Origin: a virus
Lineage: Duplodnaviria > Caudoviricetes
IMG/VR virus record: IMGVR_UViG_3300044878_000218
Coordinates: 23,517-87,516 of that record
Direction: 5' to 3' (one strand)
Length of the DNA: 64,000 nt
Shown: one piece after another, positions 1-64,000 of the stretch
Layout of the letters: each line of letters starts with the position of its first letter
How positions within the stretch are numbered: position 1 is the stretch's first letter
Position numbers and translations under genes: made by a program
The notes under the pieces: generated by a model
The model's input: only the letters and a program-made list of their open reading frames with translations
The model's database searches: none
Told to the model about the DNA's origin: nothing

Positions 1-144
1 TTGCTGGAAGACGGCCTGATGCTGCACCAGATCGGCTCGAAGGACCCGGTGGATCACTCCCGCCCTTCCGCGCGCGAGCCGATCTACCGCTACATGCCGC
101 ACATCACCCACTGGTTGAGATACGTCGGGACACAAGGAGCGTGA
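1..144 (+). CDS. C-terminal part of tail assembly protein K-like (NlpC/P60) protein, truncated by the window edge
   Basis: Frame 1 is open to TGA at 142-144 (LLEDGLMLHQ...SAREP..RY...THWLRY), resembling the end of lambda gpK-like proteins; lies directly upstream of gpI- and gpJ-like genes. Confidence 0.7.
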   Translation: MLEDGLMLHQIGSKDPVDHSRPSAREPIYRYMPHITHWLRYVGTQGA

Positions 145-145
145 C

Positions 146-742
146 ATGAAGACCCTGTACCTCTACGGCAGCCTGAAGGAATCCTACGGCGCGTCGTTCG
201 ACATGGACGTGGCGACACCTGCTGAAGCCATCCGCGCGATGTGCATCCAGCTGCCTGGCTTCGAGAACGCCATCCGCGCCAGCAACTGGAGGATGGTGAG
301 GGGAAAGCTCGATGCCAGCGACGAGGTCGATGAAGAAGGCCTGCAGGTGACGCTGGGCAACCAGAAGGAAATGCACCTGATCCCGGTCCTCGAAGGCGCC
401 AACAGCGGTGCCGGCATGTTGATCGTGGGCATCGTCATGATCGCTGCGGCGTTCTTCACCGGCGGTGCCTCCATTGCTGCGTGGGGCGCCATGTCGACCA
501 TGCTCGGCGGCGCCGGCTTGGGTATGGCGATCGGCGGCATCATCGCCAGCACCACCAAGATTCCGTCCGCCGGTACGTCAGCCAGCGGCAACGAGCGCGC
601 TGACGACAAGGCTTCGTTCCTGTTCGATGGCCCGACCAACCAATCCACCCAAGGCGTGGCTGTGCCACGGGGCTACGGTCGCATGCTTGTAGGCAGCATC
701 GTGATCAGCGCCGGCCTCTACGCGGAGCCAATGGCCGTATGA
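146..742 (+). CDS. Tail assembly protein I (lambda gpI-like)
   Basis: N-terminal LYGSL..YG...TPAEAIRA..Q.PGFE, Gly/Ala hydrophobic middle, C-terminal F.GP.N...QG..VP.GYGRM.VGS.VISAG. Confidence 0.9.
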   Translation: MKTLYLYGSLKESYGASFDMDVATPAEAIRAMCIQLPGFENAIRASNWRMVRGKLDASDEVDEEGLQVTLGNQKEMHLIPVLEGANSGAGMLIVGIVMIAAAFFTGGASIAAWGAMSTMLGGAGLGMAIGGIIASTTKIPSAGTSASGNERADDKASFLFDGPTNQSTQGVAVPRGYGRMLVGSIVISAGLYAEPMAV

Positions 743-3700
743 CTACTGACCTGAAGGAACTGGTCCGGAATTCGTCGTGGAAGAAGAAGTACCCGACGAC
801 TCTCGACGTGCATCTGCCAAAGAAGCCGCTGAGCCAAGCCATTGAAGGCGCCAAGGGCGCCTCAAAGCCACCTGCCCAGTACATCCCGGTGGAAGAGCCG
901 ACCTCGCTGCGCAGCAAGGCGCGCGGGCGCATCCTCGACCTGTTGGCGCACGGGCCAATCGTAGGCCTGGTCAACGGGCTGCAGTCGATCTACCTGGACA
1001 GCACACCGCTGCAGAACCCGGACGGCACGTTCAACTTCAACGGCGCCACGATCCAGACCCGTGAGGGCTATCCGGATCAGCCGTACATTGCAGGCTTTTC
1101 TGCGGTGGAGAACACCTCGGACGTCTCGACCGAGCTGAAGTTCGCCACGCCGATTGTGCGCGCCGTGACCAACAACGACGCCAACGCCGTGATCATCACC
1201 ATGGCCGTGCAGGGCTTGCGCCAGCAGAAGGACAATGGTGACGTGGTCGGCTACCAGGCCGGCTTCTACGTCGACGTGCGCGGTGCCAACGGTGCCTGGG
1301 TCACGACCGTGGGTGACACCATCGTCGGCAAGACCTCGTCGGCCTATCAGCGATCGGTGCGTGTACCGCTGACCGGTGTTGGCCCGTTCGACATCCGCGT
1401 GCGCCGCGCTACCCCGGAGTCGACCTCGGACAAGATCGTCGACGCGCTGTTTTGGGCGACCATGACCGAGGTGATCGACGCCAGGCTGAGCTACCCGGAC
1501 AGCGCGCTGGTGGCCATCGACGTCGACTCGGAACTGTTCGGCTCGAAGATGCCGGCCCGTCACTACGACGTGAAGCTCAGCATCATCAAGGTGCCGAGCA
1601 ACTACGACCCAATCGCCCGCACCTACACCGGCTTTTGGGACGGCTCGTTCAAGATGGCCTGGTCGGACAACCCAGCCTGGTGCTTCTACGACCTGTCGAC
1701 CCACCCGATCATTGGTGCCAACAACCAAGACGTGGACAAGTGGTCGCTGTACTACATCGGCCAGTATTGCGACGGCCTGGTGCCGGACGGCTACGGCCAC
1801 TACGAACCGCGCTTCACCTGCAACACCCTGTTCGCCAGCCGCGAGGAAGCGATCACCACGCTGAACGTCTTGGCCAGCGTGTTCCGGGGCATGGTGTACT
1901 GGGGCGCGGAGTCGGTCATGGCCGCCGCCGACATGCCGGGCGACGTGAAGAAGCTGGTCAACCCGTCCAACGTCACCGAAGAAGGCTTCGAGTACGTGGG
2001 CACCTCGCTGCGTGAGCGTCACTCCGTCGCCGTGGTGATGTGGAACGACCCGGAAGACGAATACAAGCAGGTGCCGGAGCTGTACGAGGACCCGGAAAGC
2101 ATCCAGCTGTTCGGCTGGCGCGAGACCCAGGTCACGGCAGCGTGCTGCACCAGCCGAGGCCAGGCACGTCGTCTGGCCAAGTGGATCTTGTATTCCGAGC
2201 GGATGGAAACCGAGACCGTCACCTACAGCGCGCCAGTGGAACACGCTGACCTGCGACCAGGTGACTACATCGAGATCTCCGACCCGGATCGCGCCGGTGC
2301 CCGCCTGGGTGGTCGGGTGAAGTCGACCGCGTCGGCACGGACCATCACCCTCGACAAGGCTCCGCCAGAAGGCAGCTCTGGCACGTGGTATCTGAACTGC
2401 GTGATGCCGAGCGGCGTCATTCAGCAGCGTCAGGTGCAGAACTTCAACGGTGACGTGTGCACGCTGACCCAGCCTTTCCCTGAGCGGCCAATCGACGGCG
2501 CCGTATGGGTCCTGTCCAGCCTGGCAGTGGTCACGCCGATGTACCGGGTGACTTCGGTCATCGAGCAGGACGACGGGCTGACCTACCAGATCACCGCGAC
2601 TGAGCACGACCCGAACAAGTACAACTTCGTCGAGTTCGACATGGTCCTGCCGGACCGTCCGGACAGCACCATCCCGTCCGGTCCGCTGCCATCGCCAACC
2701 GGGATCAAGGTTTCGTCGTACAAGTACATCGCCGGCGGTTCCGAGCACCAAGGCATGACGATCAGCTGGAAAGGCGTGGATGACGTGCGCTGCAACGGCT
2801 ACATCGTGGAAGCCCGTGACCCGAACGACGTGACCTACCGCACGCTGTACGGTGGCCCGAACCTGTCCATCGACGAGAAAGACATCGTCGACGGCGAGTG
2901 GCTGATCCGCATCAAGGCGACCACCTCCACCGGGCGGACGTCAGAGTGGGCCGTGTACACGGTGAACATCGCCGGCCTGCTGATGCCGGCACCACCGGAC
3001 AGCATCGAAGTAAGCGAGGCGACCTTCTCGATCTCGCTGATGCCGGCTACGATCTACCCGAAAGCCGAGTTCGAGTTCTGGCGCAGCGATGTACCTCTGA
3101 CTGCCAACCTGGTGGAATCCAATGCCCGGCGTATCTCGGTCGGGCGCAGCCTGGTGGACGTCGGTCTCAAGCCGAAGACCACCTACTACTACTACGTGCG
3201 CGGCACCAACATCTACGGCAAGTCGCAGTTCGTGGGCGCCCAAGGCACCACGCTGTACAACTTCGAGGACATCCTCGCAGCGCTGGACGAGGACATTCGC
3301 AAGCCTGGCGGCCTGTTCGAGGAGATGATCGACGCCTCCAAACAGAACACCGACGACATCAAGTCGGCCTTGGATGCGCTGAAGACCGACGTGCGCCTGA
3401 ACAAAATGCTCGAGGATATTCGCCAGCTGGCCACCAAGACGCAGATCGAGGGCACCGGCGCGCGTAACACCGTCGAGGAGATCACCCGGATCACCGAGGA
3501 CGAGGCACTGGTGGCGCGGATCACCACGCTGCAGGCCCAGGTCGATGACGACATTCTGGCTGCACTGGAAGAGATGCAGTTCGCCATGGCGGACAACAAT
3601 GAAGCCATCGCCGGCCAGATCCTCAGCATCAAGGCGCAGATCAACGACGACATCCTCGCCGCCATGCAGGTCGAACAGACCGCACGTGTCGATGCGGACG

Positions 3701-4212
3701 GCGCGCTGACCCACCGTCTGGACCTGTTCTCGGCCTCGACTGAGGACGACATCGCCACCGTCCGCCAAGAGATCACAGCGCAGGCCAGCTACACCGACGG
3801 CGCCGTGGCGCGGGCAGTGACCACCGCCACCGTCAATGGCAAGTCAGCTGTGTTCGGTATCTCGGTGAACGGCACGGTGTCGGAGATCGGCGCGGTGGCT
3901 GACCGGTTCTACATCTACAACCCGATCGGGGGTAGCTACACCCTGGCTTTCGCGGTAGTTGACGGGAGAACCGTTATCCAAGATGCTCTGATCCGCGAAG
4001 CCTCCATCACCATGGCGAAGATCAGCAGCGCGCTGCAATCTGACAACTACAAGCCAAACGAGATCGGTTGGAGGCTGACCAAGGCCGGCGTCTTCGAGAT
4101 GAACGGCAACACGCCGGGTGAAGGACGCCTGGTGCAAACGAACCAGACCATCACCGTGAGTGACGAGCTGGAAACGCCCCGAGTGATCTTGGGCAAGCTG
4201 CCACCGATGTAA
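739..4212 (+). CDS. Tail tip / host-specificity protein J (lambda gpJ-like)
   Basis: 1157 aa with GPI.GLV, YPDSAL, VPSNYDP..RTY.G.WDGSFK.AWSDNPAW, EPRFTCN, C.SRGQA.R, FN3-like segments, coiled coil and C-terminal ADRF...FAVVDG. Confidence 0.95.
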   Translation: MTTDLKELVRNSSWKKKYPTTLDVHLPKKPLSQAIEGAKGASKPPAQYIPVEEPTSLRSKARGRILDLLAHGPIVGLVNGLQSIYLDSTPLQNPDGTFNFNGATIQTREGYPDQPYIAGFSAVENTSDVSTELKFATPIVRAVTNNDANAVIITMAVQGLRQQKDNGDVVGYQAGFYVDVRGANGAWVTTVGDTIVGKTSSAYQRSVRVPLTGVGPFDIRVRRATPESTSDKIVDALFWATMTEVIDARLSYPDSALVAIDVDSELFGSKMPARHYDVKLSIIKVPSNYDPIARTYTGFWDGSFKMAWSDNPAWCFYDLSTHPIIGANNQDVDKWSLYYIGQYCDGLVPDGYGHYEPRFTCNTLFASREEAITTLNVLASVFRGMVYWGAESVMAAADMPGDVKKLVNPSNVTEEGFEYVGTSLRERHSVAVVMWNDPEDEYKQVPELYEDPESIQLFGWRETQVTAACCTSRGQARRLAKWILYSERMETETVTYSAPVEHADLRPGDYIEISDPDRAGARLGGRVKSTASARTITLDKAPPEGSSGTWYLNCVMPSGVIQQRQVQNFNGDVCTLTQPFPERPIDGAVWVLSSLAVVTPMYRVTSVIEQDDGLTYQITATEHDPNKYNFVEFDMVLPDRPDSTIPSGPLPSPTGIKVSSYKYIAGGSEHQGMTISWKGVDDVRCNGYIVEARDPNDVTYRTLYGGPNLSIDEKDIVDGEWLIRIKATTSTGRTSEWAVYTVNIAGLLMPAPPDSIEVSEATFSISLMPATIYPKAEFEFWRSDVPLTANLVESNARRISVGRSLVDVGLKPKTTYYYYVRGTNIYGKSQFVGAQGTTLYNFEDILAALDEDIRKPGGLFEEMIDASKQNTDDIKSALDALKTDVRLNKMLEDIRQLATKTQIEGTGARNTVEEITRITEDEALVARITTLQAQVDDDILAALEEMQFAMADNNEAIAGQILSIKAQINDDILAAMQVEQTARVDADGALTHRLDLFSASTEDDIATVRQEITAQASYTDGAVARAVTTATVNGKSAVFGISVNGTVSEIGAVADRFYIYNPIGGSYTLAFAVVDGRTVIQDALIREASITMAKISSALQSDNYKPNEIGWRLTKAGVFEMNGNTPGEGRLVQTNQTITVSDELETPRVILGKLPPM

Positions 4213-4222
4213 GGAAACTATT

Positions 4223-4597
4223 TTGAGTGGTTGGGGACTGCTGGTAAGGAACAGGGATGGCGTCAACAATCTCAACCCGGACAGTTTTACTGTCCGGTTG
4301 GTTGAGACTGTGTGGCTCTACGCCGGCTATCTGCGGTCAGACAGCGTGATCGACATCCCGACCAGCACCAACGTGCTGTACGGGATGTTTGCGACCGTCA
4401 CTGTCCACGATAACTATTACGTCTATGGCTACCCGAACTGGCAGAGCTACAACGGCAACAGCATCTACCCGGAGGTTTACCCGATGGCGGTGCCGATCGT
4501 TGAGGTCTACAACGGCTTCGTTCGGGTCAAGGGGCAGCCGGTCTACGAGTCCTACTCCCACGGGTACGTGGTGATCAGCATCATGAGCTACATCTAG
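4223..4597 (+). CDS. Tail-tip-associated small protein
   Basis: TTG start after AAGGA; follows gpJ; WGLLVRN-type N-terminus typical of post-J genes. Confidence 0.6.
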   Translation: MSGWGLLVRNRDGVNNLNPDSFTVRLVETVWLYAGYLRSDSVIDIPTSTNVLYGMFATVTVHDNYYVYGYPNWQSYNGNSIYPEVYPMAVPIVEVYNGFVRVKGQPVYESYSHGYVVISIMSYI

Positions 4598-4604
4598 GGG
4601 ACTT

Positions 4605-5429
4605 ATGTCATACGGATTTTTCGCTAAGGGAAATAGCGGGCAGCTCTTGTTGAGTGAGAAGTCGACAATTCTCACGCAGGCCTTCAAGGGAGACATCGTG
4701 GTCAACGTCGACATGGGCGGGCTGTCCTACGGCTATGCCACCGTGACCTACTCGCAGGCCATCACCTCGGACGAACCACCGTTCGTGTTTGCGGTGCCCA
4801 CCCCCAACAGTCAGCCGTGCGGCCTTGGGTACTTCATGCACCTGGGCGGTGCCGGTGGCTGGACCGGGTTCACGGTGCTGGTGACCAAGCACATCTTCGC
4901 GTGGGACAACTCGCCGATGTACGCCGGCTACAACACCGGCTGGCAGTACCGCGTCTGCGCCTTCGGCATGGCAGGCGACTACGGCTACGCCGACTACGGG
5001 CTGCGGATCATGAACGAATACTGGGACGTCACCTACGACAGTGCCTGGCCTGCCGTGAAGTTCCGCGGCCTGATGTCGGCCTGGGTGCCGCAGTCGTTCA
5101 CCAGCTACGCCGTCGAGCACTACTGGGGCTACCGTGAGCTGTTCTACGCTGACCCGGATAACGTGTTGGGTCGAGGTACACACACGTGGGGCTACGCGGA
5201 TCTGACGCATGGCTTTATGCTGTCAGGGGTTTGCGGCGGTGTGCCTTCACGGATGGACATGGGCCGGTTTGAAAAGAACGTCCAGGCTATCGTCACCATG
5301 GGCTTTCCCGACGGTAACCGGGCCAACATTTGGGCCACCGCGTTCTTTGGCTCAGGGCAGCACCCGGGTTCCGACCTGACCGCAATGAGAAACTGGAATC
5401 TCCTCACCGCTGACATCTCTGGCGCGTGA
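4605..5429 (+). CDS. Tail-tip-associated protein
   Basis: MSYG.. start, internal YGLRI.N....TYDS motif, aromatic-rich; typical of post-J tail accessory genes. Confidence 0.65.
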   Translation: MSYGFFAKGNSGQLLLSEKSTILTQAFKGDIVVNVDMGGLSYGYATVTYSQAITSDEPPFVFAVPTPNSQPCGLGYFMHLGGAGGWTGFTVLVTKHIFAWDNSPMYAGYNTGWQYRVCAFGMAGDYGYADYGLRIMNEYWDVTYDSAWPAVKFRGLMSAWVPQSFTSYAVEHYWGYRELFYADPDNVLGRGTHTWGYADLTHGFMLSGVCGGVPSRMDMGRFEKNVQAIVTMGFPDGNRANIWATAFFGSGQHPGSDLTAMRNWNLLTADISGA

Positions 5430-5451
5430 TCAACCACAAGGATGAAGGATC

Positions 5452-6159
5452 ATGGCAGCAGCCGATAACTATCCACAGTTTAACGCAGCGGTGGCCGAGC
5501 TTACGCTCAAGGTCCAGGCGCTGATCAGCGACGTCACCGACGCCCACGCCACCCTTGGCCCTGAAGTGGCTGAAGCTCTGGCCAAGCTGGAAGCAGCGAC
5601 CGACATCCTCGCGGATGCGACCCAGGCCGCGACTGACGCGCAGACGGCTGCCCAGTCGGTGCTGACCTTCAAGACCGAGTTCGACGCGGCGATGATCACC
5701 ATCGGCACGCTGACCACCAACGTCGGCACCTTGACCACCCAGGTCGATGCAGCCATGGCCTTGATGGTCACCACGCAGACGGCGCTGGAGGCTGCACTGG
5801 ATCAGATCGGCGACATCGCCGACAACCTGGCCAACGTGGTGAAGGTCAACCCGGCCGGCATCACCCTGCCCGCCCACGGCACGCAGACCATCAACACCGG
5901 CCGGATCTTCGGCAACGGCGGCATCCTGCTGCTCGGCGTGTACTGCACCACCTCGACCCCGTCGCAGATGTACGACATGCAGATCTACGTCGGCACCACG
6001 CTGATCTACGACGCGCGCGGCATCCTCGGCGAGCAGAAGGACACCTTCTCGAACTTCGCCATGGCCAGCGGTGAGGTGAAGATCGCCCTGACCAACAACG
6101 GCAGCGGTCCCGCCACCCTGACCCCAACCGCAATGTTCACGGAGCTGGCCATAGTATGA
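5452..6159 (+). CDS. Putative virion protein (N-terminal coiled coil plus C-terminal beta domain)
   Basis: Ala/Thr-rich heptad region then beta-rich domain; AAGGA RBS; stop overlaps next start (ATGA). Confidence 0.6.
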   Translation: MAAADNYPQFNAAVAELTLKVQALISDVTDAHATLGPEVAEALAKLEAATDILADATQAATDAQTAAQSVLTFKTEFDAAMITIGTLTTNVGTLTTQVDAAMALMVTTQTALEAALDQIGDIADNLANVVKVNPAGITLPAHGTQTINTGRIFGNGGILLLGVYCTTSTPSQMYDMQIYVGTTLIYDARGILGEQKDTFSNFAMASGEVKIALTNNGSGPATLTPTAMFTELAIV

Positions 6160-9100
6160 CTATCAACACAAGCCTCAGCTCCAGCTACATCCACCTCGGC
6201 ACGGACGTCGTGATCGAGGGCCAGAACACCAAGGAAGTGCGCGCGGAATGGCTGCCCAGCAGCAACTTCGCGCTGTACGACAAGTTCTTCTACGACGGCT
6301 TCAACCAGGTGGGCGGCTGGGTGATCGACGCCGGTGACGGCGCGGCACCTTTCGAAACCCGCGAGAAGCGGGCCTTCTGCACCACCGGCAAGGCCTCGAT
6401 CACGTTCAGTGGCACCAGTGTCTCGGTGCGCGCCTCGCTGAACCCGGGCTGGGGCGTGGCCTACGTGCGGATCGACGGCAAGCTGCCCTCGACCATCGCC
6501 GGCCTGGCCAAGTTCAAGGACATCGTCTCGTCCAACTCGGACGACTTCGCTGCGTTCGGTAACGAGTTCCGAGATCAGGTGGTGGCCGACGGCTTGGCGC
6601 CTGGCACGCACACGCTGGAGCTGTTCTGCTACACCAACAGCCCGACCGAGTTCTTCATCTTCTCCGGCATCAAGGTCTACTCCTACGCGCGCAAGGACAT
6701 CGACATCGACGCCTACGCGCTGAAGACCAGCGAGCGCGTGCAGAAGACCCAGCTGAAGCTGTGGACTCAGGGCGTGTCGGCGGAGAACGTGGTGCTCAAC
6801 TTCGACCCGAAGCTGCTGCACCCGGTGACGCAGACCTCGCTCGGCAACGTGCTGATCGGCTCGCTGAACAACACGCAGAACTTTGAGCTGGCCTTCGCCC
6901 CCAACCTACTGGGGACCGAACCGTCGGGCATCCTCTCGCTGCCGGTGGTGATGACAGCCAACGTCGGGGACCCGGACGGTGCCAACGTCGGCGAGGTGGC
7001 AGCGGACCTGCTGCACACCTCCGACCTGATCACCTACACCAGCGCCAACTGGTGGGAAGACCCTCAGAATGGTCAGCTGCTGGCGATGCACGCCACCGCG
7101 AGCAACCAGGCCTGGTTGTCCTTCGACCACGGCGGCGATCTGCTGAAGGTCTTGGGCTACGTCGACTTCGGCGCAGCGACGGTGCGCGTGCTGAAGAACG
7201 CCGTGGAACGCAACCTGACGTCGTGGCTGGTGGGCCAGACCACCATCACCATCGCTTCCACAGCCGGCATCACCGTCGGCATGATGGCGATCGGTCGTGG
7301 CATCCCGAACAACACCACCGTCACCACCGTCAACGCGGGCAGCGTGGAGCTGTCGGCTGCCACCACCATCAAGGTCACCAACGGCGCCATCGCCTTTGGC
7401 TCGCTGCACGGCACCATGGACTTCAACGAGAACAACGAAGCCCTGCAGGGCACCTCGCAGATCCGCCAGATCGCAGGCTTTGGTGCCACCTACAAAGGCA
7501 AGGTGGTGATGCAGGCCACAGCCAACAACAAGACCTGGGGTGTGAACACAATCTACACCAGGCGCACCTACACCTACACCATCGTCACCGAGACGCTGAA
7601 CGTGCGCTTCAACGTGAAGCAGGTCGGCCACACGCCGATCGCAGGGACGAAGCTGGACGCCGGGCGGATCGCGTACATCGACCCGAACCGGAACATTTAC
7701 ACGCCAGGCACCAACCCGCCCATCGACAACCGCGGCATCTCTTCGGTCAGCATCGAGTACCGCTTCCCGACGTTCATCTGCTGCTACACCGCGGGGAACA
7801 AGGAGCTGTTCAAGCAGTACGACGTGGTGATCACCGACCCGATGGCGCTGAGCCGCAAGGAAGTGAAAGAGCTGCAGGACCTGGGCATTCAGGTGATCAA
7901 CTACGTCTCCTTCGGAGAGGAAGACGGGATCATCCAGAACATTTGGGACAACACCTCGCCACAGGGTCCGCACACCGGTGACGGCACCGGGCCTGGCGGA
8001 ACCGCCGGCTACTACATGAAGGGCGGCTACAACTACGGTGAGTTCTCGGAATGCAACAACGATCGGCAGCGGATGGAAGGGGTGAAGGCCTGCGCGGTCA
8101 ACAACGCCCACTACTACGCCGGTGCCGGACGCTGCGGCAAGGCCTGCGACAAAGACTGGCGCACCGGCTACGAGGAGTTCCAGCAGGGTGGTGCCTGCGG
8201 CGGTGGCTACACCAACGCCAACAACTGGCAGCGTGACGCTTCGACCGCCTGCTCCAATGCAAGCTGCCCGAAGTACACGCCGATGAACACCAAGTGCCCG
8301 CAGTACCAGCAGGCTGAGAACGTGTGGGGTCAGGACTTCTCGATGGTCGAGACCAACACCCCGGACGAGAACGGCATTTGGGACTCGTTCTACGTCGACG
8401 CGGTGAAGCGTGGGCCTGGCAGCTGGTTCGAACGCCTGCAGACCTACTACCTGCCTCTGGTGTTTGACCTGCCGACGCCTTACACCGAGACCCTGACCGT
8501 GGCGCAGCACGCGCTGACCGATGCCTCGCTGATCTACGGCGTGCTGATGACCCACGCACCGATCGACGATCAGGAACCGTTCAGCGTGAAGGACGTGGCC
8601 ACGGGTCGGTTCTACACCGCTGGCCTGCACTTCTCCTATGACGCCAAGATCGGCACGATCATCATCGCCTTCAACACCGGTGAGCTGGCGCCAGAAGATC
8701 CGCCGAACCCAAGTGTGGGCCAGCAGATCGAGGTGAAGTATTCCAAGCGTGGCCTGGGTTCTGACGGCGTGTTCATGGACACCGTCGACACCGTGGACAT
8801 CTACCCGCGAGAGGACTACCAGCAAGGGGCAGCTGACCTGATCAACGACCTCAAGCTGCTGTGGCCAGACCGTGCGTTCTGCAGCAACCGGGGCTTCTCG
8901 ATCTACGACAAGATGATCCACAGCTGCACCTGGATCATGACCGAGTCGGTGTTCAGCGACTACGACTTCAGCGCCGGCACCTACCAGCTGGTCGACGGGG
9001 ACGCGGTGGCCTGGAACGAAGAGGTAGCAGCGATGATTCAAGGGCTGCGAGAGAAGCACGTCTTCGACGTGGTCTGCCTGAACTACGCACCGAACGGGCC

Positions 9101-9272
9101 AGAGGGTGACGCGATCCGCGCCGAAGTGACGGAGAAGTGCCTGAAGCTGGGCTGGCTGCCATGGCTGTCGACCATCTTGCTGAACGATCCGCTGCCCAAC
9201 CGCCCGTACAACACCGGCAAGGGCTACATCCGCACCAACAACTGGAGGAAGATCAATGTCCGCAATCTATGA
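6156..9272 (+). CDS. Large virion-associated protein with carbohydrate-binding-like modules and a split PelA-like (GH166/GH114-type) alpha-1,4-galactosaminidase domain; candidate depolymerase
   Basis: YDVVITDP...G.QVINYVSFGE, N.IWDSFYVD, GSDGVFMDTVD, SNRGF, TESVF.DYD, V.CLNY.P, LGWLPWLST follow the motif order of the PelA hydrolase barrel; N-terminal F.GT...V.IDG...L..GTHTL module. Confidence 0.75.
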   Translation: MTINTSLSSSYIHLGTDVVIEGQNTKEVRAEWLPSSNFALYDKFFYDGFNQVGGWVIDAGDGAAPFETREKRAFCTTGKASITFSGTSVSVRASLNPGWGVAYVRIDGKLPSTIAGLAKFKDIVSSNSDDFAAFGNEFRDQVVADGLAPGTHTLELFCYTNSPTEFFIFSGIKVYSYARKDIDIDAYALKTSERVQKTQLKLWTQGVSAENVVLNFDPKLLHPVTQTSLGNVLIGSLNNTQNFELAFAPNLLGTEPSGILSLPVVMTANVGDPDGANVGEVAADLLHTSDLITYTSANWWEDPQNGQLLAMHATASNQAWLSFDHGGDLLKVLGYVDFGAATVRVLKNAVERNLTSWLVGQTTITIASTAGITVGMMAIGRGIPNNTTVTTVNAGSVELSAATTIKVTNGAIAFGSLHGTMDFNENNEALQGTSQIRQIAGFGATYKGKVVMQATANNKTWGVNTIYTRRTYTYTIVTETLNVRFNVKQVGHTPIAGTKLDAGRIAYIDPNRNIYTPGTNPPIDNRGISSVSIEYRFPTFICCYTAGNKELFKQYDVVITDPMALSRKEVKELQDLGIQVINYVSFGEEDGIIQNIWDNTSPQGPHTGDGTGPGGTAGYYMKGGYNYGEFSECNNDRQRMEGVKACAVNNAHYYAGAGRCGKACDKDWRTGYEEFQQGGACGGGYTNANNWQRDASTACSNASCPKYTPMNTKCPQYQQAENVWGQDFSMVETNTPDENGIWDSFYVDAVKRGPGSWFERLQTYYLPLVFDLPTPYTETLTVAQHALTDASLIYGVLMTHAPIDDQEPFSVKDVATGRFYTAGLHFSYDAKIGTIIIAFNTGELAPEDPPNPSVGQQIEVKYSKRGLGSDGVFMDTVDTVDIYPREDYQQGAADLINDLKLLWPDRAFCSNRGFSIYDKMIHSCTWIMTESVFSDYDFSAGTYQLVDGDAVAWNEEVAAMIQGLREKHVFDVVCLNYAPNGPEGDAIRAEVTEKCLKLGWLPWLSTILLNDPLPNRPYNTGKGYIRTNNWRKINVRNL

Positions 9273-9546
9273 TTTCAGCAACCCGTTCTTCCGCCGCATG
9301 CCGATCGTGGCGATCGCGCGCGCCACTACGCAGCGTAATGGCGAGACCTTCACCACGCCGGATACTGAGTGCATTCGAGTCTTTGTCAGGCTGGATAACA
9401 ACCGGGTGTTTCCAGCTCCCCTAGGGGAGCCGGAGATCATGCCAACCGGCAAGGCGATGGACATGCTGTTCGGCTTCGACAACCTCAAAGAGTTCAACCC
9501 CGAGGAAATCAACGCCAAGCACGACGCTAACCCTAGACCGGGTTAG
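9256..9546 (+). CDS. Hypothetical protein (possible fibre/spike chaperone)
   Basis: GGAGG RBS, overlaps end of the 1038-aa gene, phage-like codon usage. Confidence 0.55.
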   Translation: MSAIYDFSNPFFRRMPIVAIARATTQRNGETFTTPDTECIRVFVRLDNNRVFPAPLGEPEIMPTGKAMDMLFGFDNLKEFNPEEINAKHDANPRPG

Positions 9547-9991
9547 GAGGGTTAGGGAGGCCAGGCACCTCCGGTGCGTGCTCGGCAGTGGCCTTGGTCA
9601 TGTCGATAAAGCGCGCACCGTGCACCTGGGTCAGGATGCCGTCGGCGATGATGTCGCCATGCTTGACCTGCACAATCGACTTACCTTCGTTGACCACCTC
9701 TATCAGGATCTCGTCCCGGTAGGTGGTGTCCAGCAGAGCCACCCGGGTGCCGAGGCTGTTCATCTTGGTCAAGTCCTGCGCTGCACGCGGGTAGACCTCA
9801 ATGATCCAGCTGTTGGGGATCATCAGGGTAATGCCGGTGCGGACCAGCATCTTTCCACCAGGTCCGATGAATTCGCCCTCGGGGTTCTCCACCAAGGCAG
9901 CGAACTGGAAACACGCCGTGCCGGCCATGTTGTCGGTGGGGAAGATGGCGTCGGGATGCACTCGATCCGTCTGCATTGCAACAATAGCCAT
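9533..9991 (-). CDS. Degenerate trimeric dUTPase-like protein
   Basis: dUTPase-fold pattern (I.PGG..LVRTGI..IP....EVYPR, LD..YRDEI.I...N, V.HGD.IA.G.L) with catalytic motifs altered; ATG at 9991 preceded by AAGGA. Confidence 0.7.
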   Translation of the reverse strand: MAIVAMQTDRVHPDAIFPTDNMAGTACFQFAALVENPEGEFIGPGGKMLVRTGITLMIPNSWIIEVYPRAAQDLTKMNSLGTRVALLDTTYRDEILIEVVNEGKSIVQVKHGDIIADGILTQVHGARFIDMTKATAEHAPEVPGLPNPPNPV

Positions 9992-10123
9992 GTGGTAGTC
10001 CTTGTCAGTTTTGAGCGACAATGATGGCGTGGCAAGGACCGCCGCACAAGGTCCACAGCTTGTCGTTGTGAAGGTCATGGCAAACCGCTATCCTTCCGCC
10101 ACGTTATAGGGAAATAACCGCTG

Positions 10124-10519
10124 ATGACTACTGATCCAGCTTCGAGAACAGGGTGGCTGACGATCTGCGCAGCCTACGTGTGGGCCGTGATCGAACAGCT
10201 ACATCCCGGCTCAGCGATGGGGGCGTCCTTCGGCTGTGTTTTCTTCGTTCTACTACCGGACCCGGTAGTTGCCTCGTTCTTCTCAAAACTTCTTCGTAAA
10301 ATGGGACTCACAGTGGTGTCCTGGGGGTTCGGCTACGCTGTCGGAATCGCTTTCTCCAACGGCAGCTCGATGTTGGCAGCCATCATTGGAGCCGCGGTTG
10401 CTTCCGGTGTGCTAGGCGCACTGAACCTGATGGTCAAGAACGACGGAGACCTGCCTCAGTGGCTGTCTTCTCTCATTAACGCAATCCTACGGTTAAAGCG
10501 AGGCGGCGATGAGCAATGA
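10124..10519 (+). CDS. Putative holin/antiholin (membrane protein)
   Basis: Several hydrophobic TM segments; first gene of the lysis cassette. Confidence 0.7.
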   Translation: MTTDPASRTGWLTICAAYVWAVIEQLHPGSAMGASFGCVFFVLLPDPVVASFFSKLLRKMGLTVVSWGFGYAVGIAFSNGSSMLAAIIGAAVASGVLGALNLMVKNDGDLPQWLSSLINAILRLKRGGDEQ

Positions 10520-10826
10520 TCCTACCTACGGGGAAGTGCTTCTGAGCATCCGCATCGGTCTTCACTTGATCACGTTCATGTCCGTGATTTGCTACAGCAG
10601 TGAAAATCGTACACGTCTGTTCTCCAGTATCTTGGCGTTCTGCCTGGCCGGCTCCTCGCTGGCCTTGGCGACCCAAGGCTACTCAGACTTCCAGCGCATC
10701 GCAGCGCACTCCGAGATCTGGCTGGTGCTGTTCGTAGGCATCGTCACCCTTCTGGTTGTTGCCAACGGCGGCAACGTCGCAAAAGTTCTCCACAACACTC
10801 GAAAGAGGCTACCGTATGGACGCTAA
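10509..10826 (+). CDS. Putative holin
   Basis: Three TM segments, C-terminal GGNVAK plus basic tail typical of Pseudomonas phage holins; directly before endolysin. Confidence 0.75.
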   Translation: MSNDPTYGEVLLSIRIGLHLITFMSVICYSSENRTRLFSSILAFCLAGSSLALATQGYSDFQRIAAHSEIWLVLFVGIVTLLVVANGGNVAKVLHNTRKRLPYGR

Positions 10827-11358
10827 AACTCTGGCTGCGGCTGCGGGTATCTCCTTGGCGCGCGCACAGAAGTGGGAAGGACCCATCAACGAAGCACTGG
10901 CCTACGCCGACATCACCCTCGCCCGCTCCATCGCTTCCTTCATCGCGCAAACCGCGCATGAGAGCCTGGAGTTCACCTGCACCAAGGAAATGGGCAACGA
11001 CAAGTACCTCAGCAAGTACGACACCGGCACCCTCGCTGCACGACTGGGCAACACCCCGGCTGCCGATGGTGATGGTCAGTTGTACGCAGGCCGGGGCCTG
11101 ATCCAGGTCACCGGCAAGACCAACTACAAGGCCTGCAGCCAGGCGCTGTTCGGCGACGACCGTCTGCTGGAACATCCCGAGCTGCTGGAGCAGCCACGAT
11201 ACGCCGCGCTGTCGGCTGCTTGGTTCTGGAAGAAGAACAAGCTCAACACGCTGTCCAACGACATCATGGCGCAGACCACCCGCATCAACGGCGGGCTGAA
11301 CGGGATCGAGGACCGCAAGCGCCGCATGAGCCTGGCGCTCAAGGTACTGGCTGCCTGA
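10816..11358 (+). CDS. Endolysin, glycoside hydrolase family 19
   Basis: FIAQ.AHES, LGN....DG..Y.GRGLIQVTGK.NY, AA.SAAWFW, T.RINGG.NG..DR. Confidence 0.93.
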   Translation: MDAKTLAAAAGISLARAQKWEGPINEALAYADITLARSIASFIAQTAHESLEFTCTKEMGNDKYLSKYDTGTLAARLGNTPAADGDGQLYAGRGLIQVTGKTNYKACSQALFGDDRLLEHPELLEQPRYAALSAAWFWKKNKLNTLSNDIMAQTTRINGGLNGIEDRKRRMSLALKVLAA

Positions 11359-11888
11359 TGCCTACGGTCAGCCCTGCAGTAATAGTCCTTGCCCTTCTGG
11401 CCAGCTTTGCGGGTGGTATGGCCGCAGGCTGGAAGGAGCGGGACCTTCGGGCGGAACTGCAGCTGCTCGGGTTGCGCAACACCTTCGACGCTGCCACCCT
11501 TGCGGCCAACGCGCAGGCGCGCACCGTTGAACAGGATCTGCAGCGTCAGATCGACGATCTAGGGAAGGACAGCCGTGAAACGAACCATCGGATTGATTCT
11601 GACGTTGTTGTTGCTGAGTCCAGCACTGACGGCTTGCTGCACGTCGCAGCCGGCACCTTTGCCGCCGCAACAAGTTGTGATCCCGGCGTTGCCCGCCGAG
11701 GCCAGGCAGCAACCAACGCCGCCTATTTGTACTCCCAGCTGCTTGAAGAAACTCAGCATGTGGCAAGGGGACTGGCAGCTGAAGCTGACCGAGCCCGTGC
11801 AGCTGGAGCCAGCTGCGAAGTAGCTTACGATTTAATCAGGGGAAGGTTGAACGGTCTTACGGGAGGGCCGGCTGTAACCGGTAGGTGA
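11358..11888 (+). CDS. Rz-like inner-membrane spanin
   Basis: N-terminal TM then coiled coil ending LA..AD.A..AG..CE.AYD; start coupled to endolysin stop (TGATG). Confidence 0.8.
   Translation: MPTVSPAVIVLALLASFAGGMAAGWKERDLRAELQLLGLRNTFDAATLAANAQARTVEQDLQRQIDDLGKDSRETNHRIDSDVVVAESSTDGLLHVAAGTFAAATSCDPGVARRGQAATNAAYLYSQLLEETQHVARGLAAEADRARAAGASCEVAYDLIRGRLNGLTGGPAVTGR
11575..11823 (+). CDS. Rz1-like outer-membrane spanin lipoprotein, embedded in Rz
   Basis: Signal peptide with lipobox LTAC, Pro-rich mature part, nested in another frame of Rz. Confidence 0.8.
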   Translation: MKRTIGLILTLLLLSPALTACCTSQPAPLPPQQVVIPALPAEARQQPTPPICTPSCLKKLSMWQGDWQLKLTEPVQLEPAAK

Positions 11889-11939
11889 TGGGTGCTATAT
11901 TGCGCCCAAGGACGCAAGGTTGTTTCACAGGGAGTGGGT

Positions 11940-12248
11940 ATGCAAGTCTATCGCGGCGATTCGTTCATGCTACCGCTGCAGGTCTTCGTTGACGGGCAGG
12001 CGCAGGATTGCACCGACTGGGAAGTCAAAGCATCCTACGGCACCCTCACGCAAGGCACCCTCGGAAACTTCCAGGTGGAGTGGCAAGACCGCGCCACTGG
12101 CTCCTTCTTCCTCAAGGCAAACACCAAGACCTGGCCACTGGGCAATCTTGAGTTCGACGTCACCTATGTGACCGACGTCGGCCAGGAAATCACGACCCAG
12201 CCGATCAAGTTCGAAGTGCTCAAGCGCTACACGCCGGTGGCGCCATGA
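11940..12248 (+). CDS. Fibre/baseplate adaptor-like protein (BppU N-terminal-like)
   Basis: YRGDSF..., D.T.W, WPLG...FDV pattern; GGAG RBS. Confidence 0.55.
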   Translation: MQVYRGDSFMLPLQVFVDGQAQDCTDWEVKASYGTLTQGTLGNFQVEWQDRATGSFFLKANTKTWPLGNLEFDVTYVTDVGQEITTQPIKFEVLKRYTPVAP

Positions 12249-12538
12249 TCCTCGCCACGCCCTCTCGCGTCGGCGTGATCACCACCAAGATCACCGACCC
12301 GGTAAGCCAGCTGGTCATCACCGTTGAAGGGATGATGACCGCGACCCTACCTGCCTTGAAGATCGAGACGAAAGAAGTAGCGCTGCGTGGGCCACGGGGT
12401 CCAAGCGCTGTCGAAGCGCAGATCAGCGCCGACCCTGACAATCGCCTGAAGGAAGGCACCGACGGTGGGCTGTACGTCGCTGACACCTTCATTCCAGACC
12501 CACTTGCCTACTACCTGCTTGAACGAGGGATCATCTAA
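12245..12538 (+). CDS. Putative fibre-associated structural protein
   Basis: GPRGPS and ISADPDNRL..G.DGGLYV motif seen in phage fibre proteins. Confidence 0.55.
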   Translation: MILATPSRVGVITTKITDPVSQLVITVEGMMTATLPALKIETKEVALRGPRGPSAVEAQISADPDNRLKEGTDGGLYVADTFIPDPLAYYLLERGII

Positions 12539-13032
12539 TGTCTCAGGAACTGAAACTCATTGCCCTGGCCCAGGCCATGGGCGGCGACGTCAAGACGCTG
12601 ACCAACCGCGTCGGCGACATGACGTCGCTGCAGACCACTGCCAAGGGCAACCTGGTGGCCGCGATCAACGAGCTGATGAGCCTGATGGGTTCCTCCGGCG
12701 CCGTGATCGACGACAACGCCGGCGATGGCAACACAGCCGTCACCTGGTCGGCCAACAAGATCTTCGACACCATCGAGATGGCCAAGGCCGCGGTGAAGAC
12801 CGACATCCTCGGTGGTGCCACCGCAGCTTACGACACGCTGAAAGAGCTGCAGGACCTGATCGTCAACGACGAAAGCATTGTCTCGGCACTGGCCACCAAG
12901 GTCGGTGAGAAGGTCAGCTTCGCCGAAGTGCAGACCCTGACCACCGGACAACGGCTGCAGGCCTGCACCAACATCGGCATTGGTGACCCTGAAGCAGATC
13001 TGGTCGCCGCCTACACCGCTGCCAAGGCCTAA
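12538..13032 (+). CDS. Putative fibre-associated structural protein
   Basis: L.TTAK.NLVAAINEL, TWSA.KI, GA..AYDTLKEL, Q.LT..Q..QA..NIG fibre motifs. Confidence 0.65.
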   Translation: MSQELKLIALAQAMGGDVKTLTNRVGDMTSLQTTAKGNLVAAINELMSLMGSSGAVIDDNAGDGNTAVTWSANKIFDTIEMAKAAVKTDILGGATAAYDTLKELQDLIVNDESIVSALATKVGEKVSFAEVQTLTTGQRLQACTNIGIGDPEADLVAAYTAAKA

Positions 13033-13035
13033 TCT

Positions 13036-13521
13036 ATGAGCCTGAAGACTCGGCTGGATGCGCTGATCACAGCGATCGGCGCCGACATCAAGGCGCTGAC
13101 CACAGGCAAGGTCGCGGTGGTGGCAGGCAAAGGCCTGAGCACCAACGACTACACCACCTCTGAGCAATCCAAGCTCAGCGGCTTGTCGCTGCCTGGCTTC
13201 GACAAGGAAACCGTCAACGCCTCGGCCGGGGGCGCGGTATCGCTGCAGGTGTCGTCGGCAACGGTCTTCGAGTACACGCTGACCAGCAACCTGACGCTGT
13301 CCTTCACCAGCTTGCCGTCGCTGACCGGCCAGTCCTACAGCTTTGTGATCCGCCTGATCACCGGTGCCACCAAGTTCACCGTGACTTGGCCAGGCGCGAC
13401 GATCCAGTGGATCAACACCGGCGGCGCAGCTGGTGAGACGGCTGCCGTCGGCAAGATGGTGGAGTTCGTCTTCACCTACAAGGGCAGCAACACCTACATC
13501 GCGCGCCGGGTGACCCAGTGA
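13036..13521 (+). CDS. Putative short fibre protein
   Basis: KV..V.GKGLSTNDYT..E..KL motif; beta-sandwich-like C-terminus (TLT.N.TLSF...VTWP). Confidence 0.65.
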   Translation: MSLKTRLDALITAIGADIKALTTGKVAVVAGKGLSTNDYTTSEQSKLSGLSLPGFDKETVNASAGGAVSLQVSSATVFEYTLTSNLTLSFTSLPSLTGQSYSFVIRLITGATKFTVTWPGATIQWINTGGAAGETAAVGKMVEFVFTYKGSNTYIARRVTQ

Positions 13522-14156
13522 TTCTGGCTGAACGTCTGCTGGCGAGCATGCCGATGGGTCAGCCTGGGGTTGGCGAGCAGTACGGCGGGGGTTACTTCGT
13601 TGGACAGCTGACCATTAACAACCTGCTGTACAACATCATCGTCTCGCCAAAAGCCACCGGGCAGCCGGCGGCGGTGATGAAGTACAAAGACGACATGGTG
13701 AATTTCACCGGGAACACCTCGACCAACGACGGCATCCTGATCCGTGACAACATGATCGCCGCCGGCATCGAGCACTTCCCGATGCAGCAGTTCTGTGTCG
13801 GGCTGACCATCAACGGTTACAACGACTGGTATCTGCCGACCAAGGACGAGATGGAAATCGCCTACCGGGCGATGAAGCCGACCACGGCGTCCAACGTCCT
13901 TACCTCCGGTAAGAACACCAGCAGCGTGCCACCGCAGACCAACTTCTACACCACGACGGCGCCGGCACAAACGGTACTGGTGAACTTCCGGTCTGGTGCG
14001 GCGCAGTCCTTCATCAACGACTACTACGCCACGGCCTCTGCCGGTGCCTCTGCCAGCACTTTTCTGCTGAAGCGGATGACCACGGGCGCTGACTACTCCG
14101 AGGAGTACCAGTTCGACCATATCTGCCGGGCCTTCCGGCGAGAATTGGCGGCCTAG
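13518..14156 (+). CDS. DUF1566/Lcl-like C-type-lectin-fold protein, candidate receptor-binding tip
   Basis: GE.YGGGYF.G, C..L.INGYNDWYLP.KDE, C-terminal CRAFRR. Confidence 0.6.
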   Translation: MILAERLLASMPMGQPGVGEQYGGGYFVGQLTINNLLYNIIVSPKATGQPAAVMKYKDDMVNFTGNTSTNDGILIRDNMIAAGIEHFPMQQFCVGLTINGYNDWYLPTKDEMEIAYRAMKPTTASNVLTSGKNTSSVPPQTNFYTTTAPAQTVLVNFRSGAAQSFINDYYATASAGASASTFLLKRMTTGADYSEEYQFDHICRAFRRELAA

Positions 14157-14162
14157 AAACGA

Positions 14163-14197
14163 CAAAAGGGGACAGCGCGAGCTGTCCCCTTCTGGTT
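14163..14197. terminator. Bidirectional rho-independent terminator
   Basis: AAAAGGGGACAGC-GCGA-GCTGTCCCCTTCT hairpin at the convergence of the + and - transcription units. Confidence 0.85.
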
Positions 14198-14475
14198 TAG
14201 GCGTGGGTCCAATCGAACCGGCCGTGCACGTAGCTGCCATCAAGCAACTCGTAGCGCATGGCGCGACTCTTGTCCGAGATGTAACTGGTGCGGACCACCT
14301 GAACTACCAGCGGCTCCTTCGTGATCGCGGCGTCAGGCCAATCCGACTTGTGGATCACCGCGCCGGCAGGCAGTTTGATCATCATGTCGCTGCCCACCGG
14401 GGCCAGGTCGCTAGGCGCGTTCCAGGCTGTACTGTGGTCAGTGTAGTCAGCGGGGTTGTGGATCACTTGCTTCAT
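14197..14475 (-). CDS. Hypothetical protein
   Basis: ORF with GGAGG RBS ending at the terminator. Confidence 0.55.
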   Translation of the reverse strand: MKQVIHNPADYTDHSTAWNAPSDLAPVGSDMMIKLPAGAVIHKSDWPDAAITKEPLVVQVVRTSYISDKSRAMRYELLDGSYVHGRFDWTHA

Positions 14476-14722
14476 GGCCGTCCTCCGTAATTTCTACCAC
14501 TTCAAATTCCAGTATCACCCCGTCAAGGTGTGTGACTGACAGCCCGCCAGCCCTGTCCCCAGGTATGGTGAACTGGTAGCCGGCGTGGCCTTCGCTGTTG
14601 ATGTAGCCTTCCAACGGCTTCTGCTTCTTCTCTCCCGCCACTGCGGTCTGGAAGATCACCTTGGCGCCCTGGTGCTGGCCGCTCACTTCGCGGTACAGCG
14701 TGTCGATGCGGATGCGATACAT
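14447..14722 (-). CDS. Hypothetical protein
   Basis: Likely start MYRIRID at 14722 within track ORF 14447-14902. Confidence 0.45.
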   Translation of the reverse strand: MYRIRIDTLYREVSGQHQGAKVIFQTAVAGEKKQKPLEGYINSEGHAGYQFTIPGDRAGGLSVTHLDGVILEFEVVEITEDGHEASDPQPR

Positions 14723-14724
14723 GC

Positions 14725-15180
14725 TCAGCCCTCGCATTTTACGTGGTAGATGGGTCCGCCGCGGTAATGGGCAGCCTTGGGTCTCAGCTCGTCCATGATC
14801 TGGTCGCGCGTCTTCACAGATCCGTCCGGGTTGGTGTTGAAGGGATTCAAGGTTTGAGAAAACACCTTGGTGCGGGTGCATTTCTTGCCACACTTTCCGC
14901 ACGGCGCCGTGGCCTTGACTGTCAGCTTCACCTCTTCAAACGTGTGGCGGGTGGTACGCATTAGGTGCTCCTTGTGGGCAATGGAAGCCGTAGTCATCCG
15001 GTCGTGTTCGATATACAGCTGACCCTCGCCGGGTACGCTGATGGCCACCGGGTCGCACTGAGGGGTGACCATCCCCTTCCAAACCAGTTCACCACCGCTT
15101 TCGGTGGTGAACGTGATCTCGCAAGGAGCGATCATCGGGCCACACTGAAAGTGCGCCCGGGTAATCACCAGGTCGTGCAT
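14725..15180 (-). CDS. Hypothetical protein with CxxC motif
   Basis: ORF abutting the SbcC-like gene; PCGKCGK and terminal HxxC. Confidence 0.45.
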   Translation of the reverse strand: MHDLVITRAHFQCGPMIAPCEITFTTESGGELVWKGMVTPQCDPVAISVPGEGQLYIEHDRMTTASIAHKEHLMRTTRHTFEEVKLTVKATAPCGKCGKKCTRTKVFSQTLNPFNTNPDGSVKTRDQIMDELRPKAAHYRGGPIYHVKCEG

Positions 15181-15181
15181 C

Positions 15182-17449
15182 TTATTCCCCTACGTTCACA
15201 ATGTTTTCCGCCAACGCCTGGTCGGTCTCGCGGTGGGTAATCATCAGCACCTGCTTGGCGCTGGTGGCGATCATCGCTGCCAGGCTGGCGGCGTTGTGCT
15301 CACGGCAGGACTCGGTCGGCTCGTCGAAGATCAGCAGGGCGTCTTTGCCGTACAGCGCACGACCCAGGCCGACCCGCAGCGACACACCGATCATCGCTTT
15401 CTGTGCGCCAGACGCGCTGCTCGATGGCGCCATGATGCCGGCTTCCTCGAACATGAACTCGCCGTCGACGTTGTCGATCTTGGTGATGGTGTCCTTCGAA
15501 GCGACCCGCACCAGTCGGCTGGCGATGCCGGTGATGGTGTCCCACACTTCCTTCAGGTACTGCTGACGACGGTCACGCAGGAACTGCACCAGGCGGGTGT
15601 ACTTCTTGGACAGCACCAGGTGCTCGACCGACGCTGCGGCGCTGGATTTCAGGCCGTCCAGCTTCTCTTGTGCCGCGGCGTGCAGTTTCACGCGGAAGCC
15701 GTGCTCAGATTTGGCCTGGGTCACAGCTGCGCTCAGGCTGCTGGACTTGTCAGCCCATGCAGCGCGAGCCACCTGATATTCCTGTTCCAGCAGTTCAGCG
15801 TGGGCCAGTTCCTTCTCGGTCGGTGGCTCTGGCAGCGCTTCCAGCTCGTCGTTCAGGGTCTGCAGGCCGGCCTGCAAGGCGGTCAGTTCGTCCTGTGCCT
15901 TGGTCAACGCCTTCTGCTCAGCAACTACTCGAGTATTGTTGGCTTCGACGCCCTTCAGTTTTTCACCCATCGCTGCGTAGGAGTCACGGGCTTCGTTGAC
16001 TTGACCTTCTGCACCCGACAACTCGTCTTGGATCACGTTCAGGGCGCGCAGCGGTGCCAGGGCTTCCTTGGCTGCGGTGTGGGCAGCCAGTGCCGCGTCG
16101 ATCTTGACCGTGGCGTCTTCGAAGGCAGTCAGCTTGTCATTCAGGTTCTTCCGGCTGGTCTGGAAGGTCACCAACCCGGCCTTCAGTTCAGCGACATAGG
16201 CCACTCTGTTGTCCCACCACTTCTTGGCCTCGTCAGCTTCGGCCTTCAGTTTAACCGGGTCGTGGTCTTCCTTGGCTCGGTTGCAGGTCGGGCACACGGC
16301 GCCGTCGGACAGGCTGAGCAGGTTGTCGTATTTGGCTTTGGCCTGGCCAACAGCTTCCGACTCGCGCTCAATGTCCTTCTGCTGCGTGGCGATGTACTCA
16401 GTGACAGCATCCAGCTCGACTTCTGCTGCGTCATGATCGAACTCCGCCCAGTTGGCGGTGTAGCTCTGCTGCTGAGTGTCCAGCGCCAGATCCGTCTCGT
16501 CGACCTTCTGTTTGGCTGCCGTGGCGACGGCCAGTTCTTCAACCAGCACACCTTTGGCCGCTGCCAGTTCCAGACCCTGCGTCTTCAGGCCCGCCATGTC
16601 GTTGCGAATGGCGTCACCGTCCTGCAGGCTGACCCCTTCGACACGCATCTGCGCCTCGTTCACACGCTGCTGAGCGTGGCCGACGTTGGTTTCAGCCAGG
16701 GTGATCTTGTTGGACAGGTTGACGACGGCGTCCATCTGCTTGCGCATTTCTTTGGACGATGCCGGCACTTCCACGCTGAACGATCCGTGGGCTTCCTGCT
16801 GCTGCACAGCGGCTTCGACGTTGACGCTGGCCAATTGCAGGGCTTCCGAGGCTTCCTGCAGGTCAGCTTCAGCCGCCTTCATCACCTCGTCGTCCACCGA
16901 CTTGGCGTCAGCGTGGCTGTTGTTCACGGTAGCCTGGCGCTGGGCTTCAGCCTGGACCTTGTCGATCAGTTCGACACCGGCGAAGGCTTCGACCTTGCGG
17001 TTCAGCGCCGCAGCGCCGTATTTCAGGATGCCGGCCGAGGAACCTTGCTCAGATTGCACAAACAGGTTCCAGTCGTCAGCGACCAGACCCAGCAGTTCTT
17101 CCATCTTGGCCCGAACCGGAGTGGCGCCGTTGGCCACCAGCTCGACGCTGCCATCTGGCAGGGTGCGGGTCAGCTTGGCGGTGTTGCCGGTGCGGAAGCA
17201 GGTGTAGAGCTCAGGACCGTGCAGCTGGAAGGTGTTGGTGACGCTGAACTTGTCCTGACCCCAGGTCGGGATGTTCTCTTTCTTGACCGAGGCCATGGTG
17301 ACGCCGAAGAAGCACACGCCGATCGCTTCGAGCAGCGTGGATTTGCCGTTGGCGTTGTCGCCGGCAATGATGTTCAGGCCGGTGGTGAAATCCGCAGAGA
17401 AATTGCCGAGCTTCTTGAAGTTCTCGGTGACGCAAGTTAACAGACGCAT
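15182..17449 (-). CDS. SbcC/Rad50-like SMC ATPase (recombination nuclease subunit)
   Basis: Walker A GDNANGKST, long coiled coils, zinc hook CPTC, signature SGAQK, Walker B LIFDEPT, H-loop ITH. Confidence 0.93.
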   Translation of the reverse strand: MRLLTCVTENFKKLGNFSADFTTGLNIIAGDNANGKSTLLEAIGVCFFGVTMASVKKENIPTWGQDKFSVTNTFQLHGPELYTCFRTGNTAKLTRTLPDGSVELVANGATPVRAKMEELLGLVADDWNLFVQSEQGSSAGILKYGAAALNRKVEAFAGVELIDKVQAEAQRQATVNNSHADAKSVDDEVMKAAEADLQEASEALQLASVNVEAAVQQQEAHGSFSVEVPASSKEMRKQMDAVVNLSNKITLAETNVGHAQQRVNEAQMRVEGVSLQDGDAIRNDMAGLKTQGLELAAAKGVLVEELAVATAAKQKVDETDLALDTQQQSYTANWAEFDHDAAEVELDAVTEYIATQQKDIERESEAVGQAKAKYDNLLSLSDGAVCPTCNRAKEDHDPVKLKAEADEAKKWWDNRVAYVAELKAGLVTFQTSRKNLNDKLTAFEDATVKIDAALAAHTAAKEALAPLRALNVIQDELSGAEGQVNEARDSYAAMGEKLKGVEANNTRVVAEQKALTKAQDELTALQAGLQTLNDELEALPEPPTEKELAHAELLEQEYQVARAAWADKSSSLSAAVTQAKSEHGFRVKLHAAAQEKLDGLKSSAAASVEHLVLSKKYTRLVQFLRDRRQQYLKEVWDTITGIASRLVRVASKDTITKIDNVDGEFMFEEAGIMAPSSSASGAQKAMIGVSLRVGLGRALYGKDALLIFDEPTESCREHNAASLAAMIATSAKQVLMITHRETDQALAENIVNVGE

Positions 17450-17472
17450 GGCGCCTCCTATAAAGGGATTTG

Positions 17473-17486
17473 TCGCTAGTTAGCGA
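17473..17486. promoter_or_regulatory. Palindromic motif TCGCTA-GT-TAGCGA (candidate operator)
   Basis: Perfect 6-bp arms upstream of the sbcC-like start; related copies at 20785, 30801 and 60376. Confidence 0.55.
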
Positions 17487-17875
17487 GAATACGTGTGAAG
17501 GATGATAGCCGCGATGGCGATCGACAGCTTGTGCGGGAACAGGTTGATCGGCCGTGGATCGCTGTACTCGTAGGTCAGCCACTTGACCAGCCGGTCGACC
17601 TGTTCCTTGCTGTGGTACGGGTTGGACCGGTAGAAGGCAGCCTCGCTTTCAGCGCGCTGCCTGGCCAGTTCCGGGTCGGGGTAGAACAGGTTAGGATCAC
17701 GCGCTGTCTTCAGCTGCTCCATCAGCCAGTTCATGTTGTGCTCGCTCTTGCCGCACTGGCTGAAGTTACGGACGATCACGCTGTCAGCGCTGGGGTTGCA
17801 CTCACGGATCATCCGGTCGACCGTGAAGGGCACGCGCCGCCCTTCGATGTACATCTCCCAGTCAAGCCTGTTCAT
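17480..17875 (-). CDS. Hypothetical protein
   Basis: ORF packed between the nuclease subunits. Confidence 0.5.
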   Translation of the reverse strand: MNRLDWEMYIEGRRVPFTVDRMIRECNPSADSVIVRNFSQCGKSEHNMNWLMEQLKTARDPNLFYPDPELARQRAESEAAFYRSNPYHSKEQVDRLVKWLTYEYSDPRPINLFPHKLSIAIAAIILHTYSR

Positions 17876-18392
17876 CGTTCTCTACCGAAGCCAGGTAGTC
17901 CTTGAAGTCCGCTGCCTGGTGGTGTGAGTAACGCAGCTTGCGCCGCATCGCCACTTCCACACGCTGATCGCAAAGGCCTTCGTCCTGCATCGCAGGGATG
18001 TCCAGGCTGATCATGCCGATACAGGCAGCCAGCTCGCCCATCTCCTTGAGCAGGTGGTCCCGGTTGTTGCCTTGCATAGGGTGGTCAGGGCTGTAGCTGT
18101 CGTAGCCGTGGCGCAGGATCTTGGTGATGCAGTGCGCAACCTCAGTGCACTCCTCCGCCAGCATGACCAGTCGTTCCTGCTGCGCCGGGGTCAGACCGTT
18201 GAAGTGAGCGTTGGCAATCTGGTCGATACCTGGCTGATCAGGCTCTTGAGGACGAAGGAACAGCTCAGCGTGTCCCGCTACCTTTTCCAGCTCCTCGATG
18301 TCGCCTTCGGCCAGCAGACCTTTGTTGGTCAGCGTGTCTACGGCGTCGACCACGGTCTCAAGGATGTCGTTGACCCTATCTACTGCACTCAT
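17862..18392 (-). CDS. MazG-like nucleotide pyrophosphohydrolase
   Basis: LAEECTEV...I.KILRHG...L..EMGEL all-alpha NTP-PPase pattern. Confidence 0.65.
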   Translation of the reverse strand: MSAVDRVNDILETVVDAVDTLTNKGLLAEGDIEELEKVAGHAELFLRPQEPDQPGIDQIANAHFNGLTPAQQERLVMLAEECTEVAHCITKILRHGYDSYSPDHPMQGNNRDHLLKEMGELAACIGMISLDIPAMQDEGLCDQRVEVAMRRKLRYSHHQAADFKDYLASVENDEQA

Positions 18393-19462
18393 GCCATCAC
18401 CTTCGATACCAGTTCAGCGAACAGCGGCGCCAGATCGGTGCCTTCCAGATCCCGAGCAATGCGGGTCTTCAGGTCTTCGACGACCACGCCCTCGATGTCG
18501 GTGTCCACGTCCTGCAGCGAATCCTTGATCTCGACCCGATTGCGCACGGCGAACATCTCGGTGACCTCGACTTCCTCGCCTTCCGGCACGTAGAACGATG
18601 CTTTCCAGACCTCGCGGATGTACTCGCTGACCGCCACAGCGTCCGCCACCGACTCGGCGCCGATGACGTCGACGAACTGAACCCCGGTCAGGTCGGGGAT
18701 CTCGCTGCCCATCTTGATCTCGCGGTAGCGATCCTTCTCGGACCACACCAGATTCTTGGTCAGGGTGGCCGTCTCCAGCTCCAGGTCGTAGGTGAACTTG
18801 TCACCGATGTCATGGAAGCTGGTCGGGTGGGTGTTGCCGAGGACAACGACTTGGCCGCCAAGGTCAGTCGAACCGTTGTGCTCATGGCCGATGAAGATGT
18901 AATCGAAGCTGCCGATCAGTTCCTGCGCCATGGCGCGGGGCAGGTTCAGCGTGTTGTCCGTGGCTGCCAGCTGGAAGTCGTAGTTGCAATGCAGGAACAG
19001 GTAGCTGGCCAGACCATCGCGGTTGTGGGCAGCGTGGGCAGCAGCCTCGCGCATCGCCACCTCGAAGATCTCTTGGCTGGCATGATGCGGCACGAAGTAC
19101 ATCGACTCGAAGCAGTCGAAGTACGGGTCGGTCAGGTTCGGCGCTGCAATGATCGGGCAGCCCTGCTCTTTCAACAGACGCAGCGACGACATGGTGCCTT
19201 CACGGTTGGTCTCGTCATGGTTGCCGGCCAGGGTCCACTTGCATCCCATGGCCACAGCGAAGCCCTGAGCGATGACCTCTTCCTTGTTGAACGACTTGTC
19301 GAACAGGTCGCCGACGCAGACCTTCGGGTGCTCGCCGGTGCTGACAATGGCCATAGCCTGGTGGAACAGTTCCATCTTCAGCGCGTCAGACGACTCGCGG
19401 GTGGTGTGCGCTGCCCGGCTGGTGCCCAGGTGCGGGTCGGTAAAGATCGTGATGTTCTTCAT
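18389..19462 (-). CDS. SbcD/Mre11-like metallophosphoesterase nuclease
   Basis: DPHLG, GDLFD, GNHD, GHEH motifs; partner of the SbcC-like gene. Confidence 0.92.
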   Translation of the reverse strand: MKNITIFTDPHLGTSRAAHTTRESSDALKMELFHQAMAIVSTGEHPKVCVGDLFDKSFNKEEVIAQGFAVAMGCKWTLAGNHDETNREGTMSSLRLLKEQGCPIIAAPNLTDPYFDCFESMYFVPHHASQEIFEVAMREAAAHAAHNRDGLASYLFLHCNYDFQLAATDNTLNLPRAMAQELIGSFDYIFIGHEHNGSTDLGGQVVVLGNTHPTSFHDIGDKFTYDLELETATLTKNLVWSEKDRYREIKMGSEIPDLTGVQFVDVIGAESVADAVAVSEYIREVWKASFYVPEGEEVEVTEMFAVRNRVEIKDSLQDVDTDIEGVVVEDLKTRIARDLEGTDLAPLFAELVSKVMA

Positions 19463-19622
19463 GTAAACAGTCCTTTAAGCGAATGGTAGACCGCAGATAC
19501 CAATGGAATCGCGGTGAAAACGATGATCCCTTCCAGCAGAATCAGGGCGAAAGCTCTCTTGGTGCGGTTGGTCATGCGTCCACATCCTTTTGGGCGGGGC
19601 AGGCAGGCTGCCCCGGGTTAGG

Positions 19623-20762
19623 TCACAGAGGTTCGTGCCAGCATTTTGCGGTGGCGATGTTCGGGATGCCATCCGGGGTGAAGCCGAAGTGCTCAAGGGT
19701 CAGCATGCGGCCGATGTTCTTGCCTGCGACCAGCGCTTCCCACTCGGCGTGCTTCTCCGGCACGGTGCCGTGGGCGGTGGCCTTGGCACGCTTCACGCCG
19801 GTCGGGGTGTTGACCTCGTAGATGAACTTCGGCACCTGGTAGGTGATGCCCTTGACCACCTGCTGCTCAGCCAGCTCCCAGTCCACGACCTTGACCTCGA
19901 AGTCGGTGAAGTCCTTTACCTTGGTGCAGTATTTGGTGCGCTTGCCGTCGCGGTAGCCTTCACGGCCCCAGCGCAGGATGCTGCCTTCGTAGCCTTCCTT
20001 CACCCACTTGCGGTGCAAGGCCATGGCTTCTTCCAGGCTGCGAACCCGCACGGTCTCGACCAGCTTGATGCGGACGTCAAGGTTCTCGGTGTTGGCGAAG
20101 GCCTGTTCCACGGCAGCGAAACGATCCTCGAAGGCCTCGTCGCTGATGCAGTCGTAGATGTGGTATTCCAGCTGCAGCGACTCTTCCCGTGGCTTGGTGA
20201 TCAGGCTGCCGATCGCCTGCAGGGTCAGGCCGTGGACATACAGCTCGCCGTCGAGGTGCAGGTCAGCGAACGCCGGCTGCGCATCCAGAGCGTCCTGAAT
20301 GTGCTGGACGTTGTGCGCCTTGCCACCGCGGCTGTAGATGATGTCGTCTTCCAGGCAGCGGTGACCGTCGTACTTGCGCTGCAGGAAGGCGTTGTCCCAG
20401 TCGACCTCGTCCATGTTGACGTCTTGCATCTTCTCGGCCAGCTGCGGCTTCTTCTTGCCCAGGCCGTTGGTGACCGGCGCTGCGGCCTCCTCGATGGTCT
20501 CGACATAGCCCAGGCGGATCTGCTTGCTGACCCGGGACTGGGCTTCAAACACCGCCTGGTCGCCCGGCGAGGTCTCGTTGGCCCGGCCAATGTTCTTGCC
20601 CTTGATCGAGGCGAACTTCTCGCTCACGGTGCCGCCTTCGGACTTGGCGAAGGTGATCTTCAGGCGGGCGCCGCCATCCTCCAGGCTTTCGGCGTCGACT
20701 TGCCACCAGCCAATGGTTTTGCCCATGTTCTTGTAGAGACGCTTGGTCGAAAGTACAGTCAT
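19623..20762 (-). CDS. ATP-dependent DNA ligase
   Basis: KYDGHRC (motif I), LDGELY, YHIYD, EGYEGSILR, KVK. Confidence 0.92.
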   Translation of the reverse strand: MTVLSTKRLYKNMGKTIGWWQVDAESLEDGGARLKITFAKSEGGTVSEKFASIKGKNIGRANETSPGDQAVFEAQSRVSKQIRLGYVETIEEAAAPVTNGLGKKKPQLAEKMQDVNMDEVDWDNAFLQRKYDGHRCLEDDIIYSRGGKAHNVQHIQDALDAQPAFADLHLDGELYVHGLTLQAIGSLITKPREESLQLEYHIYDCISDEAFEDRFAAVEQAFANTENLDVRIKLVETVRVRSLEEAMALHRKWVKEGYEGSILRWGREGYRDGKRTKYCTKVKDFTDFEVKVVDWELAEQQVVKGITYQVPKFIYEVNTPTGVKRAKATAHGTVPEKHAEWEALVAGKNIGRMLTLEHFGFTPDGIPNIATAKCWHEPL

Positions 20763-20784
20763 GATTAGTCCTTAGATGAAGATT

Positions 20785-20802
20785 CCCCGCTAGTTAGCGG
20801 GG
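20785..20802. promoter_or_regulatory. Palindromic motif CCCCGCTA-GT-TAGCGGGG (candidate operator)
   Basis: 8-bp arms upstream of the ligase start. Confidence 0.55.
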
Positions 20803-21315
20803 TTGGTGGAGTGTATCCCCGCGCTTGGGGATTTGAAAGTAGTCGACCAGCAGGTCAGCGACCCGCTGATGCTGCAACCGGTTGATCACCCCGGTGTTTT
20901 CCCATGATGCCAACAGGAACTTCTTGTCGATGCGCGCATTGTCGTAGACGGCCAGGCCGTCCCACAGCTGCATCCCACCGTTCTGTGCATCCCAAAACAG
21001 GATGTAGTACGGCACGCCCAGCAGAAACCGGAACCGAGCAATTGCCCCTCGCTGCGAAGGACGGACAGCATCCTTCGGCATCGAGCTGTGCTTCTCGCTG
21101 GCCTTCACTTCGAGGAAGCACAGCCTCTGGTCTTCGTGTAGGTTTTTACACGCTGCAGGAAGACCGAGGATGTAATCGCTTGGCTGCTCGGCAACGACGG
21201 ACCCTGCGGCCCCGGTGTCCGTGAGGCGGTGGTAGCTGACCAGCCGCTGTTCAAACAGCAGCTTCATCACCTTCACCATCTCTTTCTCGAACACCTTTCC
21301 GATGTGAGCAGCCAT
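20794..21315 (-). CDS. PD-(D/E)XK nuclease, RecU-like Holliday junction resolvase
   Basis: GK.FE, PSDY, FLEVKAS, RPSQ motifs. Confidence 0.7.
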   Translation of the reverse strand: MAAHIGKVFEKEMVKVMKLLFEQRLVSYHRLTDTGAAGSVVAEQPSDYILGLPAACKNLHEDQRLCFLEVKASEKHSSMPKDAVRPSQRGAIARFRFLLGVPYYILFWDAQNGGMQLWDGLAVYDNARIDKKFLLASWENTGVINRLQHQRVADLLVDYFQIPKRGDTLHQPR

Positions 21316-21317
21316 GG

Positions 21318-21902
21318 TCAGCGCCCCAGCAGTTCGTCTACCAAGCCCATGAGCTTGATGTCGAAGTCGACCAGGGTGCCGTCGTTGCGGATGGTGTGGG
21401 TGATGTAGTGCTGGCTGATGCCCTGCTCACTTTGGTGGCCAGGGATGCCAACCTGCAGGCCGACGGCAGCCTTGATCTTTTCCTTCACGGTGCGAGGCAC
21501 CGGCCGGACGATGTCCAAGATCACGCCGCCGTTCTGCTGAATCCACTCAGCCTCGGAGTCAAAGCGCACGTCGCTGAGGACCATGCCCTTGGCCATAGGG
21601 CAATACTCCGCGACCTCACGGTACTTGCGATCCACCAGGTTGACCCACATCTGTGGGTGCATCAGGTTGCGGCCCCACTCGGTGCCCAGCGTCTGCATCA
21701 TCTCCCGGTACGACTTACCGGTCTCAGGGCAGATGCCGGAGCGATCGCCTTCGTGGAAGTGGTCGCCGAAGACCGACTTCAGCATGGTCTTCAGCGGCTC
21801 AGCGAAGGCGTATTTGTAAAACATCATGTTGCGCGCCAGGTAGTTGGCGGCGTGGTCCTTCCCTGCACGGGCTCTGCCATGCACCCCGATCAGCATCATC
21901 AT
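21318..21902 (-). CDS. Deoxynucleoside monophosphate kinase
   Basis: G.ARAGKD P-loop, FAEPLK, R.MMQTLGTEWGR, DVRF..E. Confidence 0.92.
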   Translation of the reverse strand: MMMLIGVHGRARAGKDHAANYLARNMMFYKYAFAEPLKTMLKSVFGDHFHEGDRSGICPETGKSYREMMQTLGTEWGRNLMHPQMWVNLVDRKYREVAEYCPMAKGMVLSDVRFDSEAEWIQQNGGVILDIVRPVPRTVKEKIKAAVGLQVGIPGHQSEQGISQHYITHTIRNDGTLVDFDIKLMGLVDELLGR

Positions 21903-22645
21903 ATTGCCTCCGTCAAACGTAGACACAGCGCCTCGCGCAACTCAGCGCTGAACAACATGTCGCACTTGGGACCGAGCAGCCACTCGCAGTAGGACTGGTC
22001 AAGGTTCTTCACCTTGCTGCCCTTGTGCTTGCCGAAGCCGATCTTCATTTCCACGGTGCCGTCGTCGCCCTTCATCCAGGCCATCAGGCCGTCGAGGTCG
22101 TCGACCTTGGCCCAGCTGAACAGTGGCTTGAAGCACTTGAGGGTGGCGTCCACGTCGGCCGAGGCGTCGTGGGCACCGGTCATGGGGTGACCCATCAGGT
22201 GTTCGTAGAAGTAGACCAGCTTGGCGCTCGGCCACTTGTGCTCGGTCTTCAGCTTGCGCGCTGCCCGCATCAGGTCGATGGACTTCGGTGCACGGAAGCC
22301 GACGCGCGCTGCAATGCGGTTGTCGAAGGTGTAGCTGTTGTAGCCGATGACCGCGTCAAGGTTCAGCGAGTTGACGGTGTCCATCTGCTCAGCCAGGTAG
22401 GGTTCCCACGGCACCTCGTCCAGCAGCTGGTGGGCATAGTAACCATGGACCTTCGACGCTTCCGGGTGGATCTCCTTGCCCGGGTTCATCAGCATCAGGT
22501 CTTGGTCGTGGATGTCATAGCTGCCGTCCTGGTGCAAGGTCACGATCCACAGCGCGGATTGCAGGACGCCACACGTGGCAGCGTCGGTCCCTGTGGTTTC
22601 GTAGTCGTGAGCTAGCGCTCTGACACTCTGTCCATTGAAACTCAT
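21899..22645 (-). CDS. DEDDh 3'-5' exonuclease (DnaQ/exonuclease X-like)
   Basis: DYETTG, GYN..FD, AHDA.ADV; C-terminal FGKHKG...Y..WL. Confidence 0.88.
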   Translation of the reverse strand: MSFNGQSVRALAHDYETTGTDAATCGVLQSALWIVTLHQDGSYDIHDQDLMLMNPGKEIHPEASKVHGYYAHQLLDEVPWEPYLAEQMDTVNSLNLDAVIGYNSYTFDNRIAARVGFRAPKSIDLMRAARKLKTEHKWPSAKLVYFYEHLMGHPMTGAHDASADVDATLKCFKPLFSWAKVDDLDGLMAWMKGDDGTVEMKIGFGKHKGSKVKNLDQSYCEWLLGPKCDMLFSAELREALCLRLTEAI

Positions 22646-22945
22646 TTTGCTTTCCTTTCTCTGGCGAAGAAGTCTTTGTGAATGGCGGGCCACTTCTTGC
22701 GGAACGCCTCGATCCGACCAGCCATCAAACTTTCGTGATGTTTGACGTCACGCAGTTGACGGAGCAGAACCGATTGCTCATGCCGCAAGCGCTGGTTCTG
22801 TTCAAGCAGTCGGGTGTTTTCCTTGAGCATCTTGTTGACGTCGAGCGGGGAGCCATCAGGGAGGGACAGCGTAACCTCCGTCTGTATCTGGCTTGTGTCA
22901 GGGAGGCTGCGGACAGCCTCCTTGAACCGATCCCACCAACTGCCA

Positions 22946-25900
22946 TCAGTCGGCGATGTTCTCAACAGCCACCTCCTCATCTTCATCCAGTTCGATGTAG
23001 GTCGGCTTACGGATAGGATCGAAAGGCTCTAGAAGGTCCTTCTCCCAAATGTAAGTGCCTTCCTCCAGGGCGCGTTCAACGAACTTGGCCACGTTCTCTT
23101 TGCTGATGTCGCGGCCCAGTTCGTGCACTTTACCCCAGTCACAGCCGATGGAGAACTCCGGTACTTGTCGAACAATGTGCCCCGGCGGGGTCGATTGTTC
23201 CATGAGTTGGCCGACTTCTTGGCAGTATTGATACACGTCGTCTTTGTGAACCCAGGCCACGACTTCGTCGTAGATCGGGGCGAAGAAGACCATGCGCAGT
23301 CGGTCCATGATCCCGCTCTCCGCGATGCCGGTGAGCACGATGCGCAACATCTGCGCTGCAGTGCCCTGGATCGTCGCGTTGGTGCCCTGACGGTGCTGAC
23401 GTGCAACCTTACCGCTGTCAGCGCTGAACAGGTCCGGGTTGGCGTGACGCTTGGTGCCGAAGGCCGTCAGCGTGAAGCCGTTCTTGGTCATGAAGTCAGC
23501 TGTCTCGGCCTGCCATGGACGAATCCGGGTGTACAGGTCAAAGGTGCCGTCCAACAGCTTCTTGGCTTCGTCGACCGGAACAATCAGCGTGCGGGACAGC
23601 GTGCCGGCACCAGCACCGTAAGCCATACCGAAGTTCACCGACTTAGCCTTGCCACGGATGGCGATGGTGATCTTGTTCAGCTTGTGGTGCTCGTCGTCCT
23701 TTGCCTCGACGAACTCCTCGTAGGTCATCTTGGCGATGCCCGAGCCGGTCATGCTGTGCAGGTCTTTCTCGTTGGCCGGGTCGTAGACCGACATCATTAC
23801 CGGGTCGTTGGCGAGGTTCGCCATGATCCGGATTTCCTGGCCGTTGAAGTCGATCGCCACGCAGACGTGATCCGGGGTCGGCGGGATGTAGATCGAGCGC
23901 ATGACCTTGCCTTCTCCGCGCTTAGGCACCTGGAGGATGTTCGGCGCGCTGCCAGTAGGCCGGGTGGTGTCGGTGCCGGCGTCGGTGATGATCGGGTGGA
24001 CCTTACCGTCGCGGTGACGCCACATCGGGTACTTGTCGTGGTACAGGCTGCAGCGGGTGCTGGCGGTCTTGACCTTGCGCAGGACCTGCAGCGCTTCACG
24101 CTGCCAGCAGTCCGGTGCCACGTCGTTCGCCAGTGCCGTCAGGATCGCCTGCTCGTCGGTAGACGGGCCTGCATCCTTGATGCCGACAGCCAGGCGTCCC
24201 TTGCCCGCCTGTTTGCCGCGCAGCTTGACCGGCATGCCGATCTTGCAATACAGCAGCTGTTGCATCTGCTGCGGGCTGCCTACGTTCAGCGGGTCGCCGA
24301 AGGTGACGATGCTCGGTTTGACGCCGGCATGGTGCTGCACCAAGCTGCCCAGCAGATTGAACTTCTCTTCTGCCAGATCGACCTTGTACTGCGCTACACC
24401 GTCGTCCGAGTCATCCTCTTCAGCCGCTTTGCGCAGGTCGCCCATCTTCAGGCAGCCGGCGTTGACCGCGGTGGCGATCGCTTTGATCAGCGCACGCTGC
24501 TCATCGCTGACCTGCCATTCATCTTCGAAGCCAGCCACGCCGGTGGTGCCGTACCACTCGGTGATGCCCTTGATGGTCAGCTTCTCCAGCGGAGGCAGCT
24601 GCAGGGCAGCCAGCGCCGGTGCCAGTTGGTTGGCCGTGAAGGCGAAGCGCGGCATGACCGACTCTTCGCGGTACGGCACGTACTGGCAGGCCGCTTCCAG
24701 CTTCTTGCGCCACTCGGCGACCTTGATGTTGGCGGTCTCGGTGTCGCCGTCGGCCTTCTTCTTCGCTGACCGGAAGATGTAGTCCTTTTCCGCCTCGATC
24801 AGCGACTTGCAGCCGTCGGTGATGTTGCCGGTGACGTTCTTCTCAAGGATGGCGCGCAGTTCCAGCTTGCCCTCCTCGATGGTCTTCAGGTCCTGGGCAT
24901 GGATGCGTTTCTGCAGTGCCCAGTTCATGTCGACGCCGGCCACGTAGGACCGCTGCAACACTTCGGTCGGCCGTACAGCCCACCGCTTGTAGAAGTCCCA
25001 CTGCCCGTCCAGCTTGAGCAGCAGCTCCAGCAGGTCATGCAGGTGGCCGGTCACCAGGCTGTCGTCGGTGCCGTAGGTGAACACTTCGTCCACGGTCAGC
25101 TCGCACATCATGCTGACGCCCTGACCGTCGTTGCCGGCCTTGAGGGTGTCTTCGAAGGACGTCTGCTCGTAGCTCAGGTAGTCCAGCGACAGCGCCTTCA
25201 AGCCCGACTCGGTGTTCTCGTCGTAGAAGCGCTTCATGATGCGGGTGTCTTCGATTTCCTTGAGCCAGACACCGAGGTTGGTTTGCGTCACGACCCCTTC
25301 AAACAAGGCGTTGTGGGCAATCCGCCGGGTGTGCTTGCCAGCAAACTCGAGGATTTCAAGGATCACCGACTTGTTCACGTTGTTCGAATCGCGGTGGTCG
25401 ACCGGGATGTAGATCACGTTTTCAAGGTGGCGACCGAACTGGAACGACGCGCCGGCCAGTTCCTGGCTGAGCATGTCGACGAAACCGCCGCCCGATGCCG
25501 AAGCCAGGCGGAAGTCACGGATCGGGTTCTTGTCCGAGGATTCATAGTCGAACGCGGTTTTGTCGCCGGCTTTGATCTCGTCGAAGATCGCCTCGCGCAT
25601 CTCTTCCCAGTTGCTGGCGTCGACGATCATCGGCACCGGCATCAGGTGGCTGTATTCCGACTCCCACATGTCCTCGCAGCCGACTTCCTTCAGGCACTCA
25701 TACAGCTGCGTCGGGTTCGGTACACGCTTGTGGATCTTCGGCTTGGTCAGTTTCTTCAGCCGAGGCTTCCAGCACAGGTCTGGCTTCAGCTGCGCCAGGC
25801 GCCAGCCCATCCGCCAGTCACCGAAGAACTCGCGCAGCTTCATCAGGATCTTGTCGTTGGAACCTGCGATGGCTTCGTCCAGGGCATGGGTGTCGCCCTT

Positions 25901-26611
25901 GGTGACGATCTCGCACAACTCGTCCAGACCGTCGGCTTCGTAGGTCTCGTACAGCTTCAGGACCTTGGCCGGCCCCATGCCTTTGACGCCCGGGTAGTTG
26001 TCCGAGCTGTCGCCCATGATCGACTTGGCGAAGCTGGTGAACCGGTATGGCAGGCCAGCCAGTTCGTGGTCTTCAGGGTAAACACCCTCCTCGCCGTAAG
26101 GGGCGTGGTGGATGTAGTTCTTGATGATCACCTGGGTGTCTTGGTTGACCAGCACCAGCATGTCTTGGTCGACGGTGCTGACATCCTTCGGACCTGGGAC
26201 CATCTGGCACAGCCAGGCAATCAGGTCGTCCGCCTCAACGCCTTCGACAAACATCTGCGTGGCGCCGAGGGCCGAGAACAGCTTCTTGGCCCAAATGGTC
26301 AGCTCTTTGTACTGCTCCAGCTCGATGGGCGACTTGTTCTTGTCATCCTTCGAGGCCTGGGCCTTGTACTGCGGGTAGATCCCCTCGCGGTACTTCTTGC
26401 CGGCGTCGTGCGCCACAATCATCTCGCGAGGCGAGCCGCCCTTCTCAAGGATGGGGCGGATGTAGCGGGTGAGGAAATCTGCGCCGGCTGACTGCCAGTC
26501 GGCGAACCGACGATCGAGCTTCGTACAGTGCAGCGGCTTATCGCTGACACCGTAGTAGGCGTGCTTGATGCACGCCCTGAAGTCGATGATCTGTAGGGGT
26601 TCATTGTTCAT
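22946..26611 (-). CDS. polA: Family A DNA polymerase with fused 5'-3' and 3'-5' exonuclease domains
   Basis: N-terminal EADD / DQD / GDSSDNYPGVKGMG; FDYES, HNALFE; TTRPTGSAPNILQVP, DFNGQEIR, KAKSVNFGMAYG, NATIQGTAA, IYDE. Confidence 0.95.
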   Translation of the reverse strand: MNNEPLQIIDFRACIKHAYYGVSDKPLHCTKLDRRFADWQSAGADFLTRYIRPILEKGGSPREMIVAHDAGKKYREGIYPQYKAQASKDDKNKSPIELEQYKELTIWAKKLFSALGATQMFVEGVEADDLIAWLCQMVPGPKDVSTVDQDMLVLVNQDTQVIIKNYIHHAPYGEEGVYPEDHELAGLPYRFTSFAKSIMGDSSDNYPGVKGMGPAKVLKLYETYEADGLDELCEIVTKGDTHALDEAIAGSNDKILMKLREFFGDWRMGWRLAQLKPDLCWKPRLKKLTKPKIHKRVPNPTQLYECLKEVGCEDMWESEYSHLMPVPMIVDASNWEEMREAIFDEIKAGDKTAFDYESSDKNPIRDFRLASASGGGFVDMLSQELAGASFQFGRHLENVIYIPVDHRDSNNVNKSVILEILEFAGKHTRRIAHNALFEGVVTQTNLGVWLKEIEDTRIMKRFYDENTESGLKALSLDYLSYEQTSFEDTLKAGNDGQGVSMMCELTVDEVFTYGTDDSLVTGHLHDLLELLLKLDGQWDFYKRWAVRPTEVLQRSYVAGVDMNWALQKRIHAQDLKTIEEGKLELRAILEKNVTGNITDGCKSLIEAEKDYIFRSAKKKADGDTETANIKVAEWRKKLEAACQYVPYREESVMPRFAFTANQLAPALAALQLPPLEKLTIKGITEWYGTTGVAGFEDEWQVSDEQRALIKAIATAVNAGCLKMGDLRKAAEEDDSDDGVAQYKVDLAEEKFNLLGSLVQHHAGVKPSIVTFGDPLNVGSPQQMQQLLYCKIGMPVKLRGKQAGKGRLAVGIKDAGPSTDEQAILTALANDVAPDCWQREALQVLRKVKTASTRCSLYHDKYPMWRHRDGKVHPIITDAGTDTTRPTGSAPNILQVPKRGEGKVMRSIYIPPTPDHVCVAIDFNGQEIRIMANLANDPVMMSVYDPANEKDLHSMTGSGIAKMTYEEFVEAKDDEHHKLNKITIAIRGKAKSVNFGMAYGAGAGTLSRTLIVPVDEAKKLLDGTFDLYTRIRPWQAETADFMTKNGFTLTAFGTKRHANPDLFSADSGKVARQHRQGTNATIQGTAAQMLRIVLTGIAESGIMDRLRMVFFAPIYDEVVAWVHKDDVYQYCQEVGQLMEQSTPPGHIVRQVPEFSIGCDWGKVHELGRDISKENVAKFVERALEEGTYIWEKDLLEPFDPIRKPTYIELDEDEEVAVENIAD

Positions 26612-26889
26612 TACGCGACGTCCTTAAGGAGAACAGCGTGGAACACCAGCGCGCCTCCATTCAGGAGCACGGTGCCCAGGTATTCGGAATTTTCGGGGAG
26701 TTCTTCGCCTGTGGCAGCCAAGAAGATCGGCACCGGCTGTTCAGGCAGATCCATGTCGACAGCTGTCCACAGCTGACACAGACCTTGCGCACCGGCCTGG
26801 CCGGCGATGGTGTGGCCATCAAGGACGCCACCGGGAATCAGCGGCGCGTTGTGACCCAGTTCCAGCTTATACTTGAGAACCTTTCTCAT
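26611..26889 (-). CDS. Hypothetical phage protein
   Basis: Start overlaps neighbour; V.KY.L...TG..LP...YLGTV...LVFH pattern. Confidence 0.55.
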   Translation of the reverse strand: MRKVLKYKLELGHNAPLIPGGVLDGHTIAGQAGAQGLCQLWTAVDMDLPEQPVPIFLAATGEELPENSEYLGTVLLNGGALVFHAVLLKDVA

Positions 26890-26892
26890 TCC

Positions 26893-27480
26893 TTACATCT
26901 CCGGATAGCGTTCAAATACCGCCTGCAGGCATTCAGCCTGGTAGCGGGCGTCGTCCAAGGCGTCGTGTGCAACGCCGTTGCGGTGCGGCATGACCAGCCC
27001 GCGTCTCTCCGCGAAGTCCACGATGGTCCGCTGATCACGGACGTTGCGGAACTTGTACGGGATGGCCACGCCTTCCCGCTTGTGTGCTTCTTCCAGCCAC
27101 ACGCTGTCGCGATCACCGCGAATCCACATCTCGCCTTCGAAGTTGGAGTTGCGACCGACCACCGTGGTATCGGCCTGCAGCCATTGCCAGAGGGCACGCA
27201 GCGCGTTACCCAGGCTGAGACCGCCCTGCCCTTCCAGCGCGCCGCCACGGGCCTCAGCGTTCTGATTCAGCCACCAGTAGAAGGTCTCCGGGTCGATCGG
27301 CGTCTGCCCCACCAGGTTCACCGCGACGTGGAAGTCATGGTTGCCGAAAGGCAAGGTCTGTCGGGACGGGTTGGGGACGAAACGCACCGCGCCGATCGCA
27401 ATGATCGGCGCGTTGGTTCCGAGGCCCGCGGTTTCCAGGTCGATTGACACCGGATATTCAGCAAGGGACTCGAAGTACAT
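26893..27480 (-). CDS. DEDDh 3'-5' exonuclease (phage exonuclease VIII N-terminal-like)
   Basis: IDLET.G, IIAIGAV, T..WW..Q, RDQRT, HDALDDA.YQA. Confidence 0.85.
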   Translation of the reverse strand: MYFESLAEYPVSIDLETAGLGTNAPIIAIGAVRFVPNPSRQTLPFGNHDFHVAVNLVGQTPIDPETFYWWLNQNAEARGGALEGQGGLSLGNALRALWQWLQADTTVVGRNSNFEGEMWIRGDRDSVWLEEAHKREGVAIPYKFRNVRDQRTIVDFAERRGLVMPHRNGVAHDALDDARYQAECLQAVFERYPEM

Positions 27481-27481
27481 G

Positions 27482-28219
27482 TCAGGCTCCTTGGGTCAGC
27501 GCTGCCCAGCTCACGGGGTACAGCGGCGCGATGATCTCGTTCACGTCAGCGAACAGATCCTGCACCTCTTTCTGCGCATGGCTGTCGCTGCGGGCGTTGT
27601 AGGCCATGGCGAAGGCATACAGGCTGCCAGTCCACACCCAGTTCACTTCGACGCCTTGGATCAGCGCGAAGCGCGCCTGCTCAGGACACACCTGATCTTC
27701 CAGCATGTCCATGTAGCACTGGATGGATTTGTGGGCCAGCACCTGATACCGCTGCATCCACTCTTCGTTGTTCGGGTGCGGACCTGATGCGCTGCCCTGC
27801 TTCACATCGGCAGCCGAGGCGCGGAAGAACTCCGGCACGAAGAACTCCGGCACCGACTTGATGTAGCGGCGGCTTTCTTCCGATTCGACGAAGCCGATCT
27901 TGTGCTTGAAGCACTGGGTTCGGATTGGCACCGGTGCCTTCATGCGCAGGGTGATGTGCGGGTGACCGAACGGAACCCAGTGACAAGGGATCTTGCGCAG
28001 GTAGACAGCCAGCTGCGATGCCTCTTCCTTGTCGGTGATGCCGACCATCTTCTCCAGCAGGCCTTCCCAGTCGCCGGTCTTCATGCCGCGAGCCAGGAAG
28101 CGAACGAGGTTGTCGTTCTGCATGGTGTTGAAGTTCGCTGCCAGATCGGCAAACGAGTGACGGGCGTAGTTGGCTACGTCGGTGTCGCCCAGGTAGTGGT
28201 TCTCGTATGTAGCCTTCAT
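27482..28219 (-). CDS. thyX: Flavin-dependent thymidylate synthase
   Basis: HWVPFGH, AP..IR.Q.FKHK.G...EESRRY, PEQARF, WTGSL, HAQKE. Confidence 0.9.
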   Translation of the reverse strand: MKATYENHYLGDTDVANYARHSFADLAANFNTMQNDNLVRFLARGMKTGDWEGLLEKMVGITDKEEASQLAVYLRKIPCHWVPFGHPHITLRMKAPVPIRTQCFKHKIGFVESEESRRYIKSVPEFFVPEFFRASAADVKQGSASGPHPNNEEWMQRYQVLAHKSIQCYMDMLEDQVCPEQARFALIQGVEVNWVWTGSLYAFAMAYNARSDSHAQKEVQDLFADVNEIIAPLYPVSWAALTQGA

Positions 28220-28539
28220 GCTTGCAGCCCTCGGCGTTGACCCATGGTGTTGACACTGCCATCGTCGTTCCAGATCGGGATGCCGCCCGCGCGGATCATG
28301 GCGATGTTCATTTCATCGCGAGTCAGCAGACGGCGATCACGGATGTACGGGCTGTCCGGCACCTCGCTAGGCTCGGTGCAGAGGATCAGCGCGTAGGGCA
28401 GCTGTTCCTTGAGCACGTGGACGGACATGCGGTCGAGGTTTTCCGCCTCGATCACCTTGCGGCAGCCAAAGAAGCGGGCCAGCTCTTCACCGAACTTGGT
28501 CTTACCGGTTGCAGCCGGCGCTGCGAAAATAACGGTCAT
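28216..28539 (-). CDS. Small P-loop protein
   Basis: APAATGKT Walker A at N-terminus, only 107 aa. Confidence 0.5.
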   Translation of the reverse strand: MTVIFAAPAATGKTKFGEELARFFGCRKVIEAENLDRMSVHVLKEQLPYALILCTEPSEVPDSPYIRDRRLLTRDEMNIAMIRAGGIPIWNDDGSVNTMGQRRGLQA

Positions 28540-28556
28540 GCTCTACTCCCCAAATG

Positions 28557-28579
28557 AAAGCTCCCGCCGAGGCGGGAGC
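28557..28579 (-). terminator. Rho-independent terminator
   Basis: GCTCCCGCC-GA-GGCGGGAGC hairpin with short U tract on the - strand, after terB-like gene. Confidence 0.6.
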
Positions 28580-28593
28580 GGGTTACACAGTGC

Positions 28594-29037
28594 TTAGGCG
28601 CCTTGGCGGATCTCGAAGTGTTTCTCTTCGAGGCGGAAGCCCAGCTCGCGGGCGATCTCTTCGATCACACGGCGTTCGCCCGGCTCGATCTCGCCGTCTG
28701 CCTTGGCGATGGCGAGGATGTTCAGCATCACGTCTTCGATGTGCTCTTCGTTGCCGCCGATCTGGCGGATCTCACGCAGGATCGCTGCACGGCCCAGTTC
28801 GAAGTCCGATTCCAGCTTGTCAGTGAACTTCTGGATCACCTTGCTGATCTCGTTGCCGAAGTGCTTCAGGTTGTCGTTGCTGCGCACCAGGCGGTCGATC
28901 TTCTGCGACTCTTCCTTTTCAATGGTGCCGTCGGAGGCTGCAACCAGCAGCTGGCCGCCGATGATGGCTTCCATCAGGTCCTTGTTTTCGATTTTCTTGG
29001 CGCCGCGGAAGATGTTGCCGAATGCTTTCTTGAACAT
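28594..29037 (-). CDS. TerB-family (tellurite resistance-like) protein
   Basis: LVAASDG.IE.EE, IAKADGEIEP.E..VI.EIA..LG. Confidence 0.85.
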   Translation of the reverse strand: MFKKAFGNIFRGAKKIENKDLMEAIIGGQLLVAASDGTIEKEESQKIDRLVRSNDNLKHFGNEISKVIQKFTDKLESDFELGRAAILREIRQIGGNEEHIEDVMLNILAIAKADGEIEPGERRVIEEIARELGFRLEEKHFEIRQGA

Positions 29038-29078
29038 GGGGTAAGTCCTTGTTTATTGAGGGAGGGTGACGCGGTTGA

Positions 29079-29714
29079 TTACTGGCCAGCGACCTTGTCA
29101 GCGCGCTCTTGGGCGGCCTTGTCGCTGTAGCCGTTCTTGTAACGCTTGCCCAGCAGCTTGATCTTGTTGAACAGCTGGGTTTCAACCATCGACGTCTGGA
29201 TGCCGTTCAGCAGGCCCACGACATAGAACTCAGCGTCGCCGGCTTCTTCACGGACGTTGTGGCCATCCAGCGGAGCGCCAAGGATGTGGCTGCAGACCTG
29301 ATCCAGCATCTCAGCAGCTTCACCAGCCAAGCCGATGGCCATGTGCAGCAGGTGCGCCTTGTCGGCGTCGAGGGCGTCGAAGGCGGAGGCCAGGCCTTGG
29401 CTGCTTGGCAGCTTGAAGTATTCAACTTCCGGCAGAGTGGCGAGGTCTTTGTTGTAGACCACGTGCTTCTTCAGGCGGTCCAGCTCGTTGCCCTTGTCGA
29501 TGATCAGGGCGCTGATCTGCAGCAGGTTCAGGAAGCCGGAGAATTTCAGGCTGTCCTTGATGGCTTGGCCAGGCTTGGCCAGATCGGTGACCATACCGTC
29601 GAAGGTGGTGTCGAGGATCTTGTGCTGGTCAGCTTGGGTCAGCTCAGGCAGAGCCTGGGCGATCAGTTGTTCGTGGGCGTTGCGCAGAGCGGCATCGTGG
29701 GCATAGATAGACAT
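29079..29714 (-). CDS. MazG-like nucleotide pyrophosphohydrolase
   Basis: LLHMAIGLAGEAAE.LD, EEAGDAEFY, N..KL..RY..GYSD.AA.ERADK. Confidence 0.85.
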   Translation of the reverse strand: MSIYAHDAALRNAHEQLIAQALPELTQADQHKILDTTFDGMVTDLAKPGQAIKDSLKFSGFLNLLQISALIIDKGNELDRLKKHVVYNKDLATLPEVEYFKLPSSQGLASAFDALDADKAHLLHMAIGLAGEAAEMLDQVCSHILGAPLDGHNVREEAGDAEFYVVGLLNGIQTSMVETQLFNKIKLLGKRYKNGYSDKAAQERADKVAGQ

Positions 29715-29745
29715 GCGGAAGTAGTCCTAATGGAATTTTGGGAAT

Positions 29746-29779
29746 GAAAAAGCCCGGTGGTTTTCACCGGCCGGGCTTA
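29746..29779 (-). terminator. Rho-independent terminator
   Basis: AAAAAGCCCGG...CCGGGCTT stem, U tract on the - strand. Confidence 0.7.
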
Positions 29780-29795
29780 AAGCAGTGCAGAAGAG

Positions 29796-30749
29796 TTACA
29801 GCTTGCCGACGCAGGTGAAGGTCCATGGACGGAAGGCTTTTTCGCCCTTACCGACCTTGGCACCGACCTTGGCCTTGATGATCAGCTCGCCTGGAGCGCA
29901 AGCGTTTTTGCGTACGCCGACAGCGATTGCACCGGCCAGACGGTCTTTCGACGCTGGTGGAATGGACAGGGAAACCATGTGCTCGTCGTACTCGTCTTCA
30001 CGATTCTTGAGTTGCGCCATTGCTTCGATGTATTCCTTGATGTCCAGCGGCTCGTCCGGGGTGCCGTAGCCGTCACCCAGCCACTCGTCCAAGATCTCTT
30101 GGGCGGAGGTGCCGTCGGACAGGGTCTTGCCGTGCTTGTCGTAGCTGTAGAACAGCTCAGCGCCTTCACCAGCGAACTGGCGAACGATGTAGATGTTGCG
30201 GGTGCTGAGGATGTTCACCTCGATCTCTTCGCCCAGCGGAATTTCTTCACTGCCGAGGAGGAACTTGCCTTCGTCCAGCTTGATGCGGTCGAAGGACATG
30301 CCGGTGATGTTCAGACCCTCGAAGCCCTGGCTGGCCATGTCTTCGGTGAACTGCTTCGCGGCGGAGGCTTGGCGCTCAGTGTTGGTGACCACAGCGGTGG
30401 ACTCGGCTTTCACCGCGACCTGCTGGGCTGCCACCTGCTCTGGCTGAACTTCGGCGGCCTTGACGGCTTCAGGCTCAACAGCGGCCTTGACTGCTTCCGG
30501 CTCTACGACTTCTGCGGCGGCCGTGGCTTGAGCCACAGGTTCTGCTTCTGCTTCTTGCACCTGCGCCGAGCCTTCAGACTGGACGACTTCCTTTTCCACA
30601 GCCGCTTCCATCGGCTGTTCTGCTGCGACGTTGGCCTCGACGGTTTCAACGGTCTCAACAGTTTCCTTCACTGCTTCTGCAGCGGTGTTGGTCTGAGCGG
30701 TGTTGGTCTGAGCGGTTTCGGTAGGTGCTGCTGCGCGTTTCAGTGCCAT
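29796..30749 (-). CDS. Putative ssDNA-binding/replication protein with long disordered Ala/Glu N-terminus
   Basis: Position in replication block, own terminator, acidic low-complexity N-half; function inferred only. Confidence 0.45.
   Translation of the reverse strand: MALKRAAAPTETAQTNTAQTNTAAEAVKETVETVETVEANVAAEQPMEAAVEKEVVQSEGSAQVQEAEAEPVAQATAAAEVVEPEAVKAAVEPEAVKAAEVQPEQVAAQQVAVKAESTAVVTNTERQASAAKQFTEDMASQGFEGLNITGMSFDRIKLDEGKFLLGSEEIPLGEEIEVNILSTRNIYIVRQFAGEGAELFYSYDKHGKTLSDGTSAQEILDEWLGDGYGTPDEPLDIKEYIEAMAQLKNREDEYDEHMVSLSIPPASKDRLAGAIAVGVRKNACAPGELIIKAKVGAKVGKGEKAFRPWTFTCVGKL
30681..30716. repeat. 15-bp in-frame tandem repeat (AGCGGTGTTGGTCTG x2 plus partial)
   Basis: Encodes TAQTN-TAQTN-TA. 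Confidence 0.8.
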
Positions 30750-30862
30750 GATAATTGTCTCTTTCAGTATGATTTTGGTTTCAGTTCATCGTCGTTTTCA
30801 TCGGCAACTAGCGAGAAATCCGCTAGCGCAGGCTGATTTATACAGAGCCTGCTCCACCTCTG

Positions 30863-32569
30863 TCAACCGAGCAATTCGAACAGCAAGTCATGCCTGTCCT
30901 TGATCGCCCGGTTATTGCTCTCTTCGTTCTCCAACAAGGCCTTGAAATTCTTGTCGGACAGCGTGCCTCGCACCCTCATGAAGTACACGTTGACCACGTT
31001 GACCTGACCATTACGGTCAGCCCGAGCGATCGCCTGTTTGGCAGCCTTCGGGGAGGTCGGGCATTCGTAGAAGATCACGTAGCTGGCCACCTGCAGGTTC
31101 AGCCCTGAGCCGCCTGACACCCATTGGATGACGATCACGCTGCATTCGTCGTCGTGCAGGAACTTGTCGACCTGGGCCTGGCGATCCGGTATGCCGCCGT
31201 AGACCACGGCCACCTTGCGGTAGGCGAACTGCATTGCCAGCTGCTCGATGGCGCCGCGGTAGAAGGCGAAGATGATCAGCTTGCGCTTCGGACCGGGGTT
31301 GATCGACTCGACCAGATCCCCGGTAGCCTTGGCCAGCTCGTCGCCGTCCTTCAAGGTCATGTCGAACTTGGTCGGGCAGCTGATCAGCTCCAGGGCCAGG
31401 TGCCGCAGCGCTGACGAGTTGTCCGGCGCCAGCACCAGGTCCCCGAGCACGGCGAAGCGGTCGTTGATCACCTGCCGGTACAGCTTGAGGTGCCGTCCGG
31501 ACAGCTTTACCGGCACCTCGCTGATGATCGGCTCCGGCATCATGATCACGTCGCGCTTCTGCACCCGCCTGGCGTTCTTCCACAGCGAGTCGTAGATCTT
31601 CTCGGTGTTGAAGTAGCCGACGATCTGCTTGATCTTCTTGGTCTTGTTGTTCGGCAGCGGTAGCTCGAACTCCTCGATCTCACAGTGCTGCCGGATGAAG
31701 GCGGCCTTGTTCAAGTAGGCACCAGGGTTGATCAGGCGGATCAGGCCGTAGGCGTTGTGTAGCTTGGTCGGGATCGGGGTGCCGGTCATCACGTAGATGG
31801 CCACGTCGTCCTTCAGCCGCATCGACATCTCGGCCACCGACTCGGACAGGATCGACTCCAGCCCGCACAGCGCATCGCCTTCGTCGAAGAACAGCACGTT
31901 GTAGCCGTGTTCCTTCAGCAGCATCTGCTTGGGGTTCTTGGCGGTGCCGTTGTCCTTGTTGATCTGCCGACCGTCCGCTGTGTACGGCTGAGCGTTAGGG
32001 AACCGTGGGTCGCCCTTCTTCTTGCCATCACCGGGCTCGTCTTCCTGCAGGAAATAGCTCGTTGCGTATTCTAATTTTGTGCCTATCTCATTGATATTCC
32101 GCACTTTCCAGACATTATTCCCGATCTTTTTCCGGGGGTTTTTGTCGTTGTAAAGGCGGTAGATGTCATAGGACAGGACCAGAATGTCAGGCCAGCCTTC
32201 GACGTCCCATATCTGCTCCTTCTTTTTCTTCTGCGTGGCTGTGCAGTCGAGGTGGTCGATCTTCAGGTACTTGCGCACCCCCGGAAAGAACAGGTCGAAC
32301 TCAGCCAGGAACTGAGGGATCAAGCCAGGCAGCGTGGTGAAGACGACCCGGTTGCCCATGGCAGCCATCATGATGGCGTGGACCTGGGCGGGGAACGTCT
32401 TGCCAGTACCGGGCTCGGAAAAATCCCCGTAACGGTCGTTCCAGGGGTAGATCTTGATGGTGTCGAGTTGATGCGGCATCGGCCAGTTTGGGAGGATGAT
32501 CTCTTCAAACCAGTCGGGGTGGTTACCCACCCCGACTTCGAGCATCAAGTCGTGAAGACTTCTGCTCAT
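30863..32569 (-). CDS. SF2 (SNF2-like) helicase
   Basis: EPGTGKT, FFDEGD, MTGTP, SGLNLQ, QAIARADRNGQ. Confidence 0.9.
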   Translation of the reverse strand: MSRSLHDLMLEVGVGNHPDWFEEIILPNWPMPHQLDTIKIYPWNDRYGDFSEPGTGKTFPAQVHAIMMAAMGNRVVFTTLPGLIPQFLAEFDLFFPGVRKYLKIDHLDCTATQKKKKEQIWDVEGWPDILVLSYDIYRLYNDKNPRKKIGNNVWKVRNINEIGTKLEYATSYFLQEDEPGDGKKKGDPRFPNAQPYTADGRQINKDNGTAKNPKQMLLKEHGYNVLFFDEGDALCGLESILSESVAEMSMRLKDDVAIYVMTGTPIPTKLHNAYGLIRLINPGAYLNKAAFIRQHCEIEEFELPLPNNKTKKIKQIVGYFNTEKIYDSLWKNARRVQKRDVIMMPEPIISEVPVKLSGRHLKLYRQVINDRFAVLGDLVLAPDNSSALRHLALELISCPTKFDMTLKDGDELAKATGDLVESINPGPKRKLIIFAFYRGAIEQLAMQFAYRKVAVVYGGIPDRQAQVDKFLHDDECSVIVIQWVSGGSGLNLQVASYVIFYECPTSPKAAKQAIARADRNGQVNVVNVYFMRVRGTLSDKNFKALLENEESNNRAIKDRHDLLFELLG

Positions 32570-32793
32570 TAGTACAGCCTCTGCGCCCTGCTGCGTTGGA
32601 GTTTGGCGTGATCGTCGCGGCAGTCCGCATCGCAGAAGCGGTTAGGCTCCGGCAATGGCTCGCTGCAGTTGTGGCAGCTGCCGATGTAGGCCAGGGTGTG
32701 AACCGGCTTACGGGCGATGCGCAGCTGCTCTTCCAGCAAGCGGTCCTGTTCAACAACTGCCCGGTCTACCGGGTCTGCGTAGTTCTCGGTCAT
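32569..32793 (-). CDS. TraR/DksA-like C4 zinc-finger protein
   Basis: ADPVDRA N-terminus, CHNC...FCDADCRDD. Confidence 0.75.
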   Translation of the reverse strand: MTENYADPVDRAVVEQDRLLEEQLRIARKPVHTLAYIGSCHNCSEPLPEPNRFCDADCRDDHAKLQRSRAQRLY

Positions 32794-35678
32794 TCGGCTG
32801 CCTCCGTTTCCTTCATGAAGTTGTTCATCGTCGTTCCCTTGACCTGCAGTTTCCGGACGTCGATCACAAACACGTCGATCTCGTTGTTGTTAGGGTGCGG
32901 TTCAGTCCGCTCGTAGTACACCTCGCCCTCGATCAGCTGAGTCATCTGCTGGTACTGGCGGATGACCGCCATCTCACCGATGCTCTTCGAGTAGGCTTGG
33001 TAGCGCGGCAGGCAGGACTGCAGGACCAGATAGAGCGAGTCGCCCTGGCGCCAGTAGTGCTTGCCGGCCACCAGCTGCAGACGCTCGTCGAAGGTCTCGT
33101 CGGCCATGATGTTCAGCGCGCCAAGGACGCGGTCAACTTCCGACGCCGACTTGCCACGTTCAACCTCGCTGACGCGGCCACCCAGGTACTCGATCAACTC
33201 TTTCTCGAGCATTTGGACCTCTTCCACGCCACCGACACCGAACTCGGTCATGGTGTGGATCAGCATGTGCAGGCCAGTCAGGCAGCACTGCATGCCCCAG
33301 CGAGGGCGGTCTTCCATGCCCTTGTGGATCAGGTCCGACTTGCTGTGGAAGATCTTCAGCAGCGCGGTTGGGGAGGTCCCCAGCGCCACGGTGACCAAGG
33401 CTCTGGCCATACGCAGCAGCGATGCCTTGTTCTGCACGCAGGTCCGGTAGTTCTCGCGGTAGACCGGGTTCTGCAGCGACTTGGCCTGCAGGCGGACTTC
33501 CACGGAGCGGCTGCGCAGTGCCGGCACGGTGGCCGACTGTTCGCTGGTGTATACCAACGGCGCCGACACGCGGTCTTCACTGATGCCTAGCTCGCGGTCC
33601 GAGCCGATCTTGCCACGCTGAATAGGCGCATGACTCCACGCGGCCTTCAGGATGCCAACGATCTGGCCGTAGCGGGTGTTGCCCAGCTGCACCGGGTTCA
33701 CTTCCTCGATCAGACGCGGGACCGTGGTACTGCTGCTCACATACTTGGTCAGCGGAAACAGCGTGCCGACCTCGACGTTCTGCAGTTCGGCCTTCGTGTA
33801 GTCGATGCCGTTGATCATCGCCATCAGCATAGCCAGGCAGGACTTGCCTGCACCGGCGTTGCCGTAGATGTTCATCAGCGGGAACTGTGGCTCTTCGAAC
33901 TGGATGTGTTCACGGAAGTGGCAGCTGACAAACCAGCCCAGCATCTGCGCCACCTGAACAGGCTCGTTGACCTTGGTCAGCGCCTTCATCGCCGTGGCCA
34001 AGGCCACGTCCTCTGGCAGCGGGTTGCTGCCACCAATCAACGCAGGCGACTGCCGCGCATTGCCGTTGAAGCGGAATGGGCTGCGGCCACCGAGGCTGGT
34101 GATCGCGTTGCCGGCTTCGACGTAGTGAGCGACCGTGCCTTTATCGCCGCGGTCCAGCACAATCCCGCAGACATTCGCACGAATCATCTTGTCCAGCTCC
34201 TTGTCTTCCGTCTTGTCCCTTGCGAATTTAAGCAGGGCAACCAGTAGTTTTTGGATCTCGCCGTCACCGGCGTACACCGCTGCATCACGCCCCTTGACCC
34301 CGGAGATCAGGTCACGCTTGGAGCCCCAGGCCCGCTCCGACAGGGAGATCTCGGCCTGCTCTTCCACACCGGATACGATCAGCTTGCCGATCAGCTCTTT
34401 ACGTTCGGTGTTGCGCCAGCTGGTGAAGCCCTTTTCGTTGGTGTACGGCTCCAGCTCGAACACCTCCAGCTCAGGCCAGAAGGTGAAGTTGGTGAGCTGT
34501 CGGCTGCTCTCTTCGCCAACGAGGTAGTAGCCCGTGTCATCCCAGCGGATGCGGACCTCGTTGTTGTAGTTGCCGACGGTTTCCTGCGTGGTCTCGCCGC
34601 TGGCCACATCGGCACGGCAGATCGGGCAGGCCCGGCAAGGAGAGCCGATCGAAGCGATCAGCGCGCCGGGGGCAAACTTGATCGAGCCACTGAAGGTACG
34701 GTGCAACTGGCCTTGAACGTGCTTGAGTCGTTCGGTTTCCGAAGGACGGCTGCTCGACTGGACGTTCTTCACGAACGGCCGCACCAGCAGCTCCATGTAC
34801 TCCTTCTCTTCGCTCTTCTCGTAGCGCGCTGCAATGTAGGCAGCCAGTTGCATCGCCGTCTGGTTCCAGTTGGAGCCGTCGGCGTGGCCTTCAGTGATCA
34901 GCTTCTCGATGCAGCCAGGGATGCCGTCCCACTCACGCATGGCTTCCTTGGGCACCACGCAGGCAGCGTTCATCGCACGAACCTTGCGGGTCGCGGCGAC
35001 TCGGGCTGACTTGAGCAGCTGCTCAGCCTTGGCGAAGCTGATGTTCTTTCCAGGCTCAGGGCAGTTCAGTGGTGGGCGAGGTTCAGCCACGATGGCGTGG
35101 TAGATCTCGCTGTCCATCTCGGCCAGTTCGTTCGGCGTGGTGCCGACCTTGTAGGTGCCGCTGCCGGGGCGTGGAATGCCCTCACAGCGCCACATCCGGC
35201 CACGGCCGCAGCTGTATACCGACTCGTCCAGCGTGCACGGCGATTGCAGGCCGGCACCCTTGAGGATGGTCAGCATGATCTCGCGGTAGATCATCGGCAG
35301 GAACTTTGTCGCCTTCTTAATGCCGAACACCTGAGCCGGGATCGTGATGTGCACGCCCTTGCCGCCGGACAGCCAGCAATGAATGAAGTCCGACGGGATG
35401 TCGAGCTTGTTCATCAGGTAATCGAGGACCGCGTTGACTTCGTGCAACACCTGGTCGATGTCATCAGCGCTGTCAAAGTCCAGGTACATCGGACCCATGT
35501 AGTGGACGGTCTCGATGGGATCGAGCCCATTCTCCGCCACTTCTTCCGGGTTTTGGTCAACCATCAGGACTGTTTTGAACGCAGGCGGGCCGGAGAGCGT
35601 AGCTGCTTGCAGCTGCTCTTCTGTGTACATCCGCCATGGTTCCTTCTTGTCCGGTCTGAACTGAAGGAAGTGATACAT
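32790..35678 (-). CDS. Primase-helicase (AEP-type primase plus P-loop helicase domain)
   Basis: YLDFD, SGGKGVH (AEP motifs), PGC large-subunit-like region, CxxCxxC, GNAGAGKS Walker A. Confidence 0.85.
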   Translation of the reverse strand: MYHFLQFRPDKKEPWRMYTEEQLQAATLSGPPAFKTVLMVDQNPEEVAENGLDPIETVHYMGPMYLDFDSADDIDQVLHEVNAVLDYLMNKLDIPSDFIHCWLSGGKGVHITIPAQVFGIKKATKFLPMIYREIMLTILKGAGLQSPCTLDESVYSCGRGRMWRCEGIPRPGSGTYKVGTTPNELAEMDSEIYHAIVAEPRPPLNCPEPGKNISFAKAEQLLKSARVAATRKVRAMNAACVVPKEAMREWDGIPGCIEKLITEGHADGSNWNQTAMQLAAYIAARYEKSEEKEYMELLVRPFVKNVQSSSRPSETERLKHVQGQLHRTFSGSIKFAPGALIASIGSPCRACPICRADVASGETTQETVGNYNNEVRIRWDDTGYYLVGEESSRQLTNFTFWPELEVFELEPYTNEKGFTSWRNTERKELIGKLIVSGVEEQAEISLSERAWGSKRDLISGVKGRDAAVYAGDGEIQKLLVALLKFARDKTEDKELDKMIRANVCGIVLDRGDKGTVAHYVEAGNAITSLGGRSPFRFNGNARQSPALIGGSNPLPEDVALATAMKALTKVNEPVQVAQMLGWFVSCHFREHIQFEEPQFPLMNIYGNAGAGKSCLAMLMAMINGIDYTKAELQNVEVGTLFPLTKYVSSSTTVPRLIEEVNPVQLGNTRYGQIVGILKAAWSHAPIQRGKIGSDRELGISEDRVSAPLVYTSEQSATVPALRSRSVEVRLQAKSLQNPVYRENYRTCVQNKASLLRMARALVTVALGTSPTALLKIFHSKSDLIHKGMEDRPRWGMQCCLTGLHMLIHTMTEFGVGGVEEVQMLEKELIEYLGGRVSEVERGKSASEVDRVLGALNIMADETFDERLQLVAGKHYWRQGDSLYLVLQSCLPRYQAYSKSIGEMAVIRQYQQMTQLIEGEVYYERTEPHPNNNEIDVFVIDVRKLQVKGTTMNNFMKETEAAE

Positions 35679-35682
35679 GGCG

Positions 35683-35928
35683 TTAGTCCTTGGTCATCAG
35701 CGCTTCAGAGAGACGTTTGACAAAGGTCTTGCCGTCCTTGTTGAACGCGGTGAAGTCCACGTCCAGCACCAGGCCGCGGTTCTGCAGGCGCTTCTTGAAC
35801 AGGGTGATGTTGTAAACCTCATCCGTCTCAACCGCGCCCTCGATCTCGGCGCTGTTGTAGAAGTCAGCCAGCTTGTTGTAGTCGATCTGCGTGCGCTGGT
35901 TAGGCGCACCTTCGTTGACGACTTTCAT
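35683..35928 (-). CDS. Small hypothetical protein (possible DNA-binding)
   Basis: AGGAG RBS, good codon usage, between helicase and primase. Confidence 0.55.
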   Translation of the reverse strand: MKVVNEGAPNQRTQIDYNKLADFYNSAEIEGAVETDEVYNITLFKKRLQNRGLVLDVDFTAFNKDGKTFVKRLSEALMTKD

Positions 35929-35956
35929 GTGAGGCTCCTATGGGCATGGGTCAGGT

Positions 35957-37285
35957 TCAAGCCTTGAACCCGACCTTGTTGATAAGCAATTCTTGTTGCG
36001 GCCGGCTGAACGCCACGTACAAAAGCCGCTGTCTTTCGCTGCGGACAGGGTTGTCCAGCAGGTCTTTGACATCGACCATAACTCGTTTAAAGGTGCTGCC
36101 CTGGCTGCGGTGGACCGTGATGCAGTAGCAATACTTCAGGTCTGCGAACAGGTCTTGAAAGGTGTGAAGCTGCTTCCAGTGCCAACCTGCGTTCTTCCCT
36201 GTCTTCTTGGCTTCTTCCGCCTTTTCGACCAGCGCATTGCAGTGGCGCCGGAAACGGTCGTACTCGCTTTCATGCAGTACGTGGGCGAAGACTTGCTTCA
36301 CATCAGCATACACAGGATTCAGGGTGACCAGCCACGTCTTCCACTTGGTTTCGGTGCCCTCGTCGAACATCACGCTCTCGCTAACCGCGGCAACCAGCGA
36401 CTCTTCGTCCGTGGACAGCACAATGTCGCCGCCCTTCTGGATCGGTTTGCCGGTCACCAGGCGCTCACCGATCTCAAACCGCGCGGCATTTTTGCCGTAG
36501 ATTTTGTCACGGATGGCGTTGTTGATGTCGTCGACGCGGCGGTTGCGCCACGCCAGTACCCGGACCTCTTCCAGATCCGTGGTCAGGTCGAACTGCTCGA
36601 CCACGGCGTGCAGGAAGTTGGCAGCCTTGACCACCGTGACGTTGTTGGCCGGCACGTAGTTGAAGTCGAAGGTTTCCTTGGCCTTGATCGCTGCCCGCAG
36701 CGGTGCGGTGATCTGCAGAATGCCGTTGGGCGTACCGTCAGGGTTGTTCTGCTGGCGCTCGACCTGGGTCAGCTCAGCGGTAGGGAAAATGCCGAACGCC
36801 TTCGAGGAAGTTTCCTTCACCGGCGGCAGCTGCATGTCGTCGCCCATCATCAGGCAGAAGACGTTGTATTCCTTCAGGTCCGGCAGGAAGTAGTCGAACA
36901 GGAACGCCTCGCCGAGCATCGACATCTCGTCACAGACGACCACGTTGTACTCAGGCAGCACGCTGTCACGAACCCGGGCAGCGTACTTCTTCTCCGCCGT
37001 CGGCATCAGCGACAGACCCAGCGCACTGTGGGCGGTCTTGAAGCCGATCTTGTCCAGCGGGAGCTTGTAGGAGCGGGCAGCCTTTTCCAGCTGCTTGACC
37101 GCTTTGTTGGTTGGCGCGACCAGCAGAACCTTCAGCTGCCCATCGAGGAGGATGCTGACGATCTCCATCACGCAGTAGGTCTTACCGGTGCCGCCCTCGC
37201 CAATGATGGTGAAGCCAGGCTTACCTTCCTCATAGGCGTCAAGCGTGCCGTTGACGCCGATGACCTGGCCACTATTGAGTCCCAT
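35957..37285 (-). CDS. Dda/RecD-like SF1B helicase
   Basis: GEGGTGKT, APTNKA, DEMSM, GDDMQLPPV, RQ, YCITVHRSQGSTF, LYVAFSR. Confidence 0.92.
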   Translation of the reverse strand: MGLNSGQVIGVNGTLDAYEEGKPGFTIIGEGGTGKTYCVMEIVSILLDGQLKVLLVAPTNKAVKQLEKAARSYKLPLDKIGFKTAHSALGLSLMPTAEKKYAARVRDSVLPEYNVVVCDEMSMLGEAFLFDYFLPDLKEYNVFCLMMGDDMQLPPVKETSSKAFGIFPTAELTQVERQQNNPDGTPNGILQITAPLRAAIKAKETFDFNYVPANNVTVVKAANFLHAVVEQFDLTTDLEEVRVLAWRNRRVDDINNAIRDKIYGKNAARFEIGERLVTGKPIQKGGDIVLSTDEESLVAAVSESVMFDEGTETKWKTWLVTLNPVYADVKQVFAHVLHESEYDRFRRHCNALVEKAEEAKKTGKNAGWHWKQLHTFQDLFADLKYCYCITVHRSQGSTFKRVMVDVKDLLDNPVRSERQRLLYVAFSRPQQELLINKVGFKA

Positions 37286-37286
37286 G

Positions 37287-37326
37287 TTATCACCTTATGA
37301 CTTTATATGTTTATATGCTTATAGGA
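37287..37326. repeat. Five tandem 8-bp units each beginning TTAT
   Basis: TTATCACC TTATGACT TTATATGT TTATATGC TTATAGGA directly upstream of the helicase ATG. Confidence 0.7.
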
Positions 37327-37327
37327 A

Positions 37328-37348
37328 GGCACGATAGTTAATCGTGCC
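37328..37348. terminator. Hairpin (terminator or regulatory)
   Basis: GGCACGAT-AGTTA-ATCGTGCC inverted repeat. Confidence 0.5.
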
Positions 37349-37355
37349 CCCTTGG

Positions 37356-37682
37356 TCAAGATTTCTTTCTGAACATATCTACGACCGAGCTATTGACACC
37401 AATGTCTACGGGCCGTCGCTCGCGTTGATCCCGATGAGCGTGGAAGAAGGTCACGACAGCGTCGGCTGCCACGTCCCATCCCACGTCGTTGTTGATGAGG
37501 GTCATGTACTCCACGTAAGGTCCCCTCAGCTGCTCCGCTGTGAAGGACTCGATGCCTGCGTCCGTGAAGTGCTGTTGCAGCGCCTCCACGAACTTTCCAA
37601 TCCACCGGGTGTGAGTCGCGGTGGTGCCGATGTCGCCAATTTGCTTGCTGATCAACAGCAGTTCTGCTTTCAAGCGGTCCAC
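37356..37682 (-). CDS. Hypothetical protein
   Basis: ORF with GGAG RBS. Confidence 0.5.
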   Translation of the reverse strand: MDRLKAELLLISKQIGDIGTTATHTRWIGKFVEALQQHFTDAGIESFTAEQLRGPYVEYMTLINNDVGWDVAADAVVTFFHAHRDQRERRPVDIGVNSSVVDMFRKKS

Positions 37683-37718
37683 TTCATCTCCTTCAGGGCC
37701 ATAGGCCTGTGTTGCGGG

Positions 37719-38522
37719 TTAATCGGGAAGGCCTGTCATCAGTAGGGTTCTTGCACGGCTGACCAGTCGAGGGTCGGCCACCTGCTTGGTGTTCTTCACG
37801 CGGGTGGTGAACTGCTCAGGCAGGAACTCGACAGCCTCGGGGAACTGCGCTTCCAGCTGCTTCAGGGTACGGATCGGCAGCAGGATCTGCGTCAGATCAC
37901 TGTGCATGGAGTACGCCGCCTCCAGCACCCCCTTGAACGATTCCATCAGGCGATCGACCTGCAGGCTCAGCTGGTACGCCGCATTGGAGTACGGAATCCG
38001 CGGGTCTTTCTTGTCCTTCATCTCCACGTCAGGGTGGAAGATGTGACCCAGGCCTTTGATGCTAGGCAGGTCGGCGTGGTTGGTCTTCCAGCTGTAGTTG
38101 TAGTCCCAGCTGCCGGTGTACAGCTCGGTGAAGTTGAGGAACGCGCCCCACTCTTCTGCGACCGCTGATCGTACCTCTTGCCACTTTTCCTTCTCGGATT
38201 CGCGTTCCTTGTGGCTACCGCCGAAGCCGAACTTGATGATGCCCAGCGAGTTGTTTTCGGTGTTGTTGAACTTGTCGCCTTCCTTGTTGGTGACGACGTA
38301 GATGCTGCCCTTCATGCTGTTGAAGATGCCTTCCTGAATCAGTTCGGCCCAGCGAACCTGTGGCACCTCGGGGATCTTCTGCTGGATGTGCTTGGCAAAC
38401 AGCTGGCGCCACAACTTGTCCAGGGCGCGGGCGGCCTTGGCGGTCGACGCTGCCTGGCGCTTCGAGGCATGGCGCAGCATGGCGTGGATCAGCTGGCCTT
38501 TGACTTCCTGGGTAATGTTCAT
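37719..38522 (-). CDS. Nmad5-like (nucleotide-modification-associated domain 5) protein
   Basis: N-terminal helix and C-terminal RTLKQL...FPEA..FLP signature. Confidence 0.6.
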   Translation of the reverse strand: MNITQEVKGQLIHAMLRHASKRQAASTAKAARALDKLWRQLFAKHIQQKIPEVPQVRWAELIQEGIFNSMKGSIYVVTNKEGDKFNNTENNSLGIIKFGFGGSHKERESEKEKWQEVRSAVAEEWGAFLNFTELYTGSWDYNYSWKTNHADLPSIKGLGHIFHPDVEMKDKKDPRIPYSNAAYQLSLQVDRLMESFKGVLEAAYSMHSDLTQILLPIRTLKQLEAQFPEAVEFLPEQFTTRVKNTKQVADPRLVSRARTLLMTGLPD

Positions 38523-38902
38523 GCTGGGTTCCTGTACATGGTGTTGAAGTGGTTGGTGAGCACGGTGTACAGCCGTTCAGGCTGGGTCACACCGAGCTTG
38601 TGGCAGATCTGCGCCTTCTCTTCGTCGGTCCAGATCCGCATCAGCGCCGCCTCTTGTGGCACCTCCCACATGGCGCCGGGGGTGTAGAGCATGGCGAAGT
38701 TCAGCGACTTGCCGACGTTGCCGCGTTGAGGCTTGGTGACCGCGCTGTACATGATGCCCAGCACGATCGCCGTGGTGATGGTGTGGATGTCCAGCAGCGC
38801 ACTGGTGGGCTTGAACGGGGTGTCGCCGTTCTTCTCCAGGTGCTCCAGAATGCGTTTCTCCAGCGCTGCGTAGTCAGCGTTGATCACAGTTTTGTCGCTC
38901 AC
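38519..38902 (-). CDS. Stand-alone family A polymerase fragment (motifs A and B only)
   Basis: ADYAALEKRIL, DIHT.T, QR..GKSLNFAMLY in 127 aa. Confidence 0.7.
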   Translation of the reverse strand: MSDKTVINADYAALEKRILEHLEKNGDTPFKPTSALLDIHTITTAIVLGIMYSAVTKPQRGNVGKSLNFAMLYTPGAMWEVPQEAALMRIWTDEEKAQICHKLGVTQPERLYTVLTNHFNTMYRNPA

Positions 38903-41900
38903 TTCAGGTACTCCTTACGCACTCGGCGCAGTACGGTTGCATGACTCAGGCCGGGCCAGCCATACAGCCGGGCGGCTCCGTCCTCGGTGAATTGAATCCA
39001 CTCGGTCCAGGTGTACGGGTCAGCCAGGCTGATCGAGCGATCAGCGCGGCGTACCAACTTGGCTCGGGTGTCGTCGCCGGTGTTGGCCGCCAGCAACTCC
39101 ACGATCCCCGCCTGCGCCGCTTCAGTCAGCGACACCGAGGGGAACCGTGGGTCTTTGGCGAACTCGATCAGGTCCGAGTAGGGGATGGATTTCTCCTTCT
39201 CCCAGCGGTCAAAGAAGCTCTGCAGCTGCTTCCGTTTCCAGTGGGAGGTGGCTTCCAGCAGCGTCTGGCCAGGGCGAGCCGGCCAGGTAGGCTGCAAGAT
39301 CATGTTGACGTTCAACTTCTTGCTCCTCGGTCCTGTTGGGTACGAAGACCCATCCTTGTACAAAAAACCCTTCAGCGATCGGCATCACTTCCGGGGTGGT
39401 GTCGATCACCAGCATGTCGGCGGCGCGGCTGGCGACCTGCCTGGCCCTGACTCGGGCATCGGCAATCTTCAGCCGGCTCTTCATCAGGCCTTCGTTGAGC
39501 TTCACCAGCTTGCCCATCGGGTAGGTCTGCGACATCTGCAGTAGCAGGTCGACCTCTTCCTCGTTCAAGCCGGCCGGCGGCTTGGCGCCCTTCTGCATGT
39601 AGTGGACGAGGTTGGCCCGCCAGTGTTTCGGGTCCAGGTGCATGCACTTCATCAGCACCAGCACCTGCTCCACTGACAGCTCGCCATGTCGAGAGGCGAT
39701 GGTGACCACGCGGAAGTTGCCGCCGGTCTCGACGTCGACCCGGATCTGAGCGTACTTGGTGGCCTGTTCCTCGCTGTGGAACTTGCCGCCGGGGGACCAG
39801 TACCCCTTGCGGCGCCATTGGACTTGATGGGTGAACGGTTTTCTCACGTCGCCACCTCGAAGATCGCATCCAGGCCTTCGCGCAGCTGATCCAGCTTCAG
39901 CCCCTTGGGCAGCCAGTTGCAGGCGCCGGTCTTCTTCACTTCCTTCAGGGCCAGGTACAGGCTGCGTAGCGGGGCTTCGTAGTCCTCCGGTATGCCGGTA
40001 GGAGACGGGATGTGCAGCAGGCTCTGGACTTCTTGGCGGTCGAACCAGACCACCAGACCCAGCTTCTCCAGCCGGGCGTTGCCTTTAAGCATGGCGGCTT
40101 GATCGAGGCCGACTTCTGTGACAAAGCAGACATCGCTGCTGCCGTCTTTGCGGGCGTCGTACTTCTTCAGCGAGCTGTCGAGGTTCTGGTAGGTGACACC
40201 GTGGTTCATCAGGACAAGGTTCTGCAGACTTTTCATGGCGGACCTCAGATCACAAGGATGGGTTGGCAGGCTGCCGGGTGGCGGCCCTTGTTCAGCAGCA
40301 GGTCGATGGCTTCCTCGCAGGCTTCCTCATCGCTCATGCGGGAGGTCTTGTGGAACACCACGTAGGTGAAGACCGGCTTTACACTTGGGGCAGGGTCCAG
40401 TACCGGCTCGAACTTCACCACCTTGGTGAAGCGGGCGCCGATGTCGAAGATCACCTCGAAGTCGCCGTGGCCTGGGTGCGTCTGCAGGCGGCAGGTGGTC
40501 ATGTCGTTGTTGTCCGCCTTGACCTGCACCCAGTTGATACCTGCCTCGTCGGAGGGGTGGGCAGCCCACAGGAAGCCGTCGTCTTCGTCGCGGAAGACTG
40601 TCTTGTAGTCACGGCCGGTGCCCATGAAGACCCGCAGGCCTTCCTTGAGCAGGGCGTCGATCTGGTCAATCGTCAGCATTGGGGGTCACCTGCTTTCATG
40701 TCTTTGATCAGTTGGTTGATCGGGTTGAGGGGTTCGCCTTCCGTCACCGGCAGCATACGAGTCACCTGTAGTTCACGGATCAGGTGCCCTTGGTCACTGG
40801 CCAATGCGGTCAGGACCTGCTGCAGTGCTCTGGTGTCCACGAAGGTGATGTTCTGGAAGTACCCCTGCTGCTTCATCCCGTGGTACATCGCGAGGACCTG
40901 CGAGTCGCGGAAATTCCAGCTCTTGTTGATGCGCTCGATCAGGCAGTCCATCAGCCGTTCGTTGGTCACCGAGTCCGGTACGTCGGAGACCGGCATCGGC
41001 GGAACCTGTGCGGTGCCGTCGTCATGCCAGGCACGGCGCTGGATCTCGTTGCGCTGGAATCCGGTGAGCAGTTCCCCCTCATCCAGGCGCTGAATCAGGC
41101 GGTCAGCCAGTAGCGTGGTCGGGATGTTTTCGTTGTTGGCGCGGCGCTCTTGCACCTCGGCACACAGCAGCAGGACGTCGCCGTAGCCGCACAGGGTGCA
41201 GTCTTCCGCTGCGGCAGCGATGGCCGCGATGTTCTTGTCACTCAGGCGCATGGGTCACTCCCATCCCGCATTTGCAGCGGGCTGTGTATTTCTTCACGGC
41301 CACGTTGGCCGACACACTGACGGGCTGCTTACGCATTTTGCCCTCAGCAATGCACACGCAGACCCTCTCGAAGACAGCCCGCATGATCTCGTTCTTTGTC
41401 TGTGGCACGGCGAAGGCCCGGCGCTCACCCTCGTAGGTGGCTTCGAACCCGAAGAAGTCCTCGCCCTGGCGCCAGCCGGTGTAGTCAGCGACGCGGTAGC
41501 CTTCGACAAAGACCATGTACCCGGCCGGCACTGGACGGCCCGACTCGAGTATTTTCCAGCCGTCGGGTGGGGCCGGTACATCAGTACCGTTACGTAGGGT
41601 GCGGTAGCGCCCCCACTTACGGCCTTGGCCTCGATCCCGTTCGCTGCCTCGCTCGACCCACTCCCACACCGGTCGGCCATTGCTGATCATGGCCCGGCCG
41701 AAGGAGTACATCTGCTGGCGCACCATGAGCACGCCCTTGACGTATTTCTCGTCGCCTTCCTTCAGCTTGCGCGGTGGGGTGCCTCGCCGGACGTGAAGCC
41801 GGATGCTGTCAATTCTCGGGGTCATTGGGGATCTCCACCAGCTTGGGTAGCTGATCAATGTCAAAGTCCCAGTCCTTCAGCTCGCCCCGGATGTGATCGG

Positions 41901-43881
41901 CGCGCTTCTGCAAGACCAGCTTGGCGGCTGCCACTGCAGCGTCCCGGAACTCAGGGCGGGAGTTGCCCAGGACCTGAACGTGCAGGTGGCCTGGGGTCTG
42001 GATGCTGGTGTACAGCTGATCCAGCTGCGCCCAGTCTTCCAGCAGGCGGTGGATCTTGCGGTGCTGTTCCATGTCGATCATGGGTGCGGTACTCCGCAGT
42101 CAGCGCAGAAGATCGCCCCGGTCCCGGCGTGGCCAAGCCACGTCGGGTGGGTGCAGAACGCCTGCTGGATGGCCTTGGCTGCCTCGTAGACGTAGGGGTT
42201 GAGGTCGTAGATCCCCTCGTCCTGAACCTCGCCCTGCAGCTTCAGCTTGAAGCCGTTGGCCAGGCAGATCTCGCGGATCTGTTCGTTACTCAGCAGCCTC
42301 ATGCTCGGCCTCCTTGACGAATACACGGATGTCCCGGCCACACACGGTGACGTCGCGCTTACGCAGCTTCGAGGTCACCCGGTATTTGTCAGCGCGCTCG
42401 TCGTAGCTGATGACGCGACCACGGTCCAACTGCAGGCGGATCGACCAGGTGACGACCTGGCCCACCTCGATGTCCGGCACCGGGACACCGGCATTTTTCA
42501 GGGCAATGTCCACGGCCTTGCGGAAGTTGCGCGGCGACAGCTGGGTCATCTCGGCCGGCTGAGCCATGAGCACGTCGACCTGGGCCTTGCTGAGCAGCGT
42601 GCCTTTGTGGAAGATCTCGATCATTCCGAGACCTCCGCTACCGGCTTCGGGATGCACTCCGGGCAGGCCGTCTCCAGATGGACCCCTTCATGGTCCTTCT
42701 CGGTGGTCGACACAACCTTGGTGCCGTCGCAGACGTGGCACACGCCGTCTTCACGGATGCCCAGCTTTGGCAGCCCGCCCTTGAGGGTGACCTGCACGGC
42801 GCCGAACTCAGGGCTGTGGCCTTCCATGGTGACACCGGCAGCTGCCTCTTCCTTGGAGATCCGCCCTTCTTGCTTGGCGATCAGCATCTGTGCGCTGACC
42901 ACCGACTGCAGGAAGCGGAACTGGCCGACCTCCTTGAAGATCTTGCGGTGGAAGGCGGCGCGGGCAATCTTCTTCACCTGGTGCGAAGGCATGCCCAGCG
43001 CCGAGATGTCGGTCAGCGGGTTGCGGCTGTTGGGGTGCAGCATCACCGCCTTGATGTTGAATCCAGTGCTGAGCTCATGGATCGAGAGCGGCGCCTGGAA
43101 CCCTTTCTGGTGGCCGGACTCAACGCACAGGGCGAAGTCGAAGTCCATGCCGCCGACCTGCTGCTTCCACTGGAAGTAGCACGGTGCGTCGATCAGGCCT
43201 GCTGCGGTGCGGACCTGTACCACTGATTTTGCTTTCATACCCATTCCTTACTGTCGAGCCAGAGGTTGATGTCGTACTTCATCACCGGTGAAACCAGTGG
43301 ATCTTCGAGGGCCGCAGCCATCCAAGCGCCCACCAGCTTGTCTTCTTCGGTGGCTTTGGAGGTCATGAACCGTAGGCCCACGACCTCCGCCTGCCGTACC
43401 CGGGTACGGTTGATCTTTTTGTTGGCGATAACACCCTGCCAACTCTTCACCGCCTCGTTCGCCTCGTCGATGTGCGCGGCTTCCTCGAAGATCTTGGTGC
43501 CGTTGCTCAGGGTCAGCTGCACCCCGAGCGGCTGCTTGATCTCGACGTTGCACAGTGCCGACTGTCCATGCCACCAATCAGCGTGCATCTTGGCCCGGTC
43601 GATACACTCGAACCACTCGACCTGGCCTGGCTGATTTCCGTTGGTGTTGTTGGCGGTAACCTTGATTTTCATGCTTCCCCTTCCTTAACCAGCACACTTA
43701 TCTCCTCACCGTGGTAAGCCAGCCCTGCTACGTCCAGCTGGGCGCCGTCGCTGGTCAAGGTGGTAGTCACCTCGACCAGTCTGTCCATCAGGTCATTACG
43801 AGCCTGGGCGGCGTCCATCCCTTCAATGTTGACCTTTCCTCGGAGGGTCAAGGTGTATTCCAGATGCTGCAGGTCCATCAC
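38899..43881 (-). other. Cluster of tightly packed small hypothetical phage ORFs (e.g. 39844-40236, 40245-40679, 40673-41251, 41809-42081, 42621-43244, 43235-43672, 43669-43881)
   Basis: Overlapping start/stop codons, same strand, no recognisable domains. Confidence 0.6.
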
Positions 43882-45941
43882 GCGCTCTCCTGCATCTCGC
43901 GGCCCAAGGCCCAGCGAGGGATGTTTGCTGAGACCAGTGCACGGGCCAGGCCCGGTGGCACCGAGTTGCCGACCATGCGAACTTGCGCATGCTTCGGAAG
44001 TGCTTTGCCCATCACGACTTCATGCTGATAGTCAGCCGGGAAGCCTTGGCAGCGGTACAGCTCATGCGGCTCCAGCATTCGCATGCCGATGTCGACGATC
44101 TGGTAGTCCTGACCCTTGATGGTGACCAGACCGAAGCGCGCCTTGCTGGTGATGGTGTCCAGCGGTTCGTTGCAGCCCACCGCACCGCCGGTGCCATAGA
44201 ACTTGATCAGGAAGGCCTGCACCTCGGCGAAGTGGTTGCCCTGGGCACCGATGGTGTCCAGTGGGCGATCCAGCGGCTGACCGTGCTTGCAGGTGCCTTT
44301 CAGTTTGATCAGGCTGCTGGCGACCACGGCCGACTTGCCGCCGCCACCGGCAGTGATGGCGCCCAGCGGTTCATCGGCGCTGTGGCCGATGCTGTTGCCG
44401 AAGTCGCGCTGGATGTGAGCCACTTCGATGGCGTCGTTCAGGTCCTGTACCGGATCAATCGACTCCAGCGTGCATTCCATCACCGAGTTGTGGTCACGGG
44501 CGGTGATGGTCGGCAGCGGTTTGTCCAGGGTCTGGCCAACCACGCCGGTGAAGTGCTTGAGCAGTGCTGCCACTTGGATGTGGCGGTTCTTGCTGGTCAC
44601 TACTGACAGCGGCTCGTCGAAGCCGCGGCTGGTATCACCGGTGCTCTGGTGGTCGATGGTGGAAATGCAGCCCATCACCAAGGGCTCCAGCGTCGTTTCC
44701 AGCACGCCGAGGGCATGAGCCGCACCAGCAGGCCGGGCGGCGCCGCCGCCGGCTGTAATCGTTGGCAGCGGGTCGTTGCAGCTGGTGCCGCCCGAGTCAC
44801 CGCGGAACTTCATGATCGCTGCAGCTGAGGTCAGCTGCGATTCCACGTTGCTGAAGTCACGGACCATGGCGATGTCGACCAGACCGGTGCCGTGCTTGCT
44901 GGTCAGGGTGGCGATCGGCTCGTTCAGCGGCTGGCCACGGAACATGTCGCCGCCGTGGTTGACCTTGACGAGGAACGCATCGTCCCCGGCGCCGATGACG
45001 AACTTCTGGATGCCCTTGAAGATACGGGCCAGGGTCTTCTCGGCCAGCGGCTTCTTGCGGTCGAAGATCGACGGGCAAGGGATGCTGAAATCGAGGTTTT
45101 CACCGGCGGTCTTCCACGGCTGCAGCTTGCCCGGGTTGGCCTTGATCAGCTTGGGGCTGGCGTGGGTTGGCTCGGGCCAGATGATAGGCAGCCCGTCCTT
45201 GCGGGCCATCAGGAAGAAGCGGTTGCGGGTGGTCGGGTCGCCGTAGTCACAGGCGTTGAGGCCTTTCTCGCGCCACTCGACCTGATACCCAGCCTCACGC
45301 AGCTGCTTGACGAACTGCTTGAAGGTCTGTCCGGCGCGCTTCTTGTCCGGCACCAGCGCCTGATCCCAGTAGCGGACCTGTTCGCCTGGCTCGCTGACCA
45401 CCTCGTTCATCACCGGGTTGCCGTCCTTGTCCTTCTTCACAGGGTCGGCGACCAGCTTGATGACGCGCTTGGTGACCTTGCAGCGTTTGGCAATCAGCGG
45501 ACCCCAGGTCATGAATTCCTTCACGTTCTCCATGAAGACCATGGCCATGTCGGCTTGGCCTACCCACTTCTTGACGATCCAGGCCAGGCCGCGGATGGCC
45601 TTCTTCACTGGCTTGCCGCCTTTGGCGACGGAGAAGTGCGTGCAGTCAGGGCTGAACCAGCCCATCAAGGCTGGCTCGTTGTTCAATGCTTTGGGGATGT
45701 TGATGTCCCACACCGACTCGTTGTAATGCTTGGTGGTGGGGTGGTTCTGTTCGTGCATCATCAGCGCTTCAGCGTTGTGATTCACGGCGATGTCAGGGGA
45801 GAAGCCGAGGCCTTGGGCGATGCCAGTGCTGGCGCCGCCGCCACCGGCGAAGTTGTCAGCGACCTTGCCGCCGATCCAACGGTAATTCGCAGGCATGGGG
45901 AGGGTGTTGATGTCTCGCATCGTAAATCCTTTAGGCGCCAC
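43878..45941 (-). CDS. C5 cytosine DNA methyltransferase with repeat-expanded variable region
   Basis: FAGGGGAS (I), SPDC (IV), ENV.EF (VI), TRNRFF (VIII), RML...L...QGFP (IX), GNSV (X). Confidence 0.93.
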   Translation of the reverse strand: MAPKGFTMRDINTLPMPANYRWIGGKVADNFAGGGGASTGIAQGLGFSPDIAVNHNAEALMMHEQNHPTTKHYNESVWDINIPKALNNEPALMGWFSPDCTHFSVAKGGKPVKKAIRGLAWIVKKWVGQADMAMVFMENVKEFMTWGPLIAKRCKVTKRVIKLVADPVKKDKDGNPVMNEVVSEPGEQVRYWDQALVPDKKRAGQTFKQFVKQLREAGYQVEWREKGLNACDYGDPTTRNRFFLMARKDGLPIIWPEPTHASPKLIKANPGKLQPWKTAGENLDFSIPCPSIFDRKKPLAEKTLARIFKGIQKFVIGAGDDAFLVKVNHGGDMFRGQPLNEPIATLTSKHGTGLVDIAMVRDFSNVESQLTSAAAIMKFRGDSGGTSCNDPLPTITAGGGAARPAGAAHALGVLETTLEPLVMGCISTIDHQSTGDTSRGFDEPLSVVTSKNRHIQVAALLKHFTGVVGQTLDKPLPTITARDHNSVMECTLESIDPVQDLNDAIEVAHIQRDFGNSIGHSADEPLGAITAGGGGKSAVVASSLIKLKGTCKHGQPLDRPLDTIGAQGNHFAEVQAFLIKFYGTGGAVGCNEPLDTITSKARFGLVTIKGQDYQIVDIGMRMLEPHELYRCQGFPADYQHEVVMGKALPKHAQVRMVGNSVPPGLARALVSANIPRWALGREMQESA

Positions 45942-48248
45942 GGGGCGTCCTTGCTGATTAAAGTTGAATGGTTTTCAGCCAGTCGATCACGACCAGGCGC
46001 AGATCTTCTTTCGTTACGTCGGTGTCGATCATCATCTCGACCACCAGGTCAGCCAGTGACCCCCGACTTGCGTCATTGAGCAGTTCGAACCAGACCACAC
46101 CGTCCCAGTCACCCGGGTGTTCACGGTGCAGCTGCTTGACCAGCTTCAAGGTCTTCTTGGCGGCCAGGTAAAAATCACCCCACTCGCCGACTTGGACCCG
46201 GTAAACCTCGCCTTCAGGCAGGCGCTCTTCCAGCTCGTTGGCCTTCATCAAGGCTGCAACGAGGCACACAACGTCGATTTTATCTACTGCGCAATGGCTA
46301 TGAATCATGCTGCACCTCTGAGAGACAGGCACAGGCATACCTCGCCAAGTGGCGAAGTATCCTATGCGGTGGGGTTGAATTGCTACAGGTTTATTCTTTG
46401 GCGGCGAACCGGCTGACGCCCGGCGAGCTGGTCTGGTTCATGATCCGTGTCACCCGGTTGGGGGTCAGGGTCTTGACCTTGCCCAGCGTCTCGCGCATCC
46501 GCTCCAGACAGCGGTCATAGCCGTGCTGCTCAGCCTCGGCGATGATCTTGGCGGCGTTCTTCTCGAAGGCCTTGGCGTTCTTGGTCAGCCGGGCGATGGC
46601 GCTGGCCTCGCCCTGTTCGGCACCGCGCGCCTCGGCGGCGGCGATGATCTCGGCCAGGCCTTCGTCGCTGATGATCCGCACACCGTTCAGCTGCATCCGG
46701 CCATAGGTCTGACAACCTGTACCGTCGGCACCGGCGCCGATGTAGCCGCCGATCAGTTCCACGCTGGTCTCGGACCGGTCCAAGACGTCCTGGGTGAAGC
46801 GAACCTTACTCTTCTTGGCCATCTTCCTCTCCGTCGTCGATTACGCTGAACCAGCCGCACTTGTTGCCGTTGACATCGCGGATCGGCACGATGCCGTCCG
46901 GGTGGTCGCCGTCTTCGATACGCTTGGCCACCTCCCTCATGATGCGGCCGATCTCGGTGGCTGGGCCTTCGGCGAAGGCGGCGTTGTTGTTGCTGTCGAT
47001 CTGAACGCTGATGCTGACTGTCATGCTTTATCCAACCGATTGGAGGGCCAGGTAGACGTGTGGTGTGGCCCTTTGACGGAGACCCACACGTATTGCTCGC
47101 CAGTGCTATTGGCGTGGATGGCGCCGGTGAAGGGTTCCTTCACCTCGCCGATGAACGACTTGTCGCCTCGGTCCGGCGGGCAGTACACCTTGTCCCCAGC
47201 CTTCAGCTGCAGAGCGCGCTCGATGTTCATTGCAGCCACCCTCTGATGCGGTTGATGACGCCCCGAGCCCACTTGCTGCTGGGCAGCGCGCTGTTCGAGG
47301 TGCTGATCTGGATGCGGCAGCCTGGCGGACCCCACTGCCATGCCTCACGGATCATCATGGCGACCACGATGTTCTTCGGCGTGGCCATCGGCCCCTTGTA
47401 GCCTTTGTCCTCGGCGTAGATCGCCTCACCGTGGGTCTTCAGCAGCTCGTCCAGCTGCTCGACCTGGTTCTTCACCGACATCTGGATCAGCTCGATGGCG
47501 TCCTTTCGGATTTCCTGCAGACGTTCTTGTTTTTCGTTCATGGCCGGCTCCCTTTGGGCGGCGCGCTGCGGTATTCATCACAGGCTCCCATCAGCTTTTC
47601 AAATGCCTTGTACATATTGCCGTCGTACACCTGGACCGGGTGAACAGTGATACCGGAGGTCCGGCTTATCCACACCACCATAGACATCTCGCCGGACTCG
47701 GCGTGCTTGACGTAGGCGCTGACCACGGTGGACGGATCGAACATGCAGCCCTCTCCCAGCCTCACCAGCGGCGTCTTGACTACCGAGGCGGGTTGGCTGC
47801 CCATCCGGCTCTTCGGAGTGGTCGGAGGCTTGTCACCGGGTTGGCTGAGCGGCTTGCGCTTGGGGTACTTAGGAGTGCGGGGCTCGGTCATTTGTAGAAC
47901 CTCGCCTTGGGGAATTGCTCCAGCACCTTGAGCTTCGCATCGCGGCGGGTGATGCCACGGATGAACATCTCGATGTGCACCACCTCGTCGCCGACGTCGG
48001 CGTAATACCAGGCTCGGTACATCCAGCCGGTCTTCGGGGTGGCGCAGCCCCAGTAAGTGCCGGACTGGGCGCAGTAGGCACCGCAGGGCGACATCTTCAG
48101 CAGGTTGAGGTGGATGGTGCCGGTGAAGTCAGGGTCGGCATCCGTGGTGTCCCGCATGCCCATCGGTGCACCGCGGCTGCAGTTGCGCATTTTCATGATG
48201 GAAGGCTGCTGGGACTTGGGGTAGCAGAGGTCAACGGTATCGGTCATA

Positions 48249-48446
48249 TCAGCTCCGAGGAACGGGGGTTGGGTCACTGGCGGGCAGCGCGATCACTGCG
48301 TGGTTGTAGGTTTCAAAGCCGCACTGCTTGGCGGCCTGTTCAAGCGAGACCTTATAGTCCAGCTTCTGGCCCTTGTCCCGCGCCGCACGGCGCAGGTTTT
48401 GGGCGATCTTGTTGACCCTGGCCAACGATCGGGGTTTGTCCGTCAC
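48249..48446 (-). CDS. Small helical protein of the so-called glyoxalase-superfamily N-terminal type
   Basis: A..LR.......G..L....SLE.AAK..GF..YN. Confidence 0.5.
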   Translation of the reverse strand: MTDKPRSLARVNKIAQNLRRAARDKGQKLDYKVSLEQAAKQCGFETYNHAVIALPASDPTPVPRS

Positions 48447-50944
48447 GCCACCCTCCTGTCGTTATCGGCTGAGTAGTCGCCGTAGTAGTTGCCCTCGTAG
48501 AACAGCATGTCTTCCACGAACGGGATCAGCCTCTCGTCCCAGGTGCCGTCGTCCTTGTAGGTGATGACCTTAACCCCTTCCTCAAGGAACAGGATGGCGT
48601 CACCGGTCGGCGCCACGTGGCCCTCGACACTGCTGGCGCAGAACCCGAAGTCCTCCATCTCTTCCTTCGGGTCCTTGCGGCCGTGGGTCATGTTGAGGAC
48701 CAGCTTGTGCCCCATGTGCTCAGGGGTGATCAAGACCTTGTCAGGGAACTGACGCAGTTCAACGACCGGATCTTCGCCGCTGCTCCCTACCCGCAGGTTG
48801 CTGCAGTAGGTGATGGCGACGTAATAGGAGGCCTTCAGGTAGACCCGCATGTCGGCTTGCACCGCGTTAAACAAGTTGCAGCTGGTTTGCACACTCATGA
48901 TTTACTTTCCTTTTTGGCCAGGTAGCGGCCGATTAGTCGTTTGGCGCCGATCACACTTTTCACGGCGCGGGCTTTGTCACCTTCGTAGCGCTGGACCTGC
49001 ACCTCTTCTTTCTTTCTGGTGCGGTTCCAGCAGGTGTGGATGTACCCGCCTCGGTAACCGAAGGTGTGGAACGTGTCTTTGTCATCCATCGAGATCTCCC
49101 AGGCTGAGCACTTTGCGCCCGCCCTCTTGGCTGATGACGTGGTTGTCCATCCGGTCGAGGACGATGCTGTAGCCGCCGGAGTCCCAGTACCAGACCTCGA
49201 AGGCCCGGTTGTGGTGTTTGCACCAGGTGATCAACACCCACAGCGTGGTGACCTGTGGCGAGTGGTTGGACATCCCGTGGCGTTGGAACTCCTCGATGAC
49301 CCGGCGGGCCACTGAGTTGGTGACCGCCGTTGGCCTGCCAGCGCCGAGGAAGCGGACGGCTGGCGGGTAACTCTTTAGCCGGCCATCCCCGTCGAACGGG
49401 GCGAACTCTGCGTGCTTGCTCACTTGTCACCCTCCAGCAGTAGGCTGACCCCGTGACGGCTGCCGCCCAGGCTGCTGTTGCACAGCTCACAGTCCGACCA
49501 GCTGAACTCGTCGTAACCGGTGCCTTCCTCGTCATCCTCGGTGGGCTGGATGCCGGTGACCCAGTGACCTTTACGGTCGCCCAGCTCAGCCTTCATCCGG
49601 GCTTCAAGGTGGGCGTTGTCGGCGCCCGACATGTTGTCGCTGTGGCCGTGGGCGATGCTGAGTAGGCAGTCCTCACAGACGCTGTACTCAATCTGGTCAG
49701 TGATTGCCATAGCCGTTCTCCTTCAGGGTGCGCTTGATGGTTTCCACCAGATCCGGCATCAGGCCGGCGTCGGTCCGGGTCAGCAGGACCAGCAGTGCTT
49801 CGTAGTGGCTGGCGCGGCAGATCGGGCACTTATAGCCGTGAGATGACTCCAGGTGCTTGTCGCAGATCCCGTAGTAATCCGGCAGGTCCCGCTTGCCTCG
49901 TTCCGCCAGCCCGTCGCAGTCGACTCCGTTGTTGCGAGCCAGCTCGTACAGCTCGAAGTCCGAGGCGCTGGTGGCGCAGCGTTGCTTACCGCTGAGGTGG
50001 TCGTTCAGCTCGTCCAGGGTCTTGATGTCGTACAGCAGGTCGAAGACGTAGGGCAGCTGCTGGCTCATGAGAACACCTGCCCGACGACGACCGTCTCCAT
50101 GTCCTTGGCGATGGAGATGACCACACCGTGGAACGCTGACTGCGCCGACGATCCGTCCCAGCCGGCCTTGGCCAGCATGCCGTCAGGATGGACCCGGGTG
50201 AACTCATCCAGATCCCACACGTTGCCCTTGAAGCGGAAGCCGTTGAAGGACATCTCCTTGCAGTGGTCGTCGATGTAATCCATCTCTTTCTTCTCGGCGT
50301 CGGTCAGTTCGTACCAGTCGATGACCATCCGCGGCTGCAGGTTGGTCTTGACGACGGTGCCGTCACCTAATTTCTTTTGTGGCATGGGAGGAACCCTCTC
50401 AGTATTTGCTTTCGGATTGAATCCGCTGGAGCATCCAGTCGGACTCGTAACAGGTGTTGCCAATCGCCTCAGCCATCAATATGAGGGCTGCAGCTGTGAA
50501 CGTGACCCCGTTGTACGGGTTGGGCTCTCGCAGGTCTCGATCACTGAGGGTGATGTAGCCTGGCTGCCAGACGACGAGGACATCAGCTCTAACCATTGCT
50601 CCACGCTCCGCCGGGTCACGACCGGCTTTTGTTGTTTTCGGTCAGCCATCTTCATGGCCTTGATGAAGGTGCGGCACCCGGCCTGAGTGCCTTTGTAGGC
50701 CTGAGCCCAGCCACTTGGCAGCTGAACCATGACCCGGTGTTGGTCGTACTTCATCCGTGTCCCTCAAGTTCATCTCGCAGGCGCTTGGCCTCGCCGTCGG
50801 CATGGTTGATCAGCTCGCGCATCGCCGGCATCGCATGCTTCTTCTCGATCTTGTCGATCATGCCTCGCAACACACCGTTGAGTTGTACGGTCAGTTCAAT
50901 GGCTTCGTCGGCCACTCGCTCGGCGTTGGCCAGGGCTTTGTTGC

Positions 50945-51661
50945 TCATACCCGACCCCCGTCTTCGTCGAACTCGACCTCGTTGGCTTCCAGCGCTTCCT
51001 TGATCTGCTCATCGCTGGTCAGCCAGTCGTACTCGTCTTCCAGGCGCTTGTAGATCCAGTCCATGAAGTCACGGAGCAGCTGCTTGATGTCGTCCTCGGC
51101 GTCCCCGATGTCGCGGTACAGCGACTCGCAATCGTTGACCTCGATGCGGGTGCAGCCGCTGTGGTTGTAGTGGCCGGACTGGACGACCTTGGCTTCCAGG
51201 CGGTAGAAGTGCTTGCGCTGGACCGCCGTGAGTTCCTTGGCAATGCGGTGCAGCTCGGCGTTGTTCGGCAGGTCGACCCACTTCTTGGTCTCTTGGTCCT
51301 TGTACCGCGCCGGTGCCGCCGACTTCAGGGCCTTGAGCGCACCCTTCTTGTAGCTGTAGGAGCCTTCGAAGCAGGCACCGTCGCCCTGGCTGCTGAAGCC
51401 GCTGAAGAAGATACACGGCTGGCTGCTTCCCCTCCGGCAGTCGATGTCGATGCCGAGCTCCGTCGCCATATTCACAGCATCGTCGTAGACCGCCTCCCAC
51501 CAGCCGTGGTCGGTGTTGTAGTCGTAATGCTTCTGCAGCGCATAGGCTTGGGCCGTCTCGCTAAGCTGGTCGAACTTGTAAACCTTGGTTTCGATAGTGC
51601 GGTGTGATAGTCCCATGATGTCTCCGTTCTTCTGTTTCAGATGGCTCAAGTGACAAGGCAC
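50945..51661 (-). CDS. Conserved phage/ICE hypothetical protein (SGFSSQGDGACF family)
   Basis: VYKFD.LSE.A, WW..VYDD, FSGF.SQGDGACF, WIY..LE.EYDWLTSDE. Confidence 0.6.
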   Translation of the reverse strand: MPCHLSHLKQKNGDIMGLSHRTIETKVYKFDQLSETAQAYALQKHYDYNTDHGWWEAVYDDAVNMATELGIDIDCRRGSSQPCIFFSGFSSQGDGACFEGSYSYKKGALKALKSAAPARYKDQETKKWVDLPNNAELHRIAKELTAVQRKHFYRLEAKVVQSGHYNHSGCTRIEVNDCESLYRDIGDAEDDIKQLLRDFMDWIYKRLEDEYDWLTSDEQIKEALEANEVEFDEDGGRV

Positions 51662-52412
51662 TCAACGAGTGCCCTGCCTTGAATCAACTGCGCTTTCTGA
51701 AATGCCACCAGGCTGCGGCGGCTGCGGCCAGTACCGCTACCACCATCACCAGCAGGCCGATGATGAAGCCCCAGGCCTTGATGATGATGTAGACGCTGGC
51801 GCCGATCACCACGACCTGCCTAACTCGTTTCCACGGGATCATCGTCTTCCTCCTCGCTGTCGAACAAAATGTTGCCCACCGTGATCAGTGCCACCGGCTC
51901 ACCTTCAGTGGTGTAGCGGCCGAGCAGCGCTTCCTGATCGCCGATCGCCGGGATGTCATCCCCGTTCTCGTCGGTCAGCAGCAGGTATTCACCACTTGGC
52001 AGGTCCTTGATCAGGGCCATGCAGCCGCCGCCGGTGTGGTACTCCTCGAACCCGTATTTTCGCGGGTCGATGTGGAACCGGCTGCACTCCGACTGCATCG
52101 GGTCGCGGATCTGGTAGCCCTCATGCTCGAAGGACAGCAGGTCAGGGTCGTACTGCCGTAGCTCCGTGGTGCCGTCAGGCAGGTAGAAGGTCATCGGCGT
52201 TTTGAGTTTCTTCAACGTCATCGTCGTCCTCCTCGATCAGTTCGGCCTCGGTCACTTCGACCTCATGGATGGGGGTTTCCGGCTCGATCTGCCAGTCACC
52301 AGGGTCACTCGGCGCCTTGGACTTGGCGAAGACCTCCGCCTGTTCCTTGTTCTCGGCCTCGATCTCCACCTGCAGGTACATCGTGGCCAGCGCCATCATG
52401 GTTACGTTGAAC

Positions 52413-52640
52413 TTAGGCATGCGCCCTCCTTGTGCTGATCCAGTTGAACATCCGCCGCAAGACATAGCTGCGGGCCATGCTGACGATGGTGAAGATCGCC
52501 ACGATGGCCATGTTGCTGTGCAGCGGCAGGTCATACCCAAACAGCGGGAAGACAATGCCCTGCACCAGCACCGACAGCCAGAAGCCGACGATCATGTTGA
52601 TGGTGGTCTCGGCCAGGCTGCCGAGGCGTGTCTGGCTCAA
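52413..52640 (-). CDS. Small phage membrane protein
   Basis: QTRLGSL.E...N...G, two TM segments, RSY.LRR.FN; TTG start after GGAGG. Confidence 0.65.
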   Translation of the reverse strand: MSQTRLGSLAETTINMIVGFWLSVLVQGIVFPLFGYDLPLHSNMAIVAIFTIVSMARSYVLRRMFNWISTRRAHA

Positions 52641-54631
52641 GTAGCCTCCTTGTATTTCCACTGGAGGCGGAACGGGATAGGTACTCCCGGGTATCGCCAG
52701 ACCTTTTTGGCCGGACGGCGGCTGCATTGTCGATAGCTAGGCACTCAATCCTCCCGAAGCGCCTTGAGCGCTTCCTTCAAATCCAGAATCAGCTGGTCAG
52801 CCTCTTCCGGGTTGATCCCCAGTCGCCCGACCTTCTTCAGGTGCAGGATGACGCAGGGATCTCGCATGTAGTTGGCGGTCACCACCACCCGCCGGGGTTC
52901 GTCCGACGGGCCATGGATGGTCAGGGAACGTCCTTTCAATTTGCACATGTCACACCTCGGTTTGAAGGCGCTCCCTGCGTTCGATTGCGTGGGACAGCTT
53001 GGCGATCTGTGGCGCCCGGCGGGTAGCGAAGTGCCAATTCACTCGGCCCGCCTTCCAGCGCTGCAGATCATCTTGGTACTTGCGGTACTCGCGGCGCAGC
53101 TGCCACTTGAGGAACCAGAGAATCATGCCGGCACCTCCGGGTAGGTCTCCGCCAGGGCTTCGAGGATGGACTCATCCGAAGGGCTGCCCTGCTGGTGGAA
53201 GAAGCGGAAGTCGAAGCCCAGCGCATCGTCCCAGCAGGCCACCGAGTCCTCGTTGTAGGCCCACCGTTCACCGCGGAACTCGACCTGGGTCCAGCCATCC
53301 TCGTCGATACCTCGGACCGGGATACCGAAGGCACACAGCAGGTCACGGATGTTCTGCGTGGTGTCCGAGTCCCACTCCTTGCCGTCCAGCTCGCCGTGGA
53401 TGCCGGCCAGGCATTCCAGCAGTTCAGCGATCCGCTTGTACTGCTTGCGGTCGATCAAGATAGCCTTGGCTGCCGCGACCTGATCCATGAGGCTGGCCAG
53501 ATAGGGCAGCGAGACGATGACCTTCTCGGCCTCGGCCTGGGTGGTGTAGAGCTTGTGGACGTCGCTGTGTGACATAGACGTCGGCACCACCCGCTGGGTG
53601 GCTTCGTTTATGTAGTAGTGCATCGGGCCTCCAGCTTGCGCAGTTTCTCGGCGCGGCGTAGTCGTTTGGCGGTAGCGTCGTGCAACCGCATCAGGTCGTC
53701 GTCGGTGAGTGGCTTCGACACCTTTTCTTTAGGGGGCATCTCACCAAGCGCTTCCAGCAATCCTCGCGGTGCGACGGACAACCCGGCGGCTATAAGTACG
53801 ATAGGGTTCACGGTCCAATCTCCGGGTTGGGGTAGCTGAACACCAGACACTCGATGACATACGCCGAGCTGGTGGGCGGGGCGTGTTGTTTGGTGCCGTC
53901 CTTGAACAGCTGCCAACCCTTAATGACCGCCTTGAGGGTCACGACGTCGCCGTTGTTCATCAGGATCTCGACGCCGTCGGCGACATGGCCTCTCATCGAG
54001 TGGAACTCGTCTTGCTTGACTCGGGTGCTCATACGTCACCTCCCAGCAGTTTCATCAGGGATGGGCTGCTCCGGACCAGGTCCGAATACTCCAGCTCCAC
54101 TCGGTTTTTCGGGCGGACATGAAGAACCCCGATCTGGAAGCCGATGTCAGTGCTGGCGAACTCGACGACGTCGCCGACCTCGCCAGTCTGCAAGGCCAGC
54201 TGGACGGCACGCGGCATGGCCGTGTCCATCCAGCTGTAGTAGCGGGTCCAGATCTTTTCTTTCTTCTTGCCGCGATACAACGTGGCGCTGATAGCTCGAC
54301 TCATATGTTGCTCACTTTCTGGAGTTTCATTTCTTCAGCTTCCCGGGCCAGCCAAACCCTGAGCAGCGCATAGGCCAGGGTCTCGCTGGGGAACTTGTTG
54401 CTGCCATAGCTGCGCACCTCGTCGTCCTCGATGTGCTTCATGGCGTCCACCACCAGACGGGTGAACGTCTGGTGGATGTGGGTGCCGATGTACTCGTAGT
54501 GGTGGAAGCGCTGGCGCCGCTTGAATGCGGTGTGCGCTTCCACCCAGCTGTTCAACGTGTCGTCGACGATGTTGAAGCAGATGTCGAGCAGTTCGGCATT
54601 GCCGTCGCTCGGCCAGTTGGTGTGACTGACG

Positions 54632-55450
54632 TCACTTGCTCGCAGTTGTGTCAGGTACATGTTCAGGCTCCCACAGAAGGCATCCGGTGGCGGCGATGTC
54701 GGCCTTGAAGTCCAACATCAGTTGAGGGGCGCGGGCTTCCAGCAGCGCTGTCAGCTCTTCCCGTGGCAGGCTCAGCTGCTCCTCCGTGGCTTCCGGCCAC
54801 ATGGCACAGCGGCGGGCTGCGTCAAAGTCGCGTTCCTTGCCTTCGCCGTGTTTCCAGGTCGGCTCCCAAAACAGGCGAGGGATGGCGACCGGCAGGGTCT
54901 TCGAGTCATACATGTCCTGCAGCCGGTACAGAGGCAGGTTGGTGATGTCCTCGTCATCGCTCAAAGGCGTTTTCAATGCACATCCGGTGGCATCAGCACG
55001 CAGGCTCCAGACCGGGTCCTTGGTGCGACCGTTGATGATCTGGCGCTTCTCGCCCTTGAGCAGGCCGTTGTGGTCCCGATTACCTGCAAGGTAGGTGGAG
55101 TTGGCGATGTAGTGCATGCCGCCAGCGCTGCTCATGAAGTGCCAGCGGATCAGGTGTTTCAGCTCGGGGAAGGCCTTCTCGATCATGTCGTGGATGCAGC
55201 CTCCCACGTCCCAGTCCCGGCTCTTCCAGACACCTTCCCAGCCGTGGCCGGTGACGGCGAAACTGTTGTGGCCGTTGCCACAGTTGTCGTCGAAGCGCAC
55301 CTCGGCGTGAAGCAGCCACTTGGTGCCGTCGATGGTCTTGGTGCGGCGCTCGCTGAGCCAGGTCTGGTGCAGGAACAGGCCGGGTTTACCTTGCTTTGGT
55401 ACGACGGTCAGGCGGCCAGGTACGCCACACAGGGTTGCTTGAGTTTCCAT
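54632..55450 (-). CDS. Hypothetical protein (paralogue A)
   Basis: FDDNCGNGHNSF, GGCIHD, PELKHL..WH, WPEA. Confidence 0.65.
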   Translation of the reverse strand: METQATLCGVPGRLTVVPKQGKPGLFLHQTWLSERRTKTIDGTKWLLHAEVRFDDNCGNGHNSFAVTGHGWEGVWKSRDWDVGGCIHDMIEKAFPELKHLIRWHFMSSAGGMHYIANSTYLAGNRDHNGLLKGEKRQIINGRTKDPVWSLRADATGCALKTPLSDDEDITNLPLYRLQDMYDSKTLPVAIPRLFWEPTWKHGEGKERDFDAARRCAMWPEATEEQLSLPREELTALLEARAPQLMLDFKADIAATGCLLWEPEHVPDTTASK

Positions 55451-55469
55451 TTCTTAGTCCTTTTGGGTG

Positions 55470-55485
55470 TGTTCCACGTGGAACA
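55470..55485. other. parS: parS site 1 (TGTTCCACGTGGAACA)
   Basis: Perfect 16-bp palindrome matching the Pseudomonas chromosomal ParB site; intergenic. Confidence 0.85.
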
Positions 55486-55486
55486 T

Positions 55487-56020
55487 TTAGGGGTGAAGTT
55501 TCAGGCCGGTGGCGGCGAGGTCGCTGCGGAACTGTTCCTGCATGGCCGGGAGGCGGGCGATCAGGGCCTTCTCCAGTTCGCCGCGCGGCCCGGTGAGCAG
55601 TTCCTCCGGGGCGTCGGGCCACAGGCAGTTCTCCCGGGCCAGGTCCAGCTGACCGTGCTCGGCGCGGAAGACCGTGTTCTCGATGTAGTACATCGGCACC
55701 CCGTCTTCACACAGGTGCCACTTGGCCAGGTGCTTGATCTCCGGCCAGAACTTCATCTCGTCTCGGTCCACCAGCGGGCCGCTGGTGCCGCCGAAGTTAA
55801 AGCGCATGCCGAAGTGATTGCTGGTGTTGCTCGGGTGGCCACGTTCGTAGTCAATGACGATGTCGAACACGCCGCCCGGCTTGAACTCGCGGCGGGCAAA
55901 GAATTCCTGCCGTGCCCACAGGCCGTTGGGGCCTGCCTCTTGGATCAGGTAGCCGGGGATGCCCAGCAGGGTGTGAGGTTTTGCTTTGACCTTGTCTTCG
56001 GCCTTCATCCAATAGTTCAT
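55487..56020 (-). CDS. Hypothetical protein (paralogue B)
   Basis: PEIKHLAKWH, WPDA..E.L..PR.EL shared with 54632-55450. Confidence 0.65.
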   Translation of the reverse strand: MNYWMKAEDKVKAKPHTLLGIPGYLIQEAGPNGLWARQEFFARREFKPGGVFDIVIDYERGHPSNTSNHFGMRFNFGGTSGPLVDRDEMKFWPEIKHLAKWHLCEDGVPMYYIENTVFRAEHGQLDLARENCLWPDAPEELLTGPRGELEKALIARLPAMQEQFRSDLAATGLKLHP

Positions 56021-56391
56021 ACGTCCTCCTCGATGAACACAAAGAAGGCGTACACGCTTTCCTGGCCATCGTCGTCTTCGTTGTCGGGTTCGAGGTCGAG
56101 GAACAGCTGGCGCTCCTCGGGGTCGGCCGGTTCGACTTCAACTACCCCGGTATGCGCCGGCTTGGCGGTGATGTCGCTGACGGCCCGTTTGGCCGCCTCC
56201 CACCACTCATCGCTGAGGTCGTCGGCGATGACCCTTCCCGCAACCGCGCCTTCATTCAGCTCGCTGTGCAGGGATTGTTTCAGCTCCTTGAGGGTCATGC
56301 CGTTCCAGACGATGACTTGGATGTGAGGTAGATGGTGGCCTCCCCAGTAGCTGGGGAGGCAGGTGTCGGCGTGTGCGGCGGTGAGTTTCAT
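56017..56391 (-). CDS. Hypothetical protein
   Basis: DTCLPSYWGGHH N-terminus; GGAG RBS. Confidence 0.6.
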   Translation of the reverse strand: MKLTAAHADTCLPSYWGGHHLPHIQVIVWNGMTLKELKQSLHSELNEGAVAGRVIADDLSDEWWEAAKRAVSDITAKPAHTGVVEVEPADPEERQLFLDLEPDNEDDDGQESVYAFFVFIEEDV

Positions 56392-56409
56392 ATTGGCTCC
56401 GAGGTACGG

Positions 56410-56425
56410 TGTTCCACGTGGAACA
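56410..56425. other. parS: parS site 2 (TGTTCCACGTGGAACA)
   Basis: Perfect palindrome, intergenic. Confidence 0.85.
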
Positions 56426-56426
56426 T

Positions 56427-56684
56427 TTAGGCTTTGATCAGCAGGGCATCGGCTTCGCCGCGAGACTTGAGGTCCAGGGTCTCGCTATAGCCTTGGCAGA
56501 TCACGCCGTTGGTGAAGCCGGCGCTGACCGGCGTCTTGTAGTGGCGTTCCCAGTCGTTCGGGTTGCCGTTCTTGAACGACTTCAGGTGATTGACCGTGTC
56601 GGCCATGTCGCTGTGGTGGTAACGGGAAGGGAACATGAAGATCTCTTCGGTGCCTTCTTCGTTCTTGGTGACGATGTATTTCAC
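56427..56684 (-). CDS. Hypothetical protein
   Basis: GTG start (MKYIV) after AAGGAG; VSAGF...C.G.SETL.L.SR. Confidence 0.6.
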   Translation of the reverse strand: MKYIVTKNEEGTEEIFMFPSRYHHSDMADTVNHLKSFKNGNPNDWERHYKTPVSAGFTNGVICQGYSETLDLKSRGEADALLIKA

Positions 56685-56700
56685 GGTGACTCCTTGGTTG

Positions 56701-56716
56701 TGTTCCACGTGGAACA
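56701..56716. other. parS: parS site 3 (TGTTCCACGTGGAACA)
   Basis: Perfect palindrome, intergenic. Confidence 0.85.
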
Positions 56717-56918
56717 TTTGATTAATCGTCGGCTTCGGCGCCGCAGTGGATGCACTCGCCGTCTTCCATCTCATGCTCACAGCTGACTTCGAGCATGTCG
56801 GCTTGTTGCTGCACCTGGTCGAGATGATCGAGCAGCTGCAGGGTGTGCTCAGGGCCGAGCCAGCCGCCGTTCTTGGCGCCTTGGCGGATGTCGGCTATGA
56901 CTTTGCGGCTGAGTCGGC

Positions 56919-57218
56919 TCATGAATCCTCCGGTGTTCCACGTGGAACAATTTGCAGATCCGCCTTGGCTTTGCGTTCCAGCCGGCGGGCAATGAGTTTG
57001 GCCATCTCCTCCGGCGTGGTGCCGAAGCGCTCGGCCAGTTCGCCCAGGACCTTGCGCAGTTCGGTGGACAGGGCTTTCACCCGTTCCACCTGCGCCTTGT
57101 GGGCGGGGCTGGCGAGGTGCTGGTTCAACCGCACCTCGGCCATCTCCATCTCGTAGGCCAAAGTGCCGGGCAGGTTCTGGATCTGCGGTTCGCTGGGTTT
57201 GCGTCCGGTGGGTGTCAT
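56919..57218 (-). CDS. Hypothetical coiled-coil protein
   Basis: ORF whose 3' end carries parS site 4. Confidence 0.55.
   Translation of the reverse strand: MTPTGRKPSEPQIQNLPGTLAYEMEMAEVRLNQHLASPAHKAQVERVKALSTELRKVLGELAERFGTTPEEMAKLIARRLERKAKADLQIVPRGTPEDS
56934..56949. other. parS: parS site 4 (TGTTCCACGTGGAACA)
   Basis: Perfect palindrome in the last codons of ORF 56919-57218, just upstream of the next RBS. Confidence 0.85.
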
Positions 57219-57462
57219 GGTCGGGCCTTCGAGCCGAACAGCACCAGCTGGTCGACCTTGGTGAGTTTGGCCATGGCTTCACGCTTGGCGGCGTCCAGAT
57301 CGAGCACAATTGGCTCGATGCGGTAGCGGCTGTCGTGGCCGTATTTGAGGGTCATGGCCTGCTTCTCGAAGGAGGCGTTGACCACGGTGCCGCCCTTGTC
57401 GTTGAAGTCCCGACCATCCTCGCCACCCGGCTGGGTGACGACTCGGTAGATGATGACGTCGG

Positions 57463-57828
57463 TCATAGCCGCTCCAGTTTGCCCTTGAAGGACACGTCGA
57501 TCCGCAGTGGGCGGGATTCGTAGAAGAAGATCCCGTTGCAATACGGGCACTCGGCCAGGCTGTCCCACATCTCGCCGCTGCCTTTGGCGGGGCGCCGGGC
57601 CTTGAGGCGGTGGTCACAGTCCGGGTTGGGGCAGTCGAATTCGTGGTGATCCAGCATGTGGTTACGCTGCCAGTAGGCTTCGTAGCGCTGGGCCATGGTT
57701 TCTTCAACGACCGGGACCTCGACCACTTCCGGCTCCACTGGCTGCTTCCAGCCGCAGGAACAATCGTGGCACTCGCCGTCGCCGGCCATGAGGTAGTTAT
57801 TGCACTCTCGACAGTAGAGGCTCTTCAT
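57463..57828 (-). CDS. Cys-rich zinc-ribbon protein
   Basis: CREC, C.DCSCG, CPNPDC, CPYC. Confidence 0.55.
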   Translation of the reverse strand: MKSLYCRECNNYLMAGDGECHDCSCGWKQPVEPEVVEVPVVEETMAQRYEAYWQRNHMLDHHEFDCPNPDCDHRLKARRPAKGSGEMWDSLAECPYCNGIFFYESRPLRIDVSFKGKLERL

Positions 57829-58132
57829 AGAGGGAGTCCTTGTATTCGTTGGCGGCCGTGGTCAGCGTGGTGCGGGCCATGTTCAGCTTGCGGCAGATCA
57901 CCTTCCACGCCACCTTCTGCTCGCGCAGTTCGTAGGCCTGCTTTCCTATCGCACCTGTGGCGCGCTTGGTGCTGCCTGGCTTGCGAGGGGTGATGCCGTT
58001 GCGGTGCAGGTAATTGATGATGGTGGCGCGGTTCACAAAGTAGACCTCGGCCAGTTCGGGGCTGGTCTCGCCGGCCACGTACCGCGCCACCATCTCGGCT
58101 TCCTTTTCCGGGGAGAGGACGTATTTAGCCAC
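57797..58132 (-). CDS. Double helix-turn-helix DNA-binding protein
   Basis: Y.AGETSPELAEVYFVNRATIINYL and WKVICRKLNMARTTL. Confidence 0.7.
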   Translation of the reverse strand: MAKYVLSPEKEAEMVARYVAGETSPELAEVYFVNRATIINYLHRNGITPRKPGSTKRATGAIGKQAYELREQKVAWKVICRKLNMARTTLTTAANEYKDSLYEEPLLSRVQ

Positions 58133-58679
58133 GCTGTACCTCGCGGAAACCGTCCAGTCCGTCGTTGTCGTAGGACAGGTTCTTCTGCGGGACCGCCTCC
58201 GGCGGGGTCGGCTGATGCACCGGGCGCTGAGGCGGATTTTCCAACTTGGCGATCAGCGCCTTGTTGTCGGCGGTCAGGATGTCGCGCTCTTCTCGCAAGG
58301 TCAGACTCTCGAGAATGTTCAGGCAGTCCTGAAAGCTGTAACCGATGTTGAAGTGCTGGCGGATTATCTGCACCAGCTGCTGTTCTGAGGTGATGTTGAT
58401 GTTCATGTCCGCTCCTCGTTCTGCACCTTGTTGTAGACCCACTCCCAGTAGCCGAGCTGGGTCTCTTCGTCCGACACCTCGGTGCGCCAGTCCTCGCGGG
58501 ACCAGTCGGGGCATTCGCCCCAGCGCTCGCAGCCGGTGTACTTGTCTTCCAGTTCCAGCACCGTCAACTCATGGTTGGCGCGCGGGTCGAGGATGCTGAT
58601 GGCCTCGTCCAAGGCCTCTCGGTGGCGCAGGTTGAGGGTTAGTTGGCGCAGCTCGCTGAGCTTGCCGGTCAGGGTGGGT

Positions 58680-59843
58680 TCAGCCATGGTTGCGCATCCT
58701 TTCACGGAGGTAGAAGAACAGTTCGTTGCGGTCGGCGTGGTCGACGTCGACGTTCTCGATGAACCACCAGAGCGCGTTGGTCAGGTGCAAGTCATCAAGT
58801 ATGGCTTTGGACTGTTCGAAGGTGGAGGATTTATCGCTAACTTGCGACCTTTCCCACTGCTTGCGGTGCTCCCAGGCCTCGTTGACCAAGGCTGACAGCT
58901 CGACCCGGTCGCTGGTGGTGACCTTGCCGTTCGGCGCCGTCCACCGGCCGCGCTCGAAGACGTAGCCCAGGGCTTGCAGGGTCTTGAGGCGGGCTCCAGG
59001 GCCGGCGAACCCTTGCAGTTCCATCAGTTGCTGCGAGGTGTAGCCCTCGAACATGGACATGTCCACCGTCACCTCCGCTGCCACGGCCTTGTCGATGATC
59101 TCTTGCATCTTCAGGGCGGGCGCCTTGAACTCGCCGAGGTAGTGGTCGAGGGCGTTCATCAGCAGGTCGCCGTGAGTGCCTGCGATGGACTTGGTCAGGG
59201 CGCTGACCGTGCCGTCGGCCTTGGTGCGCAAACTCCAGGTGGAGCCAGCGAAGGTGTAGCCCGCCTCGGTCAGCAGCTTTTCGACGCCGACGGTGCCGAC
59301 CACCCTGATCAGGTCGCGAGGCTTGGCGTAGTCAAGGTGGTTGGCCGGGCTGCGGTAGATGCCCGGGTCAGCGGCGACCTTGGCCTCTGCCTTCTCATGG
59401 GTGCGCTTGGCATCACGCCAGGCAGCGTCCTCGGTGGGGAACAGCGGGCTGGTGCGATGGCCTCGGGTGTAGCGCCAGTAGAAGGCCGGACCTTCACCGA
59501 AGGACTCAACCTTGAACCCGAGTCGGGTCAAGGCGCTGATGACCTCGGACAGGCCGAGGTAGCGCCAGTAGGCGGCCTTGATCGCTTCGTCGAGGCTGGT
59601 GAAGTGCGCCGCCCGGCCATAATCGTGGTGCTCCCACACCCACACCGTCCCGTCTTCGAGCGGTTCATAGTCGAAGACGAAACCTTCAGCGTCGAGGAGG
59701 ACAAGATGGGGAGGGATCTGGCGCTCCTCGATACCGAACTGCTTGCGGTTCTCGAAGATCTGCTGCGGGACAGCGTGTTTCTTTCTCTGGTTGTGGAAGA
59801 TAACAGCCTTGATGGTGCGGTCTGACGTGAGGAACACGGTCAT
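58680..59843 (-). CDS. Hypothetical modular protein
   Basis: Likely start MTVFLTS at 59843 after AGGA. Confidence 0.55.
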   Translation of the reverse strand: MTVFLTSDRTIKAVIFHNQRKKHAVPQQIFENRKQFGIEERQIPPHLVLLDAEGFVFDYEPLEDGTVWVWEHHDYGRAAHFTSLDEAIKAAYWRYLGLSEVISALTRLGFKVESFGEGPAFYWRYTRGHRTSPLFPTEDAAWRDAKRTHEKAEAKVAADPGIYRSPANHLDYAKPRDLIRVVGTVGVEKLLTEAGYTFAGSTWSLRTKADGTVSALTKSIAGTHGDLLMNALDHYLGEFKAPALKMQEIIDKAVAAEVTVDMSMFEGYTSQQLMELQGFAGPGARLKTLQALGYVFERGRWTAPNGKVTTSDRVELSALVNEAWEHRKQWERSQVSDKSSTFEQSKAILDDLHLTNALWWFIENVDVDHADRNELFFYLRERMRNHG

Positions 59844-60371
59844 AATTCTTAGTCCTAAATGGCAAGTAACTCGTTGTTTTGATGGGTTATTTGGGGAAAA
59901 TTGCGGGGGTAGCCGGTCCACAGATCGCGGGCCTTGTTGTCGAAGCCGTACATGCGCTGCACCCGCCACCTGATCCAGATCCGCGCTTCGAGGATGTTGT
60001 CGAAGCGCTTGTAGATGGTTGGCAGGCTGAGGTACGTGGCGTGGGCGTTGGACTTGATGCCCAGGCCGAGGAACACGGCGATCGCCGCCTCCGCTGCGTA
60101 GTAGTCCTGATAGTCGTCGCCCATGCGGTACTGGATAAAGCCCTTGCGGTTCCACGACAGGCCCACCGCATTGAAGCGCGGGTCGTGGCAGGCGAAGTAC
60201 CGGATCAGTTCTTCCAGCATCTCGGGACCGTGCAGGGTGTCGTCGTGCTGCCCGAGGTAGACCTCGTCGAATAGGCAGTCGAGCATCGTCCAGTGGATAC
60301 GCACCTGTTCAGGGGAAGGAAATCGCATACGTCACCCATTCGTGGGGATTAGTTGGGGAACTACACCCACC

Positions 60372-61691
60372 TTAATCGCTACTTAGCGAGAAAGGTTTGT
60401 GTCGATACGTGTAGCCTCCCTGCGACAGTACCCCCGTAATGTAGAAGGTCCCGTTGCTGCTCCAGAGCGGCGCTCTCGGCGATTGCAACCGCCGTGCCCA
60501 CTTGGCCTTGGCGAGATGGTTGTAGCGCAACTCTGTCGCCGCGCCTCGCAGTTGCTGCTCACACTTGAAGTGCGGCGACACCTGCAACATCTCGATGGCC
60601 TCCTCGATCACCTCTGGCGTGATGAAGGTCTCACCTCGCCTACGGAAATCATAGACGGCAAACTCGGCCCAGTTGGCCACAGATACACCGGTAAGTAGCG
60701 ACATTCCGACGAACGTCACAGCGGACATCTTCGCGGTCTTCAATACTTTATGGTTTAGCCGCTGAATTATGAGCCTGGCTGTGACCACCTCAGCGTCGTG
60801 CAAGCGGTCCTCGTTGGTGCCTTTGAGGTCCAGATCCTCCCACGGTTTCTCGAACACGCGGCGGACAGCGCGGGTAAAGACGACATCGTCCACCACCAGG
60901 TCGTTACGCCCACGGGCAGCGAACTCGGTCATCTCACCGCCGTCCGGGTCCATCAGCCGGGTCGCCTCGGCCATCACCTCCAACTTCATCGCGGTCAGCG
61001 TGCGGCGCAGCGTGGCTGGGTACGCACCTTGGTTGATGAGCAGCCTGGCGTAGCTGGAACTGGCCGGCAGGTCGAGCAGGTACTGCTGCTTGAAGTTGAT
61101 GTGGTTGTACTTCTTCGGCGGCTCCTCGTAGCTGGCGTCGTAGCACTCGTCAGCGTGGATGTGGGGGAACTGCGCACCGAAGCCCAGGATCGGCAGCTGA
61201 CGGGCCAGCTGCTTGTTCGGGACGTAGGGGTCGGGGAAGAACTCCATCAGATCCACGGCCTTGTGCGCCAGCTCCTCCACCGCGCTGATGGGGATGCCAC
61301 CGAGCAGGTAGGAGACGAGCAGCGGGCTGACCAGATCGACGCCGCGTTCGCCGAGGGCAGCCTTGATCAGGACGTTGCAGTAGGCGGTGAGCACCTTGTC
61401 ACCGTAACGCGCCGGGCCAATCAGGATGCGTGCCGGCTTGCTGCCGAGGCCCAGTGCATCGAGTAGGGAACCGGCGTAGGTCATGGCGGCGTGCATCATC
61501 TCGTCGCTGTCGGCACCGATGGTGGCGCCGGTGACCCGGTGGCTGGCGGACTCGTTGCCGGCAGGCAGATAGCAGTTGAGGCTATGGGCGCGGTGCCGAG
61601 AGGCCTTGGGAGGTTTGTTGCGCAGGCGCTCTAGGGCGGGCCTTTCAAGCTTGGCCTTGAGCTGATAGGGGCTGACCAGTGAAAATTCCAT
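60372..61691 (-). CDS. Large hypothetical protein (439 aa) beside the AT-rich region
   Basis: Long ORF with GGAG RBS; no family recognised. Confidence 0.65.
   Translation of the reverse strand: MEFSLVSPYQLKAKLERPALERLRNKPPKASRHRAHSLNCYLPAGNESASHRVTGATIGADSDEMMHAAMTYAGSLLDALGLGSKPARILIGPARYGDKVLTAYCNVLIKAALGERGVDLVSPLLVSYLLGGIPISAVEELAHKAVDLMEFFPDPYVPNKQLARQLPILGFGAQFPHIHADECYDASYEEPPKKYNHINFKQQYLLDLPASSSYARLLINQGAYPATLRRTLTAMKLEVMAEATRLMDPDGGEMTEFAARGRNDLVVDDVVFTRAVRRVFEKPWEDLDLKGTNEDRLHDAEVVTARLIIQRLNHKVLKTAKMSAVTFVGMSLLTGVSVANWAEFAVYDFRRRGETFITPEVIEEAIEMLQVSPHFKCEQQLRGAATELRYNHLAKAKWARRLQSPRAPLWSSNGTFYITGVLSQGGYTYRHKPFSLSSD
60376..60389. promoter_or_regulatory. Palindromic motif TCGCTA-CT-TAGCGA (candidate operator)
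   Basis: Same motif as at 17473 and 20785, again at a gene 3' end. Confidence 0.5.
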
Positions 61692-62300
61692 AAAAACTCC
61701 ATATAAGGCCCAGTAAACACTGGGGGTCGGGTCTTTAGTATAAAGTTGGTCTCTCCATGACGTCTATGAGAGAAAACGACTTTGGCGAAAAAGTTAATCA
61801 GGCGGTCCATTACCCACTCCTTTGTGAGTAAAGTTCTCGCGACGGTTTCGCCGATGCGAATAATTCCACTGATGGCCACCTGCCCATTTACGATAAGAGA
61901 TAAGGGGAAGGTGACGAATTTACGCAGGCTGCAGGGGATCGCGTCGGTTTGGTGGAAAAAGTGGAGGGAGGCTGTATGGCTTGTGGTGGAAGGGGTTGAG
62001 GCGGAAGGGGAGGGTTTTGGGGCGGGTTTGGCTGCTTATTTGTGTAGAAATAAAGGTCAAACCTCGATATCTGTTTTCCAAAAGCACCCCCAGTATTAGG
62101 TTTTCGAAAAAGTCGCCTTTTATGAAAAGCGATATCAACGATTCAGCTCTCCCTCCATTACACCTTTATACTCCCCCATACCCCCTCTATACCCCCTCTT
62201 TCTTTAACTTATGTAATAAGTAATAAGTAAGCCTTTCTGGCATGCACCTTGCATGTATGGCTCATTGTCATCATTCTTTTGTTTTGCTGCGCAAAACCAC
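61692..62300. other. AT-richer, compositionally skewed region with short repeats (candidate origin, terminus or control region)
   Basis: Loss of the high-GC3 coding pattern, G-rich then C-rich tracts, GTAATAA repeats. Confidence 0.5.
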
Positions 62301-62521
62301 AGCCACACCTTCCCCACGCTGCCCAGGGTTGTGACGGGTGGCGCCTCGCGGCGGGCTGGGGGCGTGGCGGTGGCTGTGCGCTCGCCAGCCCTCTTTGTAG
62401 GCCACCAGGCATACACCGAGCAGCAGAAGGGCGGCAAACGTCCCCAGCAGCGCCAGAAGAGCTGCCAGCCACCGTTCCATACCCATGTTGGTCAGTTCGA
62501 TGGCTATCCACGTGATCCAGC

Positions 62522-62902
62522 TCATAGGTCGGCCTCCTTGGTGAACTCGGTGAAGTTGAACTCGCTGTCCTTCCACTGATGGCCGCAGACCGCCGACAGC
62601 CTGGCGTCCGGACCTTGGCTGATGACCTCCTTTACGCCCATCCTCACCCCGTCGACGAAGTACACGAACTCGCAGTGCTCCATCAGGATGGTGGTCTCGT
62701 AGACCTGCTGCACCCCTCGGGCGAAAGCGTTGAGGATCGCCTCGTCGCTGGCCAGAGGCGCGGTCACCTTGCTGAAGATGTCGAGGTGGTACATGTCGCG
62801 CCATTCCTGCCGGCTGAGTTTGAGCAGGCAGGCGATCTGGTACACGCTGCGGGCGGCGTTGAGGATCTGGTCCTCGCTGCGAATCGGCGCTTTGTTACGC
62901 AT
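62522..62902 (-). CDS. Hypothetical protein
   Basis: Likely start MRNKAP after GGAGG. Confidence 0.55.
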   Translation of the reverse strand: MRNKAPIRSEDQILNAARSVYQIACLLKLSRQEWRDMYHLDIFSKVTAPLASDEAILNAFARGVQQVYETTILMEHCEFVYFVDGVRMGVKEVISQGPDARLSAVCGHQWKDSEFNFTEFTKEADL

Positions 62903-63371
62903 GGCCCACCTCCGCTGTGAACGCCGCCTTGAGGTCACCCCACAGGCTGCGGGTGGCGAACTCGCCGTCGATGACGGGCATGGCTACGCCGGTCTGCTCG
63001 CTGATCCAGCGTGGCAGCCGACGCAGGGCGTAGACCGCACCTTCGTCGTGGCTGTCCTTGGCGTTGCGCAGGGCGCTGTCGAAGGCCGCCGGGTTCTCGA
63101 TCAGGTCGGCCATTTTCAGCCGGCGCACCGGGGTCTTGCAGGTCGAGCGCAAGGGGCGGAAGTTGTGCCGCTCCTCACACCAGTCCGCCAACTTGGCCAC
63201 GGCCACTGCGGTGTGGATGGCGGCGACGTAGGTGTGCACTGGGTGTTTGCCGTCGAAGCGGTACACCGAGCAGGCGTAGATGTTGATCAGGCTGAGCGGG
63301 AGGTCGACGTCGGCGGACAGGTCGACCTTGGCGTCTTGGATGCGTTGGGCGAGGCGGGACATGACGGTCAT
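62895..63371 (-). CDS. Hypothetical protein
   Basis: AAGGAG RBS, good codon usage. Confidence 0.6.
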   Translation of the reverse strand: MTVMSRLAQRIQDAKVDLSADVDLPLSLINIYACSVYRFDGKHPVHTYVAAIHTAVAVAKLADWCEERHNFRPLRSTCKTPVRRLKMADLIENPAAFDSALRNAKDSHDEGAVYALRRLPRWISEQTGVAMPVIDGEFATRSLWGDLKAAFTAEVGHA

Positions 63372-63573
63372 GGTGGAACTCCTTGAATGCTATTTCTTGG
63401 TGGAAAATCGTTGTGGATCAGATACTTATGGGAAAATTTCCGACTGCTTTTCAGCGAGTTGGAGGCTTTCCTATCGGTACTCGATCACGCCGAGGCGCAG
63501 GCGCGCGCGTATAAAAAAGGCCAGGCGTGCGAACGCCTGGCCGAAGGGACTCCAGTCTGCGGAGTGAGGTGAA

Positions 63574-63933
63574 TCAGAACACGTAGTTGGGCTGGTCGTA
63601 GATCCGCTGCATCAGGTTGCCGCCGTAGCGAACGCGGTGATTTTGCAGCGCCTCGCTGGCCGGCTCGTTGTCGTCGATCTGGCCCCGGACATTGTCGAGC
63701 ACGTCAAGGCTGGCGGTCTCGCCGCCTTCGGCCATTGGCAACACTTCGCAGCGGCTACCGAAGCGGTCCAACTTGAGCAGGTCTTCGGCCATGTCGGCGC
63801 AGCCTTGGATTTCCTCTAGGGTGGCATTGTCGAAGCGCTGTAATTCCATGACGGCGCACTCGTTGTGCTGTTCGGCGGTGGCGGTGGCGGGTACGACGTG
63901 GCAAGAAAGAGTCAGCAGAAAGGCGGCAATCAT
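63574..63933 (-). CDS. Hypothetical exported/membrane-anchored protein
   Basis: Hydrophobic N-terminus (MIAAFLLTLSC), four Cys, AAGGA RBS. Confidence 0.55.
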   Translation of the reverse strand: MIAAFLLTLSCHVVPATATAEQHNECAVMELQRFDNATLEEIQGCADMAEDLLKLDRFGSRCEVLPMAEGGETASLDVLDNVRGQIDDNEPASEALQNHRVRYGGNLMQRIYDQPNYVF

Positions 63934-64000
63934 GGGAAGAAATCCTTAATCCGGGGAGTTGTGGGGCGCGGTGCGCCCCGTTGGCGGTTGACTTAGGCGG

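Follow-up and report, generated by a model that had tools for sequence, protein, structure and literature searches.

A cluster of four Pseudomonas-type parS palindromes in a Lana-related phage, a candidate cis-acting loading site for host ParB

Our analysis identified four identical copies of a perfect 16-nt palindrome, TGTTCCACGTGGAACA, among the small genes of a phage related to Pseudomonas phage Lana, and the same word serves as parS on Pseudomonas chromosomes. Since these are exact Pseudomonas parS copies on a genome without detectable ParA or ParB, they would be expected to load the ParB of the host. We consider such loading, which all host-ParB readings discussed below have in common, likely, because ParB should load at a perfect parS in a Pseudomonas cell regardless of the position of the site. 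As to what the phage would gain, the explanation that we favor, tentatively and at slightly less than an even call, is that host ParA positions and segregates the phage DNA through the loaded ParB.

The window analyzed here makes up the final 64 kb of a virus record of 87,516 bp, which is rated 100% complete and has a 127-bp end overlap. Exact and mismatch searches of this window bore out the four copies of the original prediction, starting at positions 55470, 56410, 56701, and 56934 (start-to-start spacings of 940, 291, and 233 bp); they fall within 1,480 bp and form one cluster, as is characteristic of chromosomal parS sites. Markov models put the expected number of exact copies per genome at 3-6e-5. 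With up to 3 mismatches allowed, the window holds 5 matches, compared with a mean of 0.17 and a maximum of 2 in 100 shuffles, and no other 16-mer family occurs at least three times. The statement that there is no other full copy was made for the window and is also true of the entire 87,516-bp genome, where, at up to 4 mismatches, a single further match appears, at 42065 and with 3 mismatches. An assembly artifact was ruled out, as the flanks are collinear with Lana and with the sister genome G001 and the four sites are all covered, without a single mismatch, by contigs of sequencing run X1. Run X1 covers the window sequence without differences at a depth near 1,000, although it is possibly the source of the record, and its coverage is hence not independent support.

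The site geometry agrees with the earlier description of three intergenic copies and a fourth in the last codons of an open reading frame (ORF). All genes of the cluster are on the minus strand, and in the direction of transcription, site 4 (56934..56949) comes first, contained in the 3' end of the ORF of a 99-aa hypothetical protein orthologous to Lana gp108 (56919..57218) and 11 nt from the ATG at 56922. This ATG opens a 66-aa ORF between sites 4 and 3 (56722..56922), for which tblastn gave no match in those loci of relatives that were tested. Site 3 (56701..56716) lies 5 nt past a TAA and 16 nt from the GTG at 56684, a start that is consistent with Lana gp105, the ortholog of the 85-aa hypothetical protein encoded between sites 3 and 2 (56427..56684). 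Site 2 (56410..56425) is situated 1 nt past a TAA and 18 nt from the ATG at 56391, and the gene after it encodes a 124-aa hypothetical protein orthologous to Lana gp104 (56017..56391). Site 1 (55470..55485) lies 1 nt past the TAA of the ORF for a 177-aa hypothetical protein, the Lana gp103 ortholog (55487..56020), and 19 nt from the ATG at 55450. The gene after site 1 encodes a 272-aa hypothetical protein (54632..55450) that is orthologous to Lana gp102, a paralog of the next ORF, and without a Pfam family. Sites 1 to 3 have the 20-mer AAATGTTCCACGTGGAACAC in common. Judging from its position ahead of the replication genes, the small-gene block is presumably early.

The identification of the word as the chromosomal parS of Pseudomonas was confirmed. 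It is identical to parS2/parS3 of P. aeruginosa, described as bound by ParB with enrichment across >20 kb (PMC5098823), and to a listed P. putida parS (PMC7022226), and exact copies are present in 101 of the 121 genomes sampled from the host family, which is that of G011, a record titled Halopseudomonas (20/121 are without an exact copy; reversed control, 0). In two host loci that were checked, the word is located in or beside recF/gyrB. It occurs once in 43 of these genomes, twice in 49, three times in 5, and four times in 4, so that one phage genome, with four perfect copies, equals the highest host count. What did not survive is the specificity for Pseudomonas: the word is also found in many other phyla and thus does not by itself name a host. 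The likeness to P. aeruginosa parS1-4 and P. putida parS lies in the identical 16-mer and in four clustered sites (PMC5098823, PMC4368675, PMC7022226), but the phage copies are not beside oriC, are all four perfect, and have no parAB in cis. Capture from a host locus together with its flanks is unsupported: none of 30 inspected host loci agrees with the phage in its flanks, and an extended form of the word is present in ~130 bacterial stretches, with none of the 80 listed titled Pseudomonas.

The phage shows 74% identity to Lana across 57% of a 7.5-kb region, and its capsid protein is 92%, 89%, and 82% identical to those of Lana, PMBT3, and UAntarctica, respectively. These three cultured capsid relatives, all above 80% identity, infect Pseudomonas, from which we infer a Pseudomonas host for the present phage. 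It encodes a DNA polymerase, primase, helicases, ligase, SbcCD-like subunits, HU, and a cytosine methylase. A six-frame search of the genome, to which control genomes responded, returned no ParB_N, TIGR00180 ParB, AAA_31 ParA, DndB, or phage integrase. Pfam assigned no partition, repressor (CI-type included), or plasmid Rep family to the 125 called ORFs, PHROGs no partition or repressor family to 100 of these 125, and no deviant Walker A motif was found in the phage. The absence of a recognizable ParA or ParB ORF, noted for the window, hence holds genome-wide by six-frame profiles, Pfam, and PHROGs. One conserved ORF of 439 aa (60372-61691) was considered as a hidden ParB and rejected: its confident structural model is almost all helix and has no PDB sequence or Foldseek match, which argues against a ParB-like fold, and none of its 38 homologs has a Pfam family.

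One proposed role of the sites, a phage-plasmid or carrier state, is not supported by the gene content. The absence of an integrase, repressor, or Rep family, together with the absence of capsid relatives from GTDB genomes in a search that reaches close relatives only, argues against lasting carriage. In the same genomes, the methylase has no locus and TerB has three, all non-Pseudomonas, and no RNA holders were listed. PMBT3 is described as virulent and without lysogeny genes (PMC8421299), and Lana as having a latent period of ~107 min and a burst of ~20 (PMC7368026); the main texts of both papers do not contain the term parS. A latent period as long as that of Lana would give positioning time to matter.

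In the model that we favor, the host ParB clamp would load onto phage DNA at the four palindromes, and host ParA would then position the phage genomes and separate the copies as it does for the chromosome origin. The benefit may be that phage DNA is kept on the nucleoid and that genomes are delivered to either half of a cell that is slow or still dividing. We chose positioning because parS has this effect in the genus, because the effect would be independent of position, as the site of Lana suggests, and because such a use is documented for phi29. An ectopic parS is reported to shift nearby DNA to 0.2/0.8 of the cell length via ParA, and a single parS is reported to be enough for chromosome segregation (PMC5098823). 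Furthermore, parS recruits Smc-ScpAB (bioRxiv 10.1101/2020.05.18.101659), and parAB-parS of P. aeruginosa stabilized a test plasmid in E. coli (PMC4820964). Since one parS is enough for segregation, a count of four is as compatible with competition for ParB as with positioning.

Pseudomonas does not sporulate, and P1-type phage-plasmids encode ParA and ParB and are temperate. The present phage resembles the latter (P1 is named in PMC12704722) in carrying a partition site on phage DNA, but no ParA, ParB, or temperate marker was found in it. In phi29, five parS sites have the host protein Spo0J as their binder, in a system that includes entrapment in the prespore and Spo0A boxes, at which a host regulator suppresses the lytic cycle (PMC2731898); our pattern search finds 4 consensus sites where that paper gives five. 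Here, too, a virulent-type phage carries several chromosomal host-type parS sites, with no ParA or ParB found in the present phage, but the sites of phi29 are spread over 8 kb, whereas those of our phage lie in a 1.5-kb cluster that is missing from most relatives and, with Pseudomonas as the host of the three cultured capsid relatives, would not serve prespore segregation. The parS mimics of SGI1 hijack the ParABS system of IncC plasmids and, like the phage cluster, constitute a cis-only mimic of the centromere of another replicon, in that case giving both partition and titration; SGI1, however, is an integrative island that targets the ParB of a helper plasmid and adds the Sci protein (PMC10954446), whereas the phage has the chromosomal word and no integrase. 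The cluster would work like the phi29 and SGI1 systems while being a member of neither, set apart by a non-sporulating host and by chromosomal ParB as its target.

With these precedents, phi29 (PMC2731898) and SGI1 (PMC10954446), the use of host ParB by sites in cis can no longer be called novel. What is new here is a siphovirus lineage in which the gain is traceable at orthologous spacers and in which site-bearing and site-less sisters exist. A literature search, confined largely to freely available papers and to main texts, turned up no account of host-type parS on Pseudomonas phages, and phi29 is the only published case that we found of a virulent phage using host ParB, with spores giving the reason. 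If the same is true for Pseudomonas phages, it would point to a second, general benefit, such as DNA positioning, survival through a division of the host, or stalled segregation in the host. A centromere mimic of this kind requires no gene and is invisible to annotation. The idea is directly testable, as there are cultured site-bearers (Lana, KPP25, Amme-3 on P. putida KT2440), viable par mutants, and relatives with and without the cluster.

The copy number also fits a ParB sponge, in which multiplying phage sites would strip ParB, and so ParA and Smc, off the host origin and stall segregation or division to the advantage of the phage. Four perfect copies match the top count in the 121 host-family genomes, 92 of which have 1 or 2, and a Lana-like burst of ~20 would amount to some 80 sites. 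There is also precedent in IncC plasmids, which SGI1 destabilizes through the copy number of its parS mimics (PMC10954446), and in the importance of Par stoichiometry in P. aeruginosa (PMC4368675). Nevertheless, parB is non-essential in Pseudomonas and par loss is mild, with 2-10% anucleate cells (PMC7022226), Lana and KPP25 hold just one site each, and a sponge would favor many more copies. We therefore regard this explanation as unlikely, though not strikingly so.

Alternatively, a ParB coat could matter for the DNA that it covers, by lowering transcription of the small genes as it spreads or by hiding the block from nucleases or SMC-type surveillance. ParB spreads over >20 kb (PMC5098823), represses genes beside parS3/4 (PMC7022226), and silences a plasmid repA if overproduced (PMC4368675), and a start codon lies 11-19 nt past all four sites. 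Yet the cluster contains no promoter-like site (the stretch of 52-64 kb has a single one, at 61766, as against a chance expectation of 2.4), the site of Lana is at a convergent gene end, and the wide silencing in the cited work required excess ParB; a terminator scan gave results at chance level. With respect to shielding, Wadjet is described as cleaving circular DNA of less than ~100 kb by sensing size and shape, independently of sequence (PMC10586767), so that parS is not a known self mark, and the suggested evasion of Wadjet finds no support. A damping or shielding coat is, in our view, distinctly unlikely. Under ParA-driven positioning, the gene spacers would likely be used because they are what room a tightly packed operon leaves, rather than for control of those genes.

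Comparison with relatives suggests that the cluster is a recent, optional gain. Sites with at most 1 mismatch are present in 1/10 IMG/VR capsid relatives, or 1/7 among those at least 90% complete, and the sole site-bearing one (G002) has its site at the same position as Lana; with UAntarctica, which has none, the figure is one in eight near-complete relatives. The absence of a site from 7/8 near-complete relatives makes the cluster accessory, and the absence from most relatives and from the virulent PMBT3 makes the sites dispensable. G001, which the capsid tree (without UAntarctica; support 98/97) places as the sister, is represented by a syntenic fragment that is likewise without sites. The single site of Lana, at 29287, sits past the lysis genes in a gap between convergent genes, rather than in the spacers orthologous to those of the cluster, which are site-less in Lana; its flanks are nearly identical to those of site 4. 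The spacer of site 1 equals that of another relative (G006) plus a 15-nt insert directly after the stop codon, Lana and G001 have a C/A-rich spacer of 10-11 nt in the place of site 2, and the codons corresponding to site 4 contain a broken near-palindrome in G001. Gain in the phage lineage is the simpler reading of these patterns, the alternative being decay in G001. The prediction of a cis-only site for host ParB would thus stand as the best reading, given the Pseudomonas parS word and a genome scan with four sites and no parA/parB, while the scan of relatives, with 7/8 near-complete ones site-less, shows it to be an accessory feature.

The original prediction also raised the question of whether the sites are kept while the flanking ORFs change. 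The orthologous spacers of relatives are site-less; a diverged relative in run X3, from another study, keeps site 1. A contig with 14 differences in 155 nt bridges this site, with none listed inside it, an outcome that would arise by chance in about 1 in 5 cases and is weak alone. Other X3 pieces cross site 2 and then run into unlike sequence, as do pieces that cross 31-33 nt around site 4 with one differing letter. Given a depth of 4-6 in X3, no listing of differences close to the ends of pieces, and pieces that may stem from more than one phage, sites 2 and 4 are at most probable in this relative. The X3 coverage excludes site 3 and a nearby helix-turn-helix (HTH) gene. Run X2 spans site 1 at a depth of 2, with differing letters not listed.

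That X3 contigs reaching sites 2 and 4 continue into unlike adjoining sequence would also suit a repeat at gene junctions through which small genes are swapped by recombination, or else a stem for mRNA processing, with ParB binding being incidental. Sites 1 to 3 have their 20 nt in common, all four sites are at gene boundaries, and each forms a 6-bp stem ahead of a ribosome site when folded. However, folding is no better than that of shuffles (z 0.25 to -0.95), the same small genes are reshuffled in site-less relatives as well, and a junction role would not need the exact parS word of the host. Such a role may explain the spread of the copies rather than their retention, and we give it little chance as the primary function.

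Unrelated Pseudomonas phages carry the word as well. BLAST searches with 30 nt surrounding each of sites 3 and 4 matched many phages, among them phi29, a direct match to site 4, although partial matches are mixed into the tallies by host, which we did not treat as frequencies. Sites with at most 1 mismatch number 6 in SYP, 4 in UAVern, 3 each in Amme-3 and phiPMW, 2 each in COT4 and Bitten, and 1 each in KPP25 and PPSC2 (controls, 0); as these eight phages were chosen from BLAST hits, the counts are not a frequency. Several of these sites lie between a stop codon and a terminator-like hairpin. None of the 5 site-bearing phages tested has ParB_N, but in SYP, UAVern, Amme-3, and COT4, a gene for a DndB-family protein lies next to a site. 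Given that DndB is described as ParB-like (PMC12704722), these four of the eight are not clean host-only examples; DndB is absent from our phage and from Lana. Achromobacter phage 2-1, with one 1-mismatch site inside a gene, was left out of the counts.

A phage protein could likewise be the cognate binder of the cluster, in which case the sites would be its operator. The only candidate for a sequence-specific DNA binder found near the cluster is a 111-aa HTH protein (57797..58132, minus strand; Pfam HTH matches below the cut-off; atlas), a rival to host ParB along with any unrecognized ParB-fold protein. Its gene lies 850 bp upstream and is absent, as is the cluster, from the closest relatives, and many small ORFs of the phage are without any family in Pfam or PHROGs. 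On the other hand, the HTH protein is unmatched in the site-bearing Lana, SYP, UAVern, and KPP25, and its sole homolog among 12 other phage genomes is in the site-less relative G010, which weakens the operator reading. Moreover, the 439-aa ORF is not ParB-like, as judged by its helical model without a PDB match, and identity with the host word is not what one would expect of an operator. An operator is very improbable in our assessment.

It is also conceivable that recombination spread copies of a palindrome that had formed a single time from a near-site and brought no advantage, so that the cluster is neutral or transient. Most relatives are site-less, G001 has its near-site in the codons of site 4, and run X1 contains a co-occurring G001-like site-less variant at a depth of ~320, about a third, whose loose end at 56410 corresponds to the G001 spacer. 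Against neutrality stand the four perfect copies with a fifth elsewhere in Lana, the intact site 1 of the X3 relative despite its 14 differences in 155 nt (weak alone, at about 1 in 5 by chance), and the ~40-fold excess of the word in viral contigs over one control word; we find a neutral origin highly unlikely. A broader reading is possible, if doubtful, as a whole: lytic phages of non-sporulating bacteria would repeatedly evolve cis-only centromeres as a hidden carrier route without any phage gene, with host ParA, ParB, and Smc carrying the genomes into each daughter when a slow or starving cell divides. In this joint reading, the gain would be in progress, from the near-site of the sister to a perfected site copied to four junctions, with a separate copy elsewhere in Lana and with site-bearing and site-less sisters together in one sample.

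The excess in viral contigs is based on an estimate, from 3 of 64 parts, of ~2,600 IMG/VR stretches that hold TGTTCCACGTGGAACA, compared with 66 in a full scan for a single centre-swapped control word, on which the ~40-fold figure depends. In 40 of 121 fetched IMG/VR loci, the longest ORF matched a PHROG in 29, making host chromosome contamination unlikely as the source of the excess, and in 16 it belonged to a virion, packaging, or lysis family.

The two minus-strand ORFs that flank the first parS site of the phage (window 54632-55450 and 55487-56020) look like paralogues by sequence, as in relatives each matches the orthologue of the other at about 30% identity. On the same strand, a 439-aa protein (60372-61691) is conserved in Lana-like phages and has 38 homologues; its predicted structure is confident (pLDDT 85.6) and nearly all-helical, with no Pfam family assigned and no match obtained by Foldseek against the PDB.

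The phage encodes SbcC- and SbcD-like subunits (15182-17449 and 18389-19462, both minus strand), for which the PHROG label is palindrome-specific endonuclease, and it retains four perfect palindromes. At least eight different 6-bp palindromes are wholly missing from the whole genome, and a C5 cytosine methylase of 687 aa is encoded at 43878-45941; together, these two features of the genome suggest restriction avoidance. A phage-encoded HU-family nucleoid protein (L193:3620-3910) and a single tRNA-Gln (L193:3154-3230) precede the packaging genes. There is also a lone TerB gene (28594-29037, minus strand), and such a gene is likewise described for PMBT3 and Lana (PMC8421299).

In four other Pseudomonas phages, a parS or near-parS site immediately adjoins a gene of the DndB family, which is ParB-like. 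This arrangement was seen in each of SYP (L197:7655-9125), UAVern (L198:4521-6020), and Amme-3 and COT4 (loci L573 and L575), and DndB was present in 4 of the 19 genomes tested for it. In the P. putida phage phiPMW, all three parS-like sites are a variant with one central change, two of them lying at L574:582 and L574:802.

The exact word also occurs in a much smaller virus. The 5-kb microvirus record MN379634 carries it twice, 32 bp apart, in the gap preceding the replication gene (L201:3016-3063), and the same BLAST query matches several further microvirus records. Two copies of the word lie at most 30 bp apart in 21 viral stretches (L402-L422).
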